Below, piece after piece: positions 1 through 5,702 of a DNA stretch of 5,702 nucleotides (positions are counted from its first letter, which is position 1; each line of letters opens with the position of its first letter). The stretch covers positions 1 through 5,702 of the IMG/VR virus record IMGVR_UViG_2579778529_000002. One strand, 5' to 3'. The position numbers and the translations under genes were made by a program. The notes beneath the pieces are model-generated. The model saw nothing but the letters and a program-made list of their open reading frames with translations, was not told the origin of the DNA and made no database searches. The stretch is from a virus (lineage: Duplodnaviria > Heunggongvirae > Uroviricota > Caudoviricetes).

Positions 1-1
1 G

Positions 2-856
2 GACTTTGAAACCATTCTTGCTGAACGCAAGGCGACACTGATTTCCCTTTACCCGGAAGACCAGCAGGAGGCGGTCGCCCGTACCCTGATGCTGGAATCC
101 GAGCCTCTCGTCAAACTGCTGGAGGAAAATGCTTATCGTGAGCTTATCTGGCGTCAGCGTGTGAATGAGGCCGCACGGGCGGTAATGCTGGCCTGTGCCG
201 CCGGTAATGACCTTGATGTGATTGGTGCCAATTACAACACCACGCGCCTGACTATCACCCCGGCAGATGATTCGACCATCCCGCCGACACCGGCAGTGAT
301 GGAGTCTGACACCGATTATCGTCTGCGTATTCAGCAGGCGTTTGAAGGTTTAAGCGTCGCCGGGTCGGTGGGTGCCTATCAGTATCATGGCCGCAGTGCT
401 GACGGGCGTGTCGCGGATATCTCTGTCACCAGTCCGTCTCCGGCCTGCGTCACCATCTCCGTGCTGTCACGTGAAAATAACGGTGTCGCATCCGAAGACC
501 TGCTGGCCGTGGTGCGTAACGCCATTAATGGCGAGGACGTCAGGCCGGTGGCCGACCGCGTGACCGTGCAGTCTGCCGCCATTGTTGAATACCAGATAAA
601 CGCCACGCTTTACCTTTACCCTGGTCCCGAAAGCGAACCCATTCGCGCTGCCGCCGTGAAAAAACTGGAAGCGTATATCACGGCACAGCACCGGCTGGGG
701 CGCGACATCCGTCTGTCTGCCATTTATGCCGCTTTGCATGTGGAAGGTGTGCAGCGTGTCGAACTGGCTGCACCGCTGGCCGACATCGTGCTCAACAGTA
801 CGCAGGCGTCTTTCTGTACCGAATACCGCGTCGTGACCGGAGGCTCGGATGAGTGA
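2..856 (+). CDS. J: Baseplate assembly protein J (P2 gpJ-like), 5'-truncated by the window edge
   Basis: The reading frame is open from position 2 with no stop before the first ATG at 89, so the gene begins upstream of the window. The translation (DFETILAERKATLISLYPEDQQEAVARTL...GANYNTTRLTITPADD...) matches my recollection of P2 baseplate protein J. Its TGA stop at 854-856 overlaps the start of the next gene (ATGAGTGA), which is typical of phage morphogenetic operons. Confidence 0.9.
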   Translation, partial: DFETILAERKATLISLYPEDQQEAVARTLMLESEPLVKLLEENAYRELIWRQRVNEAARAVMLACAAGNDLDVIGANYNTTRLTITPADDSTIPPTPAVMESDTDYRLRIQQAFEGLSVAGSVGAYQYHGRSADGRVADISVTSPSPACVTISVLSRENNGVASEDLLAVVRNAINGEDVRPVADRVTVQSAAIVEYQINATLYLYPGPESEPIRAAAVKKLEAYITAQHRLGRDIRLSAIYAALHVEGVQRVELAAPLADIVLNSTQASFCTEYRVVTGGSDE

Positions 857-1379
857 TTCGCGACTGCTGCCGACCGGCTCATCACCGCTTGAAGTCGCCG
901 CCGCAAAAGCCTGTGCGGAAATTGAAAAAACACCGGTCAGTATTCGTGAGCTGTGGAACCCGGACACCTGTCCGGCAAATCTGCTGCCGTGGCTGGCGTG
1001 GGCGTTTTCGGTCGACAGGTGGGATGAAAAGTGGCCGGAAGCGACAAAACGCGCCGTTATCCGCGATGCGTATTTCATCCACTGTCATAAAGGCACTATA
1101 GGTGCAATCCGGCGTGTGGTGGAGCCGCTCGGCTATCTCATCAACGTGACGGAGTGGTGGGAAAACAGTGACCCGCCCGGCACCTTCCGGCTTGATATTG
1201 GTGTACTGGAAAGCGGTATCACAGAGGCAATGTATCAGGAAATGGAACGGCTGATTGCTGATGCCAAACCTGCAAGCCGTCACCTTATTGGTCTGAACAT
1301 TACCCGGGACATTCCCGGCTACCTGTTCGCCGGTGGTGTGGCTTATGACGGCGATGTAATTACGGTTTACCCCGGATAA
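849..1379 (+). CDS. I: Baseplate/tail protein I (P2 gpI-like)
   Basis: 176-aa ORF whose start overlaps the J stop by 8 nt. The length matches what I recall for P2 gpI, and it lies in the P2 order J-I-H-G. Stop TAA at 1377-1379. Confidence 0.88.
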   Translation: MSDSRLLPTGSSPLEVAAAKACAEIEKTPVSIRELWNPDTCPANLLPWLAWAFSVDRWDEKWPEATKRAVIRDAYFIHCHKGTIGAIRRVVEPLGYLINVTEWWENSDPPGTFRLDIGVLESGITEAMYQEMERLIADAKPASRHLIGLNITRDIPGYLFAGGVAYDGDVITVYPG

Positions 1380-1389
1380 GTGAGGAATA

Positions 1390-3576
1390 ATGAGCACAAA
1401 ATTCAAAACCGTTATCACCACTGCCGGTGCAGCAAAGCTGGCAGCGGCAACCGCGCCGGGAGGGCGGAAGGTCAACATTACCACGATGGCTGTCGGGGAT
1501 GGCGGTGGTAAATTGCCTGTCCCGGATGCCGGACAGACCGGGCTTATCCATGAAGTCTGGCGACATGCGCTGAACAAAATCAGCCAGGACAAACGAAACA
1601 GTAATTATATTATCGCAGAGCTGGTTATTCCGCCGGAGGTGGGTGGTTTCTGGATGCGTGAGCTTGGCCTGTACGATGATGCGGGAACGTTAATTGCCGT
1701 GGCGAACATGGCCGAAAGTTATAAGCCAGCTCTTGCCGAAGGCTCAGGGCGTTCGCAGACCTGTCGCATGGTCATCATCGTCAGCAGTGTGGCATCGGTG
1801 GAGCTGACCATTGACACCACAACGGTGATGGCGACGCAGGATTACGTTGATGACAAAATTGCAGAGCACGAACAGTCACGACGTCACCCGGACGCCTCGC
1901 TGACCGCAAAAGGTTTTACTCAGTTAAGCAGTGCGACCAACAGCACGTCTGAAACGCTCGCCGCAACACCAAAAGCGGTAAAGGCCGCGTATGACCTTGC
2001 TAACGGGAAATACACTGCACAGGACGCCACCACAGCGAGAAAAGGTCTTGTCCAGCTCAGTAGCGTCACCAACAGCGATTCTGAAATGCTTGCGGCAACG
2101 CCAAAGGCGGTAAAGGCCGCGTATGACCTTGCTAACGGGAAATACACTGCACAGGATGCCACCACGGCGCGAAAAGGGCTTGTCCAGCTCAGTAGCGCCA
2201 CCAACAGTGATTCTGAAACGCTGGCCGCAACACCAAAAGCGGTGAAGTCTGCCTATGACAATGCTGAAAAACGTCTTCAGAAAGATCAGAACGGTGCGGA
2301 TATTCCGGGAAAGGATACCTTCACGAAAAATATCGGTGCCTGTCGTGCTTATAGCGGCGCTTTGAGCACTGAAGCCGGAAACTGGACAACCGCTCAGTTT
2401 ATTGAATGGCTGGATTCCCGCGGTGCATTTAATCATCCGTACTGGATGTGCAAAGGCTCCTGGTCATATGCAAATAACAAAATCATTACGGATACCGGAT
2501 GTGGTGATATCCACCTGGCAGGTTGTGTCGTCGAGGTCATGGGAACTAAATCTGCAATCACTATCCGAGTGACCACGCCGACAACATCAAGTGGTGGCGG
2601 TACAACCAGCGCGCAATTCACTTACATTAATCATGGGGACGGCTACTCCCCCGGCTGGCGTCGTGACTGGAATCGTCAGGGCGACGCAATGACCGGAACG
2701 ATTAATCAGGATGGCGGAAGCCAGAATGCCTATATGTCTACGGCCTTATGTTCAGGCACCAGAGGCGGCAAAAAATATCTCAGAAAGTTTCGTGGTGGAG
2801 AAGGAGACACTATCTGGCATGAAACAGTGCAGGGCGGGGTAATTCGCTGGGCGACAGGAAACTATGACGCTCAGGAAGAATTATCACTCAGCTCCGCTTA
2901 TGGTCTCCGTTCTAGAGGTGAAATTACATCACTCAGTGCTAATGGTCTGCGCATTGCTTATGGCAATTATGGATTCTTTATCAGGAATGATGGTGGCAGC
3001 ACATATTTAATGCTGACGGCCTCTGGTGATAAATTTGGGACATGGAACGGTTTAAGGCCGCTGACTATCAATAACGCTAATGGCGGAGTGTCAATGGGGC
3101 ATGGCCTGAGTGTTACTGGTGATATTGCCTCAAGTACCAAAGTACGTGCCGGTAGCGGGAAAAAGTTCACGGTCAGCAGCAGCAATACATCCACGAAGGA
3201 AGCCGCATTCAATTTGTGGGGAAACTCAAGTCGTCCTGTGGTGGCTGAATTAGGTGATGATGCAGGCTGGCATTTTTACAGTCAGAGAAATACAGATAAC
3301 AGCATCACTTTTGCTGTTAACGGGCAGGTATCACCATCTAACTATAGTAATTTTGATTCACGCTATGTCCGGGATATCCGGCTTGGTGGTGCTGCCACAT
3401 ACAAACCTGCGAACAATGGCATGACATGGACACATCAGGCACCGTCCGGGTGTGTATATTCCGGCATTATTGTTCAGGATACCGGCTCAAACTCTGCCGA
3501 TAACATTGGTGGCGTATATTACAGACCGGTGCAGAAATACATTAACGGGACTTGGTATAACGTGGCGCAGGTATAA
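1390..3576 (+). CDS. H: Tail fibre protein (P2 gpH-like); conserved N-terminal baseplate-attachment region, internal repeats, variable C-terminal receptor-binding region
   Basis: 728-aa ORF with a GAGGA Shine-Dalgarno at 1382-1386, following I. The N-terminus (MSTKFKTVITTAGAAKLAAATAPGG...) resembles the P2/186-family tail-fibre N-terminus. It contains ATPKAVKxAYD-type fibre repeats and a Gly/Ser/Thr/Asn-rich C-terminal half typical of fibre tips. The product is longer than the ~669 aa I recall for P2 H. Confidence 0.9.
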   Translation: MSTKFKTVITTAGAAKLAAATAPGGRKVNITTMAVGDGGGKLPVPDAGQTGLIHEVWRHALNKISQDKRNSNYIIAELVIPPEVGGFWMRELGLYDDAGTLIAVANMAESYKPALAEGSGRSQTCRMVIIVSSVASVELTIDTTTVMATQDYVDDKIAEHEQSRRHPDASLTAKGFTQLSSATNSTSETLAATPKAVKAAYDLANGKYTAQDATTARKGLVQLSSVTNSDSEMLAATPKAVKAAYDLANGKYTAQDATTARKGLVQLSSATNSDSETLAATPKAVKSAYDNAEKRLQKDQNGADIPGKDTFTKNIGACRAYSGALSTEAGNWTTAQFIEWLDSRGAFNHPYWMCKGSWSYANNKIITDTGCGDIHLAGCVVEVMGTKSAITIRVTTPTTSSGGGTTSAQFTYINHGDGYSPGWRRDWNRQGDAMTGTINQDGGSQNAYMSTALCSGTRGGKKYLRKFRGGEGDTIWHETVQGGVIRWATGNYDAQEELSLSSAYGLRSRGEITSLSANGLRIAYGNYGFFIRNDGGSTYLMLTASGDKFGTWNGLRPLTINNANGGVSMGHGLSVTGDIASSTKVRAGSGKKFTVSSSNTSTKEAAFNLWGNSSRPVVAELGDDAGWHFYSQRNTDNSITFAVNGQVSPSNYSNFDSRYVRDIRLGGAATYKPANNGMTWTHQAPSGCVYSGIIVQDTGSNSADNIGGVYYRPVQKYINGTWYNVAQV
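1912..2262 (+). repeat. Three in-frame tandem repeats of 132 bp (44 aa) inside H; units at 1912-2043 and 2044-2175 are near-identical, the third (2176 to about 2262) is partial and diverging
   Basis: Direct reading: GFTQLSSATNSTSETLAATPKAVKAAYDLANGKYTAQDATTARK, then GLVQLSSVTNSDSEMLAATPKAVKAAYDLANGKYTAQDATTARK, then GLVQLSSATNSDSETLAATPKAVKSAYD... The nucleotide sequence is also near-identical between units 1 and 2. Confidence 0.9.
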
Positions 3577-3579
3577 TTT

Positions 3580-4107
3580 ATGCAGCATTTGATAAATATA
3601 ACGGCAGGTAATCCAAAAACGGTTGGACAATATCAATTGACAAAGGACTTTGATGTTGTCTGGTTTTTTTCAGAAGATGGTAAGAACTGGTACGAAGAAC
3701 AAAAGTATTTTGCTGATGACACGATAAAAATAGCGTACGACAAAGATAATATTATCCGCTATGTGGAAAAGGATGTGACAGCTATCAGACCGGATGGATT
3801 AAGTGTTGTTGAAGTGCCGGATATTACTGCTAACCGACGGGCGGATATTTCAGGGGGCTGGATGTTTAAGGACGGCAAAGTGATTAAACGCATTTATACG
3901 GCAGAGGAATTACAGCAGCAGGCAGAAATTCGGAAAGCCAGACTTCTTGCAGATGCTGAATCCGTGATTTTGCCGCTGGAGCGCGCTGTCAGGCTGAATA
4001 TGGCAACAGAGGAGGAGCGCACACGACTGGAAGCATGGGAACGCTACAGCGTTCTGGTCAGTCGTGTGGATCCTGCAAATCCTGAATGGCCGGAAATGCC
4101 GCAATAG
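3580..4107 (+). CDS. G: Tail fibre assembly chaperone (P2 gpG-like)
   Basis: 175-aa ORF starting 3 nt after the H stop (TAA 3574-3576, ATG 3580), so likely translationally coupled. Size and position immediately downstream of the fibre gene match P2 gpG and the tail-fibre-assembly family. Stop TAG at 4105-4107. Confidence 0.85.
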
Positions 4108-4239
4108 ATGTATTAGCTCTGATGTGGGGTTACGCATCTATAGCACAGTGTAGAACCCAATCTGGCGGTCTGCCCTGTGCCAAATGCGGAAATTATGCCC
4201 CAATTCAGTGTTAATAAATGCAAATAATCTACGGTAAAG

Positions 4240-4364
4240 AAAAAGGGATGCTTGTAACTACTTCACATAAACATTATTGTGGTAAAACATACAGTCAAGT
4301 TATCATTTGTAACCTATTGGCATGTATGCTGTATCTATGTTAACTCAAGCGGAAAGTAATTATC
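4240..4364 (+). promoter_or_regulatory. Putative own promoter and RBS region for the cargo ORF
   Basis: AT-rich 257-bp untranslated gap upstream of the ORF. It contains a TGnTAAAAC extended -10-like element (TG at 4280-4281, hexamer 4283-4288), TTGTAA -35-like hexamers at 4252-4257 and 4307-4312, and a weak SD GGAAAG at 4351-4356, 8 nt before the ATG at 4365. The -35 to -10 spacing is not ideal for any pairing I tried, so the exact promoter is not resolved. Confidence 0.3.
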
Positions 4365-5069
4365 ATGGAAAAAATTAAAGCACCTTGCCCATACTGTAAA
4401 GGTGAAAAAAATTGTCTCACAATAGGTCATAAAAAAAGAGAGTGGAGTAAAAATGATGGGGATAACTATTTTTGGGCTGAGAGTGAATATAATTTATTAG
4501 AGTGTATGGGGTGTGATGGAATATTTACATATATAAAGTCCCGTCACAGTGAAGATTACGACATAGAAAGGGATGGCTCGGGGCATGATTTTATGATATA
4601 TAACGAGCATATATCAATATATCCTGCTCAAGAACAGGATGAAATTAGACCTGATTGGTTTGGTGAGGTGCTAAGCAAAGATTATCAGCTATATGTAATA
4701 ATGAACGAAATGTATATCGCATTTCAAAATAAATCATTCATTTTGGCGGCGATTGGGCTTAGAACTATTTTTGACAGAACTGTTGAGGTTCTGGATATTC
4801 ACCCCGGGCATACATTAAGCCAGAAAGTTGATATTCTCAAAGATGAAGGTTTTATCGGGGAAAAAGAAAAAGAGCAACTTAAAATTGTAACTGAAGCTGG
4901 CAACTCAGCTGCACATAGGGCATGGGCACCGAGCGAAGATGAATTTAAATCGCTTTTGGCTGTTATAGAAAGCTTTGTAATGCGAACAATACTAAAAGAT
5001 AATAACATTTTTAAAATCGTAGAAAAACTACCAGAAAAACACTCAAGGCCACCAAAAAAACAAGAATAA
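4365..5069 (+). CDS. Hypothetical protein, 234 aa: N-terminal CxxC...CxxC zinc-ribbon-like module plus a C-terminal domain of unknown function; candidate anti-phage defence / lysogenic-conversion protein (possibly a Z/fun-like gene)
   Basis: Only long ORF in the AT-rich segment, with uninterrupted + strand coding and stop TAA at 5067-5069. Cys8-x2-Cys11 and Cys47-x2-Cys50 are arranged like a zinc ribbon. The C-terminal part has a GNSAAH motif (about residues 179-184) followed by a region of helix-favouring composition. The codon usage is clearly foreign to the flanking phage genes. I do not recognise the family with certainty. Confidence 0.7.
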   Translation: MEKIKAPCPYCKGEKNCLTIGHKKREWSKNDGDNYFWAESEYNLLECMGCDGIFTYIKSRHSEDYDIERDGSGHDFMIYNEHISIYPAQEQDEIRPDWFGEVLSKDYQLYVIMNEMYIAFQNKSFILAAIGLRTIFDRTVEVLDIHPGHTLSQKVDILKDEGFIGEKEKEQLKIVTEAGNSAAHRAWAPSEDEFKSLLAVIESFVMRTILKDNNIFKIVEKLPEKHSRPPKKQE

Positions 5070-5315
5070 TGTACCTAAATATAAACAGAGCTAAGAGATT
5101 ATGTCTTGGCTCTGGTTAATCTCCAGTAGTGCATGATTTTTGCAATGACCTGACTGAACATTTAAACGAGGAAAATATCCCATATTTGCTTTTCACTGTG
5201 AGTTCAGCCTGTGGGTGTAACACTGGTTAAAACGCTCTGCGAGTGATTCATTGTCTAGCGTTCTGGCTATATTAATTTTCAGTTGGAAACTGAGTAAGTA
5301 CAGATAAAGACAGGC

Positions 5316-5339
5316 AGGCGGATTACCCGCCTTTTCTTT
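5316..5339 (+). terminator. Putative Rho-independent terminator
   Basis: AGGCGG (5316-5321) pairs perfectly with CCGCCT (5327-5332) around a 5-nt loop ATTAC, followed directly by the T-tract TTTTCTTT (5332-5339). It lies downstream of the cargo ORF and upstream of FI. Confidence 0.5.
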
Positions 5340-5435
5340 GTCTGTTGTTTCATCCACTGACCAGCCAGGTCAAATAGCGTCTCATGCACTACCCAACAGA
5401 AAATAGTTGCACCCATTAACCACGGAGTTAAACGG
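5339..5435 (+). promoter_or_regulatory. Probable late-promoter region and RBS of the FI operon (P2 PF-equivalent)
   Basis: By synteny the FI operon promoter should lie here. There is an imperfect TGT-N12-cCA element (5339-5356) resembling the TGT-N12-ACA dyad of Ogr-dependent P2 late promoters, and a GGAG Shine-Dalgarno at 5424-5427, 8 nt before the FI ATG. No exact consensus match was found. Confidence 0.3.
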
Positions 5436-5702
5436 ATGAGCGACTATCATCATGGCGTGCAGGTGCTGGAGATTAACGACGGCACCCGCGTCATTTCCAC
5501 CGTATCCACGGCCATTGTCGGCATGGTTTGCACGGCCAGCGATGCGGATGCGGAAACCTTCCCCCTCAATAAACCTGTGCTGATCACCAATGTGCAGAGC
5601 GCAATTGCAAAGGCCGGTAAAAAAGGCACGCTGGCGGCGTCGTTGCAGGCCATCGCTGACCAGTCAAAACCGGTCACCGTAGTCGTGCGTGTGGAAGACG
5701 GC
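5436..5702 (+). CDS. FI: Tail sheath protein (P2 gpFI-like), 5' portion; continues beyond the window
   Basis: ATG at 5436 preceded by GGAG. The frame is open to the window end (89 codons). The translation [89 protein letters not shown] matches my recollection of the P2 tail sheath N-terminus. It is absent from the supplied ORF track only because no stop falls inside the window. Confidence 0.88.

What the first reader, a model, noticed from the sequence alone, without database searches (positions are those of the whole stretch)
4108..5340. Sharp compositional island with precise boundaries at the G stop and at the terminator upstream of FI
GC content drops abruptly right after the G stop codon and stays low through the cargo ORF and roughly 250 nt of downstream untranslated sequence, then rises again at the hairpin and FI start. 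Such precise module boundaries between conserved structural genes are the signature of a recombinational swap site (moron insertion), and they delimit what was horizontally acquired. The island carries its own apparent promoter and terminator, consistent with an autonomously expressed unit.
Basis: partly seen in the sequence, partly recalled or inferred. Interest (0 to 1): 0.55.

Follow-up and report, generated by a model that had tools for sequence, protein, structure and literature searches.

The report
Defence-gene cassette in P2 prophage hotspot
The low-GC stretch between the tail genes G and FI of this P2-like E. coli prophage is a real, horizontally acquired one-gene cassette sitting in the phage's already known "Z/fun" cargo hotspot, and it encodes an uncharacterised zinc-ribbon + HEPN (DUF4145) protein that most likely is an anti-phage RNase.

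Summary
Sequence shared with other P2-like phages runs about 70-90 nt past the G stop, to 4179-4196. It resumes at about 5256, some 60 nt before the terminator. The foreign segment is therefore about 4192-5250.

The terminator (5316-5332) and the late promoter region belong to the phage backbone, and no consensus promoter was found upstream of the cargo gene. The site is the known second defence hotspot of P2-like phages, the Z/fun locus.

An 82%-identical copy, non-coding flanks included, lies in lambdoid prophages beside an anti-phage dGTPase.

Unexpectedly, cargo at this hotspot and in lambdoid prophages is bracketed by two inverted 24-nt hairpin elements that form cassette arrays. The array junction is in about 19% of complete E. 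coli genomes and is unannotated.

The parts
1..856 (+). Baseplate gene J, cut by the start of the window. Conserved P2 backbone.
   Evidence: Pfam Baseplate_J, E=5e-24. RefSeq annotation of the near-identical prophage.
849..1379 (+). Tail gene I. Backbone.
   Evidence: Pfam Tail_P2_I, E=6e-56.
1390..3576 (+). Tail fibre gene H. Mosaic: GC falls from 0.54 to 0.48 along the gene.
   Evidence: Pfam Phage_tail_fib, three Phage_fiber_2 repeats, and Gp34_trimer. GC by segment.
3580..4107 (+). Tail fibre assembly gene G. It is 92% identical in DNA to phage 10W (94% in protein by tblastn) and about 75-79% identical in DNA to P2 and the other phages compared. Its N-terminal half is low in GC (0.38).
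   Evidence: Pfam Caudo_TAP, E=1e-33. blastn. GC by segment.
4108..4167 (+). Conserved post-G leader. This is backbone, not cargo.
   Evidence: It aligns with P2, P2_AC1, 10W, pro147 and phage 899. GC of 4108-4196 is 0.47.
4168..4191 (+). A-type hairpin element (GTCTGC-CCTGTGCCAAAT-GCGGAA). It marks the left border of the cassette.
   Evidence: 19 of 24 matches to the consensus; the best of 2000 shuffles reached 16. In P2-like loci the element sits at a fixed offset of about 53-65 nt after G. The same GTCTGC/GCGGAA variant occurs in L013.
4192..4364 (+). AT-rich 5' region of the cassette (GC 0.33). A promoter is presumed here but not demonstrated; the weak candidate is TTGGCA-17-TTAACT at 4317-4345.
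   Evidence: 78% identical to the same region of the lambdoid copy. No consensus promoter. The 41-aa ORF at 4218-4343 is not conserved: the lambdoid copy has ATG followed directly by TAG.
4365..5069 (+). Cargo gene: a 234-aa protein with a Cys4 zinc-ribbon domain and a HEPN (DUF4145) domain. Candidate anti-phage RNase.
5086..5114 (+). Hairpin with an 11-bp stem, 17 nt after the stop codon, with no U-tract. Possibly a 3' stabiliser. It is not well conserved in the lambdoid copy.
   Evidence: Fold of 5070-5210. Alignment with L002.
5070..5250 (+). 3' untranslated tail of the cassette. Homology to the lambdoid copy runs to 5167. No recognisable B-type hairpin survives here.
   Evidence: blastn. 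Best B-type match is 13 of 24, which is no better than chance.
5256..5435 (+). Conserved backbone upstream of FI: terminator plus the late promoter P_F region.
   Evidence: Homology resumes at 5256 in P2, 10W, pro147 and phage 899. About 800 E. coli genomes share only this part. P2's annotated activator site and transcription start lie in the aligned stretch.
5300..5345 (.). Bidirectional intrinsic terminator. Core stem 5316-5332 (GGCGG/CCGCC) with an A-tract and a T-tract. It belongs to the backbone.
   Evidence: Terminator scan on both strands. dG -22.2 kcal/mol, z = -5.0. Conserved in all seven phages compared, including the cargo-less P37.
5436..5702 (+). Tail sheath gene FI, cut by the end of the window. 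The start codon is at 5436.
   Evidence: RefSeq annotation of the matching prophage. Sequence.

Best explanation
Window 4192-5250 is a foreign, low-GC, single-gene cassette in the G-FI (Z/fun) cargo hotspot of a P2-like prophage of E. coli.

Acquisition. The cassette was exchanged by recombination. The left crossover lies at or next to a conserved 24-nt hairpin element (4168-4191) that marks the left edge of cargo in P2-like phages generally. The right crossover lies at about 5250-5256, just upstream of the backbone terminator and late promoter. The same cassette, with its non-coding flanks, also circulates in lambdoid prophages, so the unit that moves is the whole cassette and not just the gene.

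Function. The gene encodes a protein with an N-terminal Cys4 zinc-ribbon domain joined by a conserved Pro/Trp linker to a C-terminal HEPN domain of the DUF4145 type. The most likely function is anti-phage defence for the lysogen. By analogy with RAZR (PD-T7-4), the zinc-ribbon domain would sense a protein of an infecting phage, and the HEPN domain would then cut RNA and abort the infection.

Shown here: the island, its borders, its foreignness, the fold and domain architecture, purifying selection, and a mobile-element and defence-neighbour context.

Inferred: expression from its own promoter or by read-through from the late operon, RNase activity, the defence phenotype, the trigger, and the recombination mechanism.
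For: Composition and codon usage.

Breakpoints against P2, P37, P2_AC1, 10W, pro147 and phage 899.

Distribution: 1 of 5426 complete E. coli genomes carries the island; about 12 carry an 82% copy in lambdoid prophages next to an 'anti-phage deoxyguanosine triphosphatase'; about 800 share only the backbone. The exact protein is always found between G and FI in E. coli draft assemblies.

Published context: the locus is a published defence hotspot. Vassallo et al. 2022 (PMC9519451) describe a 'second defence-enriched locus' holding fun and three of their validated systems. The iLund4u preprint recovers it as the Z/fun hotspot.

Protein:
- Pfam DUF4145 and PHROG 1305.
- AF2 pLDDT 93.7.
- Four invariant Cys, plus R133, K154, H184 and R185, across 231 homologues.
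- Third-position divergence of 75% identity against 90 and 92% at positions 1 and 2.
- Homologues appear as single accessory genes in other prophage positions and in an ICE-like region.

Analogy: RAZR = PD-T7-4 is a zinc-finger domain plus a DUF4145 HEPN RNase, works by abortive infection, and its zinc-finger domain sets trigger specificity (PMC13017515).
Against: - No defence phenotype has been measured for this protein or, as far as I could establish, for any member of its family.
- No PADLOC model, PD-T7-4 included, matches the protein or 61 homologues.
- No sequence or profile hit in the PDB. Foldseek gave nothing significant.
- The arginine of the DUF4145 'R..GN.AAH' motif is R146 in RAZR and is essential there. 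In this family that position is T/V/I/A and never R, so the catalytic chemistry may differ or be absent.
- No consensus promoter was found.
- The right-hand hairpin element is missing in the window, so the cassette is not neatly bracketed here.
- tblastn finds no homologue in 50,697 GenBank phage records.
Confidence: 0.7

Rival explanations
1. The cargo is an accessory gene but not an anti-phage RNase. It could be a HEPN-fold protein that has lost catalysis and acts as a regulator or nucleic-acid binder, a toxin-like addiction factor, or a counter-defence or anti-plasmid factor that benefits the phage.
For: The canonical HEPN arginine is absent in all 231 homologues. No defence HMM matches. 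DUF4145 domains also occur in non-RNase settings and in an anti-plasmid system, Ishtar. About 20% of DUF4145 members lack the Rx4-6H motif (PMC3710099).
Against: H184, R185, R133 and K154 are invariant or nearly so, which suggests a preserved active site. The architecture is the same as the validated defence proteins RAZR and DS-38. The gene sits in a validated defence hotspot and, in lambdoid prophages, beside an anti-phage dGTPase.
Confidence: 0.2
2. The cassette arrived through a dedicated site-specific or transposition-like mechanism acting on the A/B hairpin elements, rather than by homologous recombination between conserved flanks during co-infection.
For: - Two discrete hairpin types follow a strict grammar. 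A+...B- accounts for 68 of 97 distant neighbour pairs, and all 19 adjacent pairs are B-/A+ (17 with a typed A, 2 with an untyped partner). Mixed loop types are 0 of 150.
- The same elements bracket cargo in unrelated backbones: P2-like, lambdoid, and contigs with neither marker set.
- The lambdoid DUF4145 copy is a canonical cassette with both elements.
- A roughly 200-aa tyrosine recombinase lies inside a few arrays.
Against: - No recombinase is consistently linked: it appears in about 5 of 142 loci.
- The window's right junction lies outside any hairpin element.
- No inversion was seen among 55 homologous cassette pairs.
- Stem changes are mostly uncompensated.
- 24-40 nt of shared sequence could simply serve phage Red/Erf-type or RecA recombination. 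Rousset et al. 2022 also propose homologous exchange for P2 hotspots.
Confidence: 0.3
3. The low-GC stretch is ancestral AT-rich intergenic or regulatory DNA of the phage and not a horizontal acquisition.
For: The flanking backbone is itself compositionally uneven: the start of G is 0.38 and 5256-5436 is 0.44.
Against: The segment holds a 234-aa ORF under purifying selection. It is absent from every other P2-like phage compared, which carry unrelated sequence at the same place. It is present at 82% identity in lambdoid prophages.
Confidence: 0.02

Closest known systems
P2 Z/fun locus: the second defence hotspot of P2-like phages, between tail fibre assembly gene G and sheath gene FI
   Same: Same position and same conserved flanks. 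The cargo is low in GC and variable. In P2 itself, fun(Z) is bracketed by the same A (L004 1336-1359) and B (L004 3433-3456) elements. The locus is described as defence-enriched by Vassallo et al. 2022 and in the iLund4u preprint.
   Different: The cargo here is unrelated to fun(Z): it is a 234-aa zinc-ribbon-HEPN protein on the + strand, not a 528-aa protein on the - strand. In P2 the V-operon terminator lies inside the cassette. Here the first terminator is the backbone one at 5316-5332.
RAZR (PD-T7-4), the ring-activated zinc-finger RNase (Zhang et al., Nature 2026, PMC13017515)
   Same: A single protein with an N-terminal Cys4 zinc ribbon, a conserved linker and a C-terminal DUF4145/HEPN domain. 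It is carried on mobile elements. The H of the GNxAAH motif is conserved (H184 here, H154 in RAZR).
   Different: No detectable sequence relationship by the PADLOC HMMs or by PDB sequence or profile searches. The zinc-ribbon domain here is longer, about 86 aa against about 65. The residue eight positions before the His is T/V/I/A and not the essential Arg (R146 in RAZR). The trigger, oligomeric state and activity are unknown. I could not obtain the RAZR sequence for a direct alignment.
DS-38 (DefensePredictor preprint, bioRxiv 10.1101/2025.01.08.631726)
   Same: It is described as a validated E. coli defence protein with HEPN and zinc-finger domains. Only its HEPN domain aligns with PD-T7-4. 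That is exactly the relationship seen here.
   Different: The DS-38 sequence and accession are not available in the held text, so identity or homology to this protein is untested.
Modular cassette systems bracketed by inverted short sites: pdif modules of Acinetobacter plasmids, BIME/REP pairs, integron attC arrays (from my own knowledge, not tested against sequence models)
   Same: The grammar is similar: units bracketed by inversely oriented short palindromic sites, and tandem arrays joined by a composite junction of about 66 nt (B', a 16-19 nt linker, then A).
   Different: The sequences bear no evident resemblance, by eye, to dif, REP or attC core sites. No IntI, Xer or RAYT gene is linked. 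No Rfam family matches. The mechanism is unknown.

Membership tests
Cargo ('moron') of the P2-like G-FI (Z/fun) hotspot | Lies between tail fibre assembly gene G and tail sheath gene FI of a P2-like phage | tested here: met
   Pfam assignments for J, I, H and G. RefSeq annotation of the matching prophage. Alignment to P2 NC_001895.
Cargo ('moron') of the P2-like G-FI (Z/fun) hotspot | Flanks are conserved among relatives while the content between them differs | tested here: met
   Homology ends at 4179-4196 and resumes at 5256 in five phages that carry different cargo.
Cargo ('moron') of the P2-like G-FI (Z/fun) hotspot | Composition atypical for the backbone | tested here: met
   GC 0.355 against 0.523, z = -10.9. 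GC3 is 0.28.
Cargo ('moron') of the P2-like G-FI (Z/fun) hotspot | Own promoter and own terminator (the classical moron definition) | tested here: inconclusive
   No consensus promoter upstream of the ORF. The only intrinsic terminator is backbone sequence shared by all relatives. Transcription was not measured.
HEPN superfamily, DUF4145 family (PF13643) | Match to the Pfam model above its gathering score | tested here: met
   51.5 bits against a cut-off of 23.1, residues 115-201.
HEPN superfamily, DUF4145 family (PF13643) | Helical-bundle HEPN fold | tested here: met
HEPN superfamily, DUF4145 family (PF13643) | Catalytic Rx4-6H motif (Rx7H in DUF4145/RAZR) | tested here: not met
   H184 is invariant (231 of 231). 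No Arg occurs 4-8 residues upstream: position 176 is T/V/I/A. R185, R133 and K154 are invariant or nearly so and may substitute.
RAZR / PD-T7-4 | Architecture of an N-terminal Cys4 zinc ribbon plus a C-terminal DUF4145 HEPN domain in one protein of about 220 aa | tested here: met
   C8, C11, C47 and C50 are invariant. Beta-rich domain at 1-86 and HEPN domain at 99-221. The RAZR description comes from PMC13017515.
RAZR / PD-T7-4 | Sequence homology detectable with the family's HMM or with the solved chains | tested here: not met
RAZR / PD-T7-4 | Essential catalytic pair R146/H154 | tested here: not met
   By motif spacing (G at -5, N at -4, H at 0), R146 corresponds to T176 here. This is an inference from the motif, not from a direct alignment.
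RAZR / PD-T7-4 | Activation by assembly around ring-shaped phage proteins; non-specific ssRNA cleavage; abortive infection | not testable with these tools
   Needs phage challenge, escape mutants and biochemistry.
DS-38 (DefensePredictor) | Sequence identity or homology to the validated DS-38 protein | not testable with these tools
   No supplementary files are held. Only the domain description could be read.
A/B hairpin-bracketed cassette (described here) | A-type element at the left border and an inverted B-type element at the right border | tested here: inconclusive
   The A-type element is present at 4168-4191 (19 of 24; p < 1/2000). The B-type element is not recognisable (13 of 24, chance level). 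The 82% lambdoid copy has both: A with 5 mismatches, B with 1 mismatch.

The most novel reading that the evidence does not exclude
Enterobacterial prophages may share a previously unannotated cassette system. P2-like, lambdoid and some other chromosomal island contexts are involved.

Low-GC accessory or defence genes are packaged between two inverted 24-nt hairpin elements:
- A: GTCCGC-TnTGTGCCAnnA-GCGGAC
- B: GTCCGC-TnTGAGCGAnnA-GCGGAC

These units are strung into arrays through a conserved junction of about 66 nt (B', linker, A). They move as units between unrelated phage backbones.

The island in this window would be one such cassette, with its right-hand element eroded. If a dedicated recombination mechanism acts on these elements, this would be an integron-like or pdif-like exchange system for phage defence cargo in E. 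coli.

It may already have been described in part by Nilsson et al. 2004 (Mol Biol Evol 21:1), which I could not read.
Probability: 0.3. Interest if true: 0.75.

Novelty: new member of a known kind. Interest (0 to 1): 0.4.

Why it matters
The island itself is an ordinary example of a well-documented phenomenon: cargo swapping at the Z/fun hotspot of P2-like phages.

Two things give it some value.

First, the cargo belongs to a large family of zinc-ribbon-HEPN proteins whose members carry only DUF4145 or 'hypothetical protein' names in every source checked. The family has 262 clusters at 50% identity with E below 1e-30. It shares the architecture of the RAZR defence RNase but lacks the arginine RAZR needs. 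It is therefore a cheap, well-defined candidate for a new defence protein with a different sensor domain and possibly a different active site.

Second, mapping the exact borders exposed conserved hairpin elements that bracket cargo in both P2-like and lambdoid prophages. If these elements are functional, they would explain how defence genes are shuffled between unrelated phages. They would also give a sequence handle for finding cargo cassettes directly.

Tried and rejected
2. PADLOC and NCBIfam gave no family.
3. Rfam on 3900-5702 at E up to 1 gave no RNA family.
4. tblastn of the cargo against 50,697 GenBank phage records found nothing.
5. I tried to read Nilsson et al. 2004 and Odegrip et al. 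2006, to see whether the flanking repeats are already described. Neither is held, and papers citing them gave no details.
6. I looked for a B-type hairpin at the right end of the window's cassette. The best match is at chance level, so I dropped the claim that this cassette is bracketed on both sides.
7. I tested whether the inverted A/B elements act as an inversion switch. All 55 homologous cassette pairs have the same orientation relative to A to B, and none is opposite. Rejected.
8. I tested whether a small tyrosine recombinase travels with the arrays. It is in only about 5 of 142 loci, so no link is established.
9. Stem covariation in the hairpins: 15 double changes, 8 of which keep pairing, and 66 of 99 single changes break pairing. 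This does not decide between an RNA or DNA structure and a protein-binding site.
10. The small ORFs 4086-4214 and 4218-4343 have no Pfam hit. The second is interrupted in the lambdoid copy. I treat neither as a gene.
11. A TGT-N12-ACA Ogr-type site was not found by regex in 5251-5440. The P_F assignment rests only on alignment to P2's annotated features.
12. The post-G leader 4108-4200 does not fold better than shuffles (z = -1.3), so I make no claim of a terminator there.
Full report
WHAT THE WINDOW IS

The window is the tail module of a P2-like prophage. Pfam identifies baseplate J (ORF listed from 89 to 856; the gene itself starts before the window), tail protein I (849-1379), tail fibre H (1390-3576) and tail fibre assembly protein G (3580-4107). 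The sheath gene FI starts at 5436.

Megablast places the island region at 100% identity in a prophage of E. coli O121 strain 201805972. That prophage has the complete P2 gene order. The window as a whole is 99.6% identical to it over 3501-5702, and the two differ in the H repeat number (728 against 772 aa).

THE OBSERVATION

The low-GC island is real.
- A sliding profile falls from about 0.53-0.55 to 0.31-0.39 between about 4200 and 5200, and is back above 0.5 after 5300.
- A two-change-point likelihood fit puts the island at 4190-5308: GC 0.353 against 0.533 and 0.548, with a log-likelihood gain of 30.9. Support intervals are 4175-4214 and 5289-5453.
- Against the rest of the window the deficit is about 11 standard deviations.
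- Cargo GC3 is 0.28 against 0.63 in J and 0.58 in I. Rare AGA/AGG/ATA/CTA codons run at 9.0 per 100 codons against 1.3.

Two details in the finding are wrong. First, GC does not drop 'right after the G stop'. The 89 nt after the stop are 0.47 GC, and most of that stretch (to 4179-4196) is conserved. Second, the right edge is gradual, not sharp.

There is also an independent dip to 0.38 at the H/G junction (about 3500-3850). This matches the known swapping of tail-fibre modules.

EXACT BREAKPOINTS

I compared the window with P2 and five other P2-like phages.

Left side. Homology continues past the G stop to 4179-4196 in P2, P2_AC1, 10W, pro147 and phage 899.

Right side. Homology resumes at 5256 in four of them and at 5265 in P2_AC1.

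Between these points each phage carries something different:
- P2: fun(Z)
- 10W: a hypothetical protein plus a putative phosphatase (the related phage P24C9 is annotated with NUDIX and HAD-superfamily hydrolases there)
- pro147: a metal-binding-domain protein
- phage 899: two unknown genes
- P2_AC1: one unknown gene

Yersinia phage P37 has no cargo. Its G stop is fused almost directly to the terminator (window 4106 joined to 5304), so it is a deletion derivative and not a pristine empty site.

Among 5426 complete E. coli genomes, one has the whole island. About 800 share only window 5251/5256-5400.

The foreign segment is therefore about 4192-5250, not 4108-5340.

PROMOTER AND TERMINATOR

The hairpin at 5316-5332 extends to 5300-5345 (dG -22.2 kcal/mol, z = -5.0). 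It has an A-tract and a T-tract and scores as a terminator on both strands. It lies on conserved backbone and is present in all seven phages, including the cargo-less P37. It is the phage's own terminator ahead of the late promoter P_F, not part of the cargo.

P2's annotated activator-binding site and F-operon start fall in the aligned stretch downstream.

The consensus scan finds no + strand promoter between 4192 and 4364. By eye there is only a weak TTGGCA-17-TTAACT at 4317-4345.

No terminator is predicted between G and the cargo, and the post-G leader does not fold better than shuffled sequence. The cargo is co-oriented with the late V-W-J-I-H-G operon. Read-through transcription is therefore plausible, and 'autonomously expressed unit' is not established.

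THE CARGO PROTEIN

The ORF 4365-5069 encodes 234 aa with a Pfam DUF4145 match (E = 1e-13, residues 115-201) and a PHROG 1305 match. DUF4145 is a HEPN-superfamily family, and its known fusion partners include zinc ribbons (PMC3710099).

. Foldseek found nothing significant.

Exhaustive HMM search finds 2589 relatives at E up to 1e-3, and 262 clusters at E up to 1e-30, nearly all about 230 aa with the same architecture.

Across 231 of them, C8, C11, C47 and C50 are conserved wherever the N-terminus is present. R133, K154, H184, R185, W187 and P189 are invariant or nearly so.

Comparison with the 82% lambdoid copy shows identities of 90, 92 and 75% at codon positions 1, 2 and 3, so the gene is real and under purifying selection.

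RELATION TO KNOWN DEFENCE PROTEINS

The closest characterised protein is RAZR (PD-T7-4). It has a Cys4 zinc-ribbon domain, a conserved linker and a DUF4145 HEPN RNase. It works by abortive infection and is activated by assembling around ring-shaped phage proteins. Its zinc-finger domain sets specificity, and R146 and H154 are essential (PMC13017515).

The protein here has that architecture, but I cannot file it as a RAZR family member.
- No PADLOC model hits it or 61 homologues.
- No PDB sequence or profile search hits anything.
- In the 'GNxAAH' motif the residue eight positions before the His corresponds to R146 by spacing. Here it is T/V/I/A in all 231 homologues.

A preprint describes a validated E. 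coli system, DS-38, with HEPN and zinc-finger domains of which only the HEPN part aligns with PD-T7-4.

The mechanism I commit to is a phage-triggered HEPN RNase giving abortive infection, with the zinc-ribbon domain as sensor. It rests on analogy plus context. I put about 0.65 on a defence role and about 0.35 on a RAZR-like mechanism.

CONTEXT EVIDENCE

The G-FI locus is a published defence hotspot. Vassallo et al. found three validated systems there besides fun, and the iLund4u preprint recovers it as the Z/fun hotspot.

The exact protein occurs in many E. coli draft assemblies and, in the six places shown of the 24 contigs read, is always between G and FI.

Homologues at 42-81% identity occur as single accessory genes in other places:
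- next to an integrase at the edge of a Citrobacter prophage
- between gpS and gpV of a Pseudomonas P2-like prophage
- in an ICE-like region of Duffyella

.

About 12 E. coli genomes carry an 82%-identical copy of window 4172-5167, including about 190 nt upstream and about 100 nt downstream of the ORF. These copies lie in lambdoid prophages between the DUF977 gene and hok, in a run of cargo that includes an annotated anti-phage dGTPase. The unit that moves is therefore the cassette with its untranslated flanks.

AN UNEXPECTED FEATURE OF THE BORDERS

In P2-like phages the cargo is bracketed by imperfect inverted repeats of 33-42 nt (repeat finder: 42 nt at 76% in 10W; 36 nt at 81% in phage 899). 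The core of each repeat is a 24-nt palindromic element, GTCCGC-N12-GCGGAC.

By marker genes, 34 of these are P2-like, 46 are lambdoid, and 40 have neither set of marker genes nearby.

The elements come in two discrete loop types: A (TGTGCC) and B (TGAGCG). Of 150 loop-anchored elements, 73 are A and 77 are B, and none is mixed.

Their arrangement follows a grammar.
- 68 of 97 distant neighbour pairs are A+ ... B-.
- All 19 adjacent pairs (17 with a typed A, 2 with an untyped partner) are B- followed by A+ across a 0-19 nt linker. The linker is usually 16-18 nt and is partly conserved.

This defines 65 distinct cassettes of 0.6-5.8 kb with a median GC of 0.387. Their cargo includes a CAP12/Pycsar-type TIR protein, a GNAT acetyltransferase, a SLATT plus reverse transcriptase pair, and a CoiA-like nuclease; in the lambdoid array of L002 a dGTPase gene lies between two A-type elements.

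In P2-like loci, A sits about 53-65 nt after G and B about 216 nt before FI. P2's own fun(Z) is bracketed in this way.

The composite junction occurs at 80% coverage or more in 1041 of 5426 complete E. coli genomes. No annotation lay under the match in any of the 25 records listed.

Homologous cassettes always keep the same orientation relative to A to B (55 pairs the same, 0 opposite), so the elements are not an inversion switch. Stem covariation is weak. A roughly 200-aa tyrosine recombinase lies in a few arrays but is not generally linked.

In the window itself only the A element survives (4168-4191; 19 of 24 matches, beyond all 2000 shuffles). The B element is not recognisable, and the right junction falls in backbone sequence just beyond where B would be. 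The lambdoid copy has both elements and is preceded by a junction of B', an 18-nt linker and A.

I found no description of these elements in the papers I could search. Nilsson et al. 2004, whose title points to site-specific recombination at these loci, could not be read. Novelty is therefore uncertain.

VERDICT

The finding is a correct recognition of an ordinary, well-documented phenomenon: cargo at the P2 Z/fun hotspot. The borders are misplaced by about 60-90 nt on each side, and the claim of an own promoter and terminator is unsupported.

The cargo is an uncharacterised member of a large zinc-ribbon-HEPN family that resembles RAZR in architecture but differs at a catalytic position.

The most novel reading the evidence allows is that the hairpin-bracketed cassettes form a shared cargo-exchange system of enterobacterial prophages.

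Noticed in passing
window 4168-4191; L004 1336-1359 and 3433-3456; L007 5221-5262 and 6687-6728; L009 5203-5238, 6914-6983 and 8390-8425; L002 1212, 2973, 4073, 5955, 5997 and 7005; loci L010-L129: Two discrete 24-nt palindromic elements bracket low-GC cargo cassettes in inverted orientation. They are A (GTCCGC-TnTGTGCCAnnA-GCGGAC) and B (GTCCGC-TnTGAGCGAnnA-GCGGAC). They join cassettes into arrays through a B'-linker-A junction of about 66 nt. This is seen in P2-like prophages, lambdoid prophages and other contexts. The junction is in 1041 of 5426 complete E. coli genomes, with no annotation under the match in the records listed.
   Followed up: partly
L019 9378-9986; L141 8050-8652; L142 3342-3944; L125 5396-6001: A small tyrosine recombinase of about 200 aa (Pfam Phage_integrase; annotated 'site-specific integrase') lies inside some hairpin-bracketed arrays. 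It occurs both in a Qin/Rac-like lambdoid prophage and in a chromosomal island next to a dynamin-family gene. It is present in only about 5 of 142 loci, so no link to the elements is established.
   Followed up: partly
window 3500-3850: There is a second compositional dip (GC 0.38) across the end of H and the start of G. G is 92% identical in DNA to phage 10W but only about 75-79% identical to P2 and the other phages compared. This is consistent with a separate swap of the tail-fibre and chaperone host-range module.
   Followed up: partly
window 1390-3576 (H): H carries three Phage_fiber_2 repeats. Otherwise near-identical prophages have H alleles of 728 or 772 aa, which suggests variation in repeat copy number in the tail fibre.
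   Followed up: no
window 4365-5069, protein residues 176-185: The DUF4145 motif reads T-E-A-G-N-S-A-A-H-R. The position that is the essential Arg in RAZR (by motif spacing) is T/V/I/A in all 231 homologues. R185 (the residue after the His), R133 and K154 are invariant or nearly so. This points to a possibly rearranged HEPN active site.
   Followed up: partly
window 5086-5114: A hairpin with an 11-bp stem lies 17 nt after the cargo stop codon and has no U-tract. Two stem pairs are broken in the 82% lambdoid copy, so its significance is doubtful.
   Followed up: partly
window 5193-5357 and 5279-5416 (- strand); L007 6755-6892; L008 5527-5643: Short minus-strand ORFs overlap the backbone terminator and P_F region. 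Some related phage records annotate them as hypothetical proteins (38-45 aa). They are probably annotation artefacts.
   Followed up: no
L005 (Yersinia phage P37) 5580-5720: P37 has only about 133 nt between G and FI. It lacks the post-G leader, both hairpin elements and about 50 nt of right-hand backbone. It is a deletion derivative of the hotspot and not an intact empty site.
   Followed up: partly
L001 3413-4589 (same prophage, outside the window): The other P2 hotspot lies between the replication endonuclease and the portal gene. In this prophage it carries an ImmA/IrrE-family metallopeptidase and a hypothetical protein. No A/B hairpin element was found there at up to 5 mismatches.
   Followed up: no
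L002 7400-7555; L141 10721-10876: In lambdoid prophages the cassette arrays end next to a hok/gef (hokD) type I toxin gene. The DUF4145 cassette is the last unit before it.
   Followed up: no

What the first reader, a model, noticed from the sequence alone, without database searches (positions are those of the whole stretch)
4365..5069. Single AT-rich cargo gene between tail-fibre chaperone G and tail sheath FI: candidate anti-phage defence gene
The 234-aa ORF interrupts an otherwise contiguous structural gene block at the position where P2 carries the non-essential Z/fun gene. From established knowledge, P2's lysogenic-conversion genes (old, tin, Z/fun) are unusually AT-rich, and the homologous positions in P2-like prophages are documented hotspots for diverse anti-phage systems. 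This gene shares both properties: foreign AT-rich composition and the exact hotspot position. I cannot assign it to a named defence family, so it may be a Z/fun homologue (T5-excluding but, to my knowledge, mechanistically poorly understood) or an undescribed single-gene system.
Basis: partly seen in the sequence, partly recalled or inferred. Interest (0 to 1): 0.8.

Follow-up and report, generated by a model that had tools for sequence, protein, structure and literature searches.

The report
RAZR-like zinc-finger HEPN defence candidate
An AT-rich foreign gene between the tail genes of a P2-like prophage encodes a zinc-finger plus HEPN-fold protein that is an untested, distant relative of the anti-phage RNase RAZR, lacks RAZR's catalytic arginine, and sits where sister phages carry known defence genes.

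Summary
ORF 4365-5069 (+, 234 aa; GC 35%, GC3 28%) lies between tail-fibre assembly gene G and sheath gene FI of a P2-like prophage, in a variable slot (~4197-5255).

Homology to a true RAZR-family protein is remote (24% identity, E=3e-6), and the PADLOC PD-T7-4 model does not detect it. RAZR's essential R146 is Thr176 here and is never basic in 151 representatives. H184, R133, D137, K154 and R185 are near-invariant.

The ~1 kb cassette occurs in P2-like, Rac-like and Mu/e14-like prophages and an ICE (dN/dS 0.15). In a second P2-like clade, family members fill the S|V slot in 10 of 77 phages; there the alternatives include Shedu, PifA, AbiV and RAZR itself.

Most likely it is a phage-triggered, RAZR-like abortive-infection effector with a rewired active site. 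This is untested. It may be the family of the validated DS-38, which I could not check.

The parts
4365..5069 (+). Single-gene cargo ORF, 234 aa: zinc-finger + DUF4145/HEPN protein
   Evidence: ORF list. Pfam DUF4145, aa 115-201, E=1.1e-13. PHROG 1305, full length, E=3.4e-32. dN/dS 0.15 against the Rac-type copy.
4365..4622 (+). N-terminal zinc-binding beta domain (aa 1-86), the presumed sensor. Cys4 ligands are C8 (4386-4388), C11 (4395-4397), C47 (4503-4505) and C50 (4512-4514).
4623..4658 (+). Linker (aa 87-98) with near-invariant P87, P96 and W98
   Evidence: Family alignment. RAZR also has a conserved, functionally required linker (PMC13017515).
4659..5000 (+). HEPN-fold (DUF4145) domain, aa 99-212. 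Conserved polar core: R133 (4761-4763), D137 (4773-4775), K154 (4824-4826), H184 (4914-4916), R185 (4917-4919). T176 (4890-4892) occupies the position of RAZR's catalytic R146.
5001..5066 (+). Disordered basic C-terminal tail (aa 213-234) with invariant P223 (LPxK..RPPK)
   Evidence: pLDDT below 50 for aa 214-234. P223 is present in 148 of 151. The tail aligns with the 'SLPES' tail of the RAZR-family protein.
4172..5167 (+). Mobile ~1 kb cassette: gene plus ~190 nt upstream and ~100 nt downstream, shared at 80-82% nucleotide identity with four unrelated mobile-element backbones
   Evidence: blastn against a Rac-like prophage (L002/L003), a Mu/e14-like prophage (L013) and a Duffyella ICE (L008). 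The upstream 41-aa ORF 4218-4343 is not conserved.
4197..5255 (.). Variable cargo slot of the P2-like G|FI inter-operon junction
   Evidence: Backbone homology to P2, P2_4C9 and 12474III stops at ~4193-4196 and resumes at 5256. Other phages carry different cargo here.
4175..4191 (+). Left junction motif CTGTGCCAAATGCGGAA. It is conserved at the left edge of the slot in P2-like phages and also flanks the cassette in Rac-type and Mu/e14-type prophages.
   Evidence: Alignment A3. The motif occurs once per prophage locus. Present in EC11.
5185..5202 (+). Degenerate right junction motif TTTGCTTTTCACTGTGAG, the inverted partner of the left motif
   Evidence: Alignment A4. Inverted repeats of 35-42 nt bracket the slot in L005 and L006.
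4351..4356 (+). Shine-Dalgarno-like GGAAAG, 8 nt upstream of the ATG
   Evidence: Read directly from the sequence.
5300..5345 (+). Strong hairpin followed by a T-run: a terminator or insulator between the cargo and the pF late promoter
   Evidence: Terminator scan. DNA fold -12.2 kcal/mol, z = -5.75. Conserved in P2-like phages.
5340..5413 (+). Approximate pF late promoter region (Ogr-type activator site ~5340-5368, transcription start ~5411-5413), placed by homology to the P2 annotation
   Evidence: P2 annotation transferred using the 86% alignment 5256-5684. The positions are inferred.
3580..4107 (+). Left flank: tail fibre assembly gene G, last gene of the V operon
   Evidence: Pfam Caudo_TAP E=1.3e-33. 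Annotation in L001.
5437..5702 (+). Right flank: start of tail sheath gene FI, which runs off the window
   Evidence: Sequence. Annotation in L001 and P2.

Best explanation
The ORF is a self-contained, horizontally mobile prophage cargo gene (a 'moron') that most likely protects the lysogen against other phages by abortive infection, working like RAZR. What is shown: it is a two-domain protein with an N-terminal Cys4 zinc-binding beta domain, a conserved linker, a C-terminal HEPN-fold DUF4145 domain and a short basic tail. It is a remote homologue of RAZR/PD-T7-4. It is under purifying selection. It travels as a ~1 kb cassette between accessory slots of unrelated mobile elements. It alternates with validated defence genes at a phage hotspot. 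What is inferred by analogy with RAZR: the protein is made in the lysogen from its own promoter and is harmless on its own. During infection by a competing phage, the variable zinc-finger domain binds a phage protein, possibly an oligomeric assembly. This re-arranges HEPN dimers into an active composite site that cleaves single-stranded cellular and phage RNA, so translation stops and the infection aborts. The family-specific twist is shown at sequence level, but its consequence is inferred. The canonical motif arginine (RAZR R146) is replaced by Thr, Val or Ile. I propose that H184, with the helix-2 acid D137, performs catalysis, and that phosphate stabilisation is supplied by other invariant basic residues (R185 next to the His, K154 in the helix 2-3 insert, and/or R133).
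Against: There is no experimental evidence for this protein or, verifiably, for any member of its family. No PADLOC model detects it, and only 3 of 109 family members touch PD-T7-4, at E of 0.021 or worse. The arginine that is essential in RAZR is absent from the whole clade, so RNase activity is not assured. The N-terminal domain has no structural match, so calling it a sensor rests on analogy. No convincing sigma-70 promoter was found upstream. Five of the 14 copies in complete E. coli genomes look decayed: four have a 1-nt length change and one is split by IS1. A ZFD-less 158-aa form is recorded on 122 contigs. No homologue was found by tblastn in 50,697 GenBank phage records. I had no model coordinates, so the proximity of R133, K154 and R185 to H184 is not verified.
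Confidence: 0.6

Rival explanations
1. It is a non-catalytic HEPN protein. Having lost the motif arginine, the domain only binds nucleic acid (as MtlR-type HEPN proteins do). It would act as a regulator, or as a stoichiometric blocker of translation or of a phage nucleic acid. It could still be defensive, but not an RNase.
For: The motif Arg is absent in all 151 representatives. PHROG 1305 is labelled 'DNA binding protein'. PMC3710099 notes non-catalytic HEPN domains and HEPN toxins that lack the motif.
Against: H184, R133, D137, K154 and R185 are invariant or nearly so across representative proteins drawn from separate 50%-identity clusters. That is the pattern of an active site, not merely a binding surface. 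His-only HEPN families are predicted to stay catalytic. The PHROG label is an untested annotation.
Confidence: 0.13
2. It is an addiction or competition module rather than phage defence. It could be a toxin that stabilises the mobile element, or an anti-plasmid system like the DUF4145/HEPN Ishtar proteins.
For: Family members sit on plasmids and ICEs, including ~100 kb Yersinia plasmids such as pMT of Y. pestis. Ishtar DUF4145 proteins block RP4 conjugation (bioRxiv 10.64898/2026.07.06.735840). HEPN toxins are common in toxin-antitoxin systems.
Against: No antitoxin-like partner exists: there is no MNT neighbour, the upstream small ORF is not conserved and there is no Rfam RNA. Ishtar has an N-terminal HEPN domain plus a different C-terminal domain, which is the opposite layout. 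The strongest context signal is phage-defence hotspots in prophages.
Confidence: 0.1
3. It is a counter-defence or phage-fitness gene: a moron that benefits the P2-like phage during its own lytic growth, for example by degrading host RNA or inhibiting a host defence, rather than protecting the lysogen.
For: Accessory hotspots of phages also hold anti-defence genes (PMC13586616 found some in P2). The gene lies between two late operons in the same orientation, so read-through from the V operon during lytic growth is conceivable.
Against: The same cassette occurs in ICE and plasmid contexts and in cryptic Rac-type prophages, where a lytic-cycle role makes little sense. The closest characterised relative is a host-protective abortive-infection protein. 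The slot alternatives are defence genes, not anti-defence genes.
Confidence: 0.06
4. It is a homologue of P2 Z/fun, or a conserved structural or assembly gene of the tail module.
For: Only its position between G and FI.
Against: Fun(Z) is 528 aa, on the opposite strand, with best pairwise E = 0.074. Only 1 of 5,426 complete E. coli genomes has this cargo at the slot, although 1,620 match the flanks. It is absent from all 115 P2-like phage records that match the flanks. In the second clade only 10 of 77 close relatives carry it.
Confidence: 0.01

Closest known systems
RAZR (ring-activated zinc-finger RNase; formerly PD-T7-4), E. coli UMB1727 - Zhang et al., Nature 2026 (PMC13017515); discovered by Vassallo et al. 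2022 (PMC9519451)
   Same: A single-gene system of ~25 kDa. N-terminal Cys4 zinc-finger domain, conserved linker, C-terminal DUF4145/HEPN domain. The zinc-finger domain is the most variable region. The catalytic His is conserved (H154 = H184). A helix-2 Arg is shared (R133). A C-terminal 'LP' tail aligns. Both are carried on mobile elements. There is detectable homology (24% identity over 187 aa, E=3e-6).
   Different: It is not detected by the PADLOC PD-T7-4 model. RAZR's essential R146 is Thr176 here and is never basic in the clade. Instead D137, K154 and R185 are invariant, where the RAZR-family protein has Q, D and P. The N-terminal domain is ~20 residues longer, has seven strands and has no solved structural neighbour, whereas RAZR's ZFD is described as close to an RPB9-type zinc ribbon. 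The triggers, oligomeric state and RNase activity of this protein are unknown.
DS-38 (DefensePredictor-validated system; bioRxiv 10.1101/2025.01.08.631726)
   Same: It is described as a single E. coli protein with HEPN and zinc-finger domains that protects against phage. Only its HEPN domain superposes on PD-T7-4, and it escapes the DefenseFinder and PADLOC models. That is the profile found here.
   Different: Its sequence and accession are not available in the held text and no supplement is held, so identity with this family could not be tested. None of the 14 complete E. coli genomes carrying the gene is an ECOR or UMB strain by name.
P2 Fun(Z) (NP_046777), the classical occupant of the G-FI slot
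   Same: Same inter-operon slot. Non-essential, AT-rich cargo. Annotated as lysogenic conversion that blocks T5.
   Different: Unrelated protein: 528 aa, opposite strand, no significant similarity (E = 0.074), and no PADLOC hit.
Other DUF4145/HEPN defence proteins: BxaP (PMC10799925) and Ishtar1/2 (bioRxiv 10.64898/2026.07.06.735840)
   Same: A DUF4145-type HEPN domain serves as the presumed effector, in mobile or defence-island contexts.
   Different: The domain partners and order differ. Both have an N-terminal DUF4145 followed by a HEAT-like or unknown C-terminal domain, and neither has a zinc finger.
HEPN families that keep the His but lack the motif Arg (Parep1/8; c2405 of the DUF4145-like group) - Anantharaman et al. 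2013 (PMC3710099)
   Same: [quoted passage not shown]
   Different: These are different families with different fusion partners (AbiTii or archaeal contexts). No biochemical demonstration exists for them either.

Membership tests
RAZR / PD-T7-4 | Significant match to the family profile (PADLOC PDLC04109) | tested here: not met
   The window protein has no PD-T7-4 hit, even with the E-value limit set to 10 (the tool notes that HMMER's filters drop most matches above ~0.1). Only 3 of 109 family members hit, with best E=0.021. A true member scanned the same way gives E=3.3e-82.
RAZR / PD-T7-4 | N-terminal Cys4 zinc-finger domain | tested here: met
   C8/C11 and C47/C50 are conserved in 140 of 151 representatives. 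The beta-rich model has pLDDT 89. The domain is larger than RAZR's and has no solved structural neighbour.
RAZR / PD-T7-4 | C-terminal DUF4145 (divergent HEPN) domain | tested here: met
RAZR / PD-T7-4 | Catalytic histidine (H154) | tested here: met
   H184 aligns with H206 of the PD-T7-4 member, which is profile position 154. It is invariant in 151/151.
RAZR / PD-T7-4 | Catalytic arginine (R146), whose Ala mutant loses defence | tested here: not met
   The equivalent position is T176. It is T, V, I or A in the family and never basic.
RAZR / PD-T7-4 | Activation by assembly around phage ring proteins (portal, Erf-like); ssRNA cleavage; abortive-infection phenotype | not testable with these tools
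   This needs phage challenge, escape mutants, biochemistry and cryo-EM.
Pfam DUF4145 (PF13643) | Score above the curated gathering threshold | tested here: met
   51.5 bits against 23.1; aa 115-201 cover profile positions 2-87 of 88.
HEPN superfamily | [quoted passage not shown] | tested here: met
HEPN superfamily | Rx4-6H motif at the end of helix 3 | tested here: not met
   Only the His is present (H184). No R or K occurs at -9..-1, apart from 2 of 151 sequences at one position.
HEPN superfamily | Conserved acidic residue on helix 2, proximal to the motif | tested here: met
   D137 (146 D + 5 E of 151) lies on helix 125-142. The criterion is from PMC3710099. Spatial proximity was not measured.
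P2 Fun(Z) | Sequence homology to NP_046777 | tested here: not met
   BLASTP best E=0.074 over 40 aa; 528 aa against 234 aa; opposite strand.
P2-like G|FI hotspot cargo (moron) | Variable occupancy between conserved flanks, and foreign composition | tested here: met
   Flanks conserved at 78-93% identity, with different cargo in P2, P2_4C9 and 12474III. Slot GC 0.357 against 0.52-0.58 for the flanking sequence.
DS-38 (DefensePredictor) | Sequence identity or homology to the validated DS-38 protein | not testable with these tools
   Only a verbal description is held, with no sequence or supplement.
HEPN-MNT type II toxin-antitoxin | Adjacent minimal nucleotidyltransferase antitoxin gene | tested here: not met
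   No neighbouring gene lies within the cassette. The upstream 41-aa ORF is not conserved.
PHROG 1305 | Full-length match to the phage protein family profile | tested here: met
   E=3.4e-32; aa 3-226 against profile positions 14-223 of 226. The family label 'DNA binding protein' is an untested annotation.

The most novel reading that the evidence does not exclude
This clade is a distinct, widespread sister family of RAZR. At least 262 representative clusters (at 50% identity) match the full-length profile at E<=1e-30. In it the HEPN active site has been rebuilt: the motif Arg is lost and D137, K154 and R185 are gained as invariant residues. A structurally new zinc-binding beta domain would sense a different class of phage triggers, so its activation geometry, substrate or chemistry may differ from RAZR's ring-templated nonspecific ssRNA cleavage.
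Probability: 0.3. Interest if true: 0.65.

Novelty: new variant of a known kind. Interest (0 to 1): 0.45.

Why it matters
If the gene protects against phage, it adds a sizeable family to the zinc-finger/HEPN class of single-protein immune sensors. That family is currently unannotated: every source calls it 'DUF4145 domain-containing protein' or 'hypothetical', and PADLOC 2.0 does not detect it. It also offers a natural experiment on HEPN catalysis, because the arginine that is indispensable in RAZR is replaced throughout the clade while a different set of charged residues is invariant. Mutagenesis of five or six residues would show whether HEPN RNases can relocate their phosphate-binding residue. 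The variable N-terminal domain could reveal new phage-encoded triggers. The finding also shows one cassette moving between P2-like, lambdoid and Mu/e14-like prophages and an ICE, and it identifies the S|V junction of a high-GC P2-like clade as a rich defence hotspot.

Tried and rejected
1. Z/fun homology: rejected.
3. A conserved partner gene, small ORF or RNA in the cassette: rejected. The 41-aa upstream ORF has stops in all frames in the Rac-type copy, and there are no Rfam hits.
4. An attC-like or structured recombination hairpin at the tandem-cassette junction in EC11: not supported (z=-0.77).
5. A clear sigma-70 promoter upstream of the ORF: none found by the consensus scan. Only a weak extended -10-like TGGTAAAAC near 4281-4289 was seen by eye.
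6. A core or structural role in the high-GC P2-like clade, where ~30 loci carry the gene next to V: rejected, because only 10 of 77 close relatives have it.
7. Identifying DS-38: the preprint holds no sequence or supplement, and no other paper mentions it.
8. Nilsson et al. 2004 (on recombination at the Z/fun locus) is not held.
9. NCBIfam: no hit.
10. tblastn against GenBank phage records: no hit.

Full report
**1. The observation**

The window holds the 3' part of the P2-type V operon. By Pfam these are Baseplate_J 89-856, Tail_P2_I 849-1379, tail fibre H 1390-3576 and tail-fibre assembly protein G 3580-4107. The start of sheath gene FI is at 5437.

Between G and FI lies one ORF of 234 aa, 4365-5069 on the + strand. 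It is preceded by 257 nt and followed by 367 nt of non-coding DNA.

Its composition is foreign. GC is 0.355 and GC3 is 0.282, against GC3 of 0.43-0.63 in J, I, H and G. The whole slot 4197-5255 has GC 0.357.

An identical cassette in E. coli O121 strain 201805972 lies between genes annotated as tail fibre assembly protein and tail sheath protein, inside a complete P2-like prophage next to fieF/pfkA.

**2. The slot**

Homology to P2, P2_4C9 and vB_EcoM-12474III stops at ~4193-4196 and resumes at 5256. In the slot those phages carry Fun(Z) (528 aa, minus strand), NUDIX + HAD hydrolases, or a SMEK-domain protein.

All 115 phage records that match the flanks lack this cargo.

The literature describes this locus as variable and defence-enriched. 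Vassallo 2022 reports a second hotspot containing fun and three of their systems. PMC13586616 reports a hotspot within the P2 tail genes.

A strong hairpin with a T-run at 5300-5345 (z = -5.75) separates the cargo from the pF promoter region. I placed that region at ~5340-5413 by homology to the P2 annotation.

**3. What the protein is**

- Pfam finds DUF4145 at aa 115-201 (E = 1.1e-13).
- PHROG 1305 matches full length (E = 3.4e-32).
- NCBIfam finds nothing, and PADLOC finds only noise.

DUF4145 is a divergent HEPN family. Zinc-ribbon fusions were already noted in 2013 (PMC3710099).

**4. The family**

The word-indexed search found only 14 clusters. The exhaustive profile search found 2,589 representatives at E <= 1e-3 and 262 at E <= 1e-30. 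Most are ~230 aa and align full length.

Conservation across 151 sequences:

| Residue | Count |
|---|---|
| R133 | 151 |
| H184 | 151 |
| K154 | 150 |
| W187 | 150 |
| R185 | 147 |
| D137 | 146 (+5 E) |
| All four Cys | 140 |

The zinc-finger domain is more variable than the HEPN domain: 2.69 against 2.13 bits of entropy, and 27% against 37% identity to the query.

All names given by sources are 'DUF4145 domain-containing protein' or 'hypothetical'.

**5. Relation to RAZR**

RAZR (PD-T7-4) has a Cys4 zinc-finger domain, a conserved linker and a DUF4145/HEPN domain. R146 and H154 are required for defence. It is non-toxic alone, it assembles as a 24-mer around phage portal or Erf-like rings through its zinc-finger domain, and it then cleaves ssRNA to abort infection. 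The zinc-finger domain sets specificity and is the most variable region (PMC13017515).

I could not find RAZR in the PDB copies. However, one cargo protein from an IMG/VR P2-like phage (L110, 263 aa) scores E = 3.3e-82 on PADLOC PD-T7-4.

- BLASTP of the window protein against it gives 24% identity over 187 aa, E = 3e-6. The alignment runs from the second CxxC through the linker and HEPN domain to the C-terminal LP tail.
- hhalign with the family profile gives E = 1.6e-4.
- The PD-T7-4 member's motif VRVIGNSAVH places R198/H206 at profile positions 146/154, which are RAZR's catalytic pair.
- The window protein reads VTEAGNSAAH. So H184 = H154, but T176 = R146.

Across the family the -8 position is T, V, I or A. 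No basic residue occurs from -9 to -1 of the His, except in 2 of 151 sequences at one position.

Conversely, D137, K154 and R185 are invariant here. They align with Q, D and P in the RAZR-family protein.

The window protein is therefore a remote homologue with the same architecture, but it is not a member of PD-T7-4 as currently defined. Its active-site neighbourhood is rewired.

[quoted passage not shown] That matches H184 and D137 in the model. The same paper describes His-only families in which other basic residues are thought to substitute for the Arg.

**6. Mobility and selection**

The gene with ~190 nt upstream and ~100 nt downstream (window ~4172-5167) recurs at 80-82% nucleotide identity in several backbones:

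- Rac-like lambdoid prophages, next to a dGTPase defence gene (PADLOC 5.7e-144), a PDC-S32 candidate, an MBL-fold protein and Hok.
- A Mu/e14-like prophage, directly after the pinE invertase.
- A Duffyella gerundensis ICE.

More distant members lie in a conjugative-element island with AbiTii, PLD, Macro, toxin-antitoxin pairs and a second paralogue. Others lie at the end of a lambda-like prophage, and on Yersinia and Enterobacter plasmids.

dN/dS between the P2-type and Rac-type copies is 0.15.

Prevalence is low: 14 of 5,426 complete E. coli genomes. Five of those copies appear decayed.

**7. Independent hotspot evidence**

A pattern scan of IMG/VR returned 47 loci. About 30 are P2-like phages of a high-GC clade, where the family member (GC 0.44-0.49 against ~0.60) lies 124-139 nt upstream of baseplate gene V, at the S|V inter-operon junction.

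Sampling that clade through V instead shows that only 10 of 77 close relatives carry it.

The slot there varies from 508 to 2,876 bp and is always AT-rich. The alternative cargos include Shedu SduA (2.4e-198), PifA (9.5e-85), PD-T7-4 itself, AbiV, several PDC candidates, a KAP NTPase, HEPN_Toprim_N and Mrr-like proteins.

In phage pairs whose J proteins are at least 90% identical, the family proteins are only 57-69% identical.

The gene therefore behaves as exchangeable, fast-evolving defence-type cargo, not as a structural gene.

**8. Mechanism**

The most likely reading (confidence about 0.6) is a RAZR-like, phage-triggered abortive-infection effector.

- The architecture, homology, conservation, selection, mobility and hotspot behaviour are shown.
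- Expression in the lysogen, trigger binding by the zinc-finger domain, HEPN dimer activation and RNA cleavage are inferred by analogy.
- The proposal that R185, K154 or R133 replaces the missing motif Arg is an inference from conservation and from precedent in other HEPN families.

The rivals are a non-catalytic HEPN binder (0.13), an addiction or anti-plasmid module (0.10), a counter-defence or phage-fitness gene (0.06), and Z/fun or structural homology (refuted).

**9. Novelty**

The kind is known: a zinc-finger + HEPN single-protein defence, as in RAZR. DS-38 is described as a validated zinc-finger + HEPN protein with a different zinc finger.

This clade is a variant. It is unrecognised by PADLOC, it lacks the catalytic Arg, and it has a distinct N-terminal domain. 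It may coincide with DS-38, which I could not test.

A specialist would find the defence assignment unsurprising. The altered active site and the size of the unannotated family are of moderate interest. Interest 0.45.

Noticed in passing
window 4140-4196 and 5185-5260; L006 1069-1110 / 2535-2576; L005 1078-1112 / 2465-2499; L002 ~8002-8019 and ~9003-9024; L013 ~6808-6826 and ~7806-7827: The G|FI cargo slot of P2-like phages is bracketed by imperfect inverted repeats of 35-42 nt (AATCTGACAGTCCGCTCTGTGCCAAAAGCGGA ... TCCGCTTTTCGCTCAAAGCAGACTGTCAGATT). The core motifs GCCAAAAGCGG and GCTTTTCGCTCA also flank the same cassette in Rac-type and Mu/e14-type prophages. They may act as shared recombination anchors for cassette exchange. 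In the window the right arm is degraded.
   Followed up: partly
L013 7795-7885 (E. coli EC11): The right junction motif is followed ~20 nt later by a second left-like motif (CTCCGTGCCAGGCGTGGACA) before the next cargo ORF (8067-8846). This suggests tandem cassettes. The junction does not fold better than shuffled sequence (z=-0.77), so an attC-like hairpin is not supported.
   Followed up: partly
L062-L140 (IMG/VR P2-like phages, backbone GC ~0.60), between S and V: The S|V inter-operon junction is a hypervariable, AT-rich defence hotspot (508-2,876 bp). It carries Shedu, PifA, RAZR/PD-T7-4, AbiV, PDC-S15/S20/S31/S45 candidates, KAP NTPase, HEPN_Toprim_N, DUF4062, FRG, DUF3800 and many unassigned ORFs.
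   Followed up: partly
L014 1921-2643 (Y. pestis pMT plasmid, NC_017266): The ~100 kb Y. pestis pMT-type plasmids carry a 42%-identical family member beside IS256 and IS1618 copies, about 5 kb from a gene annotated as phospholipase D. Y. enterocolitica and Enterobacter plasmids carry others.
   Followed up: no
L009 243-950 and 10001-10711: Two paralogous ZF-DUF4145 genes lie 9 kb apart on one conjugative-element contig, together with colicin and its immunity gene, AbiTii, PLD, Macro, YafQ/RelB and Gp49/HTH pairs.
   Followed up: no
E. coli genome hits H44, H49, H50, H52, H53; protein P0010: Several Rac-type copies are decayed. One is split by IS1 (strain ET979). Four match over 704 instead of 705 nt. 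A 158-aa form lacking the zinc-finger domain (aa 77-234) is recorded on 122 contigs.
   Followed up: partly
window 1920-2330 (gene H): There are three tandem ~132-nt repeats inside the tail fibre gene (Phage_fiber_2 repeats, ...ATPKAVKAAYDLANGKYTAQDATTARKGLVQLSS...). The H protein here is 728 aa, against 772 aa in the otherwise near-identical O121 prophage, so the window comes from a different prophage variant.
   Followed up: no
window ~2250-4107: GC drops progressively through the C-terminal half of H and through G (GC3 0.43 in G, against 0.63 in J). This is consistent with a separately exchanged host-range module upstream of the cargo slot.
   Followed up: no
L007 410-450 (P2) and window 4143-4180: A hairpin with an 11-bp stem lies just after G in P2 (z=-4.3) and overlaps the left repeat arm. 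Its counterpart in the window is weaker (z=-1.7).
   Followed up: partly
L002 6258-7484 (Rac-type prophage): The MBL-fold hydrolase next to the cassette has weak PADLOC similarity to LmuA, Avs1a and RT-associated MBL effector regions (E 2e-12 to 6e-6). It may be another uncharacterised defence effector.
   Followed up: no

Follow-up and report, generated by a model that had tools for sequence, protein, structure and literature searches.

Introduction

RAZR (PD-T7-4), which comes from E. coli UMB1727 (Vassallo 2022; Zhang et al. Nature 2026; PDB 9Y9C, 9Y6U), is the precedent for a small zinc-finger HEPN protein that senses the geometry of phage ring assemblies. In its 219 aa, a Cys4 zinc-finger domain at the N-terminus is combined with a DUF4145/HEPN domain (PMC13017515). 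Twenty-four copies of RAZR assemble around phage portal or Erf-like rings, after which ssRNA is cleaved; residues R146 and H154 are both essential, and the R146A substitution abolishes defence (PMC13017515). Its specificity is set by the zinc-finger domain, its phenotype is Abi, and the protein is non-toxic when alone (PMC13017515).

DUF4145 is a recognised HEPN family; the zinc ribbon was already listed among its fusion partners and a role in defence or Abi was predicted for it (Anantharaman et al. 2013, PMC3710099). The catalytic motif is missing in about 20% of DUF4145 domains and several HEPN families are non-catalytic (Anantharaman et al., PMC3710099). DS-38 (DefensePredictor, WP_001313577.1), which was validated in E. 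coli, also has a zinc finger and a HEPN domain, and its zinc finger differs from that of PD-T7-4. The PD-T7-3, PD-T4-6 and PD-T4-8 systems are defence cargo of the P2 G|FI hotspot (Vassallo 2022).

We analysed the cargo gene of a P2-like prophage and compared it with these systems. The reading that we favour, and consider fairly probable, is that of a stand-alone prophage-borne antiphage gene which combines a zinc-finger sensor with a HEPN effector and is a distant sister of RAZR.

Results

Location of the cargo gene

The window, i.e. the whole stretch of DNA that was analysed (5,702 nt), is the tail region of a P2-like prophage. Its genes were called with Pfam and by reference to an E. coli O121 prophage that is nearly identical and annotated in RefSeq. 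The features of the window are the following.

Up to 856: baseplate gene J (Pfam, annotation)
849-1379: gene I (Pfam, annotation)
1390-3576: tail fibre gene H (Pfam, annotation)
3580-4107, + strand: gene G, tail-fibre assembly, flanking backbone (Pfam Caudo_TAP, E 1.3e-33; annotation)
4045-4081, + strand: PD-T7-3-F site (4045-4063) and PD-T4-6/8-R site (4061-4081), at the end of gene G (exact match)
4108-5250, no strand: AT-rich cargo island, from gene G to the backbone upstream of FI (GC, phage comparison)
4172-5167, + strand: mobile cassette, made of the cargo gene with 193 nt upstream and 98 nt downstream, shared with a Rac-like prophage
4365-5069, + strand: cargo gene, 234 aa and stop (ORF list; RefSeq annotation; Pfam; phrog_1305)
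5316-5340, both strands: terminator-like GC hairpin and T-run, in the backbone between the island and FI
5410-5427, - strand: PD-T7-3-R site, just upstream of FI (exact match)
5436-5702, + strand: 5' part of gene FI, tail sheath, flanking backbone (annotation, sequence)

The GC content was 0.38 over positions 4108-5435, compared with 0.52 and 0.58 in the flanks. Comparison with P2-like phages showed that they have the G and FI flanks in common with the window and carry other cargo between them, and that matches to phages fell into two pieces, which made up no more than about 50% of the query. The insert between G and FI is thus both variable and compositionally foreign, as in a hotspot. The primer sequences given in Table S8 of Vassallo 2022 were also located in the window, where the PD-T7-3-F and PD-T7-3-R sites bracket the whole island. 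Since these primers match exactly on both flanks, the locus is the P2 site that yielded three validated defence systems.

The only substantial ORF of the island is that at 4365-5069 (+), which is annotated in RefSeq as a 'DUF4145 domain-containing protein' (WP_050497020.1). The original prediction had placed its feature at 4386-4985, which is in frame and runs from Cys8 to residue 207, so that it falls short of the full ORF at both ends. A scan of the + strand upstream of the cargo ORF gave no sigma-70-like promoter, and sites in the region were as numerous as expected from shuffling. No Rfam RNA family was found in the window. A search for a P2 late-promoter-like TGT-N12-ACA sequence upstream of FI, in 5061-5440, gave a single match at 5070, which falls just after the stop codon of the cargo ORF.

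A stem of 11 bp (CAGAGCTAAGA / TCTTGGCTCTG) with a loop of 7 nt lies at 5086-5114, 17 nt past the stop codon; it has no U-tract, and the stem region is also conserved in the Rac-prophage copy of the cassette. The left arm of this stem and positions 4108-4121, at the left edge of the island, form an inverted repeat of 14 nt (86%), which could be due to chance or could mark a cassette boundary.

Outside the island, the tail fibre gene H contains a T4 gp34-like trimerisation domain (PF21446) and, at 1936-2259, a tandem repeat of a 132-nt unit (2.5 copies, 88% match) that encodes the Phage_fiber_2 repeat. The H gene of the prophage of NZ_CP119441.1 is 132 nt longer, which is exactly one more repeat unit, and its upstream part is 96.5% identical; the prophage of the window is therefore related to, and not identical with, that of NZ_CP119441.1, and the two differ in the number of fibre repeats. 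Between positions 2200 and 4000, a GC content of about 0.56 gives way to values of 0.45-0.49 over the distal half of H and of 0.38 where G begins, which suggests that this low-GC region is a mosaic, horizontally exchanged receptor-binding end. The other variable P2 site of this near-identical prophage, between the replication endonuclease and portal genes of NZ_CP119441.1 (locus 3413-4589), holds an ImmA/IrrE-family metallopeptidase and a hypothetical protein, which may form a second module for cargo or defence.

Domains of the cargo protein

The cargo protein is made, in order, of a zinc-knuckle beta domain, a HEPN/DUF4145 domain and a short tail, with the following parts.

4365-4658, + strand: N-terminal domain, aa 1-98, seven-stranded beta, Cys4 site
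4386-4397, + strand: first zinc knuckle, C8-P-Y-C11 (translation; aligned with RAZR C16/C19)
4503-4514, + strand: second zinc knuckle, C47-M-G-C50 (translation; aligned with RAZR C49/C52)
4659-5000, + strand: HEPN-fold domain, aa 99-212
4707-4967, + strand: Pfam DUF4145 match, aa 115-201
4761-4775, + strand: R133-T-x-F-D137, conserved, on helix 125-142 (column counts, alignment to RAZR)
4890-4892, + strand: T176, counterpart of the catalytic R146 of RAZR (hhalign, column counts)
4896-4931, + strand: signature A178-G-N-S-A-A-H184-R185-A-W187-A-P189, a variant HEPN motif (translation, column counts, hhalign)
5001-5066, + strand: C-terminal tail, aa 213-234, basic, low-confidence model (pLDDT <50 for residues 214-234)
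5031-5033: P223, nearly invariant, in the tail (126/128; corresponds to the invariant P196 of RAZR)

The results of our Pfam search showed that residues 115-201 match PF13643 (DUF4145) with 51.5 bits (cut-off 23.1) and an E of 1.1e-13, over profile positions 2-87 of 88, and so bore out the resemblance to DUF4145 and HEPN domains that had been noticed from the translation. The protein also matched phrog_1305 over its full length (E 3.4e-32), and its N-terminal domain alone matched the N-terminal part of phrog_1305 (E 5.5e-5). The mean pLDDT of the AF2 model of the whole protein was 78, with values of 82-93 over the helical part, in which helices were predicted at 99-105, 107-121, 125-142, 151-160, 166-183 and 191-210. 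The predicted fold of this part is an alpha-helical bundle, as in the HEPN superfamily.

The N-terminal module had been described as zinc-ribbon-like. Its two CxxC knuckles agree with that description and give the protein an N-terminal Cys4 zinc-finger domain of the kind found in RAZR; the module is larger than a minimal zinc ribbon, since it was modelled as a seven-stranded beta domain of about 90 residues (pLDDT 88). Neither a sequence match nor a close structural match to this domain was found in the PDB. The linker at its C-terminal end contains the conserved P87 and P96-x-W98.

Searches of the PDB, in a set that includes 9Y6U and 9Y9C (located via Gp77 of SECphi27), gave no relevant sequence match for the cargo protein or for two family profiles. 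The PADLOC and NCBIfam models gave no usable match to the cargo protein, and those of PD-T7-3, PD-T4-6 and PD-T4-8 in PADLOC gave none. A match to the PADLOC 'CasR' model (E 0.0099), which covers 32 residues only, was dismissed as noise.

Conservation of the family

An exhaustive profile search against representative clusters at 50% identity matched 2589 clusters at E<=1e-3, 1306 at E<=1e-10 and 262 at E<=1e-30, and nearly all of the best 150 clusters were matched over their full length. Columns were counted in an alignment of 128 family members which are 26-49% identical to the cargo protein. The four cysteines of CPYC (8-11) and CMGC (47-50), which the translation confirms, are conserved in this alignment: C8 in 122 of the 122 members without a gap, C11 in 121 of 128, C47 in all 128 and C50 in 126, with G49 in 121. 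In the HEPN domain, R133 is present in all 128 members, T134 in 117, D137 in 124, K154 in 127, A178 in 122 and G179 in 125. H184 is invariant (128/128), and R185 (124), W187 (127), P189 (126), E202 (122) and P223 (126) are nearly so.

An additional Cys17 and His22 had also been pointed out. Both are present in the cargo protein, and they are lineage-specific (45/128 and 13/128, respectively); given this poor conservation they are not general zinc ligands. All five cysteines and H184-R185 are kept in 14 close homologues found by a word search. Some relatives, of 409-507 aa, have N-terminal extensions of 100-280 residues (P0078, P0131, P0152) with sub-threshold Pfam matches to small zinc-ribbon families (Lar_restr_allev and others); these extensions may represent further copies of the zinc module, placed before the core architecture.

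The EAGNSAAHRAW motif, which had been placed at about 176-186, is present one residue further on, at 177-187, and the numbering of H184 and R185 was right. Its GNxAAH core holds at H184 and at G179 (125/128) and is not fixed at position 180, where 46 members have an asparagine and 63 a serine. The motif of the family is A-G-[SN]-A-A-A-H-R-G-W-x-P. The dN/dS ratio between the P2-borne and the Rac-prophage copies of the gene was 0.15 overall, 0.11 for the N-terminal domain and 0.25 for the HEPN domain; the overall value indicates that the gene is under purifying selection. The cargo ORF is a conserved protein-coding gene whose product carries a Cys4 beta N-terminal domain and a HEPN-fold DUF4145 domain.

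The variant HEPN motif

The canonical Rx4-6H motif of HEPN domains is absent from the cargo family, as had been cautioned from the translation: no arginine lies 4 to 8 residues before H184, and R185 directly follows the histidine. In the 128-member alignment, positions -4 to -8 from H184 are occupied by N/S, G, A, D/E and T/V/I/A, respectively, and never by R or K; the column of T176 contains a threonine in 45 members, a valine in 41, an isoleucine in 33 and an alanine in 8. Relative to the histidine, RAZR has an arginine at -8 and a proline at +1, whereas the cargo family has T/V/I at -8 and an arginine at +1. RNase activity is uncertain because the place of the catalytic arginine is held by T176 and because R and K are absent from positions -4 to -8.

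The cargo protein could then be a defence protein with a HEPN domain that is not an RNase, one that binds RNA, a nucleotide or a phage protein, or serves as an oligomerisation scaffold, and blocks the phage by sequestration instead of cleavage. The loss of the canonical arginine throughout the family, the share of DUF4145 domains without the motif, the existence of non-catalytic HEPN families (Anantharaman et al., PMC3710099) and the defence context, which fits equally well, all speak for it. However, H184 is 100% invariant and A-G-x-A-A-A-H-R-G-W-x-P, R133 and D137 are nearly so among proteins which are only 26-49% identical, a pattern of conservation typical of an active site, and an arginine adjoins the histidine. 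We consider a non-RNase HEPN protein unlikely.

The loss of the counterpart of R146 together with the gain of R185 suggests, from the alignments, that a positive charge may have been moved rather than a function lost. R133 and R185 would be the candidates for the positive charge given by R146 in RAZR. The more specific proposal, that the cargo protein is a RAZR-type immune RNase with a relocated catalytic arginine and a bigger zinc-beta sensor domain, is put forward tentatively, as a possibility that we still hold doubtful. If it were true, it would imply a different class of phage trigger and possibly another assembly geometry.

Alignment with RAZR

To recover the sequence of RAZR, the two PD-T7-4 primers that have been published were located in IMG/VR and the encoded product was matched to PDB 9y9c. 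Both primers matched at the same two IMG/VR loci, where they lie about 1.1 kb apart. One of these loci encodes a protein of 219 aa which overlaps an integrase gene and matches chain OA of PDB 9y9c over its full length (E 2.5e-112); as a positive control, it matched the PADLOC PD-T7-4 model with an E of 1.7e-99, and it matched DUF4145 with an E of 3.4e-13. On a second prophage-like contig of IMG/VR (L010:9622-10230, - strand), a different protein of 202 aa takes the place of RAZR beside the same integrase. This protein contains R-D-A-I-A-H (Rx4H), has a weak match to HEPN_RiboL-PSP (E 0.021) and matches no PADLOC model. At this integrase-adjacent site, too, HEPN defence genes therefore seem to replace one another.

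RAZR matched phrog_1305 over its full length (E 9.5e-29), as did the cargo protein, and the two proteins therefore probably belong to one remote-homology family. The PADLOC PD-T7-4 model (PDLC04109) gave no match to the cargo protein at E<=10 and none among the 128 family members at E<=0.01, and the family profiles did not reach PDB 9y9c at E<=10. The BLASTP comparison of the cargo protein with RAZR gave 19% identity over 107 residues of the HEPN half only (E 0.037). Alignment of the two family alignments with hhalign covered the HEPN domain and the tail only, with a weak score (E 0.0046, probability 7.5%), while that of the N-terminal domains alone, also weak (E 0.0018, probability 15%), put both knuckles and W27 in register.

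The hhalign comparison paired R133 of the cargo protein with R105 of RAZR, D137 with Q109, T176 with R146, G179-N180 with G149-N150, H184 with H154, R185 with P155 and P223 with P196. R105 is invariant in RAZR, as is the proline P155, at whose position the cargo family has the near-invariant arginine R185. Of the catalytic pair of RAZR, H154 thus has its counterpart in H184 and R146 is replaced by T176. The residues of the RAZR oligomer interface (V21, D179, D180 and R184) are not found in the cargo protein; D179, D180 and R184 were aligned to M206, R207 and K211 in a stretch where hhalign confidence is low. In the tail, P223 corresponds to P196 of RAZR within 'S-M-P-E', and this short conserved motif, present in both subfamilies, may be a peptide for docking or oligomerisation. 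Judged from these alignments, the cargo protein is a distant relative of RAZR, which is its closest characterised relative, and appears as a different subfamily, not as a member of the PD-T7-4 family.

Mobility and genomic contexts

The cassette at 4172-5167 has about 82% nucleotide identity with a segment of a Rac-like lambdoid prophage, whose copy of the gene is 86% identical (84% at the protein level). Among 5426 complete E. coli genomes, the whole island was found in 1 and the cassette at about 82% in 12, while 1016 matched some part of the query, most of them in the FI-proximal flank only. The surroundings were inspected for 2 of the 12 copies of the cassette; both lie in a Rac-like lambdoid prophage, next to Hok, an MBL hydrolase and a dGTPase annotated as anti-phage. 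More distant homologues, each a single gene, were found in three settings: an ICE-like element, where an Mrr-like gene adjoins; an island that also holds AbiTii, PLD, Macro and RelB/YafQ; and the terminal part of a lambdoid prophage.

No conserved partner gene was found, the neighbours being different in every context examined. A 41-codon ORF at 4218-4343 was tried as a partner and rejected, since it is broken by indels of 1 nt and 6 nt in the Rac-prophage copy, and the remaining small ORFs are located in the backbone or are not conserved. With the upstream ORF broken and the other small ORFs excluded, the gene is a single-gene system. These comparisons show that the cargo gene moves by itself, as a one-gene cassette, from one defence hotspot to another among unrelated mobile elements.

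An ordinary nucleic-acid-binding regulator of a phage or prophage, carried as a moron unrelated to defence, would agree with the 'DNA binding protein' label of phrog_1305 and with the frequency of nucleic-acid binding among zinc ribbons. However, the presence of the defence RNase RAZR on the same PHROG makes this label uninformative, and no helix-turn-helix or other DNA-binding domain was found in the cargo protein with Pfam. In addition, no homologue was found by tblastn among 50,697 deposited phage genomes, where a core phage regulator would be expected to turn up, and the gene lies in validated defence hotspots. This explanation is improbable.

A HEPN toxin used for addiction or stabilisation, which would maintain its element rather than defend against phages, is very improbable. 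The fold is common to the HEPN toxins of MNT-HEPN toxin-antitoxin systems and mobile elements of several kinds carry the gene, but the variable neighbours include no conserved partner, the small upstream ORF is disrupted in the Rac copy and RAZR is non-toxic alone. It is extremely improbable that the protein is an anti-defence decoy, a crippled RAZR-like protein that co-assembles with host RAZR-type proteins or caps phage rings, as the lack of the arginine required in RAZR, the phage-borne gene and the action of RAZR through hetero-oligomeric ring assemblies might suggest, because the interface residues of RAZR are not conserved and the zinc domain is built differently (which makes co-assembly unlikely), homologues also occur in plasmid and ICE defence islands, and the histidine motif is strongly conserved.

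Discussion

Proposed function

The reading that we retain is that of a stand-alone antiphage gene, whose product would most likely be a phage-triggered abortive-infection effector. It is supported by the identity of the domains, the relation to RAZR and the defence context; against it speak the missing arginine of Rx4-6H, the lack of matches to the PADLOC PD-T7-4 model, the weak direct profile similarity to RAZR, the different residues at the oligomer interface and the absence of a sigma-70-like promoter upstream. By analogy with RAZR, the cargo protein would be harmless in the lysogen until an infecting phage supplies a protein to which the N-terminal zinc domain binds. This binding would rearrange HEPN dimers or oligomers and activate a composite site around the invariant H184, which would cut RNA and abort the infection; catalysis is the least secure of these steps. 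The trigger probably differs from that of RAZR because the sensor domain is larger and differently built, and a protein encoded by a P2-like prophage would have to ignore P2's own portal ring.

A sensor coupled to an RNase-like effector, in an abortive-infection logic, had been proposed with caution in the original prediction. This logic was demonstrated by experiment for the architecturally equivalent RAZR (PMC13017515), and we infer by analogy that it may apply to the cargo protein. The three observations on which that prediction had been made to depend, namely a match to a profile, a helical bundle and conserved cysteines, were all obtained, and our results support both what had been observed and its hedged interpretation.

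Comparison with known systems

Comparison of the cargo protein with RAZR showed that both are single proteins of about 220-230 aa, encoded on mobile elements, with a CxxC...CxxC zinc domain, a Pro-rich linker, a DUF4145/HEPN domain and a proline-bearing tail. However, the N-terminal domain of the cargo protein is about 30 residues larger and has extra strands; in the cargo family the first hairpin contains an insertion and the second knuckle is followed by about 35 additional residues. The family also has T/V/I/A instead of R146 and a nearly invariant arginine instead of P155. The cargo gene is located in the P2 G|FI hotspot, whereas that of RAZR overlaps an integrase gene.

PD-T7-3, PD-T4-6 and PD-T4-8 share with the cargo gene an identical insertion site, and PD-T7-3 is likewise a HEPN protein. 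They are different genes, however, and PD-T7-3 has about 455 aa, with no zinc domain among its listed features. Like the cargo protein, DS-38 has by description a zinc finger and a HEPN domain; identity of the two was rejected on length (1101 nt, or about 366 aa, versus 234 aa). A DUF4145/HEPN domain is also found in BxaP and in Ishtar1, for which defence is experimentally supported against T4 and against plasmid RP4, respectively, but in both it is N-terminal and followed by other C-terminal domains, with no zinc domain, unlike in the cargo protein. Within the DUF4145 branch of the HEPN superfamily, the cargo protein passes the family threshold and has a fusion to a zinc-binding domain, a type already listed, while it belongs to the minority without the arginine of Rx4-6H.

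The architecture is already known, since its prediction dates from 2013 and the structure of one member from 2026. The cargo family is a widespread sister lineage (262 clusters at 50% identity, E<1e-30) in which the overall plan of RAZR is kept, while the mechanistically important parts, the sensor domain and the catalytic arginine, differ. Defence inventories undercount this family, as it is missed by the PADLOC PD-T7-4 and NCBIfam models. It bears on the generality of ring-templated activation, on which other phage features such sensors read and on whether a HEPN site can work with an H-R dyad. Among the systems described so far, the cargo protein stands out as a separate variant, widespread and unannotated, in which the sensor domain is different and the active-site motif non-canonical.
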